Shown here: positions 1-64,000 of the stretch, piece after piece | Layout: each line of letters begins with the position of its first letter | How positions within the stretch are numbered: position 1 is the first letter of the stretch | Origin: Candidatus Woesebacteria bacterium GW2011_GWB1_39_12 | GTDB taxonomy: Bacteria; Patescibacteriota; Microgenomatia; UBA8517 | Reading direction: 5' to 3' | Length of the DNA stretch: 64,000 nt | NCBI GenBank assembly: GCA_000993405.1 | Contig: LBWB01000008.1 | Span: 26,325 to 90,324 of the forward strand | Position numbers and translations under genes: made by a program | Notes under the pieces: model-generated | Told to the model about the DNA's origin: nothing | Database searches by the model: none | The model's input: the letters and a program-made list of their open reading frames with translations, nothing else

Positions 1-2026
1 ATTCTAAGGCAATTGCGATTTGCGATAGCGGAAAACGCAAATGTTTTCTAAAAACTTCTTGGTGAACATGGTGGATCAAAAGCATTTTCGGAGTCCCCAC
101 AAATAGTGGCGTAAAAAAAGGAATACCATTTTCACAATCAATTACAATATCAAACTTACCTTTTAATTTAAAAATGTAATAAAGAACTGCCAGCGGGTAA
201 ACGGTATAAAATCCACCACGTCTTATGATCTTGACTCCGTCAACTGTCTCATTTCTTCTTGCCAGTCTATCCCATCCGCAAAAGATAGTTATCTTATGCC
301 CATCTGTCGTCCATCTTTTGGCTAACTCGTTAATATATACTTCGGCTCCTCCTGCCCAAACATGCTTGGTGTCACGCCAGTTAAATATCAATATTCTCAA
401 ATTTCCATTTTGGGTAGAATTATCTATCTTTATTTCTTCGAGAAGTCCCAATAAATCAGTTAGCGTCCTTGAAAAGATTAAAGATACTTTATTTACGAGC
501 TTAAGCGGAGCAGCAATAAATTTCCAGTCTATGTTAAATGAGTTTCTAACCCTTACTTTACTCAAATGGAAACCGTGCTCGGTCTTTTCCCAAAAATGAG
601 GTTTTACTAAAAGCTGATAAAAAGCCAGAATCCCAGCCGTACTTGCAAACATCCAATAAAAAGGAATAAAAAATATGTACTTAACCAGTTGCCACTCATG
701 TCTTTTGATGCAACCCATCATATAAATGTAAAAATATATAAAATTGCCGAAAACTAAACAGGAAACCGCCATGTAATAGATTGGGGTGGGGTATAAAGCC
801 TCAATTGCAGGACCAAGATAGGAGTTAAATAAAAAATAAGATAAAGTTGTTAGCCAAAGGATTGGATTGATGAGCAAAAAAATGGTTCTTATCCCTATTA
901 TCAAATGGAAAATCAAGGCGTGAATCCCGTGATTTCGAATAAAACCAATAGGATCTCTTGTATGAACTAAATAAGTTTGAATATAACCTTTTATCCAGCG
1001 GGAGCGCTGACGGATCCAGCCTTTTACTTTGCTGTTTGCCTCTTCATAAGTTGTTGAGTCAATTATTGCTGTTTTATATCCTTTTTTGAAAAGTCTGACG
1101 CCTAAATCACAATCTTCAGTGACATTGAATGGATCCCACCCATTTAATTTAGTTAATAAATTTGTTTTGAAATGATTACTTGTTCCCCCAAGAGGAATAA
1201 TCGTGCTTATAGATTGAAGACCCGGCAAGATTATGTCAAACCATAAAGAATATTCAGCTGTAAAAAGACGAGTTAAAAAATTTTGGTTGGGATTGTAATA
1301 ATTTAGTTTAGACTGCAAGCAAGCGACCTCGCCCGGTAGTTTTTGAAAAGCAAGATATGCTTTTTTCAATTGAAGTGGATCCGGTTTATCTTCCGCGTCA
1401 TAAACGACAATATATTCTCCCCTTGCCTGACCCAAACCAAAATTGCAGGCTTTAGGTTTTGTCTTGGGCAAAGAATCTGGAACAACGAGTGTTCTGAAAT
1501 AGGAAGGAAGATTAAGTTTATAGACACAATTTATTGTCTCTCTATCGTCCTCCTCTAATAAAAGTAATACGTCAAGCTTCCGATCTGGCCAATCGATATT
1601 AGCAATCGCCTCGACAAATTGCGGCAAGACTTTGGCTTCCTTATATAAGGGACAAAGAATTGAGTAGATAGGAAGATTTTCCTCATCAATTTTTGAAAGA
1701 GATCTTTTATCAAATTTTACCTCCGGTGGATGCTCTAAACTTTTAATAAGTATATATATGCTGAAAAGAAGGTCTTGAGAGTAAATGAGGGTTAAAATCG
1801 CAATAATAATGATTAAAGTTAGCTTCAAATTGATAACAATCCCGACAAAAATCACAAAGATGACGATTGCAAGCAGAACTTTCTGCCAAGCGATAAGTGT
1901 CTGAAAAGCCGACTCCGAAAAAGGGAGATGCGTATGAGTATTGTATTTTTTTCCATTATGAATAAACCCCGAGTGGACGGGCGAATTAGTAACAAGATCA
2001 GAAGCAAATACTTGATTGCCTTTCAT
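1..2026 (-). CDS. Fused GT2 (processive, QxxRW-type) plus GT4 glycosyltransferase. Partial: the C-terminus runs off the window start.
   Basis: Manual reverse translation from ATG (revcomp of cat 2024-2026) gives an open frame down to position 1, with no long ORF on the other strand. The translation contains 'DAEDKPD' and 'GWIRQRSRWIKGY' (classic QxxRW, cellulose/chitin-synthase-like GT2). A C-terminal segment 'LRILIFNWRDTKHVWAGGAEVYINELAKRWTTDGHKITIF' is typical of a GT4 N-terminal domain. It is missing from the ORF track only because it has no in-window stop. Confidence 0.6.
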   Translation of the reverse strand, partial: MKGNQVFASDLVTNSPVHSGFIHNGKKYNTHTHLPFSESAFQTLIAWQKVLLAIVIFVIFVGIVINLKLTLIIIIAILTLIYSQDLLFSIYILIKSLEHPPEVKFDKRSLSKIDEENLPIYSILCPLYKEAKVLPQFVEAIANIDWPDRKLDVLLLLEEDDRETINCVYKLNLPSYFRTLVVPDSLPKTKPKACNFGLGQARGEYIVVYDAEDKPDPLQLKKAYLAFQKLPGEVACLQSKLNYYNPNQNFLTRLFTAEYSLWFDIILPGLQSISTIIPLGGTSNHFKTNLLTKLNGWDPFNVTEDCDLGVRLFKKGYKTAIIDSTTYEEANSKVKGWIRQRSRWIKGYIQTYLVHTRDPIGFIRNHGIHALIFHLIIGIRTIFLLINPILWLTTLSYFLFNSYLGPAIEALYPTPIYYMAVSCLVFGNFIYFYIYMMGCIKRHEWQLVKYIFFIPFYWMFASTAGILAFYQLLVKPHFWEKTEHGFHLSKVRVRNSFNIDWKFIAAPLKLVNKVSLIFSRTLTDLLGLLEEIKIDNSTQNGNLRILIFNWRDTKHVWAGGAEVYINELAKRWTTDGHKITIFCGWDRLARRNETVDGVKIIRRGGFYTVYPLAVLYYIFKLKGKFDIVIDCENGIPFFTPLFVGTPKMLLIHHVHQEVFRKHLRFPLSQIAIALE

Positions 2027-2222
2027 GAATTATTTAAAACTCCTTACCAACCAAAAATCCAGCCTTGATAGTCAGCTGGACAGAAAACCGTTTAAGTTGA
2101 AGTATTATACTATAAGATGCTGGCGGAGATAAAGATCTCCTTCGCAACCTTGAATCCACAAATTGCTTTGCAATTTACGGTTTTAAGATTGATTGGGGCA
2201 ACAAACTAAGGTTTCTCAAAAA

Positions 2223-3140
2223 CTACTTTCCTAATCCTTGAACAATCAGTTTATCAATAATCTCCCTCCAAGAACTAAATTTAATTCCTAATTTATTTTC
2301 TGTTTCATCAACTTTTAAACCACCAAATTTAGGATAACGGTATATAGAACTTCCAGTCTTATTTAAATGTTCTTCTAAAGAGGCTGTCTTTACAACGTCC
2401 TTCACTCCACGAACCTTCTCGACTAGATAAGAAATAAGCTCATAGGGCGTAGTTGTATCCGACGAACTGGCATGAAATATTCCCTTATGTCCTTCAATTA
2501 TGATTTTATCTAAAGCTCTGCAAGCCTCGTCAATAAAAGTGACGGAAATTTGCTGATCGGAAAACACCGGATAAAGTTTTCCCTCATCATATAGTTTGAG
2601 AGGCTTTCTCAGATAATCTAATTTCGGTTCGAAGTTACTTCTGACCGGATAAATCAATCTTAAAATCGTTCCCGAATTACCCAAAACTTCACTTACAATT
2701 CTTTCCGCCTCTGACTTTGTAAAGCCGTACCAAGTGAGCTTAGAAGAATCGGCTTCAGGAGGATGAGATTCTTCATATGCTCCTGGATCCTCTGAACTCC
2801 CAGAAAAAACCATGTCTGTTGAAACCTGAACAAAATGAATGCGCTCTTTGTGGGGTTTTATTGCTTCTGCAAAATTCCTTACTCCTTCGACATTAACCTG
2901 CCAACAATCTCCCTTTTTGTTATCTTTCTCATTCTCAGCCTTCCCAACATCTGTAAAAGCGGCAAAATTAACAACGGCACTGAAATTGTAACTTTCTATT
3001 ACTGCCTTTATTTCCGATTTATCCGTAATATCGAGTTCAATCTCTTTCGGCAGATGCAAAAAGTTTTTCCTCTGTGATATCTCGACAAACCGAGATCCCA
3101 CCAATCCTTCCGAACCCGTAACTAAAATTAAATTCTTCAT
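2223..3140 (-). CDS. NAD(P)-dependent sugar-nucleotide reductase/epimerase, RmlD-like (dTDP-4-dehydrorhamnose reductase family)
   Basis: 305 aa. N-terminal Rossmann motif 'LVTGSEGLVGSRF' of SDR-type epimerase/reductases, and a YxxxK-type region. It sits beside the rmlA-like gene. Confidence 0.6.
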   Translation of the reverse strand: MKNLILVTGSEGLVGSRFVEISQRKNFLHLPKEIELDITDKSEIKAVIESYNFSAVVNFAAFTDVGKAENEKDNKKGDCWQVNVEGVRNFAEAIKPHKERIHFVQVSTDMVFSGSSEDPGAYEESHPPEADSSKLTWYGFTKSEAERIVSEVLGNSGTILRLIYPVRSNFEPKLDYLRKPLKLYDEGKLYPVFSDQQISVTFIDEACRALDKIIIEGHKGIFHASSSDTTTPYELISYLVEKVRGVKDVVKTASLEEHLNKTGSSIYRYPKFGGLKVDETENKLGIKFSSWREIIDKLIVQGLGK

Positions 3141-3165
3141 TATAAATTTTAATTTCTAATCTAAT

Positions 3166-3900
3166 CTATTCCCTCTCATTTCTTAATCCTACATTCTTTT
3201 CTGCCCAATATCTATAAACCTCAGAAAGAGTTTCAATTGTTCCAGCGTCTTTCCAAAATCCTTGCAACTCACTCCAGCTAAGTTTACCATCTCTCAAATA
3301 AAGAGTATTTAAATCTGTCACTTCAAGCTCGCCTCTATCTGATCTTATAAGACTTCTTATCTTATCAAAGACTGTCGAATCATAAATATATAATCCTGTT
3401 ACTGCGAATCTTGATCGGGGACTTTGAGGTTTCTCCTCTATTTCAACTATTTCTCCTTCTGAGTTAAAAGCAGCCACACCAAAGCGTTCTGGATCGGGTA
3501 CTTCCTTTACAAAAATATGCGCACCATCTCTAAAATTATTAACCTCTTTACTAATATCCGCATCCGTACAATTATCCCCTAAGATCGTACAGATTGGTTT
3601 ACCATCGGCAAAATCTTCGGCGAGTTTTAAAGCTTCCGCAATACCGCCTTCGTCCTCCTGATAAGCATACTCTAAGTGTTTTATTCCCAATTCTTTACCG
3701 TTTCTTAAAACTCTAATAAAATCTCCTGCGTGAGGCCCACCCGTAACGACCAAAATATCCTTAATACCCGCATTTACTAATGTATCTATAGGGTAATAAA
3801 TCATTGGTTTGTCGTACACTGGAAGTAAGTGTTTGTTTGTTGCGAATGTTAGTGGGTAGAGTCGAGTTCCAAGCCCTCCTGCGAGTACTACACCTTTCAT
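3166..3900 (-). CDS. rmlA: Glucose-1-phosphate thymidylyltransferase (short-form RmlA-like sugar nucleotidyltransferase)
   Basis: 244 aa beginning 'MKGVVLAGGLGTRLYPLTFATNKHLLPVYDKPMIYYPIDTLVNAGI', the canonical G-x-G-T-R-L nucleotidyltransferase signature as in RmlA. Confidence 0.7.
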   Translation of the reverse strand: MKGVVLAGGLGTRLYPLTFATNKHLLPVYDKPMIYYPIDTLVNAGIKDILVVTGGPHAGDFIRVLRNGKELGIKHLEYAYQEDEGGIAEALKLAEDFADGKPICTILGDNCTDADISKEVNNFRDGAHIFVKEVPDPERFGVAAFNSEGEIVEIEEKPQSPRSRFAVTGLYIYDSTVFDKIRSLIRSDRGELEVTDLNTLYLRDGKLSWSELQGFWKDAGTIETLSEVYRYWAEKNVGLRNERE

Positions 3901-4000
3901 AATGTAAACAGATAATACAAAATCTCCAAACTATAGTCAAAACTTATTTTTTATATCGGTCTAGGAGACGCCGATTGTAACATTATTCTCCAAAAATTTT

Positions 4001-4037
4001 ATTTGGCATTTGGAATTTGAAATTTGGAAATTCCAAC
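4001..4037. repeat. Heptad TTGGAAw direct-repeat element upstream of rmlA
   Basis: ATTTGGCATTTGGAATTTGAAATTTGGAAATTCCAAC. Related elements occur at 27972-28008, 29328-29398 and 45736-45756. Confidence 0.5.
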
Positions 4038-4051
4038 TTTGAAGAAGTTGG

Positions 4052-4558
4052 TTATGTATGTTTATCTGCTACACTTGAAGCGCCCCAGCTATCGGGTTTA
4101 GTTTTGGCCACAAAGCCATTACCATTTACCATACCAACGACCTCGCGAATCATTTCTCTTGTCGGACCCAAAGGTCCCACGTCGATATGGATTTCCAAGT
4201 CATATTTTGCGGGAGAAACAACTTTCCGAATTTTAGGCACAATTTCCTGGGCTGTTTGTAAACTCATTAAGGTTTCGGTATAAATTTTATCGCGCAAAAC
4301 CGGTGGGCGACCATTTCTCTTTTCTTTTTTCCAGAAATACCTCGCACCACGACCTATCCTGTGAACAATAATTGCAGTCACAAAGTCGACTTCACTTTCA
4401 CCATTGATTTTTCTAGTCTGACTATCCGTCCCAATGACCAACCTATAAAACTTAGTAGGTTCTTCGTCCACAAAAGAGGCAACCTCAGATACTATATCCG
4501 AGATTTCCATAATACCCTTACTTGGACTATGAAACTTACCGTTTTTGCTATTTTCCAT
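4052..4558 (-). CDS. DUF458 (YkuK-like, RNase H-fold) protein
   Basis: The track ORF 4052..4852 overlaps galU. It was trimmed to the internal ATG (revcomp of cat 4556-4558), giving 'MENSKNGKFHSPSKGIMEISDIVSEVASFVDEEPTKFYRLVIGTDSQ...'. The 'GTDSQ' block matches DUF458. Confidence 0.5.
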   Translation of the reverse strand: MENSKNGKFHSPSKGIMEISDIVSEVASFVDEEPTKFYRLVIGTDSQTRKINGESEVDFVTAIIVHRIGRGARYFWKKEKRNGRPPVLRDKIYTETLMSLQTAQEIVPKIRKVVSPAKYDLEIHIDVGPLGPTREMIREVVGMVNGNGFVAKTKPDSWGASSVADKHT

Positions 4559-4608
4559 GGCCAAATTATACCTCTTTTTGACTTTTTTTGGTATCTGGAT
4601 CAGCTTAA

Positions 4609-4617
4609 TGATATAAT
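4609..4617 (+). promoter_or_regulatory. Extended -10 element (TGaTATAAT) for galU; near-leaderless
   Basis: 'tgatataat' at 4609-4617 lies about 10 nt upstream of the galU ATG at 4628, with no SD in between. It sits in the 69-bp divergent region between the DUF458 gene and galU. Confidence 0.4.
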
Positions 4618-4627
4618 TTTCCTGCCC

Positions 4628-5512
4628 ATGAAAAAAAACTTCCCCAAAATTAAAAAAGCGATAATCGCTGTCGCAGGCTATGGTACCAGATTCCTCCCAG
4701 CAAGCAAAAATGTCCCCAAGCAGATGTTTCCCATCATCGATAAACCTATAATTCATCATGTCGTGGACGAGTGCGTTGCTTCTGGCATCGAAGACATAAT
4801 TATAGTAACCCAAGCAGGCCAAGCAGTTATGGAGGATCATTTCGACACCCATGTGGAATTAGAGCATATCTTAGATAAAAACGGCAAAGAAGAACTTCTT
4901 AAAACTGTCAAAGAAATTCCTCAGCTAGCTAATTTTGTATATGTTAGACAAAAGAAAAATTATCCGTATGGGAATGGAACACCACTTTTATGTGCAGCTC
5001 CCTTAATTGATGATAATGAAGCCTTTGCTTATCTTTTTGGAGATGATCTTGTTATGTCAAAAAAGCCTTGTCTAAGGCAGCTTATTGAGGTTTATGAAAA
5101 AGAGGAATGTGATGGAGTAATAGCAACTCAAGAAATTTCTCCAGATGTAGTGAATAAGTATGGAATTGTAAAATTTAACCCAGAAAATAATGAGTTTGAA
5201 GGTATAGTTGAAAAACCTGAAATTGGAAAAGCTCCTTCAAACCTAGCAGAATTCGGAAGATTTATTCTCAACTACAAAACAATTAAAGAATTGAAAAAAT
5301 TAGATACCGGAAAGGGAGGAGAATTGTGGCTAACGGATACTATTACCAAAGCTAAAAAAAATGGTGCCAGGTTTCTAATTCACAAGATAGAAGGAGAGTG
5401 GATGACGACGGGCGACCCTTTAACTTACATGCAAACACAGGTTAAGTTTGCACTTGAGAGACCCGATATTGGTGAAGAATTCAAAAAGTTTTTAAAAACC
5501 CTCAAGCTCTAA
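4628..5512 (+). CDS. galU: UTP--glucose-1-phosphate uridylyltransferase
   Basis: Trimmed from track ORF 4361..5512 to the internal ATG at 4628. N-terminus 'MKKNFPKIKKAIIAVAGYGTRFLPASKNVPKQMFPIIDKPIIHHVVDE' is a GalU signature. Confidence 0.8.
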   Translation: MKKNFPKIKKAIIAVAGYGTRFLPASKNVPKQMFPIIDKPIIHHVVDECVASGIEDIIIVTQAGQAVMEDHFDTHVELEHILDKNGKEELLKTVKEIPQLANFVYVRQKKNYPYGNGTPLLCAAPLIDDNEAFAYLFGDDLVMSKKPCLRQLIEVYEKEECDGVIATQEISPDVVNKYGIVKFNPENNEFEGIVEKPEIGKAPSNLAEFGRFILNYKTIKELKKLDTGKGGELWLTDTITKAKKNGARFLIHKIEGEWMTTGDPLTYMQTQVKFALERPDIGEEFKKFLKTLKL

Positions 5513-5762
5513 AAAGTAAGCTGAAGATAATTACAATTCCTAAAATTGCAATTGCAAAGTATTCAACAACCACGCTTAGGTGTAAATCCTTGTGAATATG
5601 GTGATGTATCAAACCCCAAACAATGTAACCTAGACTAGCCGCAACAATCACCGCAAACTGGAACACCCGATCCCATGAGAAAACCGCAAAACCGATAGTA
5701 GCCGCAACAAGTATACCTATAAGGGGAAGGTAATGTCGTAAGTGATGTGTAATGTCTCTCAT
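5502..5762 (-). CDS. Small His-rich two-TM membrane protein, hypothetical
   Basis: 86 aa with two hydrophobic helices and the motif 'WGLIHHHIHKDLH'. It is the last gene of the sortase operon. Confidence 0.4.
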   Translation of the reverse strand: MRDITHHLRHYLPLIGILVAATIGFAVFSWDRVFQFAVIVAASLGYIVWGLIHHHIHKDLHLSVVVEYFAIAILGIVIIFSLLFRA

Positions 5763-6722
5763 TTAAAGTATTTCCCCCACTTTAGCAATTAAAAGTATTG
5801 CCAAAATCATTCCTAAAAATGCAATGTGTGCAAATGTTCTTCCTCCAATTCTTGTAATATTTCTTCTTGTAACTATTATTCCATCAATGACTAATACAAC
5901 AAGGAGTAAAACCGTAGTCGCCACAGCAACCCCCCTAGTTGATTCAAATGGAGAAATTAAAGTTTGAAATCTACCCGCTCTTTCCTGAACTGGCTCTTCC
6001 AATATTATTATCTTTTCACTGCCTTGAGTAGGAGTGATAACTCCAGCAAAAAACTGCGGGGTTGGAGTGAGCGTGGCTAGTGCCAAAGGAGTCGGCGTAA
6101 TCTCAATCTGGGGTTTTGCGGCAACTACAGGAACTTGAGAAGTTGTATCGCTAAATTGAGTTCCGAAAAGTGAAACTATTAGTGTAGTATCCACTCCTCC
6201 CAAATCCCCTTCAACAACAGCGACTCCAATTTCTTTATATTTACCCGAAAGCAAATTTTCCCTGTGAGAAGGAGAGGCCATCCAAGCCTCCATTGCCGAA
6301 TTTGGATTAGAAAAGTCTCGAGCTAAATTCTCTCCTGCATATCGATATTTATAACCGACGTCCGTAAAAAATTTCCAGGGTTCGGTTCCATCAGGAGCTG
6401 TGTGTGCCCAATAATCCTGGGAAAGCATGTGTTCTCCTTTAAGCCTTGCTGCTTCAGTCAAAAGTGCACTCGTGGATAGAGCTGTTACGCCATTTTCTGC
6501 TCTTCTCTGATTTGTCAGATTGATTATCTCAGTCGGGGGGATATTTGCAGCATATCCCAAAATTTTGACACCTGATAAAGGAAGAGCCCGCAAAATTATC
6601 TGATAGACAACCAAAAAAAGCGCTAACAGCAATAAGGAAGACGAATGAAGCAATTTTGCTTTGTGATTATTACTGTGTCTGGGAAAAAGAAAATGGGATA
6701 ATGTTATCGCGGCAGTATTCAT
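5763..6722 (-). CDS. CAP / SCP / PR-1-like (YkwD family) domain protein with N- and C-terminal membrane segments
   Basis: 'GENLARDFSNPNSAMEAWMASPSHRENLLSGKYKEIGVAVV' matches the CAP-domain core. A Pro/Thr-rich linker and a C-terminal TM follow. Confidence 0.65.
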   Translation of the reverse strand: MNTAAITLSHFLFPRHSNNHKAKLLHSSSLLLLALFLVVYQIILRALPLSGVKILGYAANIPPTEIINLTNQRRAENGVTALSTSALLTEAARLKGEHMLSQDYWAHTAPDGTEPWKFFTDVGYKYRYAGENLARDFSNPNSAMEAWMASPSHRENLLSGKYKEIGVAVVEGDLGGVDTTLIVSLFGTQFSDTTSQVPVVAAKPQIEITPTPLALATLTPTPQFFAGVITPTQGSEKIIILEEPVQERAGRFQTLISPFESTRGVAVATTVLLLVVLVIDGIIVTRRNITRIGGRTFAHIAFLGMILAILLIAKVGEIL

Positions 6723-6766
6723 TTCATTTAATCTTAAACTTTAGAAAGCATTCTTTCAAGAGAATT

Positions 6767-7321
6767 CTAAACTCTTTTTGCAATGACTATCAGCCTTTTT
6801 GAGTCAGCGAACCCGCTACATGTATAAAGAGTTAAAGTTTCGTCTGCCGTTTCACCTATAACCTCTATCTGATTGGGATAAACCTCTTTTATATCACGAA
6901 CTTCATATCCGAACCAGCCGTTTTTGGTAAGAACATATAATTTTGTACCTTCTTTAATGGATTGAAGTGGTAAAAACAGTCCCTCCCGAGCGTGTGCAAA
7001 TATCACTTGATTCCCGACTTGTCCCGGTATCCCAGATCCCATTCCCCATCCTGCCTTATCTTCAAAAACCTCCCAATATCCATTGACTATATTTGCTTTT
7101 TTTACTTCTAAATCTAAACTCAATTGTGGAATCATAATTCTTTCAGGAATTTTGGCATCATCAACCTCCTCACTTGAAAGTTTCTCGACTTTTACAGGTT
7201 CGCTCTCAAAACTGACACTTTGAGAAACAGGAGTTGTTTTTCGCCCTATGAAAAGTAAGATGCCCAAAAATAAAAGCGAAATACCCAGTGTAATCCTAGG
7301 TACAGAAGTTTTGTTCTTCAT
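6767..7321 (-). CDS. Sortase family transpeptidase
   Basis: N-terminal TM anchor. Catalytic 'TLYTCSG' (TLxTC), upstream His ('VIFAHAREG') and a C-terminal Arg. 184 aa. Confidence 0.8.
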   Translation of the reverse strand: MKNKTSVPRITLGISLLFLGILLFIGRKTTPVSQSVSFESEPVKVEKLSSEEVDDAKIPERIMIPQLSLDLEVKKANIVNGYWEVFEDKAGWGMGSGIPGQVGNQVIFAHAREGLFLPLQSIKEGTKLYVLTKNGWFGYEVRDIKEVYPNQIEVIGETADETLTLYTCSGFADSKRLIVIAKRV

Positions 7322-7328
7322 AAGAAAC

Positions 7329-8492
7329 TTATTTTACTCTTTTTTTTAACGAAGCAAAGTTTTTTTGAGGAAATAATTCATCAACAACTATCTTACCTCC
7401 TAAGGAAATCATTGCAAGGGCAAGGAAGAAAAATAGAGCCTGAGCGCCTTCGCTTGAAGTATCGGATAGACCGATAATTCCAGGACCTCCTGCCTCTGTT
7501 GCAGCCGCGCTGGGAAGAATAGACCCTGGTGGAGAAGTATTATTATCCTTCTCCTTGTCTTTCTCCACCGAAGGGGGTAACCCTCCACGATCAGGTTCAT
7601 CATCTTTATCACCTGGATCGAAAATATCCTCACAACAATCTACTTCAACATTACCTAAATTAATAAAATTATTAATAAATACTTCTAAGTCAATGTCCCC
7701 AGTCTTTATTGTCACATTCCCGCCAGAATTCCCATCAGCTTGATTTCCTCCCGAATTCAAATCCCATAAAAGGTAATTTTCTATATCGGCGGCAAATTGT
7801 GTGTAAACTTCAGTATCGTTGAAAAAACTGACACTTATATCGTTATTAGAATCCGTTCCGTTCTCAGAAATTTTTGCAATTAAACCCGGATTTCCCGACT
7901 TTACACTTACGGAACTTGTGTTAACGGGTGCATTTATTATCTTTGCACTTACAGTGATATTACCCGTTGTAATAGTCACATTACCCCCCGAATTGTCGTT
8001 CGCGGAATTTGAACCGGTTGATGCCGTACCACTAATGTAATTGGTTATGGTCGCAGTTTGATTTGACGTAATAGTCGTCTGACTTGAAGAAGTAATGTTT
8101 ATAGCGTTTGTTGAATCGCTCCCGTTTCCCGATATTGTCACCTCGGAAGGTGTCGGACAACAACCTATGTTTACAGTCGAAGTGTTTCCACTATTTTCTA
8201 CCACTACCTGACTCGCTGCATCTCCTGTTGTAATCGAAGCATCTCCATTTGTATTTTCGGAAACTGAATTACCGCCAGTATTTGTATTTGTATCAACGCT
8301 ATTAGAAGTCTCGCTGGCATTAGATTGTGTTACAGTTGTTTGACTCTCTTGTGTAATATTTACTTCACTTGAAGAACCGGATCCATTATCGGTAATCACA
8401 AACTCCTCTGCTTTGACATAACCTACTCCCCTACCCAAGAGTAAGTTTAAAACTAAAACTATAGCAACAAACCTTCTAAATTTTACAAGCAT
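7329..8492 (-). CDS. Secreted repeat-rich surface protein, paralog A (NTGG-x-ITTGD module family)
   Basis: Signal peptide 'MLVKFRRFVAIVLVLNLLLG'. Modules include 'NTGGNSVSENTNGDASITTGDA' and 'GGNVTITTGNITVSAKIIN'. Cys doublets 'GCCPTP' and 'DCCEDIF'. The C-terminus has a hydrophobic stretch plus 'KKRVK'. Confidence 0.6.
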   Translation of the reverse strand: MLVKFRRFVAIVLVLNLLLGRGVGYVKAEEFVITDNGSGSSSEVNITQESQTTVTQSNASETSNSVDTNTNTGGNSVSENTNGDASITTGDAASQVVVENSGNTSTVNIGCCPTPSEVTISGNGSDSTNAINITSSSQTTITSNQTATITNYISGTASTGSNSANDNSGGNVTITTGNITVSAKIINAPVNTSSVSVKSGNPGLIAKISENGTDSNNDISVSFFNDTEVYTQFAADIENYLLWDLNSGGNQADGNSGGNVTIKTGDIDLEVFINNFINLGNVEVDCCEDIFDPGDKDDEPDRGGLPPSVEKDKEKDNNTSPPGSILPSAAATEAGGPGIIGLSDTSSEGAQALFFFLALAMISLGGKIVVDELFPQKNFASLKKRVK

Positions 8493-8503
8493 TTGCCTAA
8501 AAT

Positions 8504-10699
8504 TTAGGCAGTGACCGTAGGAGAAACACTTTGTGCAAATTTTCTTCTCCTCTTCAATAAAAGTAAAATAGCAACGGGAATAAGCGGGATAAGATAGGCA
8601 AGGTTAATGTGAACAACCTTTTTCCCGGCTGTTGGCGTACCACCCGAATCATCACTTCCTGCCATTGCAAGTACATTTGTCCCTTCATCTGTAGTTTCAA
8701 ATGTAGTTTCAAACGCACTTGGTGTAAAAATTCCCAAAACATTATTTGCTTTCTGGCTGATAAATGTATTAGTAGAACCTGCATTTTGCTGCGAATTAGC
8801 CGAATCTCCATTATTACCTCCTGAGTTGTTTTGATTTTCCGCTTCAGCTCCACCTAAACCCAAATTCTCATTTTCATTTTCCTTTGCAAAGCCAGGTCCT
8901 ACAAAGTTACCCATCCAACTTCCAAACACATTGACAACCGTAACAAATAGTTTCCCGCTTCCTACAATGTTGTTGTTTACGAAATTAACTATGTTGGCAA
9001 TAACGTTTGCATCACCTGTTGTAATCGACGAATTACCTCCGACATTATCGCTTGCAGAATTACCTCCTGTGTTAGCAAGAAGGTTGACATTGTTTACAAT
9101 CTTTGCTTCATTCGATTGAACTATTGTATTGGTGTTTGTTTGATTTATATTCCCAGTATTTGTTGATCCGCTTCCGTTTCCGGAATTCGTCACAAATATT
9201 TCACCATTCTCGTCATATGCAATCTCAAATTCAGACGAGCCTGCAATATTAGAGCCATCAAATCCTAAAATCTTTCCGATCCAGCGTCCGGCCTCGTTGA
9301 CTATAACCAACCAATAGTTACCGCCGACCAAATTGTTATTCGCTATATTGACAACTTGAGCCAAAACATCGGTGTCGCCCGTCGTAATATTATTATCGCC
9401 ACCCGTATTCGCACTTACTGAATTGTCTCCGGTTGTTGCTGTAATAATAAGATTATTTTCTATATCAGCGTTGTTAAACTGATTGATGTCCGTCTCACTA
9501 TTTTGAGTAAGAGATGCTGTATTAGTCGAGTCTGTTGCGTTACCTGTATTCGACAGACTTGCATCGTTTCCACAACAGGAAGTTAGTGACCCTTCAGGTA
9601 AAATTATATCTCCGATTAAATTTCCATAGATATTAACAACGGCGTATATAACTCCTCCAACTATATTGTTATTGGCGAAACTCAAAATACTTGCGGTAAC
9701 ATTGACATCGCCCGTTGTAATTGACGAGTCCCCTCCGGTATTTCGATCAGTGTTATTACTTCCAGAGTCCGAAGCCAAAAGCATTGAATTCTCGATAGTA
9801 GCATCATTTTCTTGGAAAGTATTTTCGGATCCGTTTACATTAATATTGCCTGTATTAGTCGAGTCTTCTCCATTTCCAGAATTTACAACACCCAGGTCTC
9901 CCGTTGAGCATCCAGAAATACATCCTTGGGAGAAATCTAAAATAACGTCTCCAATATGATCATCCACCACATTAAATTCAGCTACGGCTACCCCATCAAC
10001 GTTTGTATTAACCGCTGTTATAATAGTTCCCGACGTGTTTGCGTCTCCCGTTTCGATTGACGAATTCCCAACATTATTTGATGCAGAATTATCACCGGTT
10101 GTAGTCGTTCCCGTTAAGTTGTTTCCAACGTTTGTACTATTATCTTGGAAAGTGTTATTTGAATCGGATAGATTTATTGATCCAGTATTAGTTGAGTCAC
10201 TAGCATTATCACTATTTCCTACAAAAACCGATCCTGTTCCTCCAGATGGAACAAATGTTGAATAATTATTATTACCTGTCGTCGTTAAAACAGCGGTATT
10301 TGTAGCGTCCCCAGTATCGATTTCTACGTCTCCCACTTGTCCATCAGCTACTTCTCCGCTTCTTTCCGAAGTAGGCTGTTGACTTTCTCCACTACCGTCA
10401 GTGCTTCCGCTTTCTGGTTCGTCCTGCGAAATACTTTCTTCATCTTCCGGCGTGGGTGTAGGACTTGCCTCAAGCATCTCTTCCAAAGTTGGTGCATCTG
10501 GCGCGTCAGGAGCATCTGGCGCACTTGGGGCTTCAGGCACCGTTGTCGTACTTTCTGGTTCAGGCGGTGGCGTCGGTGCACTTGGCGCATCTGGTATCTC
10601 AAATGCCAATACATAAACGGCTGGATTTTGTACTAATAAGAAAAGCCCTATGATTATGGCTATAAACGACCTTTTAATAAAATTTTGTTTTTTAAACAT
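8504..10699 (-). CDS. Secreted repeat-rich surface protein, paralog B (three ~130-aa modules)
   Basis: The maximal ORF runs to 10822. The start was set at the internal ATG 10697-10699 ('MFKKQNFIKRSFIAIIIGLFLLV', a signal-peptide-like N-terminus). Repeats include 'NTGGDSSITTGDVNVTASILSFANNNIVGG', 'NTGGDNNITTGDTDVLAQVVNIANNNLVGG' and 'VGGNSSITTGDANVIANIVNFVNNNIVGSG'. 'SCCGND' and 'GCISGC' are present. The C-terminus 'LAMAGSDDSGGTPTAGKK', then a hydrophobic helix, then 'KRRRK', resembles a sorting signal. Confidence 0.55.
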   Translation of the reverse strand: MFKKQNFIKRSFIAIIIGLFLLVQNPAVYVLAFEIPDAPSAPTPPPEPESTTTVPEAPSAPDAPDAPDAPTLEEMLEASPTPTPEDEESISQDEPESGSTDGSGESQQPTSERSGEVADGQVGDVEIDTGDATNTAVLTTTGNNNYSTFVPSGGTGSVFVGNSDNASDSTNTGSINLSDSNNTFQDNSTNVGNNLTGTTTTGDNSASNNVGNSSIETGDANTSGTIITAVNTNVDGVAVAEFNVVDDHIGDVILDFSQGCISGCSTGDLGVVNSGNGEDSTNTGNINVNGSENTFQENDATIENSMLLASDSGSNNTDRNTGGDSSITTGDVNVTASILSFANNNIVGGVIYAVVNIYGNLIGDIILPEGSLTSCCGNDASLSNTGNATDSTNTASLTQNSETDINQFNNADIENNLIITATTGDNSVSANTGGDNNITTGDTDVLAQVVNIANNNLVGGNYWLVIVNEAGRWIGKILGFDGSNIAGSSEFEIAYDENGEIFVTNSGNGSGSTNTGNINQTNTNTIVQSNEAKIVNNVNLLANTGGNSASDNVGGNSSITTGDANVIANIVNFVNNNIVGSGKLFVTVVNVFGSWMGNFVGPGFAKENENENLGLGGAEAENQNNSGGNNGDSANSQQNAGSTNTFISQKANNVLGIFTPSAFETTFETTDEGTNVLAMAGSDDSGGTPTAGKKVVHINLAYLIPLIPVAILLLLKRRRKFAQSVSPTVTA

Positions 10700-10913
10700 T
10701 TGTATATTTTTTATTAACCTTATTAAAGACTTAAGCCAAGGATAGTAAAACTTAAGCTCAAATATCGGTTTATTTATATCCCTAACTTCAATAAATTCAT
10801 TTACAATTTTTAAGGCAGGCATATTATTTAAATACTTATTTCATTAGTCCTCAGGTTTACAGGGTACCCCCGCTGAAGTGCTAGCAGAGGCTACCCTGCT
10901 CCTAAAGATTGGT

Positions 10914-12191
10914 TTATTCGCTCGATCCCATTAACCAAGCCCAGAAAAAGGCCCAATTAAATCCGAAATCAACTCCCCAGTCTCCTGGAAGTTCGAGATC
11001 AGGACCGTCGCCCAATACGTTCACATTGCCGGAGTTATCAATATCAGCTCCTGCGTGAGCATCACCAGTTTCGATTGTCGGATCAGCTCCGTCAACTCCA
11101 CCAGTATTATCTTCGGCATCGTTGTCACCAGTGTCAGCATCAGCGTCAACCTTGTTATCAAGTTCACAATCTCCCTTATGTTCATCACCTAAACCTTCAG
11201 GACCACCTTCTTCAGCACAATTGCCTTGGAAAGCTAGTTGTCCTTGACCAAGTTTAAGAGTGATTTTGTTGGTTGAATCAGACGCGTTTCCGGCTATCTT
11301 TGCCAAAAGGTCCTCCAACAAACATCCACAGTCGAGGTCAGCCCAGTTAAAGTTGACCATGTTGTCAACTTCAACATCAACGTCGGCGTCACCCGTATCG
11401 ATTTCAACGTCGCCTCCGGTATTATCTTTGGCATCGTTGTCACCGGTATCGGCGTCAGCCCAAACACCGTTGAATATATCAGCAACATTTTCTTGAGCTA
11501 ACAAAACTTGGCTTGCGAGATCAATTTTTATTTCATTGTCGCTCTTTGTTCCATTACCAAGAATTCTTGCTGAAAGGCTTCCCAAACCGCCTCCATCTCC
11601 AACTTGCGCGGAATTGGCATTTGCGGTTGTGAATACTTCAACATCAACTTCGGCGTCACCGGTAGTTATTTTTACACTTCCGCCGGTATTATCTTCGGCA
11701 TCGTTGTCACCAGTGTCAGCATCAGCGTCAACCTTGTTTGTCACGTCAGCGTAGTTACTTTGGAAAACCTCGGTTCCGCTCTTTAGACCCAAGTTAACGT
11801 CATTATCTGTATCAGAAGCATTTCCTGAAATCAAAACGTCAATTGGACCTGACGGACAACAGCCAACTTCTGCAGAGTTACTGTTTAAAGTATTTCCAAC
11901 AGCAACATCTACATCTGCATCGCCTGTGTCGATCTCAACATCACCTCCGGTATTATCATTTGCATCGTTACCACCTGTGTCTGCATCGACATCTACATCA
12001 TTGTAAACATCGGCTACATTTTCTTGCACAACTGTAGTGGTAGTGGTAATCGTACTCGTTATCTCGTTATCCGAATTCGTTCCATTACCAGAAATCTCGT
12101 AAGTTTGTTGTGCAAATACAGGGAGTACAGTATTCAAAAGTAGTGCACCGGAAGCAAAAACTACTGCAATTTTCTTTTTTAGATCTGTCAT
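10914..12191 (-). CDS. Secreted repeat-rich surface protein, paralog C
   Basis: Start trimmed to ATG 12189-12191 ('MTDLKKKIAVVFASGALLLNTVLPVFAQQ'). It is preceded by 'GGGGGTGA' about 12 nt upstream. Repeats include 'DTGGNDANDNTGGDVEIDTGDADVDV'. Cys pairs 'GCCPSGP' and 'DCGCLL'. Confidence 0.6.
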   Translation of the reverse strand: MTDLKKKIAVVFASGALLLNTVLPVFAQQTYEISGNGTNSDNEITSTITTTTTVVQENVADVYNDVDVDADTGGNDANDNTGGDVEIDTGDADVDVAVGNTLNSNSAEVGCCPSGPIDVLISGNASDTDNDVNLGLKSGTEVFQSNYADVTNKVDADADTGDNDAEDNTGGSVKITTGDAEVDVEVFTTANANSAQVGDGGGLGSLSARILGNGTKSDNEIKIDLASQVLLAQENVADIFNGVWADADTGDNDAKDNTGGDVEIDTGDADVDVEVDNMVNFNWADLDCGCLLEDLLAKIAGNASDSTNKITLKLGQGQLAFQGNCAEEGGPEGLGDEHKGDCELDNKVDADADTGDNDAEDNTGGVDGADPTIETGDAHAGADIDNSGNVNVLGDGPDLELPGDWGVDFGFNWAFFWAWLMGSSE

Positions 12192-12224
12192 AATTTTCTT
12201 TTCACCCCCTTTCTTTTTGGTCAC

Positions 12225-12299
12225 CCCAGTTAGATAGCTTACGCATCTAACGGGGCTAGGCACTTCACCCTAAACACCCCGCTTTCAAACGAAAACGGG
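12225..12299 (-). promoter_or_regulatory. Structured 5' leader of the surface-protein operon (two GC-rich hairpins)
   Basis: Minus-strand RNA would form CCCGUUUUC-GUUU-GAAAGCGGG (12278-12299) and CCCCGUUAGAU-(9 nt)-AUCUAACUGGGG (12225-12256), upstream of the SD/ATG at 12191. It is GC-rich in an AT-rich background. Confidence 0.4.
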
Positions 12300-12681
12300 C
12301 AGTTCTATTTGAAAATCTAATTCGATTATAGATATAGGTTAATATCTATGAATCAGATATCTATATATAACAAGCTCATTTTGTTTTGTCAATAGGCTTC
12401 CTCTTATAAAGAAGTTCTCATTTATATTGTTATATAGGTATTCTATTATAGATTGTAAGTGTGGAAAGGTTTATGTCCTTTTTTATCAAGTTATTAGGAT
12501 TATAATTTTTGGCCGAATTTACTGTTAGTTTTTTTTATATTCCTAACGGTTATTTGTGTCACAATGCCGTTTTGAATATATACTTCAACACTTCCGTAGG
12601 ACTTAACGCTTTCTAATGCAGAAGTAATCTCTTTTATGAGGGAAGTGGAAATTTTTTTTGTCGACAAGTCAGGCATTTTTT

Positions 12682-13446
12682 TTAAAATTGAAGAGCAATC
12701 TCTTCTTTATCGCCATTTATTTCTCCTACCCGAATTACCAAGTCGTGATCAGTATCGTTTATTGGAAATCCAATCCTTGTGTATTTGGTTGATATGGCTT
12801 GAACCTCGACAGGGTCGTTGTGAATATCCGGCGCCAACCATTCATCCTTATTGCCGTTAACGGACAGCCTAACATAGTCTCTTGATTTAATTTCTATAGA
12901 CTGGTTAAACTCGTTGGCAATTTTTAAATTAAGTATAAGAAACGTTCTTCCTTTGATAGCCTTGGCTCTTTGTCCTTTTACTACTATTTCATCACGCAGT
13001 TCCGCCTTTTCTATTAAATATTTGAGTTTAGCAACTTCTTCTCCCTTGTCATTTTTTAACGGAAATACAAATTCTTTGTTAAAATCTATCGAGGACCTGG
13101 CGCTGCCCACATCAATTACTTCTCCTGAGGAGCCTTTAGACTTATAATTATCCAAAATCTTTACTAGACCCAAAAGTACAATAACTATTACAGTTACTAA
13201 AGCGATGGATTTGAAATATTTCTTTGGAGTAAACCTCTGACCGACATTCTCCAAATGTTGGTCTCCAACAATATTTTCTCTATTTTTTAAAAGCCTTATT
13301 TTATCAACAAAAAGCAAAGTACTTCCCTTTAATAGATTAAATAGTTTAGATGGAAAAGTATAAATTTTCTGAAAGTAAGTGATAACGCCAGTTAGTTCTG
13401 AACGCTCTACCATCGGAATTGATACTGATATGTTTTTAAATATCAT
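12682..13446 (-). CDS. Membrane-anchored hypothetical protein
   Basis: 254 aa with a single TM ('SIALVTVIVIVLLGLV') and a beta-rich extracytoplasmic domain. No recognisable catalytic motif. Confidence 0.4.
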   Translation of the reverse strand: MIFKNISVSIPMVERSELTGVITYFQKIYTFPSKLFNLLKGSTLLFVDKIRLLKNRENIVGDQHLENVGQRFTPKKYFKSIALVTVIVIVLLGLVKILDNYKSKGSSGEVIDVGSARSSIDFNKEFVFPLKNDKGEEVAKLKYLIEKAELRDEIVVKGQRAKAIKGRTFLILNLKIANEFNQSIEIKSRDYVRLSVNGNKDEWLAPDIHNDPVEVQAISTKYTRIGFPINDTDHDLVIRVGEINGDKEEIALQF

Positions 13447-13544
13447 TTTATTTTCAGTTTATCCTAAGAAAGTAAAATCAAGAGGCAGTTCGTCGGTGAA
13501 AGTATGGTATCGAAGTATATCAAACTTGTCAAGGTGAAGTTCCA

Positions 13545-14036
13545 CTACTCGATTTCCTTTACTTCGACTGTTATGTGAACTATTGATTCACTAGGCTCTT
13601 TGCTAATCTCCACATTTACTTCCTCGCCTTCTCGTGCACCTGTCAACTTATTAAGAATATTACTATTGGCGCTTGTCTTCACAAAGGTTTTGACATTCAT
13701 CCCTTCGTTTATTATTTTATTTTTGTACCAATCGGTTACTGTATTAGACGAGTCCTGACTTTGTAAAGTTAATGTCTTTTCTGAATCACCAACAACTACC
13801 GAATTCGGATATTTATAACTTTCGAGTGGGGAGGTTCGAGGAGTAGGAACTAAGGTTGGAACTAGAGTGGGAGTTGTAATATTGGCTTCGACAGAAACTT
13901 TGCCTGAGGGATTTTTATTACTATCATCGGACAAAACTTTTCCTTGCTGGTTTCCTAGTTCAATTTTAGTCTTTTGACCAACAAATATCCCAACTGCCAA
14001 TATACAAACTGCCGCAATTAATAATAGTGTCTGCAT
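13545..14036 (-). CDS. Membrane-anchored hypothetical protein with PT-rich linker
   Basis: 163 aa with an N-terminal TM and a 'TTPTLVPTLVPTPRTSP' linker. Confidence 0.4.
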   Translation of the reverse strand: MQTLLLIAAVCILAVGIFVGQKTKIELGNQQGKVLSDDSNKNPSGKVSVEANITTPTLVPTLVPTPRTSPLESYKYPNSVVVGDSEKTLTLQSQDSSNTVTDWYKNKIINEGMNVKTFVKTSANSNILNKLTGAREGEEVNVEISKEPSESIVHITVEVKEIE

Positions 14037-14084
14037 ACTTTAAACACCTACATTGTATACCGCCCGTGCAAATTTACCCGAAAT

Positions 14085-15467
14085 TCACTGACAAAGATAA
14101 TGACTTGGAGCATATCTACACCACCAAGGCTTGGACTGACCACTCGGGGTGGGTGTAGGGGTTGGAGTTAAGGTAACGCTAGGAATCAACGTAGGAGTAG
14201 GAGTTAAAATGGGAGTGGGAGTCAAGGTTGGCGTAGGTGATGGACTCGGTATGGTGGTAGGTGTGAGAGTGGGAATTGAAGTAGGGACAGGCTGAATACT
14301 ACAATCGAGGGCACGACACACATTCACCCTTCCAAAATTCCAGTATAAACCGCTTCCTGATATTATCTCGCTTGAGTCCTCAATTTTTTGCCGTACTTCA
14401 ACATTTGTCCAAGAAGGATTTTTCGCGATCACAAGCCCTGCCAGCCCGGAAACAAATGGGGTTGCCATAGAAGTCCCCGAAAGATATTCATAACCATTTT
14501 CGTATGTCGAAAGGATAGAAACTCCGGGAGCTGCGACATCTACCCAGGTCCCGTAGTTAGAGAAGGTTGCCTTTTTATCCTCGCTAGTTGTAGCACCAAC
14601 TGCTAAAACAGGTTCATAGTACGCTGGGTACATCGGAAAACTACTTCCAGAATTCCCTGCAGCCGCAGCTATTATGACTCCTTTGTCCCAAGCATAGTTA
14701 ATCGCATTTTCCAATGTGTATGAGGTAAATCTTCCACCCAAGGAAAGATTAATTACTTCCGCGCCGTTATCGGTAGCCCAAACAATGCCGTTGGCAATCC
14801 AGGAGTAGTAACCGCTTCCTGTATCGTCCAGAACTTTTACAGACATCAGTCTTGGCAACCAGGCAAGTCCCGCAACCCCTTGATTATTATTTGTAGCCGC
14901 GCCGATTATTCCTGCCACATGAGTCCCGTGACCGTCGGGATCCGTGGTTGTAAAAAAAGGACAAGAAGAATTTATGCAATTTACCGAAACAGAAATTTTA
15001 CTCGCCAAATCCGGATGAGAGTTATTTATACCTGTATCAATGACTGCTATGTCGACATCCTCCGATCCATTTGTAACTTCCCAACCGTTTACTGCCTCAA
15101 TTTTAGCTAGACCCCACTGGTTTGGAAAAAGAGGGTCATTGGGTAAAACTTGCTTTTCGGCAACATAGTCTTCTTCAACATACTCCACAAAAAAGTTTTT
15201 CTTTAACTTCTCAGTCGATTCAAAAACCCTATCTTTAGGCACGTCAACAACGTAGGTCGAAGAAAGTTTGAGTTCTTCCTTCAATGAAAGTCCCTGGTCT
15301 TTAACAACCTTGTCTTTTAAGAAGCGAGGAGCAAAATTTCTGAATCTAACAATATACCTTTTAGTATCTTGGGAAGAAGCCTTGACAGAAGCTACCCATG
15401 TCACTTTCTGAAATTCAAACAATGAAAGAAGAAACATTAGGATTATAAAAACAAGGCCTTTTTTCAT
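14085..15467 (-). CDS. Subtilisin-like serine protease (peptidase S8) with propeptide and C-terminal PT-rich tail
   Basis: Catalytic triad blocks 'DTGINNSHPDL', 'HGTHVAGIIGA' and 'GTSMATPFVSGLAGLV'. Signal peptide. A ~50-aa (PT)n linker precedes 'KPWWCRYAPSHYLCQ'. Confidence 0.8.
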   Translation of the reverse strand: MKKGLVFIILMFLLSLFEFQKVTWVASVKASSQDTKRYIVRFRNFAPRFLKDKVVKDQGLSLKEELKLSSTYVVDVPKDRVFESTEKLKKNFFVEYVEEDYVAEKQVLPNDPLFPNQWGLAKIEAVNGWEVTNGSEDVDIAVIDTGINNSHPDLASKISVSVNCINSSCPFFTTTDPDGHGTHVAGIIGAATNNNQGVAGLAWLPRLMSVKVLDDTGSGYYSWIANGIVWATDNGAEVINLSLGGRFTSYTLENAINYAWDKGVIIAAAAGNSGSSFPMYPAYYEPVLAVGATTSEDKKATFSNYGTWVDVAAPGVSILSTYENGYEYLSGTSMATPFVSGLAGLVIAKNPSWTNVEVRQKIEDSSEIISGSGLYWNFGRVNVCRALDCSIQPVPTSIPTLTPTTIPSPSPTPTLTPTPILTPTPTLIPSVTLTPTPTPTPSGQSKPWWCRYAPSHYLCQ

Positions 15468-15530
15468 AATCCCAAAAATATATAAAAACTAGTCTTTTGT
15501 CAAATACTCCAATTGGAAAGAGAAAATTTT

Positions 15531-16535
15531 TTATTTATCCCACCCATTCGGATGTAATTTATACCACTTAACAAGACTCTTTACTGAATCCTTAATTGTC
15601 CTTTTCGGTTCCCACCCCAAAATCTTCTTCGCTTTTTTAATATCTGCAACCAACTTGGTTGGTTCACCCTTTCGGGGCTCAGTCCTCTTCAAATCAAATT
15701 TAAAACTTGTTGCCTCTTGTACTTTATCCACTACCTCCAACACCGAATTTCCACTACCCGTACCCAGATTAATTATCTCACTCTTTCCTCCTCTGAAAAG
15801 ATATTCCAAAGCTAAAACATGTGCTTCGTTCAAATCAACTACATTTATATAGTCTCTGATCGGCGTTTTGTCAGGTGTTTCAACTTCAGGACAAGTCAAA
15901 TAAAACGACTCAATGCTAAGTGCTCCTCTTACCGCGTTTTGAACAAGAAGTACGGACGGTTTTTTAGAATCTCCTATTTCTCCGTCATCGCTTGCGCCAC
16001 AGACATTAAAGTATCTTAAAATCACATATTTTAAATCCGAGAGTTTTCCATACCACTGAAGCATCCTTTCTATCAATAGCTTTGATTCGCCATACGGATT
16101 CGATGGATTTGTAGGGTGTTTTTCATCTATGGGCACATATTTTGCTTCTCCGTAGACTGCGCAGGTTGAAGAAAATACAATTTTCTTGATATCATACTTT
16201 AATATGGTCGAAAGTAAGTTTTGCGACCCGCATACATTATTAGAAAAATACTTTTGGGGATTTTCCATTGATTCATTTACCAAACAGTGAGCCGCATAAT
16301 GTAAAACCGCATCGATGCCTTTTTCTTTTTTGAAGATCGGGTCTAAAGGTTTTTTTAAATCAGCATCATAATATCTAAACTTAGACTTAAACTTATTCTT
16401 AAACTTTTTCAAAGGTTCTTCATAGCCCGTTGAGAAATTATCGATAACAACTACCTCGTATCCCTTTTGGAGCAAAAGGTAGGTTGCCACCGACCCAATG
16501 TAGCCTCCGCCCCCTGTTACTAATATTTTTTTCAT
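15531..16535 (-). CDS. galE: UDP-glucose 4-epimerase
   Basis: 'MKKILVTGGGGYIGS' Rossmann motif and overall GalE-like length. The track start at 16550 is a TTG; the ATG at 16535 fits the GalE N-terminus. Confidence 0.8.
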   Translation of the reverse strand: MKKILVTGGGGYIGSVATYLLLQKGYEVVVIDNFSTGYEEPLKKFKNKFKSKFRYYDADLKKPLDPIFKKEKGIDAVLHYAAHCLVNESMENPQKYFSNNVCGSQNLLSTILKYDIKKIVFSSTCAVYGEAKYVPIDEKHPTNPSNPYGESKLLIERMLQWYGKLSDLKYVILRYFNVCGASDDGEIGDSKKPSVLLVQNAVRGALSIESFYLTCPEVETPDKTPIRDYINVVDLNEAHVLALEYLFRGGKSEIINLGTGSGNSVLEVVDKVQEATSFKFDLKRTEPRKGEPTKLVADIKKAKKILGWEPKRTIKDSVKSLVKWYKLHPNGWDK

Positions 16536-16536
16536 A

Positions 16537-16959
16537 TTATATAATTTCAAGTTTTTTTGCCCAAAGCTTAACTTTTTCAGACATCTTAGGCAATAATTTC
16601 CAAATAAAATAAATTGCTAAAGTGGCACCAATCGTATCAAAAATCATGTCTCTAAAAGTCGGATCACGTCCTGGAGTAAAGGATTGGTGAAATTCGTCTG
16701 TAATACCATAGAATGACGCCAAAAATACTGAAATATAACCTGTTTTTTTGGTCTCAACTTTTTGTGACTTCAGAGCCCGATAGATAAGAGTGGAAAGGAT
16801 AGCGTAGATAATAACATGAGCCGACTTCTTGACAATAAAATCCCGCCAATGAATTTCGGAAGCCCTTACCGTCGGATTATTAGAAAAAGCAAAAATGACG
16901 ATAAGCCATATAAAAACAGGTAGCCAATATTTAAGAAACCGGAAAGTTTTATGTTTCAA
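16537..16959 (-). CDS. VanZ-like family membrane protein
   Basis: 140 aa with the VanZ signature 'DEFHQSFTPGRDPTFRD' and four TM segments. Confidence 0.65.
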   Translation of the reverse strand: MKHKTFRFLKYWLPVFIWLIVIFAFSNNPTVRASEIHWRDFIVKKSAHVIIYAILSTLIYRALKSQKVETKKTGYISVFLASFYGITDEFHQSFTPGRDPTFRDMIFDTIGATLAIYFIWKLLPKMSEKVKLWAKKLEII

Positions 16960-16972
16960 TTTATTAACCTTA

Positions 16973-17872
16973 CTAAGAATTATATTCTTTTTTCCTTTGT
17001 CTTAGAAAATAGTAAAAAGAACTACCGATTAATCCAACACCCAAAAGAATAGGAATTAAAGCGAAAAATGGAAATTTTTTCTCCACTTCTTCATCGGCAG
17101 CTTTTGACTCTTTTTTGCCAACATCTTTTATGCCAAGAACTTCGTTGATACCGTTACTCCCCACCTTAAGCGTTTGCCCTTCACCAGTTTCCTGACTATC
17201 TTCCTCACTTATTGTGGGAGCAACCGTCGATGTAGCTTTAGGTTTAGATGTGGGCACACTTGTACTCGTAGGTTTAGACGTTGGCGTATTTGTAGGCTTT
17301 GTGGTTGGAGTAGGAGAATCGGTTGGCTCAGGCGTAGGCGTCGGACAAGGATCTAATTCAGACGTATTATTTGATGATCCTTTTGATAATGCCGTCTTAA
17401 ATCTTTCAATTGTTGAATTCGCATCAGGATATCTTCCTATCGAACCCAATTCTGATGGTGTACACACCCCACCTTTATCTCCGTAAGAAATTCTATCAAC
17501 TTCACTTCGATCAGGTTTCAAGAGAATTAATATGTCTCCACCATTATTAAGTCTATTAGAAACTTCCACAACATAAAACTGATTACTTGAAGGTCCAATT
17601 ATGATATCTGAAGGAATTTCCTTCATATCGGTTGCGGTTCCATCGTCGTCTAAAATCCATCCTGAAATATCAGTATTTTCATAAGCGAACAACTCTATCC
17701 AATCGTCAGAAGTAGAAGAACTAAACTCATTAATCACTACCTGTGCGGAAATGGTTGTTTGAAAAATAGTAAGAAGAAAGATAGCTAAAGGTATTGACCA
17801 ATACACCTTGAGTGTATTCCCAATGTATTTGTATCTATTTGCCGAGTCTGACTCGATTTGCATTATTCGCAT
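16973..17872 (-). CDS. Lamin-tail-domain (LTD) surface protein with PT-rich linker and C-terminal TM anchor
   Basis: 'VVINEFSSSTSDDWIELFAYENTDISGWILDD' matches the LTD motif. It also has a 'PTPTPEPTDSPTPTTKPTNTPTSKPTSTSVPTSKP' linker and a C-terminal hydrophobic helix plus 'RQRKKEYNS'. Confidence 0.55.
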   Translation of the reverse strand: MRIMQIESDSANRYKYIGNTLKVYWSIPLAIFLLTIFQTTISAQVVINEFSSSTSDDWIELFAYENTDISGWILDDDGTATDMKEIPSDIIIGPSSNQFYVVEVSNRLNNGGDILILLKPDRSEVDRISYGDKGGVCTPSELGSIGRYPDANSTIERFKTALSKGSSNNTSELDPCPTPTPEPTDSPTPTTKPTNTPTSKPTSTSVPTSKPKATSTVAPTISEEDSQETGEGQTLKVGSNGINEVLGIKDVGKKESKAADEEVEKKFPFFALIPILLGVGLIGSSFYYFLRQRKKEYNS

Positions 17873-17895
17873 GCATTTGTATATTAGTATCGCAT

Positions 17896-19047
17896 TTAAT
17901 AGTTGATGTGCAAATACAATGTGTCCAAATCAGAGTCATCGTGGTCAACACGTACATATCTAAGCCGACAGCTTCCGGTCCCATAACTGCCTCTATATAA
18001 AGTACCTGCTCTTACGGCTTTTACCTCAGAAGATTCACTATTTATATCAACCCCGTTATGAAACTGGTATACCCTTCCGACCCAAGTATTTCTAACCGCC
18101 CAAGTGCTCCCATATCCTTGGGAAAATTTTATTTTTGGATTTATAGGCCAATCCCAACCACCCGTTGGACTGAAAGGATCTCCATCATTTGATCCACATG
18201 ATGAACCTGAACAATTCTCATAGTCTACACCTGACCTTAAATAACTAAAAGGATTTTGGGTAGTTGTCCCCTGGCGAATGATAAAGTGAAGGTGTGAACC
18301 GCTTGAATTACAGGAAGCTCCCTGAATAATCGAGGCAATCCTTTGTCCTTGAGAAACTTTTCCCACTTCTTCCTCTTGTCCTTTACCTGCAATAATTGCC
18401 TGAATGGCCTCGAATTCTGCCCGAACTGCCGCCAACAGCTGCTGATAACGCCTTTCGTCATTCCTTGTCTGTTCCAAAAGAACTGCCTTAGCGGTTTTCT
18501 GCGCCCCAAGCACGTTTTTTTGCTCTTCCAGTTCCTTCTGAAGTTCTTCCTGATCCGATTTTTGATCTTGATAGTCAACCTGGGCTTTTTCAAGTCTTAC
18601 CAGTAAGTCTCTGTCTGCTTCCTGAATTTTCTGTAAATAGTGGAAGCTAGAAACCGCCGAATCCAGATCAGGTGAAAAAATAAACATCAAGTAGGTTTCG
18701 TTTAATCTTGACATTTTGTAGGTATATACGACTCTGGAAGTAAAAGCTTTTGTTAAAGACTGAAGAGAAGTTTCAAGCTGTACTATTCTTCCTCCAAGAA
18801 GTAATATTTTTTCCTCTGTTTGGGTAATTTTTAAGGTAGTTAAACGAATTTGAGCATCGTACTGGGCAATTTGATTGGATAAAGTGCCAGCTTGAGATTT
18901 TAATTTATTGATCTCCTGCTCATATTGTTCTATTTCTTTACCCAAGCGTTCAAGTTTTTCCGACTCACTTTCAGCAAATGCAAAAGGAGGTTGACCGATT
19001 AAAAGTAGTAGTAAAAGGACAAAGAATGCTTTCTTTATTTTTGACAT
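17896..19047 (-). CDS. Coiled-coil M23 peptidase, EnvC-like (murein hydrolase activator/DD-endopeptidase)
   Basis: Signal peptide, a long coiled-coil and a C-terminal M23 (LytM) domain ('SHLHF', 'FHNGVDI'). It lies immediately downstream of ftsEX. Confidence 0.7.
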   Translation of the reverse strand: MSKIKKAFFVLLLLLLIGQPPFAFAESESEKLERLGKEIEQYEQEINKLKSQAGTLSNQIAQYDAQIRLTTLKITQTEEKILLLGGRIVQLETSLQSLTKAFTSRVVYTYKMSRLNETYLMFIFSPDLDSAVSSFHYLQKIQEADRDLLVRLEKAQVDYQDQKSDQEELQKELEEQKNVLGAQKTAKAVLLEQTRNDERRYQQLLAAVRAEFEAIQAIIAGKGQEEEVGKVSQGQRIASIIQGASCNSSGSHLHFIIRQGTTTQNPFSYLRSGVDYENCSGSSCGSNDGDPFSPTGGWDWPINPKIKFSQGYGSTWAVRNTWVGRVYQFHNGVDINSESSEVKAVRAGTLYRGSYGTGSCRLRYVRVDHDDSDLDTLYLHINY

Positions 19048-19053
19048 CTCAAG

Positions 19054-19965
19054 TTACTTTCGCTTAACCCTTAAAACAGCAAGAATGCTTCCTGAGACTG
19101 CCAAAAAAAGTCCAATCAGAAATTCAGCCCCAAGTATCAGCCCGAACAGTCCGAAAAGTTTTAATGTATCTTTAGGTACAACTGGAATTTCTCCAAAATA
19201 AGAAATAAGGCTCGGCGTCGCGTATAAAACCAAGAGTAAGGCGATTAGCCAGCCAATAAATACCCCCGTAATCGCATAAATAATCGCCTCGTATATAATT
19301 GGGCTTCGGATAAATCCAGGAGTTGCGCCAATCAAATCCAGGACCTCTATTTCACCCCGTCTTGAGGTCATCCTCATGCCTATAATGACAATTAAAACTA
19401 GAAACGAAGTTGAGGTAAGAAGTAGGGCAAAGGCACCCCCTCCTATTTTTATATAATTCGAAAAAGTGCGCAATCTATTTACAACGTCAGACAAAGTTTC
19501 TTCTCCTCCAAGACTCGCAGTAAAACCTACTTGATCAACTATCTCTTCACCCTTAATTTCTTCAATTAGGTCATTTGCGTAGGATAGATCCACAAGTGAA
19601 AATTCTAAACTTGCGGGAAAAATCGACGGACTTACCAACTCCGAAAGGAGTGGGTTACCCGCAGTCGCTTTCTTATAAATCTCAAGTGCCTGTTCTTTTG
19701 AGATATAACTTACCTCGGAAACACGATTATCTGCCTCTAATTTATTTTGTAAGGCGGAAATTTTCTCGGGAGTTATATCATCTTTTAGAAAGGTAATTAC
19801 TTGGGGTCTGGTTTCAAAGTATTTAAGAACCTGGCTTGAGGAGTAACCCAAAATAGTAATAATAGTGATAACAAAAAAAGTTATCGTCAATACAAAAATG
19901 GCGGCCATCGCCTGAAAAGGAGCGCGCCTCACGTGATCCCAAGCAGTTTTTATGTGTATATTCAT
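19054..19965 (-). CDS. ftsX: Cell division ABC transporter permease FtsX
   Basis: 303 aa with 4 TMs and a large first extracytoplasmic loop. It follows ftsE. Confidence 0.75.
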   Translation of the reverse strand: MNIHIKTAWDHVRRAPFQAMAAIFVLTITFFVITIITILGYSSSQVLKYFETRPQVITFLKDDITPEKISALQNKLEADNRVSEVSYISKEQALEIYKKATAGNPLLSELVSPSIFPASLEFSLVDLSYANDLIEEIKGEEIVDQVGFTASLGGEETLSDVVNRLRTFSNYIKIGGGAFALLLTSTSFLVLIVIIGMRMTSRRGEIEVLDLIGATPGFIRSPIIYEAIIYAITGVFIGWLIALLLVLYATPSLISYFGEIPVVPKDTLKLFGLFGLILGAEFLIGLFLAVSGSILAVLRVKRK

Positions 19966-19966
19966 A

Positions 19967-20662
19967 TTATTTCTTCCCTTTCTCTGATTTAGTTTTAACT
20001 TTCGATTCAGAATCGCTAAAAACTCCTCCTTCTTTAAGCTCTATAACTCTTTTATTCATTTTATCAATAATCAGCTTATTATGCGTAGCCATAATTATGG
20101 ATTTACCCTCTGAGTTAATTTTTTCGAACAAATCCATGAGCTTATCGGCGGTTTCCCAATCAAGGTTTCCCGTAGGTTCATCCGCCAAAATTATCTTGGG
20201 ATTTACAACCAATGCTCTTGCCAAAGAGACCCTTTGAAGTTCTCCTCCGGAAAGTTGAGCCGGAAAAAGGTCGGCCCGATCTGTCAAACCAACCAATTTC
20301 AAAACGTGTTCCACTCTTGCCTCCCAATCATTTTTGGGAAGTCCGATAACGGCTAAGGCCACTTCAACATTCTCTTTTATCGTTCTTTCACCAAGAACTT
20401 TAAAATCCTGAAAAACAACACCGATTTTTTGCCGAAGGCGCGGAATTTGTTTTGAAGGAAGCTTAGTAATATCTTCTTTGTCCAACTCAATCTTACCGCT
20501 ATCAGGCAATAATTCTCTCAGCATCAAGCGAAGAAGTGTCGTCTTGCCTGCACCAGACGCACCTGTTATAAAAACAAATTCAGAATCCCCTATATTAAAA
20601 TTAATATCTTTCAAAGCCACAATTTTTCCAAATGTCTTTGTAACGTTTTCCAGTTTCAGCAT
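19967..20662 (-). CDS. ftsE: Cell division ATP-binding protein FtsE
   Basis: Walker A 'GASGAGKTTLL', signature 'LSGGELQRVSLARAL' and Walker B 'ILADEPTGNLD'. The start was set to ATG 20660-20662, which is preceded by 'AGAAGGTGG' 5 nt upstream. The track ORF extends to 20698. Confidence 0.8.
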   Translation of the reverse strand: MLKLENVTKTFGKIVALKDINFNIGDSEFVFITGASGAGKTTLLRLMLRELLPDSGKIELDKEDITKLPSKQIPRLRQKIGVVFQDFKVLGERTIKENVEVALAVIGLPKNDWEARVEHVLKLVGLTDRADLFPAQLSGGELQRVSLARALVVNPKIILADEPTGNLDWETADKLMDLFEKINSEGKSIIMATHNKLIIDKMNKRVIELKEGGVFSDSESKVKTKSEKGKK

Positions 20663-20725
20663 ATAACCACCTTCTAAAAGATTAGCAGATGAGGTCAATT
20701 AAGACCAGAAGAAGAAAAAAAGCTT

Positions 20726-21235
20726 TTACTCTATTACTTTAATTTTACCTACATCCATAAGCCAGCCGGCTTGAAGAGCAGACAAAGTTTCCCCCCACAC
20801 TTTTACTTTTTTACCCACAAAACTTTGGAGGTCTATCACCGTTGAGGTTAGATAGACATATTTATCCTCTCCCAACCCACGATCCAAATGATGCGTCCCT
20901 TCTCCTTTTATTCCTCCCTCGACCAGAATTCCCTCGGGAGACTGTTTCTCTGTAAACACTGATTCATCGGTAATGCCCGCTTCGTTCTCATTAGTGACGA
21001 CGCCTTTTGGAGTCCCCGTTTCAACCTTCTTTGTACCTAATTTTGCGCTAAGTCCCCTACCCGACAAAAACCAACCCGAACCAACTCCTGCCAAAACTAC
21101 CAAAAAAGACGCCAAAACTAAACTCACCATCTTCTTATCAAGACTTAACTTTGGAAACTTCTTCATGATACGGGTTTGAGACTGTAAACTCACATTTCCT
21201 TGCCCTGAATATTGTCCTGAATTCTGTGATTCCAT
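20726..21235 (-). CDS. Hypothetical membrane-anchored protein
   Basis: 169 aa with an N-terminal TM 'MVSLVLASFLVVLAGVG'. No motifs recognised. Confidence 0.35.
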   Translation of the reverse strand: MESQNSGQYSGQGNVSLQSQTRIMKKFPKLSLDKKMVSLVLASFLVVLAGVGSGWFLSGRGLSAKLGTKKVETGTPKGVVTNENEAGITDESVFTEKQSPEGILVEGGIKGEGTHHLDRGLGEDKYVYLTSTVIDLQSFVGKKVKVWGETLSALQAGWLMDVGKIKVIE

Positions 21236-21279
21236 GCCATAAACTATAACACCAAGAAAAGTATAGTAGCAAGTACAAA

Positions 21280-21864
21280 TTATCTTATTCGATCAGCTAC
21301 AGCTCCCTCACCAATTTTAATTTGAAATTCAACAGAGACTTCTTTATAGGCTTGGTACAATAGATTGCCGAATTTTTGCCATAATTCGCTATATTCATGT
21401 TCAAAAAGCTCTTCAAGTTTTGGAAATCTACCTTCTTCAGAATATTTATCAAGTTTTTCTGTCAATAGCTTAGTCAGATAACTTCGCAATTCAGAATATG
21501 CCTCAGGTTTACCTTCCATTTTTCGTTGATATTTTTCTTCCGCAACATGTCTTAACCAATCTTTCCAGGCACGGTTGTAAACTTCCCAGTCTTTTGAGCT
21601 CATATTGGAAAATCCAGGGGCTGATGCTATCTTCATTAATTCTTGCGGATCTCTTTCCCCGTTAATAATGTAGTAAGCGATAACCCAACCGGAAGTGACT
21701 GCAAATCCAAACTCACCACATCCTTCCACGTCAGCGTCGGCGTGTGCTTTTTCGTGATAATAAAGTTCTGAAGAAATTTTGCCCGAAAGACCGCTATCGA
21801 AAAGTCCCTTGAAGAGGGCTCCGGCAGTTTTTATTCCTTGTGCTTCAAGTCTTTCAACTACCAA
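21280..21864 (-). CDS. Hypothetical protein with HExxH motif (possible small Zn-peptidase-like)
   Basis: 194 aa containing 'YYHEKAHAD'. No other recognisable domain. Confidence 0.3.
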   Translation of the reverse strand: MVVERLEAQGIKTAGALFKGLFDSGLSGKISSELYYHEKAHADADVEGCGEFGFAVTSGWVIAYYIINGERDPQELMKIASAPGFSNMSSKDWEVYNRAWKDWLRHVAEEKYQRKMEGKPEAYSELRSYLTKLLTEKLDKYSEEGRFPKLEELFEHEYSELWQKFGNLLYQAYKEVSVEFQIKIGEGAVADRIR

Positions 21865-22190
21865 CTTCTACAATTATATCAGTTTCGAGAAGACCCTGCA
21901 ATTTCATTGCGGGGATGAATCGAACCTGATATGTCGTTCTCTTTTAGAAGGAACCCCGAGCTAAGCTCGGGGAGGACGTCATAGCAGAAATTCATCAAGA
22001 ATGCTAACTGAAATCTATGGTAGCAGGTGCAAACCTAATACACCCGCCACAGTCAAACGTGGCCGGGACGTTTGAGTCCAGTCAGGTGTATTTACAGCAA
22101 TATTATAAAAATTACACCCCAAAGGTATTCTTGCCTTTTGATTAGCTTCAAGATCACATTTTGAAGAATTTCTTAAATAGAAAGGTCGGA

Positions 22191-22219
22191 TTGACTTTAC
22201 GTCAGCCATTTTAAATAAT
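22191..22219 (+). promoter_or_regulatory. Putative sigma70-like promoter (TTGACT-17-AATAAT) for the small plus-strand gene
   Basis: TTGACT at 22191-22196 and AATAAT at 22214-22219. The ATG at 22226 gives an essentially leaderless start. Confidence 0.35.
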
Positions 22220-22225
22220 TAAATT

Positions 22226-22489
22226 ATGCTCCATGTTGAAGACTGGTTTAACGATGAAAATCAATGCATAATGTATCCGCAAGAACCATCTTGTGCAAAA
22301 GTACTGGGTGTTTGGAAGAGAATCTTCTACCTAACCATTTATTGGTTTGAATACCTCTGGGTTCAGTATCCGCTTTTTAGAATCATCGTAGTAATTGTAT
22401 TTGTTCTAGCAATACTCATGATGGTTTTACTGGTATATCGGTTGGGAAGGATATTGGTTTCCAAAATATTAAAACCAAAATCAAGCTAA
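22226..22489 (+). CDS. Small membrane protein (87 aa), hypothetical
   Basis: C-terminal TM 'FRIIVVIVFVLAILMMVLLV'. It is flanked by a promoter-like element and a convincing intrinsic terminator, which supports a real transcription unit on the otherwise unused plus strand. Confidence 0.4.
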   Translation: MLHVEDWFNDENQCIMYPQEPSCAKVLGVWKRIFYLTIYWFEYLWVQYPLFRIIVVIVFVLAILMMVLLVYRLGRILVSKILKPKSS

Positions 22490-22507
22490 AATCCTATAGG
22501 TCAATAT

Positions 22508-22546
22508 CACATCGACAAAGTATTCGATGTGTTTTCCTCTTTTTGG
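22508..22546 (+). terminator. Rho-independent terminator
   Basis: CACATCG-(10 nt loop)-CGATGTG followed by TTTTCCTCTTTTTGG. Confidence 0.55.
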
Positions 22547-22674
22547 TTTAATCAACATTCAGAATAACTGGGTTTATTTGCCGATTATATAGAAAGTGGT
22601 GGGAATGTTACACTCGGACAGTACGAGTTAATCAATAACCTGTACCAGGTACGGATTGCTATTGTCGAACCGTG

Positions 22675-23751
22675 TTATAGCTTCTGAATTTCGGCGTCGA
22701 TGAATTCGTCCAACTCTCCGTCTAAAACTGCCTCTGTGTTACCGGTTTCGACATTAGTTCGTAAATCCTTAACCATTTTATAAGGATGAAGTACATAGGA
22801 TCGGATTTGGTTACCCCAGGAGGGAGGTCTATATTCACCCTTTAGTTCTTTAACTTTCTTTTCCTTCATCGCTTCTCCCCGCGCCCAAAGTTTTGCGCGA
22901 AGCAGGTTTAACGCAATTTTTCTATTTTGTTCCTGAAAACGTTCGGTCTGAGCAGTAACAACAATTTCCGTAGGTTTATGCTTGAGTCTGACTGCCGTAG
23001 AAACTTTTTGAACATTTTGGCCTCCTTGCGAAGAGGCTCTAAAAAACTGCCACTCCAGTTCATCCTCTTTTATTTCAACGCTGGGTAGATCTTCTTCCGA
23101 AAGCTCGGGGAGTACTTCAACCAAGGCAAAAGACGTCTGCCTCAAGTTATCGGCGTTAAAAGGTGATTGACGAACTAAGCGATGCGTTCCTGCCTCACCC
23201 TTCAAATTGCCATAAGCGTAAGCTCCTTCAATATTAAAAGTAACTGATTTTAATCCAGCTTCCTCGCCTTCGGATACATCAAAAGTTTCTGTCTTCCAGC
23301 CGCGTTTCTCACAAAATCTCAAATACATGCGATAAAGCATGTTTGCCCAGTCCATAGCTTCAGTTCCGCCCTGACCAGCATGAATTGAAATAATTGCGTT
23401 CTTGGAATCATATTGGCCCGATAAAAACGTTTTCAACTCAAATTTATCAACCTTTTTCTCAAGGCGCGAAATTTCTTGGGCGAAACTTTCATCAAAACTA
23501 CCTTCTTGGAAAAGTTCATAAATAGTATCAACGTCTTCTTTGAGGGTTTCAGCGTCATCAATTTCCTGCTTTAGATTGCTCAAGGCAGTCATCAGCTTTC
23601 TGGCCTTTTCCTGATCGTCCCAAAGGTTCGGATCCATTGCATCGGTCTCAAGACGCATCAACTCTTTTTTCTTTTCGGGAAGATTAAAGGATTCAACAAC
23701 TTTTTCAATCTTTCCTTTCAATTCTTCAGTTTTTTGCTTAATATCCTGCAT
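22675..23751 (-). CDS. prfB: Peptide chain release factor 2 (no programmed +1 frameshift)
   Basis: 'SPF' tripeptide ('RQSPFNADNLRQTSF'), 'GGQ' ('ASSQGGQNVQKVSTAVRL') and a C-terminal 'GNQIRSYVLHPYKMVKDLRT'. It is one uninterrupted 358-aa ORF with no CUU-UGA-C site. Confidence 0.85.
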   Translation of the reverse strand: MQDIKQKTEELKGKIEKVVESFNLPEKKKELMRLETDAMDPNLWDDQEKARKLMTALSNLKQEIDDAETLKEDVDTIYELFQEGSFDESFAQEISRLEKKVDKFELKTFLSGQYDSKNAIISIHAGQGGTEAMDWANMLYRMYLRFCEKRGWKTETFDVSEGEEAGLKSVTFNIEGAYAYGNLKGEAGTHRLVRQSPFNADNLRQTSFALVEVLPELSEEDLPSVEIKEDELEWQFFRASSQGGQNVQKVSTAVRLKHKPTEIVVTAQTERFQEQNRKIALNLLRAKLWARGEAMKEKKVKELKGEYRPPSWGNQIRSYVLHPYKMVKDLRTNVETGNTEAVLDGELDEFIDAEIQKL

Positions 23752-24214
23752 ATGGTTTACAAATGAAATCTACCACCTGTTCTTTATCATCCGAAGATAA
23801 ACTCTCAAAATCCTGAGTCACACTTTGTTTCGTCGGTTTTTCGTCCGCCGCCGATTCCGGAATTTCCTCAGTGACTCCTAAAACCTTCACAAGTTTTGTT
23901 CTGGTTGCGTCAAGTGCCGTACTTATGGGTTTGGGTGCATTTTTCCACCCCAAAATCTCGGTCAACATTGTGCGACCACTAAGTAGAAGAAAACCTTCAA
24001 GAATCAATGCCAACAAGAATCCCCAAAAAATCATCGATAACGAAGGTTTATCAAGGTGCCAGTGAACGTAGATATATCTCAATCTTGCAAAAGTTAATAA
24101 CAATAAAAATAGCAAAAAAACAATTGCCGCCGCCTGCCAATATGTCGGCTCGATATAAAAACCCCGAATGTTATAAGTTCCGAATGACTTATTGAGAATT
24201 TTGAGTAAATCCAT
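23738..24214 (-). CDS. Hypothetical membrane protein
   Basis: 158 aa with 3 TMs. It overlaps the prfB start by 14 nt. Confidence 0.4.
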   Translation of the reverse strand: MDLLKILNKSFGTYNIRGFYIEPTYWQAAAIVFLLFLLLLTFARLRYIYVHWHLDKPSLSMIFWGFLLALILEGFLLLSGRTMLTEILGWKNAPKPISTALDATRTKLVKVLGVTEEIPESAADEKPTKQSVTQDFESLSSDDKEQVVDFICKPYAGY

Positions 24215-24269
24215 TTCTAACTACATAATATCACAATGAAGTAAGATTGAGGTTGAGGCAGAGACGCTA

Positions 24270-24944
24270 TTATGGAGCCTGGGTTGGGGTCGGCGTTGAA
24301 GTTAGATTTGATGTAGGGGACGGAGTTATGGTTCCTGTAACACCGCCTGTGGGAGCTGGTGTACTTGTAACAGTAGGTTTTTTGGTCGGAGTCGGAGTAA
24401 AACCTTTGGGATAACCTGTAATAATTTTTATATCATAGCGGTCTAAACTCCCTGTTTTGACTTCGACGTCCTGATATATATCTTCAAGAGCATCTTGAAT
24501 TTCATCTTTGACGGCATCGGGGGTGGCATCTGAGAATGTAACTTCGACTGAAGTATAAGTTTGACCCGAGGCATTTCCAACATCAATCTGCGAGTAACCC
24601 AAGTCTTCAAGCTCTTTCTTTAACTGAGCTGCCCCTCCCGATATACCAGTTCCGTTTAAAACCTGAACCTTTACTTTCTCCCTGTCGATTTCCACTTTAG
24701 GAGTGGGCGTTGCCTCTTCTTCAAAAGGAGTTGGAGTAGACTCATTTTCTTCAGAACTTTGGGACTCACCTCTGCCAAAGAAAAACCAACCGGCAGCACC
24801 TATAAGAATTGCTAAGACGAAGATTATCAAAAGGGCTTTTTTATTACTGGATTTCTCTTGGTTTTTAACTTGGGGAAAACCAACAGGAGTTCTGGCAGGT
24901 TGAGGATTATCTTCATGTTGTAGTCTTTCAGTTTCCTCTTCCAT
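24270..24944 (-). CDS. Membrane-anchored LytR_C (LytR/CpsA/Psr C-terminal) domain protein with PT-rich tail
   Basis: 'KVQVLNGTGISGGAAQLKKELEDLGYSQIDVGNA' resembles LytR_C. It has an N-terminal TM and a C-terminal 'TPTPTKKPTVTSTPAPTGGVTGTITPSPTSNLTSTPTPTQAP'. Confidence 0.5.
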   Translation of the reverse strand: MEEETERLQHEDNPQPARTPVGFPQVKNQEKSSNKKALLIIFVLAILIGAAGWFFFGRGESQSSEENESTPTPFEEEATPTPKVEIDREKVKVQVLNGTGISGGAAQLKKELEDLGYSQIDVGNASGQTYTSVEVTFSDATPDAVKDEIQDALEDIYQDVEVKTGSLDRYDIKIITGYPKGFTPTPTKKPTVTSTPAPTGGVTGTITPSPTSNLTSTPTPTQAP

Positions 24945-25012
24945 TACCCTAAAAGTATAATCCTATAGATACTATAATTCAAGTCCTAATTAAAAATACT
25001 ATATTACATATA

Positions 25013-25831
25013 CTATAGAAGCTGCCTTAGATAGTGAAGTGCTCCGGCTAAACCGGCCATTTCTAAAAGTTCTCCTCTTTTAATATCTGGATGAATTGGG
25101 AAAACTTTCAGAATTTCTTTTAGATTTTCCTTTATTCTCTCAATAGAAATTGCTTCGACTTTCATTATTCCCCCACCTAAAATAACTACATCGGGCGACC
25201 AATGCAAAATAGTATTATTTAAGCCAACCGCAATTAACTTTTCAATTTTCTTCCATACATTAACGTCTGTTATACTTTCGGGATCTTGCCCGAATTTTAG
25301 CTTAATTGAGGGCCCGGATATCAAATTTTCAAGCTTAATGGATCTTTCTTCATCAAGATCAATAATTTGGTGTCCCGGTTCAAATCCGAAGGTCGATTTG
25401 TCAATCTTTCCATCAACTATTCTCACTCCACCTACTCCTGTTCCGATAGTGATAAATGCTACTATTGAAAATCCCCGACCCACTCCTTTAACAGCCTCTC
25501 CAAGACCTGCCAAATCCGCATCATTCTCAAGATAAATAGGCGCATGAATAATGTCGCCCAGAGCTCTTTTTATGGGTTTCATTTCCCATTCCTCTAAATG
25601 TGGGGCAGAAAGCAGTATATTCTTTTCCTTATCGAGGATCCCCGGAAGACCACAACAAACGAGTTTATCCACTCTTGAAGAATCAGCAACGCTAACATAA
25701 TTCTCTATCACCTTTAGAGCGTCTTCAAACCTTCTGGGTGTGGCAACGACTTTTACTTCCTGCAGATTTTCCCTATCAAAAGAAACTGCCATGCGCATCT
25801 TTGTTCCGCCTATATCAAAAAGTAGATACAT
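25013..25831 (-). CDS. ROK-family sugar kinase (glucokinase-like)
   Basis: 'LFDIGGTKMRMAV' N-terminal ATPase motif and 'ITIGTGVGGVRIVDGKI'. Confidence 0.7.
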   Translation of the reverse strand: MYLLFDIGGTKMRMAVSFDRENLQEVKVVATPRRFEDALKVIENYVSVADSSRVDKLVCCGLPGILDKEKNILLSAPHLEEWEMKPIKRALGDIIHAPIYLENDADLAGLGEAVKGVGRGFSIVAFITIGTGVGGVRIVDGKIDKSTFGFEPGHQIIDLDEERSIKLENLISGPSIKLKFGQDPESITDVNVWKKIEKLIAVGLNNTILHWSPDVVILGGGIMKVEAISIERIKENLKEILKVFPIHPDIKRGELLEMAGLAGALHYLRQLL

Positions 25832-25990
25832 TTTTTTAAATTCTAAATATCAAATTTTAAATGTAAAATCTATGATAAATACTAAATTTCAAAGCTCTAA
25901 AACGTTCTTGTCATTAGGGTTTTGGTATTTGATATTCATTTGTAATTTGGGCTTTGAAATTATCAGCATTATTTAAGCTTTCAAGTTAGG

Positions 25991-27964
25991 TTATTGGAAT
26001 ACTTTACATACTCCCAATTCTTCCAGTTTACGCAAATAGTTTATCACTGTTATCACATACTCCCCATGACTTTCTACCAAGGGAGACGCAGAAAGATGAG
26101 CACCAGTATATGGGTCGAGCTGCTCCGGTAGGATTCCGGCAGGATTGGCATACTTAACTGCCCAAGAAAGATAGCGCTTAACTGGTTCCATGTCTGATTC
26201 GTTTTTTGCAATCGCAATATAATATTGAGCAAGCCGCATCGTAGTTATGATCCAGGGATTTCCAGGATAATTTCCTCCTTTATGGTGGTATGTGTCTCCT
26301 TCATAACGGGCTATTCCACCAACTTCTGTTTTTATTTCAAGCCTCTCAATTGTCTTTTCAACGGCTTTCTTAACTTTTGGATCATCAGCTGGCAAAACTC
26401 CGAACTCGTATATCCCATACACCGCTGAAGCGTCGATTGTCCTGTCGATTTCCATTTGTCTGCCTTCGGTATGTATCATTTGGTAGAAATACCCTTCTTT
26501 ATCGTCATATAAATATTTAAGAATTGCTTTTCTGATAGAATCGGCCGCTTCCTTATACTTTTGACTACTCTTTTCTTTACCCAAAAGTTTGGCAAATTTG
26601 GAAGCCACATTTAATGCTGCATAAACACTACTTGCTGTAAATGTCGTTATACCATAATACTGTTCCCAAATATCATAACTTGCCGCAGGAAGTGCCGTTT
26701 TTTCATCTCGATAATTTACCATAAATTCAGCAGCTTCTTTAATTAGGCTATTATAAATACCCTCAATGAATTCCAAATCTTTGGAAAGCTCATAGTATTT
26801 CCAAAGTGCAAAGATGACCAGTGCTGTTTCATCCTCCTGAATAGGGTATTGTTTTCTTCCACCGTTTACCCAGGGGTGCCAAGAACTTCCAAGAGATTTG
26901 TCAGGTCTATACTTATGCATAAAATAACCTTCGCCTGTTATAGTGTCCTCACAAAATTCAAAAAAACGCTTCGTTGAATTAAAATCTCCGGCTTTTTCGA
27001 GTGCAATCGCCGCAACCGATGAATCTCTTGGCCAGACATACCTGTAATAATCGCGACCAAATTGAAGCATTTCCGAATCCCCTGAGGCAATTATTGCTCC
27101 GTTTTTGGCTACATGGGCTCGAATATAAAAAAGAGACTTTTGGAATAAATCGATAACTTCCTGTTCAAGTCCATAAAAACTAAAATTTTGAACATTCACC
27201 CAGGCTCGCCAATAATCTGTCGTTGACTCGATGATCTCTTTAGGGTGTCGTGTTAAAATTTCCTCGTTAAGTTTCTTCGCTGCGTCAATAGATTTTGCTA
27301 TACAAATCCAATAGTAAACAATTGTTTCCTTATTAGGTTGCACCTCTACAGTAAGTCCTATTACGGAGTCGACTTGCCCATGTTCAATGGGATTTCCGGA
27401 CAGCTTTCCGTCTTCAGCATCTCTATAAGTACCTATCTGTCCCTCGATTCCGATAAGACCAATACTGTATTCGTCAAAGCCAGGATCTTCGGATAATGTA
27501 TTAATCAAAAATACCCGTCTACCTTTATAGTGGATTATCACTTCTTCTCTTGGATCATAATACGCAGTATCTCCAATATGTGTCTCGGAGATGTTGAATT
27601 GCTGGTTAAAAAAAAGTTTTACATTTCTTTTCCTGTCAAAAAGATTTTTGATGGTTATTTCCCTTATAAACATATTTTTTTCATTATAAATAACGTCCGT
27701 AAAGTGTAGTTCTATGCCAAAAGACTCATTTTTAGCAACTATATCGCTTGCCATTGTTCCTTTTTGGGAACGGACTTCGATATTCCATCCCCCATCATCA
27801 AACCAAGAAAACTTATTATCGACATATATACCTATTTTATGGGTTAAATATTCACCAACATGATTTTCCAATCCGGGATAATGAAAATAAAGATCTTTTA
27901 TCTGTCCGAAGGCATCAAGACCAACAAGAACTGTTCCGTTGCCGAGATTTATTGCTTTAGGCAT
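25991..27964 (-). CDS. Glycoside hydrolase family 15 glucoamylase / glucodextranase (bacterial-archaeal type)
   Basis: About 657 aa with an N-terminal beta-domain and an (alpha/alpha)6 catalytic region containing 'YRYVWPRDSS'. The track start at 28003 is a TTG. The ATG at 27964 ('MPKAINLGNG') is preferred because the upstream 40 bp carries a conserved noncoding repeat motif. Confidence 0.7.
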   Translation of the reverse strand: MPKAINLGNGTVLVGLDAFGQIKDLYFHYPGLENHVGEYLTHKIGIYVDNKFSWFDDGGWNIEVRSQKGTMASDIVAKNESFGIELHFTDVIYNEKNMFIREITIKNLFDRKRNVKLFFNQQFNISETHIGDTAYYDPREEVIIHYKGRRVFLINTLSEDPGFDEYSIGLIGIEGQIGTYRDAEDGKLSGNPIEHGQVDSVIGLTVEVQPNKETIVYYWICIAKSIDAAKKLNEEILTRHPKEIIESTTDYWRAWVNVQNFSFYGLEQEVIDLFQKSLFYIRAHVAKNGAIIASGDSEMLQFGRDYYRYVWPRDSSVAAIALEKAGDFNSTKRFFEFCEDTITGEGYFMHKYRPDKSLGSSWHPWVNGGRKQYPIQEDETALVIFALWKYYELSKDLEFIEGIYNSLIKEAAEFMVNYRDEKTALPAASYDIWEQYYGITTFTASSVYAALNVASKFAKLLGKEKSSQKYKEAADSIRKAILKYLYDDKEGYFYQMIHTEGRQMEIDRTIDASAVYGIYEFGVLPADDPKVKKAVEKTIERLEIKTEVGGIARYEGDTYHHKGGNYPGNPWIITTMRLAQYYIAIAKNESDMEPVKRYLSWAVKYANPAGILPEQLDPYTGAHLSASPLVESHGEYVITVINYLRKLEELGVCKVFQ

Positions 27965-28035
27965 AATGAATAAAAAATCCAAATTCCAAAACTCAAATGC
28001 CAAATGAATGCTAAAAAAATATTCAAATTTTAAAT

Positions 28036-29316
28036 TTATTCATTTAAGTATTTGGTTTGACTTGACATTTGTAATTTGTCATTTGTAATTTTAGGTACAT
28101 TTCTACCTCTTGATCTTGTTTTTGCATGTTTTATCCTTATCTTCAAATCCGTTGCCGCATTCATAAACGATATAAATGCATCATAGGGACTTTCGTACGG
28201 GTTAAAATATTTATGAACATCCCCGTCGGAAAACCATTTCGTACACATATAGTAAAAATGGTCCGACGTCTGAAGTTTTCTCCAGTCGTCAATAAGGCGC
28301 TTATCATTTGTTTCCAAGACATTATTTTCCAAAGAATATATAAGTTTAATCGCAGATTTTTGTATCGAATTTCCAACCCAAGCTGATAAATCGCGTTCCG
28401 TATCCGCCCAGGTCACTATATAGGGAACGTCAATTTCGTCCATCACGGGATATTTTTTTACAGCATCACTTGGGGTTATAAAGTCATTATCAGGATGCTT
28501 CAGAATTTCCTTTGGAAGTTCTTCTAAAAAATCGAAGATTCCGGTTTCTGCCCACTGATGTTCACCGAAAGTCTCATAATCCATGAAAAGGTTGACCACT
28601 TGTCCGTTCCCATTGATGTCAGATACCCATTTCCCGAACTTTTCTGAAGTCAAAGGCCATTCCTTCCAGGTTTTTTCCGAAAATCTGAAGGCTAAATCAT
28701 CCGAAAGTTTATAGTTTTTAAGAAGAAGCTTAATTTTTTTCGCCCCCTTCGGTTTGTAAACAAAATTTGGGCTACGCCAACCCAAAAAAGAATCCCAGCC
28801 TTCGGCTAAAATTGCTTTATATCCCGCCTTATCCGCCCATTTGGCAAGTTCATTTGTGTAAGCCAATTCTGTATTTCTGAAAACAGACGGTGTAATTCCG
28901 AAAATTTCCATAATTTTTTCTTTGTGAAACTTGACCTGCGACTCAAACTCCAAAGTGGAATAAAAAAAGGCCAAAGAGTGATAATAGGTTTCAGAAAGGA
29001 TCTCAACCCTCCCCGAATCGACAAGTTTCTTAAAAGAGTTCAATACTTTCTTATGGTTTTTCTCAAACTGCTCCAATATGACTCCAGAAAATGAGAAAGA
29101 AATCTTAAACTGAGGATATTTCTTCAAAAGACCTAAAAGCAGTTCGTTTGCGGGTAAATATGACTTTTCCGATACTTTGGAAAGAATTTTATTATTATTT
29201 AAGTTTGTATCCGAATTATCGTTAAAATACTCATGATCCAAACCAACATCAAACACCCTGTAGCGCTTTACGCGCAAAGGCTGATGTACTTGAAAATAAA
29301 GACATATCGATGGCAT
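28036..29316 (-). CDS. Glycoside hydrolase family 57 (alpha-amylase / 4-alpha-glucanotransferase type)
   Basis: N-terminus 'LYFQVHQPLR' and overall GH57 architecture. 426 aa. Confidence 0.7.
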   Translation of the reverse strand: MPSICLYFQVHQPLRVKRYRVFDVGLDHEYFNDNSDTNLNNNKILSKVSEKSYLPANELLLGLLKKYPQFKISFSFSGVILEQFEKNHKKVLNSFKKLVDSGRVEILSETYYHSLAFFYSTLEFESQVKFHKEKIMEIFGITPSVFRNTELAYTNELAKWADKAGYKAILAEGWDSFLGWRSPNFVYKPKGAKKIKLLLKNYKLSDDLAFRFSEKTWKEWPLTSEKFGKWVSDINGNGQVVNLFMDYETFGEHQWAETGIFDFLEELPKEILKHPDNDFITPSDAVKKYPVMDEIDVPYIVTWADTERDLSAWVGNSIQKSAIKLIYSLENNVLETNDKRLIDDWRKLQTSDHFYYMCTKWFSDGDVHKYFNPYESPYDAFISFMNAATDLKIRIKHAKTRSRGRNVPKITNDKLQMSSQTKYLNE

Positions 29317-29597
29317 AACTTAAAAAATTTCCAATTTCCAATGGTTCGACAAGCTCACCATCCCGAGCGAAGTCGAGGGATTTCCAATTTCCAATAAATT
29401 TTTAAAATTCAAAAAATGTGAGGCAATCTTTTTGAAGAAGACTTCGCAGCCAAGCTTGTAAGCACTTTTTTTTAAATTCAGATTGTAGAGCTTGGCGAGA
29501 ACTTCAGGCACCGCCATGGAATCATTTATCTTAATAAGTAAAGACGGGCGAGTGCCGTTTCTGAAAAAAGTATTGCCGAACATAATAGTTGTGATTA

Positions 29598-30791
29598 TTA
29601 AACAAGTTGGTTGTAAACACTTAACACTTCATCTGCCGCTCGGGACCAGCTAAAGTAGCTAATCTCTTTTTCGCTTTCAGTTTTCAGGTTATCTTTCAGG
29701 CTCCTGTGTCTTAAGACCGCGACAATCTTATTAGCCATTTCGTCAACATCCCAAAAATCGCACTTCAGTGCGTTTTTCAGTATTTCGGAAACTCCTGATT
29801 GTTTTGAAATTAAAACCGGAGTTCCATTGACTACCGACTCCAAGGCAGTAATACCGAAAGGTTCCGAAACCGAAGGCATAACATAAAGGTCAGCCGCCTG
29901 AAAAATCCTGTCTCTCTCATCTCCCCTTAAGAATCCGGTAAAAATAAATTTATCAAGAATACCCGCGTTCGCTGCTTCGGACATCATCTGACCTTCCATA
30001 TCTCCCGATCCTGTTACAACAAATATTACCTTGGGGAAATATTGGGACGCGATTTTTGCAGCTCGCACAAAATATTCGGGACCCTTTTGTATTGTAATCC
30101 TGCCCAAGTAGAGTACTATCTTATAACCTATTTTCTTAAATGCAGTCAAAGATGGAGGAAGATTTTTTCGGTTATCATCAACTCCGTTGTAAACAATCTC
30201 GATTTTATCGGCATTTATCCCATACTTATCTTTAATTATTTCCTTCATGTATCCTCCAACGGGTAGGATCCTTTCTGCTTCTTCGAATCCTTTTTTCTCA
30301 ATTTCATAAACGGCAGGGTTGGGATTATTTCCGCCCGTCCGGTTATATTCCGTCGAATGAACATGAACAACAAGGGGCTTATTAAGTATTTGTTTTGCAA
30401 CTATAGCAGCTGGATATGTCAGCCAATCGTGAGCATGAATGACATCAATACTATTATTAAGATGTTTCAATAAAAGTTTTACTTTTTCTGCAAACTTTAA
30501 GGAAGAAGACACATAGTCCTGAAAACCTGGTGCGCTATCAACCGGAAAAAGTCTGGACCAGGAAGTTCTGGTTGTGTATACCGAGACAAGAGCTTCGCTT
30601 GCTTCATCTACGTCGGCAAAAATAAGGTTCAGAAAATCGACTTTTAAATCGAGTCGTTTAGGTAAAATAAAAGTTATGCCGACACCCTTTTTACTGAGGG
30701 CGCGCGTTAGACCTACACAAGCCTCGCCCAAACCTCCGCTATTAAAAGGAGGCCCCCACTCCCATCCCAACATCAATACTTTCGGAGGCAT
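29598..30791 (-). CDS. Glycogen(starch)-synthase-like glycosyltransferase (GT4/GT5, group 1)
   Basis: 'MPPKVLMLGWEWGPPFNSGGLGEACVGLTRAL' is GlgA-like. The C-terminal GT-B domain has 'FVVTGSGDME' and 'E...ESVVNGTPVL'. Confidence 0.65.
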   Translation of the reverse strand: MPPKVLMLGWEWGPPFNSGGLGEACVGLTRALSKKGVGITFILPKRLDLKVDFLNLIFADVDEASEALVSVYTTRTSWSRLFPVDSAPGFQDYVSSSLKFAEKVKLLLKHLNNSIDVIHAHDWLTYPAAIVAKQILNKPLVVHVHSTEYNRTGGNNPNPAVYEIEKKGFEEAERILPVGGYMKEIIKDKYGINADKIEIVYNGVDDNRKNLPPSLTAFKKIGYKIVLYLGRITIQKGPEYFVRAAKIASQYFPKVIFVVTGSGDMEGQMMSEAANAGILDKFIFTGFLRGDERDRIFQAADLYVMPSVSEPFGITALESVVNGTPVLISKQSGVSEILKNALKCDFWDVDEMANKIVAVLRHRSLKDNLKTESEKEISYFSWSRAADEVLSVYNQLV

Positions 30792-30927
30792 ATAATTACG
30801 TATTACGAAATACCGCTACGGCGGTACATTACTTTAACTTCAATACCATAGTAGCAGGGTTTTGAATACAAATAAAAGGGGCAATTTTAATAAATTGTGA
30901 AGCTAACGGTACATTTTTAAAAATTAT

Positions 30928-31128
30928 TTACAAAGATCCTTGTTTGGCATGACTTTCTAATACTTTTTTTATCTCTTCCAGTTGTGATTGATCCTTATTT
31001 TTTAGACTATTCCAGAGATTCTTACACTCTTCACAACTTCCGGCATCCCTTAAGTAAGTGTCATATTTGGATACAGCCTGAGCTTTTTTAGTCAGGGATT
31101 TAATAAGATTATACGTATGATTATTCAC
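30928..31128 (-). CDS. Small hypothetical protein (66 aa) downstream of the Clp-like ATPase
   Basis: Complete ORF with a CxxC-like 'CEEC'. No homolog recognised. Confidence 0.3.
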   Translation of the reverse strand: MNNHTYNLIKSLTKKAQAVSKYDTYLRDAGSCEECKNLWNSLKNKDQSQLEEIKKVLESHAKQGSL

Positions 31129-31157
31129 TCTTTTTCACCACCTTTGTAATTTACACT

Positions 31158-33692
31158 TCAAGTTGTCTTCTCGATCCGGTATTCCTCTTTTCCTTCCCCG
31201 GGTAGAAGTTTTATTTTATCTCCTTCTCTTACTTCCTCTTTTAATATTGCTCTTCCGATAAGGTCCCCTAATACAATGTTCAAAATCCTTTTCATGGGTC
31301 TTGCACCGAATGCAGGATCATACCCATCTTTAGCCAGTTTCTGGGCAGTATCATCCGTAACCGTGAGCATAATGTTTTTCTTTTTAAGATTTTCGGCAAG
31401 TTCTGCAAGCATTAGGTGGGCAATTTTGACAAGGTCATCTGGTTTTAAAGGTTCGTAAACAACCACTCCGTCAAATCTATTTAAAAACTCGGGAGAAAAT
31501 ATTTCTTTTTCCAAAACATAGTTCACAACAGATTTCTGAAGATCCTCACCTGCAACTGTCTTATTAACGAGTTGTCTAACGTATTCGGCACCCGCATTTG
31601 AGGTTCCTATAACAAAAAGGTGACGACAGATAATCTTTTTGCCAAAAGCATCGGTTATAACTCCCTCATCAAGAAGCGACAAGAAAAGGTTGTAAATTTC
31701 TTTTGTAGCCTTCTCAATCTCGTCCAGAAGAAGCAAACTTGCAGGTTTGTTTTTTATGGCAGTCGTTAATGCACCCGGCATATTCTTTGAAACAGAACCG
31801 ATTAACCTTTCCAGACCTTCTTTCCCGGAATATTCTGCCATATCGAATCGCAGAATATTTTCGCTAGTTCCATAGTAAACATTGGCCAAAACTTTGGCTG
31901 TTTCGGTCTTCCCAACTCCGGTCGGACCCAAAAAAAGAAATGATCCCAAAGGCCTATCCTCTTTGATCACTCCAACGGTTTTTGCCCGAAGCGTCTTCCC
32001 TATAAGATTAATGGCAACATCCTGATCAATCAGTCTTTCATGAATAATGTCTTCAATTTTCTCAAGTCTCTTTTTCTCCTCGCCGGTAAGTCTTGCAAAT
32101 GATATTCCAGTTTTTTCGGCCAAGACGGCGTCTGCATCATCGATTATTACAACTCCTCCACCTTGTTGTTCTTTAAAAGAAATAACCGCATCTAAAAGCT
32201 CTAATGCTTTTTCCGGAAACGGAACCTCGGTGATATATCGGTCGGATTCCTCGAGAATATGTCGCAAGGAGGGCATTGTGATTATTAATCCTGTGAGTAA
32301 CTCCCAACGTTTGGCTGCATCAATAAGTATTTGCATTGCTTCATCCTTTGAGGGAGGAGTAACTTCCACTTTTTCTAAAAATTTTCTTATCCTCAAGTTT
32401 CCCGCAATAAATCTCTCGTATTCTGTGTTTGTCGAAACAGCAATAATTTTTAAAGCTCTTTTTTCAAGATAGCCTTCGATTACGTCCGTGAAATCATATC
32501 CTTCGACGTCGGGATTAATAAGCCTTTGGATATCTCGAACCATGAGAATTATATTTCCGGCGGACGACGCCTCCGCCAAAATTTCTGCAAGCTCCGTTTT
32601 TTTCTTGTTAACATCCGTCGCCTTCGATAGAAGTGCATTATAATCAAACTCCAGTACTCTCTTGAAAGCCATTTCCCTACCTAGTTCTCCGCTTGCCACA
32701 CGTCTCGCGAACTCCAAAACAACGGTTTTTTTACCAACCCCAGGCTGCCCCATCAAAAGAACGCTGCTTCCTGCGGCAAGTATCCTTTCCATTCGGGAAA
32801 CTATTTGACCCCTTCCTATCAACCGGTGGGAAAAAGATTGGGGAAGACTTAAATCAACTGAATATTGGTTAAGTACGGGTGTATAACCAAAAGTAAGTTC
32901 AAGTGCAATACCCGGCCTACCGAAATAAGGTTCGTCAAAAGACGTTTCTTCCTGCTCCCTTCTGTCCCACCAGCTTGCAGCCAAAATTAAATCTTCAGGT
33001 GTGATTTCTTTTTTGTTGAAAAAATCTGATCTCCAAACATTATTTTTAACAAGGTAGGTTATAATTTCTTCAAAAGATTCAAAAGATTCTTTCCCAAATG
33101 TTGCTTTTTCCATGTTGGCATTTTGCAAAAATTCCTCAAGATTTACATTTGTATGAGAAAGCATGAAAGTACCAGCCGTACTTCCCAAAATTGCATTTAA
33201 AGGGTCGAGTTTCTCCGATTTTATTTTAAAGAGAAGCTCGCTTATATAATTCTTAACCTGTTTTTTGTATCTCGAATAAACAGAAAGGCCGAAAAAAGGC
33301 ATGATAACCCAAAAGACTAACCCAATTGCTCCGCCGATAAACCCAAAGATTATCAATATAAGACCAATCCAAAACAAAATAAAGCGAACCATGGCTCCAA
33401 CACCTCTTGAAACGAGATTAAAAGTAAATGCCTCAAACTTTTTCTGAAAATTAAAACCTGGAGTTGTATCGACTACAATCATCCTTTTCCAGGGCGAAAA
33501 AAGGGTTTTAAGAAGAAGTGGTAACGAAAAATAGTGGGTAAACCAATTGACAGTTGAAAGCCAACTTTTTACATAGTAATTAATCCCTTTCGTATAATGC
33601 CAGGCAAGAAATTCCATGATAATACCATGATAACATTTATGACGTCCTCCCCGCACTAAAAGTGCTGGATCCCACCAATAGGAAGACGGCAT
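31158..33692 (-). CDS. Membrane-anchored Clp/Hsp100-like ATPase with two AAA+ modules (ClpA/ClpC-like, no M-domain)
   Basis: D1 contains 'LLMGQPGVGKKTVV'. D2 contains 'LFLGPTGVGKTETAKVLA' and sensor/arginine regions. The N-terminal ~150 aa contain a TM hairpin ('VRFILFWIGLILIIFGFIGGAIGLVFWVIMPFFGLSV') instead of a Clp-N domain. The real start may be the internal Met of 'MEFLAWHY' (~33617). Confidence 0.7.
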   Translation of the reverse strand: MPSSYWWDPALLVRGGRHKCYHGIIMEFLAWHYTKGINYYVKSWLSTVNWFTHYFSLPLLLKTLFSPWKRMIVVDTTPGFNFQKKFEAFTFNLVSRGVGAMVRFILFWIGLILIIFGFIGGAIGLVFWVIMPFFGLSVYSRYKKQVKNYISELLFKIKSEKLDPLNAILGSTAGTFMLSHTNVNLEEFLQNANMEKATFGKESFESFEEIITYLVKNNVWRSDFFNKKEITPEDLILAASWWDRREQEETSFDEPYFGRPGIALELTFGYTPVLNQYSVDLSLPQSFSHRLIGRGQIVSRMERILAAGSSVLLMGQPGVGKKTVVLEFARRVASGELGREMAFKRVLEFDYNALLSKATDVNKKKTELAEILAEASSAGNIILMVRDIQRLINPDVEGYDFTDVIEGYLEKRALKIIAVSTNTEYERFIAGNLRIRKFLEKVEVTPPSKDEAMQILIDAAKRWELLTGLIITMPSLRHILEESDRYITEVPFPEKALELLDAVISFKEQQGGGVVIIDDADAVLAEKTGISFARLTGEEKKRLEKIEDIIHERLIDQDVAINLIGKTLRAKTVGVIKEDRPLGSFLFLGPTGVGKTETAKVLANVYYGTSENILRFDMAEYSGKEGLERLIGSVSKNMPGALTTAIKNKPASLLLLDEIEKATKEIYNLFLSLLDEGVITDAFGKKIICRHLFVIGTSNAGAEYVRQLVNKTVAGEDLQKSVVNYVLEKEIFSPEFLNRFDGVVVYEPLKPDDLVKIAHLMLAELAENLKKKNIMLTVTDDTAQKLAKDGYDPAFGARPMKRILNIVLGDLIGRAILKEEVREGDKIKLLPGEGKEEYRIEKTT

Positions 33693-33780
33693 ATTAATGT
33701 TCGATTCATCTCAAGCCTGCTGAATAAATTTAGCTTCAAAACAACGAAAAATCAGAGGGTGGATAAAGGGAAGTTCGAAC

Positions 33781-35157
33781 TTATTTACTATTTTGAATCA
33801 CTTTGACTTGGCAAAGCTCTTGTAATCCATGAATACCTCTTTCCCTACCTATCCCAGAATCTTTGTAACCTCCAAAAGGATCGCACGCCAAAAATCTGGA
33901 TTCATAATTTATTGATATAGTTCCGGCATCAATTTTTGCAGCAACTCTTTCGGCTCTTTTTAAGTCTGCCGACATCACTCTTCCTGTAAGTCCATAAGCT
34001 GTATCGTTTGTAAGTTCGATAGCTTCTTTTTCATTTTTGAAAGTGACAATTGGAAATAACGGACCAAAAACTTCTTCTTTCCATACCCTCATATTTTTCT
34101 TAATGTTGGTTAAAAGAGTTGGAGGAAAAAATGCACCTTTTAAACCTTTTGGGATTTTCGTTTGAGCGACAATCACGGCTCCTTTATCAAGAGCATCTTG
34201 CAGTTGTTCTTTTATCAAAACCAATTGACGCTTTGCAACCAGACTCCCAAGATCGGTGCTTACACTTAAAGGATCTCCTATTTTTTGTTTTTCAACAATG
34301 TTAGAAAGCACAGCAGTTAATTTACCTTCAACTCCTTCATGGACAATCAGTCTTTTTAGAGCACTGCACACCTGGCCGCAGTGACGAAACCTCCCACCAA
34401 AAATTACCGGGGCAGCTAAGTCTATATTAATGTCATCAAAGACTACACAAGGACTGGAACCCCCCATTTCCAAAACAACTTTTATAAATTTATCTGCTGC
34501 AGTTTTATAAAGAGATTTTCCTGTTCTTGTGCTTCCAGTAAACCAAATCAAGTTAATATCACTTTCTGAAAGCTTTTTACCAACATATCCCGCACCATAC
34601 ACCTCCGAAAACACACTTTCTGGAAGTTTATGGTTGAGAATTATCTCTTCCATCAATTTCCCAACCATAGGACTTTCTTCTGAAATCTTGAATACTACAG
34701 GGTTTCCCACTACTAAATTAGGAAATATTCCCCAAACAGACATTCCAAATGGAAAATTCCAAGGAGCAATACACGCTGCAACTCCGGTTGGCTCATATAC
34801 TATTCGATGAATTGATTTTTCATCATCTAGAGTTATTTCATCAGCTAAAGCTCTCGGTCCATTTTCTAAAAACCAGCTCAGCTCATCTGTATACCTTGTT
34901 ACTTCGGAAATACTTTCAGTAATTACTTTGCCAGTTTCAATACTTATTAGTTTGGCTATTTCGTCTTTCCTATCCCTAAATTCATCTCTAATGGGTTCTA
35001 GAAGTTTTACCCTGCCTTTTACACCTAATTCCTTCCAATAAGTTTTTACTTTTTGAGCTTTAGTAACTTTGGAAGCAATTTCAGAGTCAGTAGATACTTT
35101 AACTTTGCCGACGACTTTGTAATTTTCTGCGGGATTTGTTGAAATTAAATATGCCAT
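33781..35157 (-). CDS. NAD(P)-dependent aldehyde dehydrogenase
   Basis: 458 aa with the catalytic Cys block 'CGQVCSA', 'LEMGG' and 'EEVFGP'. Confidence 0.8.
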   Translation of the reverse strand: MAYLISTNPAENYKVVGKVKVSTDSEIASKVTKAQKVKTYWKELGVKGRVKLLEPIRDEFRDRKDEIAKLISIETGKVITESISEVTRYTDELSWFLENGPRALADEITLDDEKSIHRIVYEPTGVAACIAPWNFPFGMSVWGIFPNLVVGNPVVFKISEESPMVGKLMEEIILNHKLPESVFSEVYGAGYVGKKLSESDINLIWFTGSTRTGKSLYKTAADKFIKVVLEMGGSSPCVVFDDINIDLAAPVIFGGRFRHCGQVCSALKRLIVHEGVEGKLTAVLSNIVEKQKIGDPLSVSTDLGSLVAKRQLVLIKEQLQDALDKGAVIVAQTKIPKGLKGAFFPPTLLTNIKKNMRVWKEEVFGPLFPIVTFKNEKEAIELTNDTAYGLTGRVMSADLKRAERVAAKIDAGTISINYESRFLACDPFGGYKDSGIGRERGIHGLQELCQVKVIQNSK

Positions 35158-35412
35158 ATTACAAAGGCATTATATATTGATTGCTAGTATTTTGTAATAT
35201 TTAGTTACATATTGGAGTTTTAAATTTGTGCGTAAAAAGTTCGAATACTTTCCATCCAGCCATGAACCCCGGAGTTTTCTCGAATACTGCTATAATTTTA
35301 TCTTCGAATCAAACGAAAATGTTTTACAATTCACCTTGTTTGAGGAAATCCGAACATAGTTTGTTATTCGCATTCACTCGTATATTTACATCGCTTTTGT
35401 TACAATCAAAAA

Positions 35413-36603
35413 ATGCTTAAACCGACCGATTGGATTATCGACGAACTTGAAAATCTCAAAAACCAAGGGCTTCTTATAAATATCCGAACTATCGAATCTC
35501 CAATGGGCTCCAAAATCAAAGTTAATGGAGAATGGGTTTTGAATTTTTGCTCGAATAACTACTTAGGATTGGCTAATGACTCCCGACTTAAGAAAGCTGC
35601 AAAAGAGGCAATTGATAAATACGGCATCGGACCAACTGCGGTTAGGACTATTGCAGGAACAACCGAGCTTCATCTAAAACTTGAAAAGGCTCTTGCAAAA
35701 TTCAAAAAGGTTGAAGATGTTATAACTTTTCAGTCTGGATTCAACGCGAATATAGCAACAATTCCGACACTTGTCGATGAGGGGGGTTTAATTTTTTCAG
35801 ACGAGCTAAATCACGCAAGCATAATTGACGCCTGCCGCTTGTCTAAAGCAGAAGTTGTGAGGTACAAACATTGCGATCCAAAAGATCTAGAACATAAGTT
35901 ATTAGAAACTAAAAAACTTAAAAACTTAAAAACAAAAAAACTCATTGTCACTGATGGGGTATTTTCAATGGACGGAGATATTGCCCCACTTCCCGAAATT
36001 CAAAAATTATCTGAAAAATACGGATGTATTTTGATGGTTGATGACGCGCACGGAGAAGGAGTTTTGGGCAAAAACGGTCGCGGTGTTGTAGATTACTTCA
36101 ATCTGCATGGAAAGGTAGATCTCGAAATTGGAACAATGAGCAAGGCTTTTGGGGTAGTTGGAGGTTATGTTGCTGGAAGAAAAATAATTATTGATTGGCT
36201 AAGGCAACGCGCTCGTCCATTTCTCTTTTCTTCAGCTATGACTATTCCAGACGTTGCCGGCTGTCTTGCCGCAGTAAAAATTCTCAACAAATCTGACAAG
36301 CAAGTTGTAAAACTCTGGGAAAACACACGCTACTTTAAAAAAGGACTGGCTAAATTAGGGTTTGACATCGGAAAAAGCCAAACACCGATTGTTCCGGTCA
36401 TGCTTGGAGAAGCAAAACTTGCACAGGAATTCAGTAAGAAATTATTTGAAGAAGGAATTTTCGCTATGGCAATCGGCTACCCGACTGTCCCGCAAGGCAA
36501 AGCCCGAATCCGTGTAATGATGAGCGCAAGTCATTCCCGAAAAGAACTTGATATATGTCTTGATGCGTTTTCAAAAATAGGGGAAAAATTGGGTGTAATA
36601 TAG
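35413..36603 (+). CDS. kbl: 2-amino-3-ketobutyrate CoA ligase (glycine C-acetyltransferase), alpha-oxoamine synthase family
   Basis: PLP lysine 'GTMSKAFG' and '[10 protein letters not shown]'. A threonine-dehydrogenase-like gene lies immediately downstream. TACAAT sits 8 nt before the ATG. Confidence 0.8.
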
Positions 36604-36716
36604 AAATATGCCATGGTCTTATTCCTGCTCTTTCTGAATTAAAAAAATATAACATTGTTGCGCTCGATATCCGAGAACTCGATGACGCACTCAAACCTTT
36701 CGTTCATGAAACAATC

Positions 36717-37589
36717 GTGGCAGATATTTTGGATAAAAGCGTCATTGAAAATCTTCTGAAAGAACATAAAATTTCAGCCATCTTTCATTTGGCAGCACTC
36801 CTTTCTAGCGCAGCCGAAAAAGATCCCGAGCGTGCACACGAGGTAAATGTAAATGGAACCATGGCACTTCTTAGTAACACTCACCGTGTCGCTTCAAGCG
36901 AAAAAAGGGTAATTAAATTTATTTTCCCGAGCTCAATCGCGGTCTACGGCATCCCCAATATTGATACAAAAAACAGAGCAAAACCGGTCAACGAAGATGA
37001 ATTCAATACCCCAATTACAATGTATGGAATAAACAAACTTTATTGCGAAATGTTGGGAGAATATTACTTAAAGTATTACAAATCACTGAACACTGAACAC
37101 AGTTCACTTAATCTCGACTTTCGCTGTCTAAGGTTTCCCGGAATAATAAGTGCCTTGACTGTTCCTTCCGGTGGAACGAGCGACTATGCGCCGGAAATGA
37201 TTCACTCCGCAGCTCAAGGAAAAGGCTACGAAACATTTGTCCGTCCCGACACGATCATTCCCTTTATGGTAATGCCAGATGCCGTAAAAGCATTGATTCA
37301 ATTAAATGAAGTATCTAGAGAAAAGCTAACAAAAAATGTTTATAACGTAACGGCGTTCAGCACGACAGCGGGAGAGATCGCGGATCTTGTTAATAAAGTA
37401 TTTCCTGATTCTGCGATAAGTTATAAACCTGATTCAAACCGTCAAAAAATCGTCGACTCCTGGCCTTCCAATATTGACGATTCTGCTGCTCGAAAGGACT
37501 GGGGGTGGATTCCCGATTACGATATTCAAAAAGCTTTTAATGATTACTTAATTCCCGAAATACAAAATAGATACAATAATGAAAAATAA
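36717..37589 (+). CDS. tdh: L-threonine 3-dehydrogenase, SDR/epimerase type. Annotated GTG start; N-terminus anomalous (see finding).
   Basis: The 290-aa frame resembles UDP-glucose-4-epimerase-like TDH. The same frame stays open upstream to a TGA at 36561-36563 and encodes 'ICHGLIPALSELKKYNIVALDIRE', TDH N-terminus-like but lacking GxxGxxG. There is no ATG/GTG/TTG before 36717. Confidence 0.6.
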   Translation: MADILDKSVIENLLKEHKISAIFHLAALLSSAAEKDPERAHEVNVNGTMALLSNTHRVASSEKRVIKFIFPSSIAVYGIPNIDTKNRAKPVNEDEFNTPITMYGINKLYCEMLGEYYLKYYKSLNTEHSSLNLDFRCLRFPGIISALTVPSGGTSDYAPEMIHSAAQGKGYETFVRPDTIIPFMVMPDAVKALIQLNEVSREKLTKNVYNVTAFSTTAGEIADLVNKVFPDSAISYKPDSNRQKIVDSWPSNIDDSAARKDWGWIPDYDIQKAFNDYLIPEIQNRYNNEK

Positions 37590-37700
37590 TGCCGCCAGAA
37601 ATTTTCCGCCAGAGGCGGACAGGGATTTCGACGAATTTTAATCCCGTGTGTTTTTTGACTTGCAATTGTCGAGTGAATTCAATGTGTTGCAAAAACCGCC

Positions 37701-37718
37701 CCTCAAAGTGTTTTGAGG
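37701..37718. terminator. Bidirectional terminator-like hairpin between convergent tdh and gdh
   Basis: CCTCAAA-gtgt-TTTGAGG followed by 'taagcttttt' on plus, and preceded by 'caaaaaccgcc' (T-run on minus). Confidence 0.4.
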
Positions 37719-37849
37719 TAAGCTTTTTGCATTTATGAACGAGATAATAAGCAATTCATAAAAACACTAGGGTGTATTTTCTTGATTACTTCTTTGTACA
37801 AGCAAAGAAGTAATAAGCTGTTTCTTTGGTAAGTAAAAAAGTAACAATT

Positions 37850-39103
37850 CTATACTCTCCCCCTTAAAATCATTGCGTCGATTATTCGCTTAACTGCCAT
37901 AAGGTAAGCCGCCTTTCGATACGAAATTTTCTTTATCTTTACTAAATTATCGATCTCGGTAAAAGCTTTTTCCAAAATACCTTCAAGTTCCTCGTTAACG
38001 TGCTCTTTTGTCCATCTGTAACCATGCAGATTTTGGACCCATTCAAAGTAAGAAACAGTCACGCCGCCTGCGTTACACAAAACATCTGGCAGAATATCTA
38101 CTTTCTTTGATAAAAGAATTTCCTCCGCTTCAGGAGTTGTGGGACCGTTTGCCATTTCAAGAATTACTTTTGCTTTGACATTTTTGACGTTTTCTTTATT
38201 TATTGCATTCTCAAGTGCGGCCGGAACTAATATATCAACATTAATAGTTAATAGTTCATCGTTTGTTAGTTCATTGTATAAACCCAAGACAGAACCCGTT
38301 TTTTCTTTGTGAATCATAACCTTTTCTACATCCAAACCTTTAGGATTATAAACTCCGCCACTTGAATCCGAAACTGCAATAACTTTGTATCCAGCCTTTT
38401 TGGCCAACTTCGCAAACCAAAAACCTACATTTCCAAAACCTTGAACCGCAATACTTGTTTTTTTGTTTTTCAGTTTCTTAGTTTTTAAGTATTCATTTAA
38501 AACATAAAATCCGCCCTGTCCTGTTGCTTCCTCGCGGCCGAGAGACCCACCCAACTCAATTGGTTTTCCTGTAAAAGTAGCTGGAGCATGATAACCAATT
38601 TTTCTTTCATAAGCCTCAAGCATCCAGGCCATTTCGCGTCCACCTGTATTAACATCCGGCGCGGGAACATCCTTCCATGGACCAATATAAGGAGTTAGAA
38701 ATTCGGCATAAGCATAACAAAGTCTTTGAAGCTCAGTTTCGCTTAACAGTTTTGGGTCAATTATTATTCCTCCCTTTCCTCCTCCATACGGTATTCCGAC
38801 AGTGGCACATTTTATGCTCATCCAAGTCGACAATGCCTTCACCTCGTCTTCAGAAACTTGAGGGTGGAAACGAATACCTCCTTTGAATGGTCCCCTTGCG
38901 TCGTTGTGCTGAGACCGATAAGAGATAAAAGATCCAATCTTTCCACTGTCCATTCTTAAACTTAAACTTTTTCTTAATACTCTTTGAGGCCTTTTAAGCT
39001 TTTCGACAGCCTTTTTGAAAAGTTTTCTATCTGGATATTCCGCCATCAAAAGATCTGCAACGTCATCAATTTGTCTTTTCGCATTTGTAAATGCCGAAGT
39101 CAT
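37850..39103 (-). CDS. gdhA: Glutamate dehydrogenase (Glu/Leu/Phe/Val dehydrogenase family)
   Basis: Catalytic lysine block 'GGGKGG', 'KGGIRFH' and 'QGFGNVG' nucleotide-binding motif. 417 aa. Confidence 0.85.
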   Translation of the reverse strand: MTSAFTNAKRQIDDVADLLMAEYPDRKLFKKAVEKLKRPQRVLRKSLSLRMDSGKIGSFISYRSQHNDARGPFKGGIRFHPQVSEDEVKALSTWMSIKCATVGIPYGGGKGGIIIDPKLLSETELQRLCYAYAEFLTPYIGPWKDVPAPDVNTGGREMAWMLEAYERKIGYHAPATFTGKPIELGGSLGREEATGQGGFYVLNEYLKTKKLKNKKTSIAVQGFGNVGFWFAKLAKKAGYKVIAVSDSSGGVYNPKGLDVEKVMIHKEKTGSVLGLYNELTNDELLTINVDILVPAALENAINKENVKNVKAKVILEMANGPTTPEAEEILLSKKVDILPDVLCNAGGVTVSYFEWVQNLHGYRWTKEHVNEELEGILEKAFTEIDNLVKIKKISYRKAAYLMAVKRIIDAMILRGRV

Positions 39104-39119
39104 AGGGTTAATAATACCA

Positions 39120-39695
39120 CTACTTTACCACCAATCGAAGAATGTTAGTTAAAGAAGCCTGATTTAAATGAATAAACCAAATAAGATAAATCCAAATTAC
39201 TGGATAGACAACAAAGTTCTCAAACCATTTACCGGTTTTTATCCTCATTTTTCTTATAGGTGGAATTCCAAAAGAAATATTAAGTGGAAACAATAGAGGT
39301 AGTCCCTCCTCTGTCAGACTATCAGCCAAAAGGTGAGAGAGATATCCAATCATTATACTTGCGAGGACTATCTTCGTGTTCAAAAAACCTGAGTTTAAAA
39401 CTAATGGAAGTACGAATTCTAAAAGCTTATAGATGGCAAATACACCAATTAGAGAATGTGTCAGGGTTCTGTGTTTGTAAAAAATTCTTCTGAAAATGCG
39501 ACCAAGATTATGCCCGGAGGGGAGCATTTCCCAAAGCCGATTTCCGGCTTGGTCAAGATCCGGAAGAAGTGCTCCAACATCCGCACCAATTACAGACACC
39601 ACCAATGTGGTCAGATTTAGATTCTCCGGAGGAAAGAATGCAGCAAAAGTTACAAGAGAAGCGAAAGCAAATGCATCATGTGTCCTGGCAGTCAT
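39120..39695 (-). CDS. Membrane-bound metal-dependent hydrolase (YdjM/DUF457-like)
   Basis: 191 aa. Multiple TM segments with a conserved His pattern ('THDAFAFA', 'HRTLTHS', 'SHLLADS'). Confidence 0.5.
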   Translation of the reverse strand: MTARTHDAFAFASLVTFAAFFPPENLNLTTLVVSVIGADVGALLPDLDQAGNRLWEMLPSGHNLGRIFRRIFYKHRTLTHSLIGVFAIYKLLEFVLPLVLNSGFLNTKIVLASIMIGYLSHLLADSLTEEGLPLLFPLNISFGIPPIRKMRIKTGKWFENFVVYPVIWIYLIWFIHLNQASLTNILRLVVK

Positions 39696-39764
39696 GTTTT
39701 TTGGTAATCAACATTACTTTACTTTCTGCAAATATCATAGTCAAACTGAATGACTTTCAAAAAA

Positions 39765-41543
39765 TTATATTTTCTGATCCTCCCACATTTTAGCAAATAC
39801 CCCATGCTTATTTAAAAGATTATCAAAACTGCCCCGTTCTACTACTTTACCCCGATCAAGAACTACGATTTTATCCATTGCCTTAATCGTTGAAAGGCGA
39901 TGTGCAATAACAATAGTCGTAAACTTATGCATAAATCCTTGTAAGGCTTTTTGAATTTCCTTTTCCGAATGCGCATCCAAATGCGAAGTGGCCTCGTCCA
40001 AGAGTAGTATGTCGGGCTGGCGAAAAAGTGCTCTGGCAATACCAACGCGTTGTCTTTGACCTCCTGAGAGTTTAATTCCCTTTTCACCCACAATAGTATT
40101 TACACCTTGGGGTAGTTGTTTTACCACATCATCGAGGTGTGCCATTCGGATTGCCTCGTGGAAAAGTTTGGGCTCTAAGTGAACTCCATCAACCGCTGCT
40201 ATCTCTATATTCTCCTTTAAAGTCATATCAAAAAGTTCAGTATCCTGAAGTACAACTGCGACATGATTAATGTAAGATTGTCTCTTCATCCCCTTCAAAG
40301 AAATATTATCAATTGAAATATCACCTTCATAATCTTCGTATAAATCCAAAAGTAGCTTAAATAACGTAGACTTTCCTGCACCTGAAAGCCCAACAATGCC
40401 AATCTTCTCACCACGTTTAATTGTTATTGAGATACTCTTTAAAGTTTTATTTTTCTTGTAAGCAAATTTTAATTTATTAATTTTAATCTCTTTCCACTCT
40501 TGGGGATATTCAACTTGCGCCTCAACTTTGGCGGGAAGTTCAATGTCAGGTTCAGTCCGTAAAATTGTCATAGTCCGCGACACCCAAATTTTCGCAAGAG
40601 CAAGCTGCTGAGTAACATCTGTCAATTCACGGGTAGAAGTTCCCACTTTCTGAAATAGGCCAATAAAGAGAACTAGTAAACTTATGTCGCTTCTTCCACT
40701 TACTATTCCCCATGCAAGTACTGCTATAACAACAAATTCAAAGATAGCCTCATACATTAGTAAGACCCCGCCCCTAAATTGAAATAAAAATACACGCCGG
40801 CGAATCTTTTGTATAAGAGGGGTAATATGCCTGCTGATAATACTAATCATCCCTTTGTCTATTGATAATGCTTTTATGGTTTGAATATTGTTTAGGGATT
40901 CAAAAGTTATTCCGCCCAAATCCTCAAAAGCCTTATTTACTATTCGCTCTTGGGTCACCGCGCGCTTAAGTAAGTAGTTACCAATAGCGAAATATGTTGC
41001 AATGAAAAATATCAGACTAAGGCTAAGAGTTTTCTCCAGAGTGAAGAAAATAAGAACTATCCCGACAATGTTTACTGCAACTTCTATTAATACATCAAAA
41101 ATCCGTCGAATTGTTACATTAATTCCATCCAAACCTTTATCTATACGTTTCATCTTGTTACCACTGTTTTCCTTTTCCTGCCAGGTCAAATCTAGTTTGA
41201 AAATATGAGAAAGGCTTTCTTTATAAATATCAAGAGAAGCTTTTTCAGCCACCTGGTATCCAAAATATTTAGAAAGGTTATGTGCAAATCCGTAGTACAA
41301 AGTAACTAAGCCCCAAGTGACTAATATTGAAATAAGATCCTGCGGAACTTCAAAAGATTGTTGATTTGAAAGTATTAGTACGATTCTGCTAACCGCCCAC
41401 GCCGGATAAAGACGTGCAAGATCGCTAGTGAATCGGAAAAATATTCCCACAAAAAACTGACCGCGATATGGCGAAATATAATGTGCTAAATCACGTATAA
41501 ACATAAAGAGTGTGTATTTTTTCACTTGATCCATACTTAACAA
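39765..41543 (-). CDS. ABC exporter, fused permease/ATP-binding (MsbA-like)
   Basis: Six-TM N-terminal domain. Walker A 'GLSGAGKST', signature 'LSGGQRQRVGIARAL' and Walker B 'LLLDEATSHLD'. Confidence 0.75.
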   Translation of the reverse strand: MLSMDQVKKYTLFMFIRDLAHYISPYRGQFFVGIFFRFTSDLARLYPAWAVSRIVLILSNQQSFEVPQDLISILVTWGLVTLYYGFAHNLSKYFGYQVAEKASLDIYKESLSHIFKLDLTWQEKENSGNKMKRIDKGLDGINVTIRRIFDVLIEVAVNIVGIVLIFFTLEKTLSLSLIFFIATYFAIGNYLLKRAVTQERIVNKAFEDLGGITFESLNNIQTIKALSIDKGMISIISRHITPLIQKIRRRVFLFQFRGGVLLMYEAIFEFVVIAVLAWGIVSGRSDISLLVLFIGLFQKVGTSTRELTDVTQQLALAKIWVSRTMTILRTEPDIELPAKVEAQVEYPQEWKEIKINKLKFAYKKNKTLKSISITIKRGEKIGIVGLSGAGKSTLFKLLLDLYEDYEGDISIDNISLKGMKRQSYINHVAVVLQDTELFDMTLKENIEIAAVDGVHLEPKLFHEAIRMAHLDDVVKQLPQGVNTIVGEKGIKLSGGQRQRVGIARALFRQPDILLLDEATSHLDAHSEKEIQKALQGFMHKFTTIVIAHRLSTIKAMDKIVVLDRGKVVERGSFDNLLNKHGVFAKMWEDQKI

Positions 41544-41629
41544 TATTATATCCCAAACTTAATTTATTCTCGATTAAAATCTAGGGCTAAAAAATAAAGT
41601 TACACAAAGGAGTTAGAAGACTTACTTAC

Positions 41630-42025
41630 TTACTTAGAGTACTCAAGGTAAAGCCTCTCTCTATCTTTTTCCAATTTTTTAATCTGCGTCATAATATTTT
41701 CCAACGCTTCCGTAAGGTGTGGTTTTTTACTAAAGTCAAGCATATTATTTACCTCAGCCCATTGAGTTATTAAGTGGCTATGTCTATTGTCCAATGCTTG
41801 GCGAACATATTGAAATTGGATATGCCTTGACAGGCCATTCCACTCGGCAAATGTTGCCAAAAACTCAGGGTTGTATTCACCTAACTCAATAGCCTTGGCC
41901 AAGGTCATTGAAACAGCTGTTGAAGCAGATTTTTGTGACGGTTTTTCAATACTTCCTTCTTCTTCAAATCCCATGACATTCTTTGCGGACTTGAGTCCGC
42001 TATCCCTTCTAAAAGAGAATGACAT
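41630..42025 (-). CDS. Hypothetical protein
   Basis: 131-aa ORF with no recognisable motif. Confidence 0.3.
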   Translation of the reverse strand: MSFSFRRDSGLKSAKNVMGFEEEGSIEKPSQKSASTAVSMTLAKAIELGEYNPEFLATFAEWNGLSRHIQFQYVRQALDNRHSHLITQWAEVNNMLDFSKKPHLTEALENIMTQIKKLEKDRERLYLEYSK

Positions 42026-42090
42026 ATCAAAGTTCGATTCATCTCCGAGCTGAAAGCTCGGAGTTTTCTCGAAATTTGTTATAAGTAAGT

Positions 42091-42507
42091 TTAATCAATT
42101 AAATTCAATTTTTTAAGTCTTGGAATAACTTCGTGTTCAAAAATAGAGCCAACTTTAATTTCTTTAGGAACCTTAGATGAAAGCCATAAGATTTTTTCAA
42201 CCTTGTATCCATGAGAAATTTTTCCCAAATGTTTTTTTACTAAAAAAACATTCATATGAACCGTCCTCTCTTCTTGACCAGATGCTGGAGCATGGAAGTG
42301 ACCAAATTCCTCAAGATCTTCTTCTTTTACTTTGATATGAAACTCCTCATCTAGCTCTCTAATTAAAGCTTCCTCTGGTGTTTCACCCTGCTCGATTTTT
42401 CCGCCTGGAGAAATAAAATATTCTTTATCAACATCCTTTTCAACCAACAGTCTTCTACTCCTAATTATTATTCCTGCAGACTTATAAATATCTCGATTAT
42501 CATTCAT
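42091..42507 (-). CDS. NUDIX hydrolase
   Basis: Nudix box 'GGKIEQGETPEEALIRELDEEFHI'. Confidence 0.7.
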   Translation of the reverse strand: MNDNRDIYKSAGIIIRSRRLLVEKDVDKEYFISPGGKIEQGETPEEALIRELDEEFHIKVKEEDLEEFGHFHAPASGQEERTVHMNVFLVKKHLGKISHGYKVEKILWLSSKVPKEIKVGSIFEHEVIPRLKKLNLID

Positions 42508-42513
42508 AACTAA

Positions 42514-44153
42514 TTATATATTACCTCGGCATTTTAATTCTGGGTTTGTTTCAAAACCCTTAAAAATAACTTTCCCTTGCTCATCTTTTAATTCATAAGC
42601 CTCGGTTAGTTTGTGTTCCTTAGCCTGACCTTCTGAAATTGAAAGTTCATCTCCCACCAATATTTGTTTTACACACGGGTCTTTTTTCCATTCAAAAGCA
42701 CGTACTTCTATATTTGAAAATCTGTAACTCGTTTCCGGGGGCAGCGAGCGATAATAATCGTTTTTGTAAATCGGACTAACCTCCTTTTGATAGATGGCTG
42801 GAGGATAATTCAGATAATATAAAAGTAAAATATAATTTCTTGGATTTCTGGTATTATCAATTACAAAACTGGAATTAGGATTTCTTTTTATGAAATCAGA
42901 AACCTCGGAATATCCATAATTCCAAGCAGTAGCACGCTCTATTGGAAATAATACAAAATAAGAACGATAAAGGAGGATCAAAGAATACAAAGATAAGAGG
43001 ATAAAAGTCAGCAAAGCATACCTCCAGTTTAACTTAATCCAGATAAAATCTAACCCCAGACCTATGACAATAATCAAAGGCAGTAAAAACGGTAATGCTC
43101 TTTGAATGGAAATAAACTGTCCGGAGAAAACTGCGGGAATTAAAGATGTTACAAAAAGAAGTAAAACAAATTTGTAACCAGTTTTTTTGATTGAAGTGAA
43201 AAGAAGATAAATACCGATTAAAAAAGGTATAACCAGAAAGTTGTACATTACGGAAATTCCAGGGATGGTATGCTGCATATCTATATCGGAAAGCTCGTAA
43301 AAAAGATTCCTGGGAGAAATGTAAGTAAACGTTTGATTAATAATACTTGATACAACCTAGAAATGTAAGTAAACGTTTGATTAATAATACTTGATACAAC
43401 CTGGCTTGAATTCTGCTCAGTCAGTCTTTCATTCTTAACCCAAAACGCAGGAGTATTAAGGACAAGAAAATTCGGAATTTGCAAAAGTATGATTACTAAA
43501 AAAGACAGTTTTAAAAACCTAAGATTTCTTTTTTGAAAAACTAATTTTCTAAAAACTAAAAAGTAAAAAGTAAGAAAAATCGGAACAAGATACCTCTGGG
43601 TGTGTGCCGCATAAGTTGATAAAGACAAAAAGATAGATCCCCAAATTAAATTCTTAGGGTTTTTAAACGCTATGTAGACAAAATAGATTCCTATGTTAAA
43701 CAGGAGGTACGCTAAGGTAACTTCGTATCCAAGCCTTGCATTGAAAACGAGCCATGGACTTATCGCGTAAAAAAAGGTAGCAAAAAATAAAGTAATCGAA
43801 GATTTGAATATATTAAGTTTTTTAATAAGAAAAAAGAAAAAAACAATACTAACCAATGCGGATATAGCAGATATGCTTCTGAAAATAAAAGGTTCCATTC
43901 CGAAAAATGTTATAAAAGGCACTGATAAGTAAATAAATAAGGGCGGAGTGTAAGAGCCCAAAAGTCTAAACAAAATGGGGTATTGTTGTGCAAAAATATC
44001 CTTTCCGGTTTGAAGAATCGAAATGGCGTTATAAGCAATTGTTGCCTCGTCGACATAAAATCCATTAGGAATAGAATTTAATCTATAAAAGTAGACAAAT
44101 CCGGCAAATGTAAGAATAAGTAATAATATAAGAGCCGAAAACTTTCTAGTCAT
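42514..44153 (-). pseudogene. GT-C family glycosyltransferase (ArnT/PMT-like, GT39/GT83), one ancestral gene split into two ORFs by a 44-bp tandem duplication
   Basis: The upstream ORF 43281..44153 has many TMs and 'FYVDEATIAYNA' (the first-loop DE motif of PMT/ArnT-type GT-C enzymes). The downstream ORF 42514..43278 continues the TM domain and adds a soluble C-terminal domain. Removing one copy of the 44-bp repeat restores a single continuous frame ('...TFTYIS-PRNLFYELSDID-MQHTIPGISVMYNF...', ~529 aa). Confidence 0.75.
43315..43402. repeat. Perfect 44-bp x2 tandem duplication (frameshifting) inside the GT-C gene
   Basis: 43315-43358 and 43359-43402 are identical ('agaaatgtaagtaaacgtttgattaataatacttgatacaacct'). 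44 is not a multiple of 3. One copy reads in frame as QVVSSIINQTFTYIS; the second copy is read in a different frame as RLYQVLLIKRLLTF, and translation then runs out of frame into a stop. Confidence 0.9.
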
Positions 44154-44710
44154 ATTTTTCTATCAAATCTTAAAATCTTTGCAAGTCCGATAAAAATAAA
44201 GAGATCAATGAACGGAAAAAGAACAAATGGTCCATATTTCCCATGGATGCCAAGGATAGTAATAAGTAAAAAGGAAAAATTGATAAATCCAATTTGTAGA
44301 CGATTTTTTTTCTCAATAAAAAGAAAACCTCCATATAGAAAAAGAGGAAATGTAAGGAAGTTGAAGTAATTGGGGAAATAGAGATTCACGTCTACGGCGT
44401 CGAAGAAGTTTTTCTCGACCCTTTTAATAACCTGTATTTCTTTTTTTCGCTCCAATATATAGCCAAATCTTGCAAGTTTAGGGGGGTAAATGTTCATTCT
44501 TTGGATCTGCAAATCCAGTTCACTGGCACTAAATCTATAGACTTCCTTCAGATTTACCGATTTGATTTGAATAATAGCAATTATCGTGAATAAGATAATA
44601 AGAACTAAATTTACAAAAGATTTTGGTCTGTAAAAAGAAATAGCAAGAAAGACAAAAGTCAAAAAAACTAAAGCACCTAGAAAAATATTTTGGGAGAAAA
44701 TATCTAGCAT
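44150..44710 (-). CDS. Hypothetical polytopic membrane protein
   Basis: 186 aa, about 5 TMs. It is translationally coupled (4-nt overlap) to the GT-C gene. Confidence 0.35.
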   Translation of the reverse strand: MLDIFSQNIFLGALVFLTFVFLAISFYRPKSFVNLVLIILFTIIAIIQIKSVNLKEVYRFSASELDLQIQRMNIYPPKLARFGYILERKKEIQVIKRVEKNFFDAVDVNLYFPNYFNFLTFPLFLYGGFLFIEKKNRLQIGFINFSFLLITILGIHGKYGPFVLFPFIDLFIFIGLAKILRFDRKI

Positions 44711-44786
44711 CCTGCATCAAGATTGTATATCGATTAAATTCCGAAGTCGAATAAAAAACTCCACTTGATTTGATGCAGTATAATTA

Positions 44787-45296
44787 ATGAATATGAAAAT
44801 AGCTGCCCTATTTTTAATAGCTTTCGCAATCGCATTGTTATCAAATACCCCAGTTGTTCGTGCGAGTATAAGCAATAATGTAAGGGCAAGTAGTTCAAGT
44901 GGAAACGGAGGCAACTCCAGCGTTAACGTAAATATAAAAAATAATGTAAATACGGGAACCAACACTTCTTCGTTTACCTCACAAACAAAAACTCAAGTTG
45001 ATATTAGCCAAACCGGCGAAGGAACATCTTCAGTAAATATAAACGGCAAAGAATGGAAACTTGAAGGCCCAGGAGAAATTAATGTTAATGAAAATTCTGA
45101 TTCAAATAGCCCAACACCAACGTCGGCACAAAATCCTACTTTAACCCCAACCGAAACGCCATCTCCTACACCAGAACCTACACCCGAAGTATTAGGAGAA
45201 AGCGACAAAGAAACATCATTATCTCTCGGTGAGTTAGTAGAAAACTTCTTCAAATCTCTTGAGCAATTCCTCACCAGAATTTTTAATAGGTCTTGA
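44787..45296 (+). CDS. Small secreted protein with S/N/T-rich region and PT-rich linker (possible short paralog of the repeat family)
   Basis: Signal peptide 'MNMKIAALFLIAFAIALLSNTPVVRA'. 'SSSGNGGNSSVNVNIKNNVNTGTNTSS' resembles the start of the module in paralogs A-C. Also 'SPTPTSAQNPTLTPTETPSPTPEPTPE'. Confidence 0.45.
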   Translation: MNMKIAALFLIAFAIALLSNTPVVRASISNNVRASSSSGNGGNSSVNVNIKNNVNTGTNTSSFTSQTKTQVDISQTGEGTSSVNINGKEWKLEGPGEINVNENSDSNSPTPTSAQNPTLTPTETPSPTPEPTPEVLGESDKETSLSLGELVENFFKSLEQFLTRIFNRS

Positions 45297-45379
45297 TTCT
45301 CTCTTTTTACTCACCCCTTGGGACTAAAACAAGTTCACACTCCGGGGAAGATTCAAGGGAATAATTTATTATAACTATT

Positions 45380-45712
45380 TCAGTCTTTTACTTTGTAAGT
45401 TACTCCCCTTGTTTTACCTGCCTTTATTATAAAGCCTTCTTCCTGCAGCTTTTTTAAATCATAATGAAGAGTTTTTGGATTAACTGCCAAAAATCTTCTT
45501 GATATAAAATCAAAAGAGCAAAAAGGGTAATTCTTAATAAAAGTACAAATTTCCTTTCTCCTAAAGTAAGGAACAAATAACTTAAACTCCTCAAACGTAA
45601 AAGGATTGCCTTCTATTCTTGCCGAGTAAACAGCGCTTTTCAGTATTGCCTCTTTCTGTAGCTCCTTGAATTTTTTCTCACTTATAACAATACTTTTCCT
45701 ACTCCTACTCAT
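45380..45712 (-). CDS. Small winged-helix protein with Fic_N-like SxxxEG motif (Fic core absent)
   Basis: 'AVYSARIEGNPFTFEEF' resembles the [S/T]xxxE[G/N] motif of the Fic N-terminal helix. The C-terminal 'VNPKTLHYDLKKLQEEGFIIKAGKTRGVTYKV' is wHTH-like. There is no HPFx[DE]GNGR. Confidence 0.35.
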   Translation of the reverse strand: MSRSRKSIVISEKKFKELQKEAILKSAVYSARIEGNPFTFEEFKLFVPYFRRKEICTFIKNYPFCSFDFISRRFLAVNPKTLHYDLKKLQEEGFIIKAGKTRGVTYKVKD

Positions 45713-45883
45713 AAAATCTAGACTATGTTAGAAAATATTGGAAGAAATTGGAATATATTAAAATTAATTCGGATGGACTTGAGGATAGTGGCAACGTTTG
45801 AAATGTGTTTTAAATAGGGTACCGCATAGATTCTTCTATTATCCTTCCACTATTTTAGATCAATCAAAATTAACAAATACGAA

Positions 45884-47152
45884 TTAAGGCAGCAGTGCCA
45901 AAAATGGAATTTCCATTTCTTCTCGCGTGAGACCACCGTGATGTCCAATGTACTGTTGCTCAAAAATCCCCTCTTCATACCACCAGACCGATTCTCCTGC
46001 GTAGGGCAAGATTATAATGTTCCCGACCCTCGACATAAATTCTTTTGATATTTTTTTGCCGAAAAATCCTTCTTTAATCAGGTCTTTAGTCTCATATATT
46101 TCAACCTTTCCTTCCAGTTTCTTTATAAGGATTTTGGGAAGGTCTTTAATGGAATCTTCTTTGACATGTAGAAACATATCCCGGCACGAACCTGCAGGAA
46201 CAATTGGCTCTCCCCTTTTTGTGGTTTTCAGATACTTGGTAATATTCTTAATTTCCTTGTTTAGATAAAAGGTTGTTTTAGGATTTACGTTTGTCTGACC
46301 GTGATCGGCGCTCAGAAGAATTATGGTATCTTTAGTTTTTCCTTCAATAAATTTCAAAAATATATGTTCCAAAGCGGTAAAAAGTAGATCCACTTCGGAT
46401 TCAAAATATCTTGAGTTGGTTCCGTAATCATGGCCCATCGAATCAATTTTTCCGTAATAAAAAAAGAAATAAGATTTATCTTTTTCTTTAACAAGCATTT
46501 CCGATAGATTTGTCAGTCCTTCAGCTACAGTACTAAATGGTAATATATTGGCACCTTTGCTTACAACCGAGTTATATTGGGAAAGAGCAAATTCGGAAGT
46601 AAGAAAGATATTTGATTTCACTCCATAATCATTAAGTTTTTCGTATAATGTTTCAGTCGGATACAGTATTGCAGGATCAATACCAGTCGGCTCCAGTGTC
46701 CCTCTTTCTTTATCTTTTGCGTAAGAAAAAAGAAGGGGAGCTATAACGGAATCCAGTTTCGGCTCATAATAAAACCATTCGTAAACCCCGCTTTCGCCAA
46801 CAGGTAAGCCGGTATTTATTGAGGTGACTTGAACCGCAGTTGTTGATGGAAATTGTGAAGTAATTTTGGAAACAACTCCTTTATTTATAAATCTTTGTAA
46901 AGCCGGATATTTATTTTTATATTTATCAAAAAATTTCCAACCGAAAGCGTCTATGAAAAGGAATACCACCTTCTCGTATTCCTTGTACTTTCCTGAAGGT
47001 AATGTATCTCCCGGAAGTCCTGTATTTTTCGTCACTCCAAGTAGTGACTGAATGGTATTTGGAATATTTGAAAAACAATATGAATCATACAGTGGTTTTA
47101 CAAATTTTTTCCCAAATCTTGATTTTTCAACGGTATCGATCGATAAAGACAT
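45884..47152 (-). CDS. Alkaline-phosphatase-superfamily protein (type I phosphodiesterase / nucleotide pyrophosphatase-like)
   Basis: 'FIDAFGW' near the N-terminus and 'SADHGQT' metal-ligand blocks typical of the AP/NPP fold. 422 aa. Confidence 0.6.
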   Translation of the reverse strand: MSLSIDTVEKSRFGKKFVKPLYDSYCFSNIPNTIQSLLGVTKNTGLPGDTLPSGKYKEYEKVVFLFIDAFGWKFFDKYKNKYPALQRFINKGVVSKITSQFPSTTAVQVTSINTGLPVGESGVYEWFYYEPKLDSVIAPLLFSYAKDKERGTLEPTGIDPAILYPTETLYEKLNDYGVKSNIFLTSEFALSQYNSVVSKGANILPFSTVAEGLTNLSEMLVKEKDKSYFFFYYGKIDSMGHDYGTNSRYFESEVDLLFTALEHIFLKFIEGKTKDTIILLSADHGQTNVNPKTTFYLNKEIKNITKYLKTTKRGEPIVPAGSCRDMFLHVKEDSIKDLPKILIKKLEGKVEIYETKDLIKEGFFGKKISKEFMSRVGNIIILPYAGESVWWYEEGIFEQQYIGHHGGLTREEMEIPFLALLP

Positions 47153-47211
47153 GTTTGAATATTATTATATATCACACCTTAGAGGTGATTTTCTATTCAC
47201 ACCTTGGGTAA

Positions 47212-50007
47212 TTAGCCATATTGTGGATAATGACAACGTTTCCATTTCTTTCCGCTTCCGCACCAACAGGGGTCGTTGCGGCCAATTTTTCCTCGCCTCG
47301 CCGTAGCGTTAGCAGAGGCGGGTTCTTGTTGACGAGCAAACGCTTTAGATCCCCCTTCCGCACCCAATTCAGGAGTAGGCGTATCCATCAAGCCGGTTTG
47401 ATCCAAAGTGTCAACATTGGTTGTTGCCTGGGCAACAGGAATCTCAGATATGGGTTGCTGCATAACACCGATTCTGAATATTCTCCGCGCAAGCTCTCCA
47501 TCAATTCGATCAATTAAACCTTCAAAAAGTCCGAATGCTTCGTTTTTAAATTCAACCAGAGGATCTCGTTGTCCGTAAGCTCGAAGCCTTACCCCCTCGC
47601 GTAAACCGTCTAAATGATCTATGTGTTCAATCCAGTGTTTATCAATAGACCCAAGATAAGCAAATTTTTCGATCCCCCGCATTACATCTCCCAAGTCCTT
47701 CTCGCGACTTTCGTAAATATCATCAACTACTTTGACCAAAAAGGATCTAATATTTTCCTTACCATCCAGCTTTTTCAGCTGACTCTCAAGCCTCTTCATG
47801 GAAGCATCATCAAAAGGCACAATTTCCATAAGATGTACTAATACCTTTTCATAATCAACCGCATCCTGTGGACGACCAGCCTCTGGCTGGGGCGAGGACA
47901 ATAGAAGTATATTATCAATCTGATTTCCCAATTTTTCCAAGATTTCATTTTTTACATCTTTCACTTCCAAAACCTTGGCACGCAACTTATAAATTATCTC
48001 TCTTTGCTGGTTTATTACATTATCGTATTCAACAAGATTTTTCCTTGCGTCGAAATGAAAACCTTCGACTTTTACCTGAGCTTGCTCTATCGAGCGACTA
48101 ATCAGTTTATTTTCAATAGGCTGATCCTCAGGAAGTGATAATCTATCCATGATAGAAGAAATTTTTTCTCCTCCAAAAATCCTCATTAAATCGTCCTCCA
48201 AAGAAAGATAAAATCTTGACGAGCCCGGATCACCTTGACGACCCGACCGACCCCGAAGCTGATTATCAATCCGTCTTGATTCATGGCGCTCGGTCCCGAT
48301 AACATGGAGCCCTCCTGCCTTGACTACTTTCTCATGACATTCCTCCCAATTTTTATATTCTTTTGTTTTTTTAAATTTCTCACTCGAAATTCCTTCAGGT
48401 CGATCAGGAACAGAACCGCCTAAAACTACATCAACTCCTCGCCCGGCCATATTTGTTGCAACCGTAACACCACCAGGTTTGCCGGCATCAGCAATTATTG
48501 TTGCCTCTTTTTCGTGATTTTTGGCATTAAGAATATTGTGGGGAACTTTTTTACGTTTGAGGTAGTCACTTATTATTTCATTTTTCTCAATAGACGTTGT
48601 TCCGACCAAAATCGGTTGGCCTTTTTGGTGTCTTTCAATAATTTCATTAACAACGGCACCGTATTTCGCCCTGACCGTCTTATAAATGACGTCGGAATGA
48701 TCTTTCCGGATCATTTGCCTATGAGTCGGGATCACAACAACATCCAAGTCATAAATCTTTTTAAACTCTTCTGCTTCTGTTGCAGCCGTACCAGTCATAC
48801 CCCCCAACACTTCATACATTCTGAAATAGTTTTGAAAAGAAATTGTCGCCAGAGTCTTACTTTCCTGCTGTATTTTAACTTGTTCTTTGGCTTCGACTGC
48901 CTGGTGCAAACCATCGCTCCAGCGCCGCCCAAACATAAGTCGTCCAGTAAATTCGTCAACAATTGTCACTTGCCCCTCTTTCACCACATAATCTCTGTCC
49001 TGAAGATACAAGGTTTTTGCCCTTAGAGCGTTCTCAATATGATGAATTATTTCCCAGTCTTTCTCGTATAAATTCTCAACACCCAAAATCTTTTCAACCC
49101 TTGTTATCCCGTGCTCGGTAAGAGTTGCACTCCTCACCTTTTCGTCAATTGAAAAATCTGTATCAGGATTCAGTTTTTCTACCATGGAAGCAAACTTGTA
49201 ATATTTATCCGTCGGTTCAGTATCAGGAGCTGAAATAATAAGAGGGGTTCTGGCCTCATCAATCAAAATCGAGTCCACCTCATCGACAATGGCAAAATAG
49301 TGCCCGCCTCGCATCGGCTCGCCATCACGAGTCGAGGCGGGTCCGCGCTGCGACATTTCATCCAAACTTTGGACCATGTTGTCCCGAAGATAATCGAATC
49401 CGAACTCATTATTGGTTCCGTATGTAATATCGGCATTGTAAGCAGCTTTTCTTTCGGCAGGTTTGAGATGGGCCAAACGTTCGTCCCCATGGCTTGTATC
49501 GTTAAACTCGGGATCATAAACATACGACTTCCCTTCTTGAATAATAGAACCGGTTGTAAGACCGAGAAGATGAAAGATTGGTCCGTTCCAACCAGAATCA
49601 CGACGGGCTAAATAATCGTTAACCGTAACTAAGTGCGCTCCCTTACCGGAAAGTGCATGAAGATAAAGTGCGGGAACTGCAGATAAGGTTTTGCCCTCAC
49701 CTGTTTTTTGCTCAACAACCTTGCCCTCAAAAAGAGAAATTCCTGCCATCAACTGAACGTCATAAGGCTTAAGTCCTATTGCTCGCCAGCTAGCCTCTCG
49801 GGCAAGTGCAAAGGCTTCAGGAAGCAAATCTTCCAATTTTTCACCTTTTTCTATCCGTTTTTTAAGATCCCTGGTTTTTTCTGCAAAATTCTCGTTTTTT
49901 AATTTTTTAGTTTTTTCATCAAAGGCATTTATCTTATCAGTAATGCTTGCCAAACGATCAATTTCTCTTTGATTTAAATCCAAAAATTTTGAAAATAGCT
50001 TTAACAT
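47212..50007 (-). CDS. secA: Preprotein translocase ATPase SecA
   Basis: 931 aa. DEAD-like motor motifs, the HWD/HSD region and the C-terminal zinc finger 'CWCGSGKKWKRCH'. Confidence 0.9.
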   Translation of the reverse strand: MLKLFSKFLDLNQREIDRLASITDKINAFDEKTKKLKNENFAEKTRDLKKRIEKGEKLEDLLPEAFALAREASWRAIGLKPYDVQLMAGISLFEGKVVEQKTGEGKTLSAVPALYLHALSGKGAHLVTVNDYLARRDSGWNGPIFHLLGLTTGSIIQEGKSYVYDPEFNDTSHGDERLAHLKPAERKAAYNADITYGTNNEFGFDYLRDNMVQSLDEMSQRGPASTRDGEPMRGGHYFAIVDEVDSILIDEARTPLIISAPDTEPTDKYYKFASMVEKLNPDTDFSIDEKVRSATLTEHGITRVEKILGVENLYEKDWEIIHHIENALRAKTLYLQDRDYVVKEGQVTIVDEFTGRLMFGRRWSDGLHQAVEAKEQVKIQQESKTLATISFQNYFRMYEVLGGMTGTAATEAEEFKKIYDLDVVVIPTHRQMIRKDHSDVIYKTVRAKYGAVVNEIIERHQKGQPILVGTTSIEKNEIISDYLKRKKVPHNILNAKNHEKEATIIADAGKPGGVTVATNMAGRGVDVVLGGSVPDRPEGISSEKFKKTKEYKNWEECHEKVVKAGGLHVIGTERHESRRIDNQLRGRSGRQGDPGSSRFYLSLEDDLMRIFGGEKISSIMDRLSLPEDQPIENKLISRSIEQAQVKVEGFHFDARKNLVEYDNVINQQREIIYKLRAKVLEVKDVKNEILEKLGNQIDNILLLSSPQPEAGRPQDAVDYEKVLVHLMEIVPFDDASMKRLESQLKKLDGKENIRSFLVKVVDDIYESREKDLGDVMRGIEKFAYLGSIDKHWIEHIDHLDGLREGVRLRAYGQRDPLVEFKNEAFGLFEGLIDRIDGELARRIFRIGVMQQPISEIPVAQATTNVDTLDQTGLMDTPTPELGAEGGSKAFARQQEPASANATARRGKIGRNDPCWCGSGKKWKRCHYPQYG

Positions 50008-50084
50008 AATTTAAAGACAACCCTAAAATTTTACACCTCAGCTTCAATTGTAGCAAACAAACACCAGGAGTGATAATAGTAAAT

Positions 50085-50762
50085 CTAATTTCTGCAAATA
50101 AACATTACATTTGCCTCAGGGTAGACGATTTCTACTTTTTTGAAAATTTTTTCAAGTTTATTGCCGAATTTTACTGCAGAGGATCTTTTATCTCCCGAAT
50201 AAAGCCTGTTAAAAACCACAAACCCGCCTTCTGCAAGGATACTCCTTGAAGAACGTAAGAAATTTTCTGATTCGAATTTTTTTGGAAATTCATCGCCAAC
50301 GTATAAGTCAACAAGAATAAGATCGAAGTGGTCGGTGGTCAGTGGTCGGTGATCAGTAAGAAAATCGTAAGCATCACCTATAACCACGTTGATAGCGTCG
50401 TCATCCAACCCCAAATACTTTTTCCCCATTTCTACCATTTTCGGGTCTAAATCGACCCCTGTAATTTTTGAAGAGGGCTCGCCTCGCTGCGAAGCGGGCC
50501 AAAGTTCACTAACCAACTTTGCCGCAGTCCCTCCTCCCAACCCTAAAATCAAACACCTTTGCGCTCTGTTGTTTGTCCTTTGTATTTGGCGTAAGCTTTT
50601 GCGCCAAATATTCTTAAGAACCCCTCCTGATTGCGTCAATCCCCCAACCGAAATATAAGTTCCGAAAGCCAAACTTCTGATAACAGTTATCTTCCCATTA
50701 ATAGGAGAGATAACTTCTTCCAAAACTTGTGTTCCTGTCAAGAAATCAGCCAATTTCCCCAT
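50085..50762 (-). CDS. Spermidine-synthase-like class I SAM-dependent transferase
   Basis: 'LILGLGGGTAAK', 'VDLDPKMVE', 'DAYDFL' and 'DLILVDLY' follow the polyamine aminopropyltransferase pattern. 225 aa. Confidence 0.55.
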   Translation of the reverse strand: MGKLADFLTGTQVLEEVISPINGKITVIRSLAFGTYISVGGLTQSGGVLKNIWRKSLRQIQRTNNRAQRCLILGLGGGTAAKLVSELWPASQRGEPSSKITGVDLDPKMVEMGKKYLGLDDDAINVVIGDAYDFLTDHRPLTTDHFDLILVDLYVGDEFPKKFESENFLRSSRSILAEGGFVVFNRLYSGDKRSSAVKFGNKLEKIFKKVEIVYPEANVMFICRN

Positions 50763-52588
50763 TATTGATATCCTTTCGCCTGAAGTTTAAAAAGGTGCGC
50801 GTACTCACTGTCTCTATTCATCAACTCTTGATGTGTCCCTTGCTCCCATATTTTCCCTCCATCAATCAAAAGAATCTTATCTGCCATCCTGACGGTCGAG
50901 AATCTGTGGGAAATTAAAATCAAGATTTTTTCCCTAGCTAACTCGATAATCTTTTCGAAAATTTCTTCTTCAGCTTTGGGATCAACGTTACTTGTTGGCT
51001 CATCCAAAACTAATATTTTGGAATCTCTAAAAAGTATCCTTGACAATGCAATTCTTTGCCATTGACCTTTCGATGGTTCAACACCTTTTTCAAACTCCTT
51101 GGATAGCGGGTTTTCATACTTTAAAGGTAAACTTTCAATAAACTCGTCTACACCCGTTAATTTCGCATACTTCTTAATCTCTTCTCTTCTTTTAATTTTA
51201 TCAACGCTCCCGATTCCTATACTTTCTCTAGCAGTAAACGGATACCAGCTGAAATCCTGGAAGAGAACACCCAAAAGCTGCCGGTATTTCGCTTGGTCAT
51301 AATCAAAAATATTTACCCCGTTAACCAAAACTTCACCCTTATTGGGTTTATAGAAACCTGACAGAAGCTTAATCATCGTAGTTTTTCCTGCTCCATTCTC
51401 ACCCACCAATGCAAGGTTTTCTTTGGGACCGATTTCAAAACTCACCCCTTTTAAAACCCATGTTTTGGCATTCGGATATTTAAACCAAACATCTTTAAAC
51501 TCTATTCCTTTAGAAAAATTCAAGGAAGGCTGTTTTTGTCCGCCGACCAATTCGGCTTTGAGTTCCAAAAACCAAGTTAAATCGGAAACAAACAGATAAT
51601 TCTCATAAATATTTACGGCATCATTAAGGAAAGTTGAAAAACCCAAAGACAATGTGTTTGTAGCTTGATAAAGTAGCTGTGCAGTTCCCAAAGTGACTCT
51701 TCCAAGAAGTGCAAGAGCAAAGAAATAAATATTTAGAACCATGGACAAAATATATCCGGGAATAGAAGCAAAAGTACGGGCTGTTGCTCTTCTTTTTCTT
51801 CTCTTATATTGAAACTCAACGATTTCCTTCTGCACATCAAAAAGTTTCCGTGCTAGGTATTCAACATTTCCCAGAATTTTATTCTCATAAAATTGTTTTG
51901 TATCTACCATATGCCAATGGATCCAGCCCCAAAGTCTCCACTTGGGGTTAAGCACTTGAATAGCTTCATAATCTTTTTTGGCTATACGGGCATTTATTAT
52001 GATATCCGGCAGGGTCACAACCAGAACTACTACTGATATCCAAGGATTAAAAGTTATGAGCGGTAGTACTCCTGATATAATCGTAAAAATTGCATTCGGT
52101 ATATCCGAAAGCGGTTCTATCATCCCCCATAGTCGGTTATTTGCCTCCCTTTCAATCTTTTTATATTTATCCTGAAAATTCGGAGACTCGACAAGCGGAA
52201 TATCAAGAGTATTAAGCTTTACTCCTCCTACTCTTTCTAAATAGGCTGTAAGCTGTTCACCCATAGCCCGAGTCAGGAATGAATTAATATTTGAAGTTGC
52301 CGCTCTGGCAAATTCTACTAATGCCCTAAAAAAAATCAGAAGACTTATTGTTTTAAGCGGAGTTGACAAATCAGACAAACCAATGCTTCCTATAACTACA
52401 TCAATAAGAGTTTTATTTATATAAAGTACTGGAAGGTTTGTTAAACCCCAAAAGCCGTTTATAATCGTAACGGATATTAAAAGGCGAGGATTTACTTTAT
52501 AGACAATCGAAAAGACTCTCTTATATGTAAGAATAAACCTTTTGATTGGCGAAACTTCGAATTTGGGGAGTTTTAGCTTTTTAACCAT
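50762..52588 (-). CDS. ABC exporter, fused permease/ATP-binding
   Basis: TM domain plus NBD with 'GENGAGKTT', signature 'SKGQWQRIALSRIL' and 'LVLDEPTSNVD'. Confidence 0.75.
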   Translation of the reverse strand: MVKKLKLPKFEVSPIKRFILTYKRVFSIVYKVNPRLLISVTIINGFWGLTNLPVLYINKTLIDVVIGSIGLSDLSTPLKTISLLIFFRALVEFARAATSNINSFLTRAMGEQLTAYLERVGGVKLNTLDIPLVESPNFQDKYKKIEREANNRLWGMIEPLSDIPNAIFTIISGVLPLITFNPWISVVVLVVTLPDIIINARIAKKDYEAIQVLNPKWRLWGWIHWHMVDTKQFYENKILGNVEYLARKLFDVQKEIVEFQYKRRKRRATARTFASIPGYILSMVLNIYFFALALLGRVTLGTAQLLYQATNTLSLGFSTFLNDAVNIYENYLFVSDLTWFLELKAELVGGQKQPSLNFSKGIEFKDVWFKYPNAKTWVLKGVSFEIGPKENLALVGENGAGKTTMIKLLSGFYKPNKGEVLVNGVNIFDYDQAKYRQLLGVLFQDFSWYPFTARESIGIGSVDKIKRREEIKKYAKLTGVDEFIESLPLKYENPLSKEFEKGVEPSKGQWQRIALSRILFRDSKILVLDEPTSNVDPKAEEEIFEKIIELAREKILILISHRFSTVRMADKILLIDGGKIWEQGTHQELMNRDSEYAHLFKLQAKGYQ

Positions 52589-52676
52589 AAACCAATTTTA
52601 CCTCAATCTTAGATCATAAATATATCCGTATTTTTAACCGATTGATTCGGATTTTATTTGGTCTAAAATAGAAGAA

Positions 52677-53933
52677 ATGCAAAACATCCCTCTCCCGGAA
52701 AAAATAAGGCCTAAAAATCTGAACGAGTTCGTCGGGCAAGAACACTTGGTGGGAAAAAACCTGCCTTCGCATAAAGCTACGGCAGGGCGCAGCGGAATAA
52801 TTAGTAAACTTTTGGAAAACGCAAGCAAATCAGGATTCTTCCCCTCTCTTGTCTTCTGGGGACCTCCGGGAAGCGGCAAAACAACTCTGGCAAGAATTAT
52901 TGCAAATGAATTAAAGCGTGAATTTTATGAATTCTCTGCGGTCAATACATCCAGTAAAGATATTCAAAAAATCATTGCGGGTCGAAAAAGCATTCGTCCA
53001 AAAACCAACTTTCAGGGGCTACCCTTTAAACGCCAGGCTTTGCAGGGTACGACCCTGCAAAATTCTCCGATCGTATTTATCGATGAGATACACCGTTTCA
53101 ATAAAGCCCAACAAGACAAGCTTCTACCTCATGTTGAAAGAGGGGAAATCATTTTTATCGGTGCTACTACCGAGAATCCTTCTTTCGAAGTAATCGGACC
53201 TCTTCTGTCCCGCACCAGAGTACTTGTGCTTAAGCAGCTTTCTGAAAAAGAATTGGTTGAAATACTAAAACGAGGTCTCAAAGAATTAAAAGTTAAAATA
53301 GATAAAAAGGCAAAAAGATTTCTCCTCGAATCCTCAAACGGGGATGCCAGAGTTCTCCTCAATGTCCTCGAAATTGCCTCAAACCTCACAGAACGCCGCA
53401 CACTGTCCACTGAACACATTGAGACTTCTCTCCAACGTCGCCAACTTTCTTTCGATAAGCAAGGAGAAGAATTTTATAACGTAATTTCGGCTTTTATCAA
53501 ATCAATGCGGGCAAGTGATGTCAACGCCGCGCTCTATTATCTTGCCCGAATGGTAGAGGCGGGGCAGGATCCTTTATATATCGCCAGACGCATGGTTGTA
53601 TTCGCTTCGGAGGATGTTGCTTCCCCTACCGCATTAGTAGTGGCAAATGCAGTTTTCAGAGCTTGTGAGACCGTAGGATACCCTGAATGTCAGGAAAACC
53701 TGGCCGCCGGTGTTGTTTATCTTGCTTTGGCAAAAAAAGACCGTTCAGCTTATAACGCATACATGAGCGCTTTGGAAGATGTCCGCAAATTCGGAAATTT
53801 ACCCGTCCCGATGCAAATCCGAAACGCTCCGACAAAGCTAATGAAAGACTTAGGTTACGGCAAAGACTACGATAAATACACCAAAGAAAGTTTATTGCCT
53901 GAAAAGTTGAAGAATAAAAAATACTGGAAATAA
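52677..53933 (+). CDS. rarA: Replication-associated recombination protein A (MgsA/RarA, AAA+)
   Basis: 'VFWGPPGSGKTTLARIIA' Walker A, 'IVFIDEIHRFNKAQQD' Walker B/sensor and a C-terminal MgsA domain. Confidence 0.8.
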   Translation: MQNIPLPEKIRPKNLNEFVGQEHLVGKNLPSHKATAGRSGIISKLLENASKSGFFPSLVFWGPPGSGKTTLARIIANELKREFYEFSAVNTSSKDIQKIIAGRKSIRPKTNFQGLPFKRQALQGTTLQNSPIVFIDEIHRFNKAQQDKLLPHVERGEIIFIGATTENPSFEVIGPLLSRTRVLVLKQLSEKELVEILKRGLKELKVKIDKKAKRFLLESSNGDARVLLNVLEIASNLTERRTLSTEHIETSLQRRQLSFDKQGEEFYNVISAFIKSMRASDVNAALYYLARMVEAGQDPLYIARRMVVFASEDVASPTALVVANAVFRACETVGYPECQENLAAGVVYLALAKKDRSAYNAYMSALEDVRKFGNLPVPMQIRNAPTKLMKDLGYGKDYDKYTKESLLPEKLKNKKYWK

Positions 53934-53934
53934 T

Positions 53935-54501
53935 ATGAGTAAAGAATTAGCAACTCAATTAAAAAAATTGGCAAGCATAGAAATTGGCAGAGAAGAAGTT
54001 CGATTGAAATTTATCGAGAGGTTGCAAAACGAATTATTGACAAGAGATGAGAGACAATTAACTCATGTAGCGGTTTTCGTAATGGCAATAGATATTAGTA
54101 AAAGTATGGTTTACATAGGGCATCATAAAAAATCCGATAGATGGATTCCGCATGGTGGGCATGTTGATAAGGGTGAACTAATAGAACAGACTCTAGAAAG
54201 AGAAATTCAGGAAGAATGGGGAATACAAATGAAAGCAAACGATATTGGTGAACCTGAATTTTTGACAATTACAGAAATAGAAAATCCAAAACAATGGAAG
54301 GTTTGCAGGAGACACTATGATGTGTGGTACTTTGTAAGGGTTAACAATGAAGACTTTGAAGTTGACCCTGAATTACTACACGAGGAATTCCATGAAGCTA
54401 GGTGGGTAAATCTAAATGACGCTAGAAATTTGGTTGGAAATACTCCCACAGTACAAGAAGCACTGGATTTCGTCGAAATGAGATATTTTCAAAAAGATTA
54501 A
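53935..54501 (+). CDS. NUDIX hydrolase
   Basis: Nudix box 'GGHVDKGELIEQTLEREIQEEWG'. The start overlaps the rarA stop. Confidence 0.65.
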   Translation: MSKELATQLKKLASIEIGREEVRLKFIERLQNELLTRDERQLTHVAVFVMAIDISKSMVYIGHHKKSDRWIPHGGHVDKGELIEQTLEREIQEEWGIQMKANDIGEPEFLTITEIENPKQWKVCRRHYDVWYFVRVNNEDFEVDPELLHEEFHEARWVNLNDARNLVGNTPTVQEALDFVEMRYFQKD

Positions 54502-54541
54502 CAACCAATAGAAACAATATTTTAAAATTCAAATACTGTCC

Positions 54542-55282
54542 TTAAGGGTTAGGATAAGGGGTCAATTTAGCTTGCGAAAGTCTATTAAATAGCTCAACCG
54601 CAATTTCCTTTGCTTGGTCGTACATTCTTCTTGCAAAATCTGTTGCTGGTTTTACAACCGGAACTTCAGGACAAATGGTTTCTTCCCCACTCAAGACAAA
54701 AGATTCGCTTTCGAATACTTCTACATCTCCCGGCAATTCGGAAGTTTTTTTAACTCGAACCTCATCAAAAAGTACTTTACTCACGTCCCATGCATCTGCA
54801 GGCAAAAGCAGAGTACCAACTTTTTCTTTTTCTCCAAGTTGTCCTTTGTCCCTCAATCCGATAAACTCGCAGTCAAAATTCTCAAAAAGCACCTGAGTTT
54901 CTCCTTTCTCATTTGTCAAAGCGCCATACACTAAATCTTTTATTCCAGGTGGATGTAAAACCATTACTCGATTAAAAGCTATCTGTCTTAGTGTAATTGT
55001 TTCTCCATCAAGTGCAGTTTCTATTGAAGTTTTATTAATACTTTCCCAATCAGGCGTAGGTGTCGGGGTTAAAGTTGAAGTCGGCGTGCGAGAAGGGATC
55101 GGGGTTTCTGTTGGTAAAGGAGTATGTTCAGTTGTTAGAGTTGTAGTACTCTCAAGTGTTCGAGTTTCACGAGATCCACAAGCGGGTAATACAACTCCAC
55201 CCACCAGAGTCAGAGCAGTCAGTACTCTCCATGATTTAACTACAAAATGCTCTCTATCCCTCACGATACAGAAATTATACAA
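54542..55282 (-). CDS. Putative lipoprotein with PT-rich linker
   Basis: 'LTLVGGVVLPACGS' is lipobox-like, followed by 'TPLPTETPIPSRTPTSTLTPTPTPD'. Confidence 0.4.
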   Translation of the reverse strand: MYNFCIVRDREHFVVKSWRVLTALTLVGGVVLPACGSRETRTLESTTTLTTEHTPLPTETPIPSRTPTSTLTPTPTPDWESINKTSIETALDGETITLRQIAFNRVMVLHPPGIKDLVYGALTNEKGETQVLFENFDCEFIGLRDKGQLGEKEKVGTLLLPADAWDVSKVLFDEVRVKKTSELPGDVEVFESESFVLSGEETICPEVPVVKPATDFARRMYDQAKEIAVELFNRLSQAKLTPYPNP

Positions 55283-55288
55283 GGCTTT

Positions 55289-55564
55289 TCAACCTGAAGA
55301 ACTGTTTACAGCACCGTCAGGCACAAAGCCTGTTAGTGTCATCGTTCCCTCCTGAAAAACCACCCCTCTTCCCATTGATCTTGGAATTCTGGCAGCATTA
55401 CACCCATCTTCATTTAGAGCTTCAACAACTTCCCAAGGGTGCTTCTGCATACACTCATGCTTCACTCCGAAAATTCCCGGTTTTGAAAGCGCGTGAACAC
55501 AACGGCCGTTTGCAGAGCAGACCTGACTTATATAAAAAGATGCGGTGGCCTCAATATTACTCAT
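55289..55564 (-). CDS. Small Cys-containing hypothetical protein
   Basis: 91 aa with Cys at 'QVCSANGRCVHA' and 'HECMQKHPW'. Unassigned. Confidence 0.3.
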   Translation of the reverse strand: MSNIEATASFYISQVCSANGRCVHALSKPGIFGVKHECMQKHPWEVVEALNEDGCNAARIPRSMGRGVVFQEGTMTLTGFVPDGAVNSSSG

Positions 55565-55571
55565 TCATTTG

Positions 55572-56108
55572 CTAAATTAACTTTTTTGACCCTCTGTAAA
55601 ATTCAAGTTTTTTAACTTTCAGTCCTCTTTTTTCATTTTCTGATTTCAAACTATTTAAAATCGAAACACCGTGATCCTTAGCATTTTCGATTTCCTCATA
55701 TACTTTGGGTTTTACAAAATAAACTTGAACTTTGGTTATTATCATTGCATCCAATCCTGAAGAGAAATAAACTTTCCCACTTGCTTTAACAGATTTTCTG
55801 GTAAACCATTCCCGTTTATTGTAATTTATAAAAGTATCGGAAAGAATTAAGTAAACACATCCTCCTCTATCGGCTTTTTTGAATCGTTTGCGATTGCTTA
55901 TTACAAAGAAGTAGATATTTCCGAACGCTCCGCCGTTTGCCCACGAATCATCGTGCTGAACTAAAAACTGTGTTGAAAAAGGGAAGCTGTCTGTTGCAAA
56001 AACGACAGGACCTTTTTTAAATCCTTCCGGAGCAGTATTTTTTCGAGGTTCAATTATTTTTAAATCACAATGGGACGAAGCGTGATAAAGATAAAGAGGT
56101 TTACTCAT
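55572..56108 (-). CDS. Hypothetical protein; tentative ADP-ribosyltransferase-fold (DarT/DUF4433-like) N-terminal motif
   Basis: The N-terminal 'LYLYHASSHCDLKII' is reminiscent of the 'YH(I/F)TH.DNLK.IL' start of DarT-like proteins. No further motifs could be verified by eye. 178 aa. Confidence 0.3.
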   Translation of the reverse strand: MSKPLYLYHASSHCDLKIIEPRKNTAPEGFKKGPVVFATDSFPFSTQFLVQHDDSWANGGAFGNIYFFVISNRKRFKKADRGGCVYLILSDTFINYNKREWFTRKSVKASGKVYFSSGLDAMIITKVQVYFVKPKVYEEIENAKDHGVSILNSLKSENEKRGLKVKKLEFYRGSKKLI

Positions 56109-57336
56109 TTTTTACGATTTTATCCTTCCCCATCCACTTTCTCAAAACTTCCGGGACTACGACCGACCCGTCTTCCTGCTGATAATTTTCGAGAATTGCT
56201 AGAATTGGTCGTTGAGAAAAAGCAGTTCCGTTAAGCATATGAACATATTTAGTTATCCTTTTATCTTGGTATCTAATGTCCAATCCCCTCGCTTGAAAGT
56301 CGGTGCAGGTTGACGTGGAGGTCAACTCTCTGTACTTACTCTCTGACGGAAACCAACCATTAAGGTCGTATTTCCTCGCAGCCGGAATACCAAGATCCCC
56401 GCTACACATCTTAGAAACCTCATAAGGTATACCCAACGCCTGCAAAAAATTTTCTTCAAGACTCAGGAAGTACTCATGTTCGGAATCAGAATTCTCCTCT
56501 CGCGTAAAAGAAAACATTTCAACTTTGTTAAATTGATGCACTCTTAGCGAACCTTTCGTGTCTTTGCCATAAGAGCCTGCTTCTCTCCTAAAACAGGTAG
56601 AGTAGGCAACATATCGAAGCGGTAAAATCTTACCATCCAAAATCTCGCCAGCATGTAATGGACCAACCGACTGCTCCGATGTGCCCACTAAAACCAATCC
56701 ATCTTTATCTAAAACATACATATCTTCTTCCCCGCCATGTTCTAGATAGCCCATGCCCGCCATCATTTCTTTTTTAATAAGAACTGGTGGAATAATTGGA
56801 GTAAAACCTTCTTTTGTCAAAGTTTCTAGAGCAAATTGAACTATGGATTGGTCAAGCAAAACCCCATCGTCTTTCAAATAAAAAAATCTTGTCCCCGAAA
56901 CTTTAGCTGCTCTTTCGGTATCTATTATTCCCAATTCCTCTCCCAATTGCCAAAAGGGCTTGAATCCAAAATCGAACTTTCTCGGTTCACCCCACTTTCG
57001 AACAATTTCATTCTCTGATTCGTCTTTCCCGACTTTTACGTCTGCGCTTGGAATATTGGGAATCTTTGCCAAAGCTTCTTTCTGTTGCTGTTCCGACTTT
57101 TTAAGTTGAATTTCCAAACTCTGAAGTTCACCTTTAATTTTCTTACCTTTTTCAATATTCTTTTCCTTTGCTGCCAAATTTCTCTCCTTACGAAATTCTT
57201 CAACTTTTTGCAAAAACTCTCTCCACTTTTTATCCGCTTCCAATACAACATCAACTAACTTAGGATCGAGCTGCTTATCAGCAACTCCCCTTTTAACCTC
57301 TTCAGAATTTTCTCGAATATATTTTATATCCAGCAT
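56101..57336 (-). CDS. serS: Seryl-tRNA synthetase
   Basis: N-terminal coiled-coil arm plus a class II core (motifs 2 and 3; 'FRREAGS', 'GSGLA..R'). 411 aa. Confidence 0.85.
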   Translation of the reverse strand: MLDIKYIRENSEEVKRGVADKQLDPKLVDVVLEADKKWREFLQKVEEFRKERNLAAKEKNIEKGKKIKGELQSLEIQLKKSEQQQKEALAKIPNIPSADVKVGKDESENEIVRKWGEPRKFDFGFKPFWQLGEELGIIDTERAAKVSGTRFFYLKDDGVLLDQSIVQFALETLTKEGFTPIIPPVLIKKEMMAGMGYLEHGGEEDMYVLDKDGLVLVGTSEQSVGPLHAGEILDGKILPLRYVAYSTCFRREAGSYGKDTKGSLRVHQFNKVEMFSFTREENSDSEHEYFLSLEENFLQALGIPYEVSKMCSGDLGIPAARKYDLNGWFPSESKYRELTSTSTCTDFQARGLDIRYQDKRITKYVHMLNGTAFSQRPILAILENYQQEDGSVVVPEVLRKWMGKDKIVKNE

Positions 57337-57350
57337 ATTTTTATTATAGT

Positions 57351-58052
57351 CTAAAGTGCATGCTTTTTTATATTGGATCTTAAACTCTCTAAATGTTTAT
57401 TGTTATTTAATTCTAAAACCTTTAATTTAATTTTTCCGCCTACTTTATTTAATTCAAAAAAATTAAGGGCTGCGGGTTCGATATTGTGCGTCCAAATTTC
57501 ATCGAGTGTCCAGCCGTTTGCCAATGTTACCAAAATTCTGACAACGTTATCGTGAGTAATAATAAGTGTATTTTCCGTAAGCATAACATTATCCAAAAAC
57601 GCCTGAATTCTCTGAAGCATATCGACAAATGCCTCCCCTCCCGGAAAAATAGCCTGACTGGGTTTTGTTAGCCAAGTATCATAGATTTCGGGATAAAGTT
57701 CTTTCACCAAATGTTTATTTTTTCCCTCCCATTCTCCATGGTTTGTTTCTATTATTAAATCGCTAACTTCAATAGGACAGTCACAGATTCTGGATACTTC
57801 AAGGGCAGTTTGATACGTCCTTTTCAAAGGGCTCGAAATTATTCTACTGATCCCCAAGCCTTCAAGTTTTCGGGCAAGAGCTTCTGCTTGTTTTTTACCA
57901 AGAGGGGAGAGATCTGTATCATAGGTCTGACCTTGATAGATACCTCTTGTATTTGCCACACTTTCTGCATGTCGAACAACAATAATTCTCGAAATACCTC
58001 GTGTGAGTTTTTGCTCGGTTATTTTAGTAAATTCAATTAAATCTTCTTCCAT
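57351..58052 (-). CDS. Histidine phosphatase family protein (phosphoglycerate-mutase-like)
   Basis: 'IIVVRHAESVANTRGIYQGQ' RHG motif and C-terminal His 'ITHDNV'. Confidence 0.65.
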   Translation of the reverse strand: MEEDLIEFTKITEQKLTRGISRIIVVRHAESVANTRGIYQGQTYDTDLSPLGKKQAEALARKLEGLGISRIISSPLKRTYQTALEVSRICDCPIEVSDLIIETNHGEWEGKNKHLVKELYPEIYDTWLTKPSQAIFPGGEAFVDMLQRIQAFLDNVMLTENTLIITHDNVVRILVTLANGWTLDEIWTHNIEPAALNFFELNKVGGKIKLKVLELNNNKHLESLRSNIKKHAL

Positions 58053-58413
58053 CGATACCTTTTCAAATTAGCAGTAAGATTTCTGCTAATTTGAGCATAT
58101 ACTACCAATTTATCGATATAAAATTCAAAACATAACTAATTAAAACGTTTTGAATTTTCTATGTAATATTCATGTGAAGTTACGCTCCTGAAGGAAGGTG
58201 CCAGCTTAACTTTTACTACGTTCATGTGAACTGAATGTAGTTTACTTAATTTATCCGTTACGTAGATTATACGTCTTGGTTTTCTACCCCAAGAAGCTCA
58301 GTGATTGGAAGTCACCTAATAACGCTTTTGTAAATTGTTAACTGTTATGTATTTTAAAAAAAGATAATTAATCTGTCAACCACTTATTGTTTAGTATGAT
58401 ATATCATACTAAA

Positions 58414-58995
58414 TTATAATCCTAGTTCTTCATGTATCCCCTGCATTGCGGAAAGCGCGATTTCGATAAACTCCCGAAGTGGAATTCCAAGTCGAGATTC
58501 ACATTCTTCAATTTGTTCTCTTTTAACGCCCGCCGCAAAAGATCTCTGATCCCACTTATGCAAAACCGAATCAGCAGTTACCTCGGCTAAGGTTTTATTC
58601 GGCTTAACAAGAGCTACCGCAACAATCATTCCGGTTAATTCGTCGCAGCAGTACAAAGACCACTCAAGGTTATTTTTGGGAGGGTTTTGACCTGTGTGTG
58701 CATAATTGTGCGACAAAATTGCTTCTAATATCTCTTGATCTCTAACTTCTTCTTTCTTGAGCCATTCAACCATTCTTAAAGTATGAAGTTCAGGAGTAGC
58801 CTTAGTTTCCTCATAGTCTCCGTCGTGCAAAAGTCCGATAATTCCCCATTTGTCTTCCTCTTCTTGCGTCTGTTTGTGATCCTCTAACCGTTTATATAAA
58901 GCCCGCATCACAGCTTCCACTGCATAACAATGCCTCCTCAAATTCTGATTCTCCATATGCTCATGAAGAAGTTTCAATGCTTTATCTCTGGTCAT
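58414..58995 (-). CDS. HD-domain phosphohydrolase
   Basis: 'HCYAVEAVMRAL' ... 'IGLLHDGDYEE' (H...HD...D). The start is coupled (4-nt overlap) to the LysRS gene. Confidence 0.6.
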   Translation of the reverse strand: MTRDKALKLLHEHMENQNLRRHCYAVEAVMRALYKRLEDHKQTQEEEDKWGIIGLLHDGDYEETKATPELHTLRMVEWLKKEEVRDQEILEAILSHNYAHTGQNPPKNNLEWSLYCCDELTGMIVAVALVKPNKTLAEVTADSVLHKWDQRSFAAGVKREQIEECESRLGIPLREFIEIALSAMQGIHEELGL

Positions 58996-60557
58996 GCTTT
59001 GCTCACCTCTTTTAATCTTTTTATAACTTTCTCCTTAGGATGGCTTAATAAAAACCAAGCTGCACGCGGGCCATGATCTTTACCAATGAAAGTTTGATAG
59101 ATAGCAGAAAATGCCTTTTTGGAATCTAGTTTAATTTCTTTGGATAAATTATATAAAGACAGCTGTAATTCCTCTGGCCTATCAGATTTATTTATTAAAT
59201 CAATAATCTTACTTAAATATTCCTTTTGCTTAACATCAAGTTTTTTAGCTCCTTCAGATAATTTTTCTGAAAAAACCAGTTTAAAATCATTAGAAGCATA
59301 TTTTTCCAACCAAATCTTTGCATATTTTTCCCGCTCACTGAGTATCTTCAATTCATATTCATTCAGCTTTTCTCCCTTAATTTCTTCAAATTTTTCCTGA
59401 AGATTTTCTGCCAGCTGTAAATAATTCGCTACGTCTCTGAATCTTGGAAGAAAAATCTTTTTTCTTTGAGATATGTCTTTTATCTGTGACAATACAAAAA
59501 CCCTACTCAAATTAGGATCCGAGTCGTTATTATATGCCTGCCAACATTTATCGTAATCGTCAAAAATATCGGAAATTACCATTGTTCCGACTGGATTAAA
59601 CTCGATTGATTCACGATAATCAGTCCGAACAAAGAGAAACCTGGCCAATGCTGGGGGAAAGATACTTGTGATATCGTGAGCTTTAAAACCAATTCCTTTT
59701 GATGAAGACATTTTTCTACCCCCGACTATAAACCATTCATAGGGAAGCTTATAAGGCTCCGGATAATTAAAAACTTCTCTGCATAAAGCCATTGCGATAT
59801 CATAGGAACCACCCGCAGAAGCATGGTCTTTTCCGGCTCCTTCTATGGTTACTCCAATAACTTTCCAGTGGGCTGCCCAATCCACTTTCCATGGTAATTT
59901 TCCGGTCCCACCAAATGGGGTTATTTTCCCCTCATATCCGCAACCTTGTGCCCAAACTACAAGATCAGGCTCACATTTATAAGAAACTTGTTTTCCGTCC
60001 CAAGCAAAAACCCTGGTGGTACCGAGTTTTCCGCACTTTTCGCATTCCACCTGAAAAGGAAGCCATCCTTTCTCTCTTTTTTTACTGCCGCTTACCTTTT
60101 GATAAATATCTTGAATTTTTTCTGCATTGTCGAGTGCTTCTTTGATTACCCCGTCAAACCTGCCCCCTCTATACATTTCATAAGAAGACAAAAATTCTGC
60201 TTCTACTCCCAGATCAAGTTGAACTTTCTTGAAATCCTCAGCAATTAAAGTACCAAGACTGTCATATTTTGAATCGGGTGATGGAATTTTTCTTAAAGGA
60301 AAACCTAAATAATCTTTATACTTCTCTTTAAATTCCGGAGGCAATTCGTCCGCGGGATCAAAATCATTTATCACAAAGGTTAACTTTGCCTCTTTACTTA
60401 AATCCCGAAGAGCTCGATAGATTAGACTGTGTATTACTGGACCCCTTAATGCTCCAATATGGGCGAATCCTGAAGGAGTTTTCATATCATCTACCCAATA
60501 TGGAATATATTTGCCGGATTCTAAAATCTCTTTTGCTACTTTATCCACCCAATACAT
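58992..60557 (-). CDS. Class I lysyl-tRNA synthetase (LysRS-I, archaeal type)
   Basis: 'TPSGFAHIGALRG' (HIGH-type), 'KMSSSKG' (KMSKS) and 'CEKCGK' zinc knuckle. 521 aa. Confidence 0.8.
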   Translation of the reverse strand: MYWVDKVAKEILESGKYIPYWVDDMKTPSGFAHIGALRGPVIHSLIYRALRDLSKEAKLTFVINDFDPADELPPEFKEKYKDYLGFPLRKIPSPDSKYDSLGTLIAEDFKKVQLDLGVEAEFLSSYEMYRGGRFDGVIKEALDNAEKIQDIYQKVSGSKKREKGWLPFQVECEKCGKLGTTRVFAWDGKQVSYKCEPDLVVWAQGCGYEGKITPFGGTGKLPWKVDWAAHWKVIGVTIEGAGKDHASAGGSYDIAMALCREVFNYPEPYKLPYEWFIVGGRKMSSSKGIGFKAHDITSIFPPALARFLFVRTDYRESIEFNPVGTMVISDIFDDYDKCWQAYNNDSDPNLSRVFVLSQIKDISQRKKIFLPRFRDVANYLQLAENLQEKFEEIKGEKLNEYELKILSEREKYAKIWLEKYASNDFKLVFSEKLSEGAKKLDVKQKEYLSKIIDLINKSDRPEELQLSLYNLSKEIKLDSKKAFSAIYQTFIGKDHGPRAAWFLLSHPKEKVIKRLKEVSKA

Positions 60558-60626
60558 ATTGAGGAAATTTTACCTCTAGCACACATTCACCACAAGCCTG
60601 TATTATTCGATAAATTTTTGAGATTG

Positions 60627-61094
60627 CTACTCTATTGACAAAATTTCGTAGATAACTTTTCCAGCCGGGGCTTCGACTTCGACTTTGTCACCAATATTCT
60701 TTCCTATCAGCGCGTGACCAAGAGGAGATGTGTGTGAAATCTTTTTCTCTCCAGGGTCTGCTTCCCAATCGCCAACGATATGAAAAGTATGGGTTGCGCC
60801 ATTCGACTTAACTGTTACTCTTGTTCCCAAACCAACCCCACTACCCGGTTTCCCATTCGAAATAACTTCCGCATTTTTCAGTACTCCCGAAAGCTCATCA
60901 ATTCTTCCGTCTAAAAATTCAAGTTCGTCTTTGGCATTGTGATAATCGGTATTTTCGGTCAAATCTCCCTGATTTCTGGCATTGGAAAGCCTCTCGACTA
61001 CTTTCGGCCTTTTAACCTCCGAAAGTTGTTCGAGTTCTCGCTTTAAAGTTTCCAAGCCCTCCTTTGTAATCTGAATTTTGTTATTTCCGTTCAT
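60627..61094 (-). CDS. greA: Transcription elongation factor GreA
   Basis: 155 aa. N-terminal coiled coil with 'DLTENTDYHNAKDELEF' and a C-terminal FKBP-like domain. Confidence 0.85.
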   Translation of the reverse strand: MNGNNKIQITKEGLETLKRELEQLSEVKRPKVVERLSNARNQGDLTENTDYHNAKDELEFLDGRIDELSGVLKNAEVISNGKPGSGVGLGTRVTVKSNGATHTFHIVGDWEADPGEKKISHTSPLGHALIGKNIGDKVEVEAPAGKVIYEILSIE

Positions 61095-61453
61095 AATTCA
61101 GTCTACCCGCCTTATTTTCGCACTCGGCTTTTCAGAATTATTCATTCACGCCTCGTGCCAAAATTCTTCGGCGGGTTGCACGCTATTAATATTCTGATAT
61201 CAATGTGTGCAAAAAAAACTCCCCCGATTGTTTTGGTATTTGTCGGAGGAAAATTTACTTTTTTTTAACTATCTCCCCAACAAATCACCCATTAACCTTA
61301 TTGGTAATTTGGGCGAAACAAATAAGAACGGGGGATATCAACATTTTGAATTTAATACTTCTCGAAAGTGTAATGATTACATTCCCATTTGTCAAGCTTC
61401 GCTTTTTGCCTTATTCTTGAGAATATTTCATCTTTTGGGGATGATTATTCTCT

Positions 61454-62482
61454 TTGTTTGAGATAATTAAGATTATGCATATTGGTAAGATTCATTATCC
61501 ACCCCGCGATATTGAAGCCGGAGATTTTATAGAATATTTTCTGATTTCGGGAGTTGCGTCGACTCTCATAATCCGCACATTTTTGAGTCTCACTAGCTAT
61601 CCACAACTAGGAGGGCAGAATTTCCACATTGCGCATATGCTTTGGGGAGGGTTTCTGATGATAGTTGCTCTTTTAAGCCTTTTTATTTTTCTTAACAAGG
61701 AGGTTAAATACTTCGCATCAATTGTTGGAGGAATTGGTTTCGGCGCATTTTTAGATGAGCTTGGAAAATTTATCACCAGCGACAATAACTATTTTTATAG
61801 GCCGACAATAGGGATTATTTACGTCATATTTGTCCTTCTTTTTCTCGCGGCTCGGGCAGTCGAAAAGTACTTCAAATTCACCAAAGACGAGTATGCCGTC
61901 AATGCCATTGAAACCACAAAACAGGCATTAATACATGATCTTGACGAAAAAGAAAAGAGATCCGCGCTTTCTTACTTTCACAAAAGTGATATCGAAAATC
62001 CAATAGTCAAAGCCATGCTTAATGTATTACAAGACTCTGTCGCATTGCCTTCCAAAAAGCCCAACATTTTTCATCAGGTAAGATTATTCGCTAAAAAGAT
62101 TTATCTTAAATTTATACACTCACCCCGTTTTGCAATTTTTATAATAACCTTCTTTGTAATAGCTTCAATAATAAATTTTATAAAAGCTTTTTATGACTTT
62201 TCCAAAGTTCAATCTTTTTCGGAGTGGGGACAGTTAATATTCTCCTTAGTTTCGGGACTGTTTGTACTAATAGGAGTTTATTTTTTAAGTTACAGAAAAT
62301 CCAGAAAACGAGCCTATGAAATGTTCAAGTTGGCTATTCTTATTTCGATTTTCCTGACACAGTTTTTCAGGTTTATCGAAGAACAACTTTCTGCAATAAC
62401 GGGACTTCTACTGAACCTAATAATCCTCTCCGTCCTTCAGTACCTTATATACGAAGAAAAATTATTGGAGAAAGAGGAGTAA
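61454..62482 (+). CDS. Hypothetical polytopic membrane protein
   Basis: 342 aa, about 6 TMs, containing 'HIAHMLWGG' and 'FGAFLDELGKF'. Unassigned. Confidence 0.4.
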   Translation: MFEIIKIMHIGKIHYPPRDIEAGDFIEYFLISGVASTLIIRTFLSLTSYPQLGGQNFHIAHMLWGGFLMIVALLSLFIFLNKEVKYFASIVGGIGFGAFLDELGKFITSDNNYFYRPTIGIIYVIFVLLFLAARAVEKYFKFTKDEYAVNAIETTKQALIHDLDEKEKRSALSYFHKSDIENPIVKAMLNVLQDSVALPSKKPNIFHQVRLFAKKIYLKFIHSPRFAIFIITFFVIASIINFIKAFYDFSKVQSFSEWGQLIFSLVSGLFVLIGVYFLSYRKSRKRAYEMFKLAILISIFLTQFFRFIEEQLSAITGLLLNLIILSVLQYLIYEEKLLEKEE

Positions 62483-62546
62483 AGCGACCCAAAAGTCATT
62501 TGCTTTCAAATCAAAAAAAACGAAATTCCTGAATGATAATTTGGGA

Positions 62547-64000
62547 TTACTGTATAGTAACACTGCTTGCATTCGAAGCTGGAATATTTTTATTGAAATC
62601 GATCCAGATTTGACCACAGTATACATTACCAACTCTTGCTCGAATTGGAGTATAAACGTAACTTGTATTTACTCCCGTGGGTTGACTCCATAGAAGATCT
62701 CCGGGACCGTATGTTCCACTTTTACAACTGCCTTGAAATATATATAAAGATGAATTTTTAGGAGCAACTGAATCCCAGCTAAATCTAACAGTATAAGATA
62801 TGGGCCATATTGAAGACTTAGAAGCTGTGCTCTTTAAGACATTTGGATACTTGGGAACTCTTCCGCTTAGTGAAGGATCCCTTCCAAACATATTCCATTC
62901 AAAGCGAGGTGAATTGGTTGAAATTAAATTTGGAATTTCCCAAAGGTAAACTCTAAATTTACTACTGAAATTGTAGAATTCACCTTCTGCCGAAGCCAAA
63001 CTTAATTCCATAAAACCGTTATTATCCATGTCTGCTATTACACCCCCACCCAACGGAACATTGAAAAGTGAAGTTTTCCAATAATTAGAACCATCTTGTT
63101 TGATAATCGAAAATATATTACTCCACATAGTACCTGCTGTCATTTCTAACTTACCATCGCCATCGATGTCGCTTAAGGAAGGTTGGAAATTAGTTACAGG
63201 TTCGGGATTAAAGCTTTTCTTTCCTTCTAAGTCATAAATAGAAAGTTTACCCAACCCTGTCACAATCTCGTCTTTTTCATCACCATCCATATTAGCTAAA
63301 GACGGTCCATAAACATTTGGACTATCATATATAAGCCCTTCATTTCTTGGCCAACCAGGAATTAATGTTCCGTCTTTTTTCCAAACGTATATTTGACTTT
63401 GACAAGTAACTGGGTACTTAACGCAACCTAAACCATAGTTATTTCTATATGTAGCGACTGCAATAAGCTCTGCTTTCCCGTCTCCGTCAAGATCTCCAAA
63501 AGATGGAGTTGAATAAAAATTAACCGGATAATTATTGATAAAAGGTGCTTTATACGGCCACCCCGGAAGTATATTCCCCTGATTATCAAGTAGATACATA
63601 TAACTTGGTCTTCCTACTGCAATTTCCTGTTTCCCGTCATTATCCATATCAAAAATAGAGAGCTGCCCGACATAAAAGTTTGCTGAAGTAAATTCTCCAG
63701 GGTCAAGATTACTAGGTAATGGTGTTTTGGGAAATCCGGCTAGATTACTTCCGTCGGGTTTTAACGCTTGGAGTTTATTAGAACCATCAATTAAAACTAT
63801 TTCCTTCTTTCCATCCTTATCCAAATCAGAAATCACAGGAATGTGGCCCTGACCATGAGTAGGTGATACACCCTCAAAAAGCTTAGGCCAACCTGATTTA
63901 ATTTTTCCATCGCTTCTTATTACGTATATAAATTCCCTGTAATAACCACTATTTAATACCGTTAGGATTATTTCTTTTTTCCCATCATTATCAATATCGT
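62547..64000 (-). CDS. FG-GAP/VCBS repeat (beta-propeller) protein. Partial: the N-terminus runs off the window end.
   Basis: Repeated 'DxDGDGKxE(I/L)' calcium-binding-like blades ('DMDNDGKQEIAVG', 'DLDGDGKAELIAV', 'DIDGDGKLEMTAG'). The frame remains open upstream of the annotated GTG at 63836 to position 64000. Confidence 0.55.
   Translation of the reverse strand, partial: DIDNDGKKEIILTVLNSGYYREFIYVIRSDGKIKSGWPKLFEGVSPTHGQGHIPVISDLDKDGKKEIVLIDGSNKLQALKPDGSNLAGFPKTPLPSNLDPGEFTSANFYVGQLSIFDMDNDGKQEIAVGRPSYMYLLDNQGNILPGWPYKAPFINNYPVNFYSTPSFGDLDGDGKAELIAVATYRNNYGLGCVKYPVTCQSQIYVWKKDGTLIPGWPRNEGLIYDSPNVYGPSLANMDGDEKDEIVTGLGKLSIYDLEGKKSFNPEPVTNFQPSLSDIDGDGKLEMTAGTMWSNIFSIIKQDGSNYWKTSLFNVPLGGGVIADMDNNGFMELSLASAEGEFYNFSSKFRVYLWEIPNLISTNSPRFEWNMFGRDPSLSGRVPKYPNVLKSTASKSSIWPISYTVRFSWDSVAPKNSSLYIFQGSCKSGTYGPGDLLWSQPTGVNTSYVYTPIRARVGNVYCGQIWIDFNKNIPASNASSVTIQ

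What the first reader, a model, noticed from the sequence alone, without database searches (positions are those of the whole stretch)
5502..12300. Sortase-linked operon with three tandem paralogs of a repeat-rich surface-protein family
Gene order on the minus strand is paralog C (426 aa), then B (~732 aa), then A (387 aa), then sortase, a CAP-domain protein and a His-rich small TM protein. The three paralogs share a ~35-130 aa module ('SGNGxDSTNTGNI...QxNxAxIxN...TGGNSxSxNxGGxSSITTGDAxVxAxIVNxxNNNIVGG') and conserved Cys-Cys doublets (GCCPTP, DCCEDIF, SCCGND, GCCPSGP, DCGCLL). A and B end with a hydrophobic helix plus a basic tail like sortase substrates, but with no canonical LPXTG. Possible variants are LAMAG or TPTAG in B and ILPSAAATEAGG in A. 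I cannot place the module in a named domain family, so it may be a lineage-specific adhesin or sheath family.
Basis: partly seen in the sequence, partly recalled or inferred. Interest (0 to 1): 0.75.

Follow-up and report, generated by a model that had tools for sequence, protein, structure and literature searches.

The report
Sortase-anchored beta-solenoid surface protein cluster
A gene cluster conserved across the Microgenomates branch of the ultra-small CPR bacteria encodes three related repeat-built surface proteins (one probably wall-linked by its own sortase through an unusual LSDTS signal, one membrane-anchored, one secreted). None of them belongs to a described protein family, so this is probably a major, unstudied envelope structure.

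Summary

Corrections:
- A's sorting motif is GLSDTSS, not ILPSAAATEAGG.
- Orthologs carry either LPxTG or GL[SA]x[TA][SG], and each type occurs with its own sortase subtype (29/29 and 21/21 loci).
- B's LAMAG and TPTAG are not conserved. B has a conserved INLAW membrane anchor instead.
- C has no anchor and is very acidic.
- The conserved unit is F-E-G(DUF2292)-C-B-A-sortase, seen in about 80 Microgenomates loci. CAP and the small membrane protein accompany it only in some lineages.

New: gene C is followed by a covarying RNA hairpin with an invariant GCACUUC loop, and its 5' leader carries the complement GAAGUGC.

Best reading: one envelope-anchored assembly with A and B as anchors and C as the abundant subunit. 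This is inferred, not shown.

The parts
13545..14036 (-). F: 163-aa protein with an N-terminal TM/signal segment, a Pro/Thr linker and a small ectodomain. Conserved upstream partner.
   Evidence: A homolog lies within 8 kb of B in 49/84 loci, and the order F-E-C-B is the commonest pattern. No Pfam family.
12682..13446 (-). E: 254-aa single-pass membrane protein with a highly conserved ~140-aa ectodomain that weakly resembles DUF4352.
   Evidence: Present in 73/84 loci directly upstream on the same strand. 1322 homologs, all 'hypothetical'. 36 invariant columns in A6. 8/25 members weakly match DUF4352, best E 2.5e-4. No PDB match.
12500..12676 (-). G: unlisted 58-aa ORF, DUF2292 (YezD-like) small protein, between E and C.
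   Evidence: Translation. Pfam DUF2292, 32 bits against a cut-off of 22. A homologous ORF on the same strand, which where checked (window, L003 and the listed coordinates) lies between E and C, in 70 of 84 loci.
12192..12352 (-). Structured 5' leader of C. It contains GAAGUGC (12260-12266), the complement of the 3' hairpin loop, followed by a strong SD (AAGGGGGUGA).
   Evidence: Sequence. Fold z -3.2. GAAGTG lies within -320..+60 of the called ORF start (mostly 40-80 nt upstream) in 64/74 loci, against 0.11 expected per 380 nt. SD of the GGGGGTGA/GGAGGTGA type in 58/64. No Rfam match.
10914..12191 (-). C: 425-aa secreted paralog with a signal peptide, 4 modules and an acidic/aromatic C-terminal tail. 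No membrane anchor. Net charge about -74.
   Evidence: 4 module hits; conserved tail ...FNFSFDLSDLLxxLG in homologs; pI 4.05, a single N-terminal hydrophobic segment.
10848..10908 (-). Conserved RNA hairpin immediately 3' of the C stop codon. The loop AGCACUUC is at 10875-10882. No U-tract follows.
   Evidence: -35.8 kcal/mol, z -4.7. 73/76 loci have z below -3, against a median z of -0.2 after B. The 7-bp inner stem is 87% paired, 7/7 pairs show double changes, 0/500 shuffles reach the observed values, and slid registers pair at 33-47%. CACUU is invariant.
8504..10699 (-). B: 731-aa paralog (772 aa if started at 10822) with a signal peptide, a Pro-rich N-terminal linker, 4.5 modules each followed by a conserved hydrophobic hairpin insert, a low-complexity spacer and a C-terminal INLAY(W)-TM-KRRRK anchor.
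   Evidence: 612 homologs, 43-62% identity (best local alignment); conserved columns; the best-predicted part of each module has pLDDT above 90; TM-like segment 694-712.
7329..8492 (-). A: 387-aa paralog with a signal peptide, 3 modules, an acidic/Pro linker and a C-terminal sorting signal. LSDTS is residues 342-346 (DNA 7455-7469), followed by a hydrophobic segment (350-368) and a basic tail.
   Evidence: L342 and T345 conserved in at least 90%; 75/111 homologs carry GL[SA]x[TA][SG] and 26/111 LPxTG; A is the only such ORF in the window.
6767..7321 (-). Sortase with an N-terminal TM segment and catalytic His (FAHAREG), Cys (TLYTCSG) and Arg (SKRL). It fits no defined class.
   Evidence: Pfam PF04203, 75.8 bits. 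TIGR01076, 48.4 against a cut-off of 39.35; every class model scores far below its cut-off. Alignment of 50+ cassette sortases.
5763..6722 (-). CAP/YkwD-domain membrane protein. A lineage-specific neighbour, not part of the conserved core.
   Evidence: Pfam CAP, 64.3 bits. Near the cassette in 15/84 loci, always followed by the small TM protein.
5502..5762 (-). 86-aa His-rich protein with 3 TM-like segments, paired with the CAP gene.
   Evidence: three hydrophobic segments. 14/84 loci. Only a sub-threshold DUF5656 match.

Best explanation
The cluster most likely encodes one envelope-anchored surface assembly of Microgenomates, built from paralogous beta-solenoid proteins that differ mainly in how they are held at the cell.

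Shown by sequence and comparison:
- All three proteins have signal-peptide-like N-termini and consist of one ~85-aa Asn/Gly/Thr-rich module that AlphaFold models as all-beta solenoid-like rungs.
- A carries a cell-wall sorting signal matched to the sortase encoded 7 nt downstream. The window's lineage uses GLSDTS(S) with its own sortase subtype, and other lineages use LPxTG with another subtype.
- B ends in a conserved membrane anchor.
- C has no anchor, is extremely acidic, has the strongest ribosome-binding site, and is the only cistron bracketed by conserved RNA elements.

Inferred:
- The sortase cleaves A within LSDT|S and links it to peptidoglycan, while B stays in the membrane.
- C (and, in other lineages, a 200-aa paralog D) is the abundant secreted subunit. 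It would dock on or stack against the anchored paralogs through exposed solenoid edges, helped by divalent cations and by disulfides between the conserved Cys clusters. The result would be a fibre or coat.
- E, F and the DUF2292 protein are candidate assembly or regulatory factors.
- The hairpin after C would raise C output relative to B and A.
For: - Paralogy and module.
- Gene order F-E-G-C-B-A-Srt is kept in about 80 species-level loci.
- Motif and sortase co-variation: 21/21 and 29/29 loci, plus one LAAAG. The aligned position of LPATG and GLSDTSS is shown. The catalytic H/C/R are conserved.
- Anchors.
- C is acidic: net -74, pI 4.05.
- B is 43-62% identical (best local alignment) among its 120 best-scoring homologs, which come from several Microgenomates candidate phyla. 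By general knowledge, that is slow evolution for a surface protein and fits a structural role better than a host-specific adhesin.
- Hairpin after C and the complementary 5' motif.
- Strong SD for C only.
- Design precedent: bacterial abpX matrix-fibril loci combine an acidic (pI ~4) major subunit, minor subunits, an LPXTG anchor protein and a sortase (bioRxiv 10.64898/2026.01.04.697558).
Against: - There is no direct evidence of any A-B-C contact or polymerisation.
- No multimer prediction was possible, and no coordinates were available to test cap-free ends or Cys distances.
- Model confidence is moderate overall (pLDDT 66-69). Foldseek finds no significant PDB neighbour.
- There is no sequence relation to curli (hhalign probability 0.2%).
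- Motif and sortase co-variation may reflect one or a few ancestral switches, so the loci are not independent.
- The expression ranking is inferred from RNA and SD features only.
- No proteomic or imaging data exist for this organism.
Confidence: 0.5

Rival explanations
1. Three independent monomeric beta-helix adhesins. A, B and C would be separate surface proteins, each binding a host or substrate ligand on its own, like FHA-type or PfbA-type beta-helix adhesins. They would be tandem duplicates kept together only by ancestry.
Against: Copy number, order, length and anchoring mode of each paralog are fixed across about 80 loci. B's 120 best-scoring homologs are 43-62% identical (best local alignment). 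The modules carry no appended ligand-binding domain. C has no anchor at all. The dedicated RNA elements around C suggest stoichiometric control.
Confidence: 0.28
2. A Gram-positive-type sortase-polymerised pilus. The sortase would join A, B and C covalently (Thr-Lys isopeptide bonds) into a shaft, tip and base, as in Spa/Fim pili.
For: Three structural genes plus a sortase resemble a pilus islet in outline. The LPxTG-lineage cassette sortases score best against the class C model and the window's own sortase against class D, all far below cut-off.
Against: Only A has a sorting signal, and B and C lack one. There is no YPK pilin motif. The predicted fold is a beta-solenoid, not CnaA/CnaB Ig-like. 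There is a single sortase, and it reaches no class cut-off.
Confidence: 0.05
3. Secreted or anchored beta-helix enzymes or cation-binding wall proteins. The solenoids would act as polysaccharide-active enzymes or as Ca2+/metal buffers of the cell wall, not as a filament or coat.
Confidence: 0.1

Closest known systems
Sortase-anchored surface proteins with beta-solenoid stalks (e.g. S. pneumoniae PfbA, L. reuteri SRRP)
Streptomyces chaplins (long chaplins anchored by class E sortases via LAXTG, short chaplins secreted and polymerising); comparison from general knowledge
   Same: Paralogous secreted proteins with conserved Cys pairs. Some carry a sorting signal and some are free, and a non-LPXTG motif with Ala/Ser at position 2 is used.
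   Different: No chaplin domain was detected (no Pfam hit). The module is 85 aa and is repeated 3-4.5 times. The sortase does not reach the class E cut-off (45 against 160 bits). Amyloid behaviour is untested.
Curli (CsgA/CsgB) and Fap functional amyloids
   Different: hhalign probability against E. coli CsgA is 0.2%. No Curlin_rpt hit. Foldseek is not significant. This is a monoderm organism, so the CsgG/E/F outer-membrane secretion route would not apply, and anchoring is by sortase and a TM helix.
TasA-superfamily matrix fibril loci (bacterial abpX clusters with LPXTG anchor protein and sortase; bioRxiv 10.64898/2026.01.04.697558)
   Same: The locus design is alike: an acidic (pI ~4) major secreted subunit, paralogous minor subunits, an LPXTG-anchored paralog and a sortase. 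C has pI 4.05.
   Different: The fold and assembly principle differ: those are beta-sandwich subunits joined by donor-strand complementation, whereas these are solenoid repeats. No signal peptidase I gene is conserved in this cluster.
Pam pili of CPR bacteria (bioRxiv 10.64898/2026.03.03.709456)
   Same: A CPR-restricted surface filament system, with reported homologs in Microgenomatia, whose pilins also carry paired cysteines.
   Different: Pam pilins are two-domain Ig-like proteins assembled by donor-strand exchange with chaperone-like partners, and no sortase is involved. The proteins here are repeat solenoids with a sortase.
3'UTR-5'UTR base-pairing in bacterial mRNAs (S. aureus icaR; B. 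subtilis hbs), and stabilising hairpins after major-subunit genes (pap, puf operons); comparison from general knowledge
   Same: A conserved hairpin sits directly after the C cistron, and its loop is complementary to a conserved 5'-leader motif.
   Different: The pairing partner is not the SD. The six core nucleotides never vary, so pairing is unproven. No Rfam family matches.

Membership tests
Sortase (PF04203 / TIGR01076) | Match to the family model above its curated cut-off | tested here: met
   PF04203 75.8 bits (cut-off 26.6). TIGR01076 48.4 bits (cut-off 39.35).
Sortase (PF04203 / TIGR01076) | Catalytic His, Cys (TLxTC) and Arg | tested here: met
   FAH, TLYTC and KRL are aligned and conserved in more than 50 cassette sortases.
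Sortase classes A-F | Score above a class-specific NCBIfam cut-off | tested here: not met
   Class D-related models 43-49, E 45, C 38.5, F 33.7 bits against cut-offs of 140-166. The same holds for the LPxTG-lineage sortases.
Sortase substrate (cell-wall sorting signal), protein A | N-terminal Sec signal peptide | tested here: met
   A basic n-region plus a hydrophobic segment at residues 1-19, with VKA|EE ahead of the first module. No dedicated predictor was available.
Sortase substrate (cell-wall sorting signal), protein A | LPXTG pentapeptide | tested here: not met
   The window has LSDTS. Orthologs have LPATG, LPVTG or LPITG at the aligned place. TIGR01167 on ortholog P0090 scores 15.3 against a cut-off of 15.9.
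Sortase substrate (cell-wall sorting signal), protein A | Hydrophobic segment and positively charged tail after the motif | tested here: met
   Hydrophobic segment at residues 350-368, then KIVVDELFPQKNFASLKKRVK.
Sortase substrate (cell-wall sorting signal), protein A | Cognate sortase; motif specificity tracks the enzyme | tested here: met
   The sortase starts 7 nt after A. 21/21 GL[SA]x[TA][SG] tails occur with the window-type sortase and 29/29 LPxTG tails with the other type. Cleavage itself is untested.
Sortase substrate, protein B | Conserved LPXTG-like pentapeptide before the C-terminal TM segment | tested here: not met
   LAMAG and TPTAG fall in unconserved columns. The conserved element is K..INLAW plus a TM segment with an invariant Pro.
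Gram-positive sortase-assembled pilus | Every pilin carries a sorting signal; pilin motif YPK Lys; CnaA/CnaB Ig-like fold; class C sortase | tested here: not met
   Only A has a sorting signal. No YPK. The models are all-beta solenoid. The class C model scores 38.5 against 160.
Curli CsgA/CsgB (PF07012 Curlin_rpt) | Curlin repeat detectable by sequence profile | tested here: not met
   No Pfam hit at E up to 0.1. hhalign probability 0.2%.
Curli CsgA/CsgB (PF07012 Curlin_rpt) | Stacked strand-turn-strand beta-solenoid fold | tested here: inconclusive
Curli CsgA/CsgB (PF07012 Curlin_rpt) | Amyloid polymerisation (ThT or Congo red binding, SDS-resistant fibres) | not testable with these tools
   Needs recombinant protein.
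RTX beta-roll (PF00353) | GGxGxD nonapeptide repeats | tested here: not met
   No Pfam hit. No GGxGxD in A, B or C.
Chaplin (PF03777) | Chaplin domain | tested here: not met
   No Pfam hit for A, B or C.
DUF2292 (YezD-like), small ORF G | Match above the Pfam gathering score | tested here: met
   32 bits against 22.
Rfam RNA families (hairpin and leader of C) | Any covariance-model match | tested here: not met
   No match at E up to 1 in 5000-14500.

The most novel reading that the evidence does not exclude
The cluster would specify a previously unrecognised, Microgenomates-wide surface polymer. This would be a curli-like cross-beta (solenoid-stacking) fibre or coat made of the acidic subunit C, nucleated and held by a sortase-linked paralog (A) and a membrane-anchored paralog (B). 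It would be cross-linked by the conserved Cys clusters. Its subunit ratio would be set by a new RNA device: a 3' hairpin whose invariant loop kisses the 5' leader of the same cistron. It would also define a new sortase specificity class (LSxTS).
Probability: 0.3. Interest if true: 0.85.

Novelty: new variant of a known kind. Interest (0 to 1): 0.68.

Why it matters
Sortase is reported as near-ubiquitous in Microgenomates (PMC6744442), but I found no described substrate in the papers searched. This cluster supplies a candidate cognate substrate and a testable variant motif, with a natural specificity swap (LPxTG versus LSxTS, each with a matched enzyme). That swap is also of interest for sortase engineering. 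The paralog set is conserved across many candidate phyla of ultra-small, uncultured bacteria whose surface structures are thought to mediate their symbiotic lifestyle. It therefore names concrete targets for metaproteomics, cryo-ET and recombinant work. The protein module, protein E and the RNA elements are all absent from Pfam, NCBIfam, PDB and Rfam.

Tried and rejected
1. Named-domain placement. Pfam and NCBIfam scans of A, B and C gave nothing. Larger homologs also gave nothing except one sub-threshold PFF1_TM hit.
2. PDB by sequence, with single proteins and with the module profile: nothing meaningful.
3. Homology to curli: rejected at the sequence level. Foldseek is not significant.
5. 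Pilus model: rejected (see rivals).
6. Pam pili: read and found unrelated in fold and mechanism.
7. AFDB structure search: the library was unavailable.
8. RNAalifold on a MAFFT alignment of the 3' region gave no consensus because the alignment was ragged. This was solved by anchoring on the invariant loop.
9. Covariation test of the 5'/3' RNA pairing: uninformative because the six core bases never vary.
10. Looking for the module outside CPR: the two large searches list only the top hits, which are all family members, so the outer limit of the family stays unknown. One 1183-aa member is labelled 'Parcubacteria group'.
11. A fourth paralog (D) and further sortase substrates were sought in the window: none found.

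Full report
**Origin and anatomy**

Protein A is 100% identical to a hypothetical protein of Candidatus Woesebacteria bacterium GW2011_GWB1_39_12, a member of the CPR superphylum Microgenomates. On the minus strand, transcription would run through:
- C (10914-12191)
- B (8504-10699, or from 10822)
- A (7329-8492)
- a sortase (6767-7321)
- a CAP/YkwD-domain membrane protein (5763-6722)
- an 86-aa His-rich protein with three hydrophobic segments (5502-5762)

Gaps are short from B onward: B-A 11 nt, A-sortase 7 nt, sortase-CAP 44 nt, CAP-small protein 0 nt. This fits co-transcription.

A, B and C are clear paralogs. A vs C is 37% identical over 288 colinear residues (E 8e-50), A vs B gives E 2e-14, and C vs B gives E 3e-21.

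They are built from one ~85-aa module, with consensus xxISGNGSDSTNxxxIxxxxxTxxxQxNxAxIxNxVxxxAxTGxNxAxDNTGGDxxITTGDAxVxxxIxNxxNxN. It is present three times in A, four times in C, and four and a half times in B. In B each module is followed by a ~25-aa hydrophobic insert, such as LVIVNEAGRWIGKILG or VVNVFGSWMGNFVGPG. These inserts are the most conserved parts of the protein.

Each paralog keeps four Cys at module boundaries, and these are invariant or nearly so in homologs. A profile of the module hits no other ORF in the 64-kb window.

None of the three proteins matches any Pfam or NCBIfam model or any PDB sequence.

**Fold**

AlphaFold2 with 111- and 118-sequence alignments gives all-beta models. 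A has mean pLDDT 69. B has mean pLDDT 66, with the best-predicted part of each module above 90 and the linkers below 50.

Foldseek finds nothing significant. The module profile has no detectable sequence relation to E. coli CsgA (hhalign probability 0.2%). I therefore call the fold beta-solenoid-like. It resembles curli in shape only.

**Which protein is the sortase substrate**

Alignment of A orthologs shows that Daviesbacteria, Levybacteria, Chisholmbacteria and others end in a canonical LP[AVI]TG + hydrophobic segment + YLRLRSGRSP tail. Woesebacteria, including the window, have GLSDTSS at the aligned position, followed by a hydrophobic segment and a basic tail.

Among 111 homologs, 75 carry GL[SA]x[TA][SG]-type motifs (53 are exactly GLSDTSS) and 26 carry LPxTG.

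In loci fetched from species-representative genomes, the motif type matches the subtype of the adjacent sortase without exception:
- 21/21 GL[SA]x[TA][SG] tails sit next to window-type enzymes (FAHAREG...TLYTCSGF).
- 29/29 LPxTG tails, plus one LAAAG, sit next to the other type (FAHSSN...LILQTCTPIGT).

Both subtypes keep the catalytic His, Cys and Arg. Neither reaches any class-specific NCBIfam cut-off.

This makes A the cognate substrate and LS(D)TS the probable recognition motif. The caveat is that the two states may trace back to one or a few ancestral switches.

In B, LAMAG and TPTAG fall in unalignable low-complexity sequence. What is conserved in B is K..(I/V)NLAW, a hydrophobic segment with an invariant Pro, and a basic cluster. 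So B is a membrane-anchored protein, or it carries an unrecognised sorting signal.

C has no anchor. Its homologs share an acidic stretch and an amphipathic tail (...FNFSFDLSDLLxxLG). The mature protein has a net charge of about -74.

**Conservation and true extent of the cluster**

A scan of one genome per GTDB species with the B alignment gave 190 confirmed hits, and 80 loci were fetched. Named records are Woese-, Gottesman-, Davies-, Levy-, Chisholm-, Ames- and Roizmanbacteria or 'Microgenomates/Patescibacteria group'. Many bulk-assembled MAG records are titled 'uncultured Gammaproteobacteria', which I take to be placeholder names.

The order C-B-A-sortase is almost universal.
- E, a single-pass membrane protein with a very conserved ectodomain that weakly resembles DUF4352 (73/84 loci).
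- F (49/84 loci).
- G, a 58-aa DUF2292 ORF between E and C (70/84 loci).

Many lineages add a ~200-aa two-module paralog (D) on the opposite strand after the sortase. It is absent from this window.

CAP and the small membrane protein follow the cassette only in Woesebacteria-type loci and a few others (about 15/84).

The module profile finds 3273 cluster representatives at E up to 0.001 among 1.84 billion proteins. Every named member seen is 'hypothetical'.

**RNA features around C (new)**

Directly after the C stop codon lies a long hairpin (window 10848-10908, -35.8 kcal/mol, z -4.7). An equivalent hairpin follows C in 73 of 76 loci with z below -3. Control regions after B have a median z of -0.2.

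Its loop, (N)GCACUUC, is invariant while the stem covaries. The stem is 87% paired, all 7 inner pairs show compensatory changes, none of 500 shuffles reaches the observed values, and slid registers pair at 33-47%. No U-tract follows it, and Rfam has no match.

The 5' leader of C carries the exact complement, GAAGUG(C), mostly 40-80 nt upstream of the start, in 64 of 74 loci, against 0.11 expected by chance per 380 nt. The window copy is at 12260-12266. It is followed by a near-perfect Shine-Dalgarno sequence in 58 of 64 loci. B, A and the sortase have weak or no SD in the window.

The six core bases never vary. RNA-RNA kissing therefore cannot be separated from a protein-recognised motif by covariation. 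Either way, C is singled out for special, probably higher, expression.

**Mechanism proposed**

Shown: the features listed above.

Inferred:
- The sortase links A to peptidoglycan. That CPR bacteria have peptidoglycan and a Gram-positive-like envelope is taken from PMC6744442.
- B stays in the membrane on an ~80-aa low-complexity stalk.
- C (and D elsewhere) is the abundant free subunit that associates with the anchored paralogs through exposed solenoid edges. The mature N-termini of A and C start directly with module 1, so there is no obvious cap. Cations and the Cys clusters would add stability. A disulfide-forming machinery is enriched in CPR.
- The design parallels curli (anchored nucleator plus secreted subunit), chaplins (sortase-anchored plus free paralogs), and bacterial abpX matrix loci (acidic major subunit, LPXTG anchor protein, sortase).
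- The 43-62% identity (best local alignment) of B among its 120 best-scoring homologs, drawn from several Microgenomates candidate phyla, argues for a structural envelope element rather than a fast-evolving host-specific adhesin.

I put about 0.85 on 'A is the substrate of the adjacent sortase' and about 0.45-0.5 on 'one joint assembly with C as the major subunit'.

**Rivals**

- Independent monomeric beta-helix adhesins (0.28).
- Enzymatic or cation-binding solenoids (0.10).
- A Spa-type sortase-polymerised pilus (0.05). This is contradicted by the lack of sorting signals in B and C, the lack of a pilin motif, the non-Ig fold and the single unclassified sortase.

**Novelty**

Sortase-anchored surface proteins, beta-solenoid stalks and anchored-plus-free paralog systems are all known kinds. 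This protein family, its multi-anchor paralog set, the partners E, F and G, the LSxTS motif with its matched sortase subtype, and the RNA elements are not in Pfam, NCBIfam, PDB or Rfam. Nor are they in the literature I could search. I rate it a new variant of a known kind, with a 0.3 chance of being a distinct kind of surface polymer.

Noticed in passing
window 10848-10908 (-); related loci L003-L084, first ~75 nt after the C stop codon: A conserved RNA hairpin lies directly after gene C, with an invariant loop (N)GCACUUC and a covarying stem. It has no U-tract and no Rfam family. It is present in 73/76 loci.
   Followed up: partly
window 12260-12266 (-) within the C leader 12192-12352: GAAGUGC in the 5' leader is the exact complement of the 3' hairpin loop and is conserved in 64/74 loci. 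In many loci a terminator-like GGAGGC...GCCUCCGUUUU element lies 20-70 nt upstream of it (39/64). The cause could be RNA kissing or a shared protein site; this is unresolved.
   Followed up: partly
window 12500-12676 (-): A 58-aa DUF2292 (YezD-like) ORF, too short for the 60-aa ORF list. A homolog lies on the same strand in 70/84 loci. It has no signal peptide and could be a regulator.
   Followed up: partly
window 12682-13446 (-) and 13545-14036 (-): Two conserved upstream membrane proteins (E and F) lie outside the finding's coordinates. The ectodomain of E is up to about 70% identical across lineages and weakly resembles DUF4352.
   Followed up: partly
L001 4161-4790, L014 12955-13572, L022 11578-12174 and about 35 other loci: A fourth paralog, D, is about 200 aa with two modules, a signal peptide, a single CCC/CxC cluster and a Lys-rich second module. 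It is encoded convergently after the sortase. It is absent from this window.
   Followed up: partly
L027 7788-10928 (protein P0500); L025 9946-10977: In some low-GC Woesebacteria, B and A form one ORF: B's TM anchor runs straight into A's signal peptide, and this is seen on 12 contigs. In these loci A ends right after ...GLSATSS(E/K), with no hydrophobic segment or basic tail.
   Followed up: no
window 10700-10822 (-): The start of B is ambiguous. The 41-aa extension from ATG 10822 (MPALKIVNEFIEV...) is also present, and similar, in two homologs (P0122, P0126). Most homologs start at the signal peptide. Neither start has a clear SD.
   Followed up: partly
window 14085-15467 (-): A subtilisin-like S8 protease with a Pro/Thr-rich tail and a terminal Cys pair lies upstream of F. 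A homolog is near the cluster in 19/84 loci.
   Followed up: no
whole window 1-64000: GC skew is negative in 31 of 32 2-kb bins, and the cumulative skew falls steadily to -3.76. All sizeable ORFs examined between 5.5 and 23.8 kb lie on the minus strand. This recalls the strand composition disparity reported for another Microgenomates genome (PMC7143001).
   Followed up: no
loci L007, L009, L013, L017 and others (record titles): Many MAG records that carry this Microgenomates-type cluster are titled 'uncultured Gammaproteobacteria bacterium'. These are probably placeholder or erroneous names. One record each is titled Nealsonbacteria and Parcubacteria.
   Followed up: no
window 16973-17872 (-), 16537-16959 (-), 17896-19047 (-): Further envelope-related genes lie upstream: a sub-threshold Lamin-tail-domain protein, a VanZ-like protein, and a coiled-coil M23 peptidase. 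Homologs are near the cluster in 15-18 of 84 loci.
   Followed up: no

Follow-up and report, generated by a model that had tools for sequence, protein, structure and literature searches.

The window considered here, a 64,000-nucleotide stretch of the draft genome of Candidatus Woesebacteria bacterium GW2011_GWB1_39_12, contains two consecutive open reading frames (ORFs) on the minus strand, the products of which exactly match KKR00942.1 (290 aa) and KKR00941.1 (254 aa), both encoded on UT24_C0008 (105,609 bp) from the GW2011 Rifle aquifer series and both annotated as 'hypothetical proteins' in the public record. The first of these ORFs includes two copies of a 44-bp unit, and when one copy is deleted, an uninterrupted single ORF of 531 aa emerges that reads ...TFTYISPRNLFYELSDIDMQHTIPG... 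(Table 1). Because 44 is not a multiple of three, duplication of the unit within an ORF shifts the frame, and the exact loss of one copy restores it. The earlier note on this DNA had maintained that removal of one copy fuses both ORFs in frame, which is precisely what the restored ORF shows; it was also correct in describing a single gene, although the length given there, ~529 aa, has to be amended to 531 aa. Upstream of this gene, at 44150-44710 (-), lies a 186-aa multi-spanning membrane ORF that overlaps the start of the glycosyltransferase gene by 4 bases (ATGA). All related contigs retain it at this place beside the gene; no Pfam family matches it, and its product may act together with the glycosyltransferase.

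Table 1. Features of the split glycosyltransferase gene, and indels private to the window or to the sister bin UT23, in window coordinates
Feature	Position	Strand	Description
N-terminal ORF as deposited, 290 aa, KKR00942.1	43281..44153	-	Encodes GT-C residues 1-276 with the invariant D35-E36 motif, then an out-of-frame tail
C-terminal ORF as deposited, 254 aa, KKR00941.1	42514..43278	-	Residues 278-531: last transmembrane helices and C-terminal soluble domain
Whole GT-C (ArnT/PMT/OST-like) glycosyltransferase gene	42514..44153	-	531-aa ORF when one 44-mer is removed
Copy 1 of the 44-bp unit	43315..43358	-	AGAAATGTAAGTAAACGTTTGATTAATAATACTTGATACAACCT on the + strand; gene orientation encodes ...VVSSIINQTFTYIS
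Copy 2 of the 44-bp unit	43359..43402	-	Same letters as copy 1; all other assemblies have one copy only
Strain-variable (recombinant) tract	43406..43848	-	L008 differs at 85 sites; last variant at 43406
Private indel of the window, ~95 bp absent	12297/12298		Present in 9/9 other contigs; intergenic
Private indel of the window, 38 bp absent	36602-36610		Present in 10/10 other contigs (including UT23); epimerase start and Rossmann VLITGANG lost
Private indel of the window, 44 bp extra	43359	-	Consensus state in 15/15 other contigs; splits the GT-C gene
UT23 46-bp deletion	43217-43262		Same GT-C gene, 52 bp downstream of the duplication; gene split into 342 + 166 aa
UT23 deletion of ~97 bp			ABC transporter split into 73 + 462 aa
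UT23 indel of 24 bp			In aminotransferase
UT23 indel of 6 bp			In SecA
UT23 237-to-196-bp replacement			Seryl-tRNA synthetase split into 211 + 45 aa, versus 411 aa elsewhere
UT23 deletion of 103 bp			

Since the restored 531-aa protein has no Pfam match at E <= 0.01, its family membership was established through homologues and structure. Full-length homologues (~500-570 aa) number in the hundreds and come from Woesebacteria, Shapirobacteria and other Patescibacteria; among 45 of these that were sampled, 23 match PMT_2 (PF13231; best E-value 2.4e-8). When the profile of the 45 homologues was compared with the sequences in the PDB, it reached ArnT alone, and only marginally (E-value 0.58), so that a fold search was needed. 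Modelled with AlphaFold2 on the 45-homologue alignment, the restored protein gives a confident structure (pLDDT 93, pTM 0.91) with a multi-spanning membrane domain of the GT-C type; its best PDB fold matches in Foldseek are the ArnT structures 5F15/5EZM (E-value 2.5e-8, TM 0.56), followed by the oligosaccharyltransferases PglB, STT3 and AglB and by ALG12 and Pmt4. All 45 homologues share D35 and E36 without exception; in the model, this pair comes just past the first helix, which spans residues 2-22, and matches the conserved acidic motif that GT-C enzymes have in the first extracytoplasmic loop. By analogy with these enzymes, the pair has a putative catalytic role. The likeness to ArnT, PMT, PglB and STT3 thus consists in the GT-C fold, the invariant Asp-Glu after the first transmembrane helix and the PMT_2 matches of the relatives, whereas the identity to ArnT is 14% and the restored protein itself misses PMT_2. 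Judging from the model, the name 'ArnT/PMT-like GT-C glycosyltransferase' is correct at the level of the fold, in agreement with the assignment in the earlier note, and the restored protein belongs to a subfamily specific to Woesebacteria and other Patescibacteria.

The frameshift occurs after residue 276, directly ahead of the most conserved loop of the family (SPxxLF...DIDxQHTIP), and would remove the last transmembrane helices together with the entire C-terminal soluble domain. The 90%-identity cluster that contains the split products also contains intact 531-aa versions. The restored protein is identical to two proteins that are intact in other public assemblies, P0001 (100% identity) and P0125, of which the latter is present on 17 contigs. 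By contrast, a single contig is the only known source of the split products of 290 and 254 aa, and a look-up of the 290-aa product in the gene-position index returned nothing. Orthologues with 40-83% identity are single genes of ~500-570 aa.

The duplication was identified by Tandem Repeats Finder at 43315..43402 (period 44, 2.0 copies, 100% matches, no indels, score 176), and direct comparison showed the two 44-mers to be identical, in full accord with the perfect head-to-tail repeat reported initially. The internal junction between copy 1 and copy 2 reads ...CTTGATACAACCT followed immediately by AGAAATGTAAGTAAACG..., and there are no Ns at the duplication site in the window. The period-44 identity ends exactly at 43315 and at 43402, that is, it halts at the unit borders, and hence there is no junctional microhomology in register. 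Apart from the two copies, the 44-mer does not occur in the window with up to three mismatches (0 occurrences expected, 100 shuffles), and no other long perfect tandem duplication was detected within the 64 kb. Nor was any short-unit tract scoring above chance found in or near the glycosyltransferase gene, where only the two 44-nt copies are present. Two candidate explanations of the repeat were tried and rejected on these grounds: a simple-sequence-repeat contingency locus, which needs many units of 1-9 nt varying in copy number between relatives rather than 2 x 44 nt, and an origin by junctional microhomology or slippage, given that the identity ends at the unit borders and the nearby CCTGG pair is spaced by 47 nt, not 44.

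The glycosyltransferase gene is variable among co-existing strains. A co-occurring strain represented by ENA ERZ28564264 scaffold_13550 (hereinafter L008) carries 85 differences from the window (~19%), all of them within a tract of ~440 bp and none elsewhere in ~5.4 kb; beyond the tract, it is 100% identical to the window for 4 kb. The tract, a genuine strain mosaic, is located in the part of the gene that encodes the membrane domain (protein P0127 in this strain) and looks like an import by homologous recombination. In two other loci (L001 and L009), clusters of shared SNPs were observed at 40416-40737 (12 sites in ~320 bp, in the ABC-transporter gene) and at 45194-45239 (4 sites in 45 bp), which suggest that co-existing strains have exchanged other short segments by recombination as well.

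To compare the window with independent reconstructions, 39 loci were taken from other assemblies of the same population and aligned to it; these came from the MEGAHIT re-assemblies of runs SRR1658343, SRR1658462 and SRR1658465 (PRJNA268031, the Rifle aquifer 0.1-um filter time series; PMC10118389), from other ENA Rifle re-assemblies, from JGI and from the sister bin UT23. A single copy of the 44-mer and an intact 531-aa gene were found in 17/17 loci that cover the site (15 distinct contigs from 15 assemblies, among them re-assemblies of the three runs named above, JGI assemblies and UT23), contigs that represent the same population as the bin and may not represent the same sample. Apart from the repeat, two of these loci show no difference from the window (100% identity; L004 over 5.1 kb, L005 over 3.7 kb), and another one (L002) shows one mismatch in 7.6 kb. 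The two-copy allele is therefore confined to 1/16 assemblies, and no mixture of the two alleles is seen in any assembly. Neither a junction 30-mer (CTTGATACAACCTAGAAATGTAAGTAAACG) nor a 56-mer used as a single-copy control (CCTGGGAGAAATGTAAGTAAACGTTTGATTAATAATACTTGATACAACCTGGCTTG) was found in JGI metagenome contigs and GTDB representatives; as the control is absent as well, the population is not in those collections, and the scans say nothing either way.

These comparisons bear directly on the possibility that the duplication is real and very recent, became fixed or dominant in the sampled subpopulation and inactivated the glycosyltransferase gene, with pseudogenisation or heterogeneity as the outcome. 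The duplication is, after all, part of the deposited record and is perfect, as expected of a very young event; moreover, surface glycosylation genes do vary in CPR bacteria, and L008 carries a recombinant allele of this same gene. However, the two-copy allele is absent from all 15 independent contigs of the population, and the complete structure of 88 bp is shorter than a 150-bp read (PMC4736985), so that any assembler should recover this allele wherever it is common. The differences that set the window apart from the other assemblies along its whole length also speak against a recent duplication. Of the 62,055 positions for which three or more other assemblies provide coverage, none shows a SNP private to the window, yet the 64 kb contain two private indels (-95 bp and -38 bp) besides the +44 bp, an implausible spectrum of mutations. 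The sister bin UT23 has private indels of the same kind, even in the gene for seryl-tRNA synthetase. Altogether, a genuine recent duplication appears improbable.

The two other private indels of the window support the interpretation of the 44-bp duplication as an artefact. At 36602-36610, a 339-aa NAD-dependent epimerase is reduced to a 290-aa GTG-started ORF (36717..37589, +), and this loss of 38 bp is probably another local mis-assembly; a small CATATTTCT repeat stands where other assemblies have the 38 bp. The ~95 bp absent at 12297/12298 is a relatively GC-rich intergenic segment that reads TAATGAGATATAGTATTGGAAGCTGGCCGCAAACGGAGG...GGGGAGCCT in other assemblies; a search of this segment against Rfam returned only a sub-threshold match to a miRNA family, which was taken as chance.

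The same pattern recurs in UT23 (GW2011_GWA1_39_12, GCA_000993365.1, LBWA01000012.1; loci L007/L011/L020), which is 100% sequence-identical to the window and has a single 44-mer. This bin carries six private indels of its own, all different from those of the window, at positions of the window 36503-36528, 41217-41313, 43217-43262, 49363-49368, 56472-56710 and 61116-61220. The affected genes include that for seryl-tRNA synthetase, which is an essential gene. Private indels of 24-240 bp that are unaccompanied by point differences, are not shared with other assemblies and strike essential genes constitute an implausible mutational spectrum and, at the same time, a signature of local mis-assembly. 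On the strength of these sequence comparisons, we consider it highly probable that the 44-bp duplication arose as a local error of assembly or curation in one metagenome-assembled genome and that the gene of the organism itself is intact and encodes a 531-aa protein.

One observation on UT23 goes against an artefact: its 46-bp deletion is a second private indel in the same glycosyltransferase gene, which could be read as biological targeting. This brings up a reversible on/off switch, whereby the tandem duplication within the ORF would be the OFF state and the exact loss of one copy would be the ON state. The anatomy of the locus fits an OFF state (the duplication is located within the ORF, its length is not a multiple of three, and exact loss of one copy restores the frame), and the target is an enzyme of surface or envelope glycosylation. 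There is also a precedent in pneumococcus (Waite et al., 2001, 2003, cited in PMC4243769), where, in the capsule genes cap3A, cap8E and tts, a perfect tandem duplication within the ORF likewise frameshifts a surface-glycan gene and the exact loss of one copy restores function. The pneumococcal cases differ in that both states were repeatedly recovered from cultures and several duplication lengths recur per gene. In the Woesebacteria population, by contrast, 1 assembly has the OFF allele, 15 others have the ON allele and no assembly contains both, and the site has neither microhomology nor a repeat tract that would make it hypermutable. Furthermore, this gene has just one other lesion, the 46-bp deletion of UT23, and that deletion is one of six private indels scattered across unrelated genes of the bin. 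A switch of this kind is accordingly very unlikely, and it is just as hard to credit that the two-copy allele represents the OFF state in an ultra-small CPR bacterium with the 46-bp lesion in UT23 as a second, independent OFF allele.

The position of the duplication relative to the strain-variable tract suggests how an assembly error could have arisen. In the orientation of the gene, the duplication starts at 43402, 4 nt past the last variant of the tract at 43406; the chance of a random covered position being located within 4 nt of a variable site is ~2%. When the private indels of the window and UT23 are considered together, 4/9 are near known variable sites, the 44-bp duplication among them; the other private indels of the window (2/3) are not beside known strain-variable sites. 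The 97-bp deletion of UT23 directly adjoins three variant sites and has the ends of three other contigs within 60 bp. For the Rifle samples of this project line, assembly with IDBA-UD from 150-bp reads has been described (PMC4736985), and regions of zero coverage were repaired automatically by Velvet re-assembly of nearby reads, as for the 2015 CPR study (PMC5079060). According to the literature, this combination of IDBA-UD and automated Velvet patching can leave overlaps in duplicate. Under the scenario that we regard as likely, the sample would have contained two strains that differ over 43406..43848 and converge at 43405, so that the assembly graph would branch at this point and contigs would end there with overlapping ends. 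Scaffolding or an automated Velvet patch might then have joined the pieces with the 44-bp overlap kept and hence written twice, and the doubled overlap would have put the frameshift into the consensus. The length of 44 was also tried as the k or k-1 of the assembler, but it does not fit the documented IDBA-UD series of 40/60/80/100 (PMC4736985), and a plain de Bruijn overlap, given the last known variant at 43406, should measure 47 nt.

An error of this type has counterparts in the literature. Chen et al. (2020, Genome Res, PMC7111523) have described local errors in IDBA-UD metagenome scaffolds in which the overlap at a scaffold join is duplicated. These resemble the present case in having a short perfect duplicate at a join that breaks a gene in a bin from short-read data, in being private to one assembly and located beside strain non-uniqueness, and in the presence of other unsupported indels nearby. 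A difference is that the published duplicated flanks are separated by Ns, whereas here the copies abut. An assembly artefact was among the readings put forward in the earlier note and is the one favored here, with one copy in 15/15 contigs and private indels without private SNPs. The other readings listed there gained no support: recent pseudogenisation and population heterogeneity are at odds with the single copy in all 15 contigs, and phase variation with an OFF allele that is seen in one assembly only. The duplication is thus present in the record and very probably is not a feature of the organism.

Should the two-copy allele be real after all, it would be of modest interest as an example of glycosylation switching in a CPR bacterium; were it the OFF state of a reversible switch, this would be the first report from the Candidate Phyla Radiation of a surface-glycosylation gene subject to phase variation. 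The main value of the finding, however, is caution: a single GT-C glycosyltransferase appears in the record as two separate 'hypothetical proteins', and both the record of the window and UT23 very probably contain several local assembly errors that break genes. These bins from the 2015 CPR study would mislead counts of pseudogenes, inference of gene loss and screens for phase variation.
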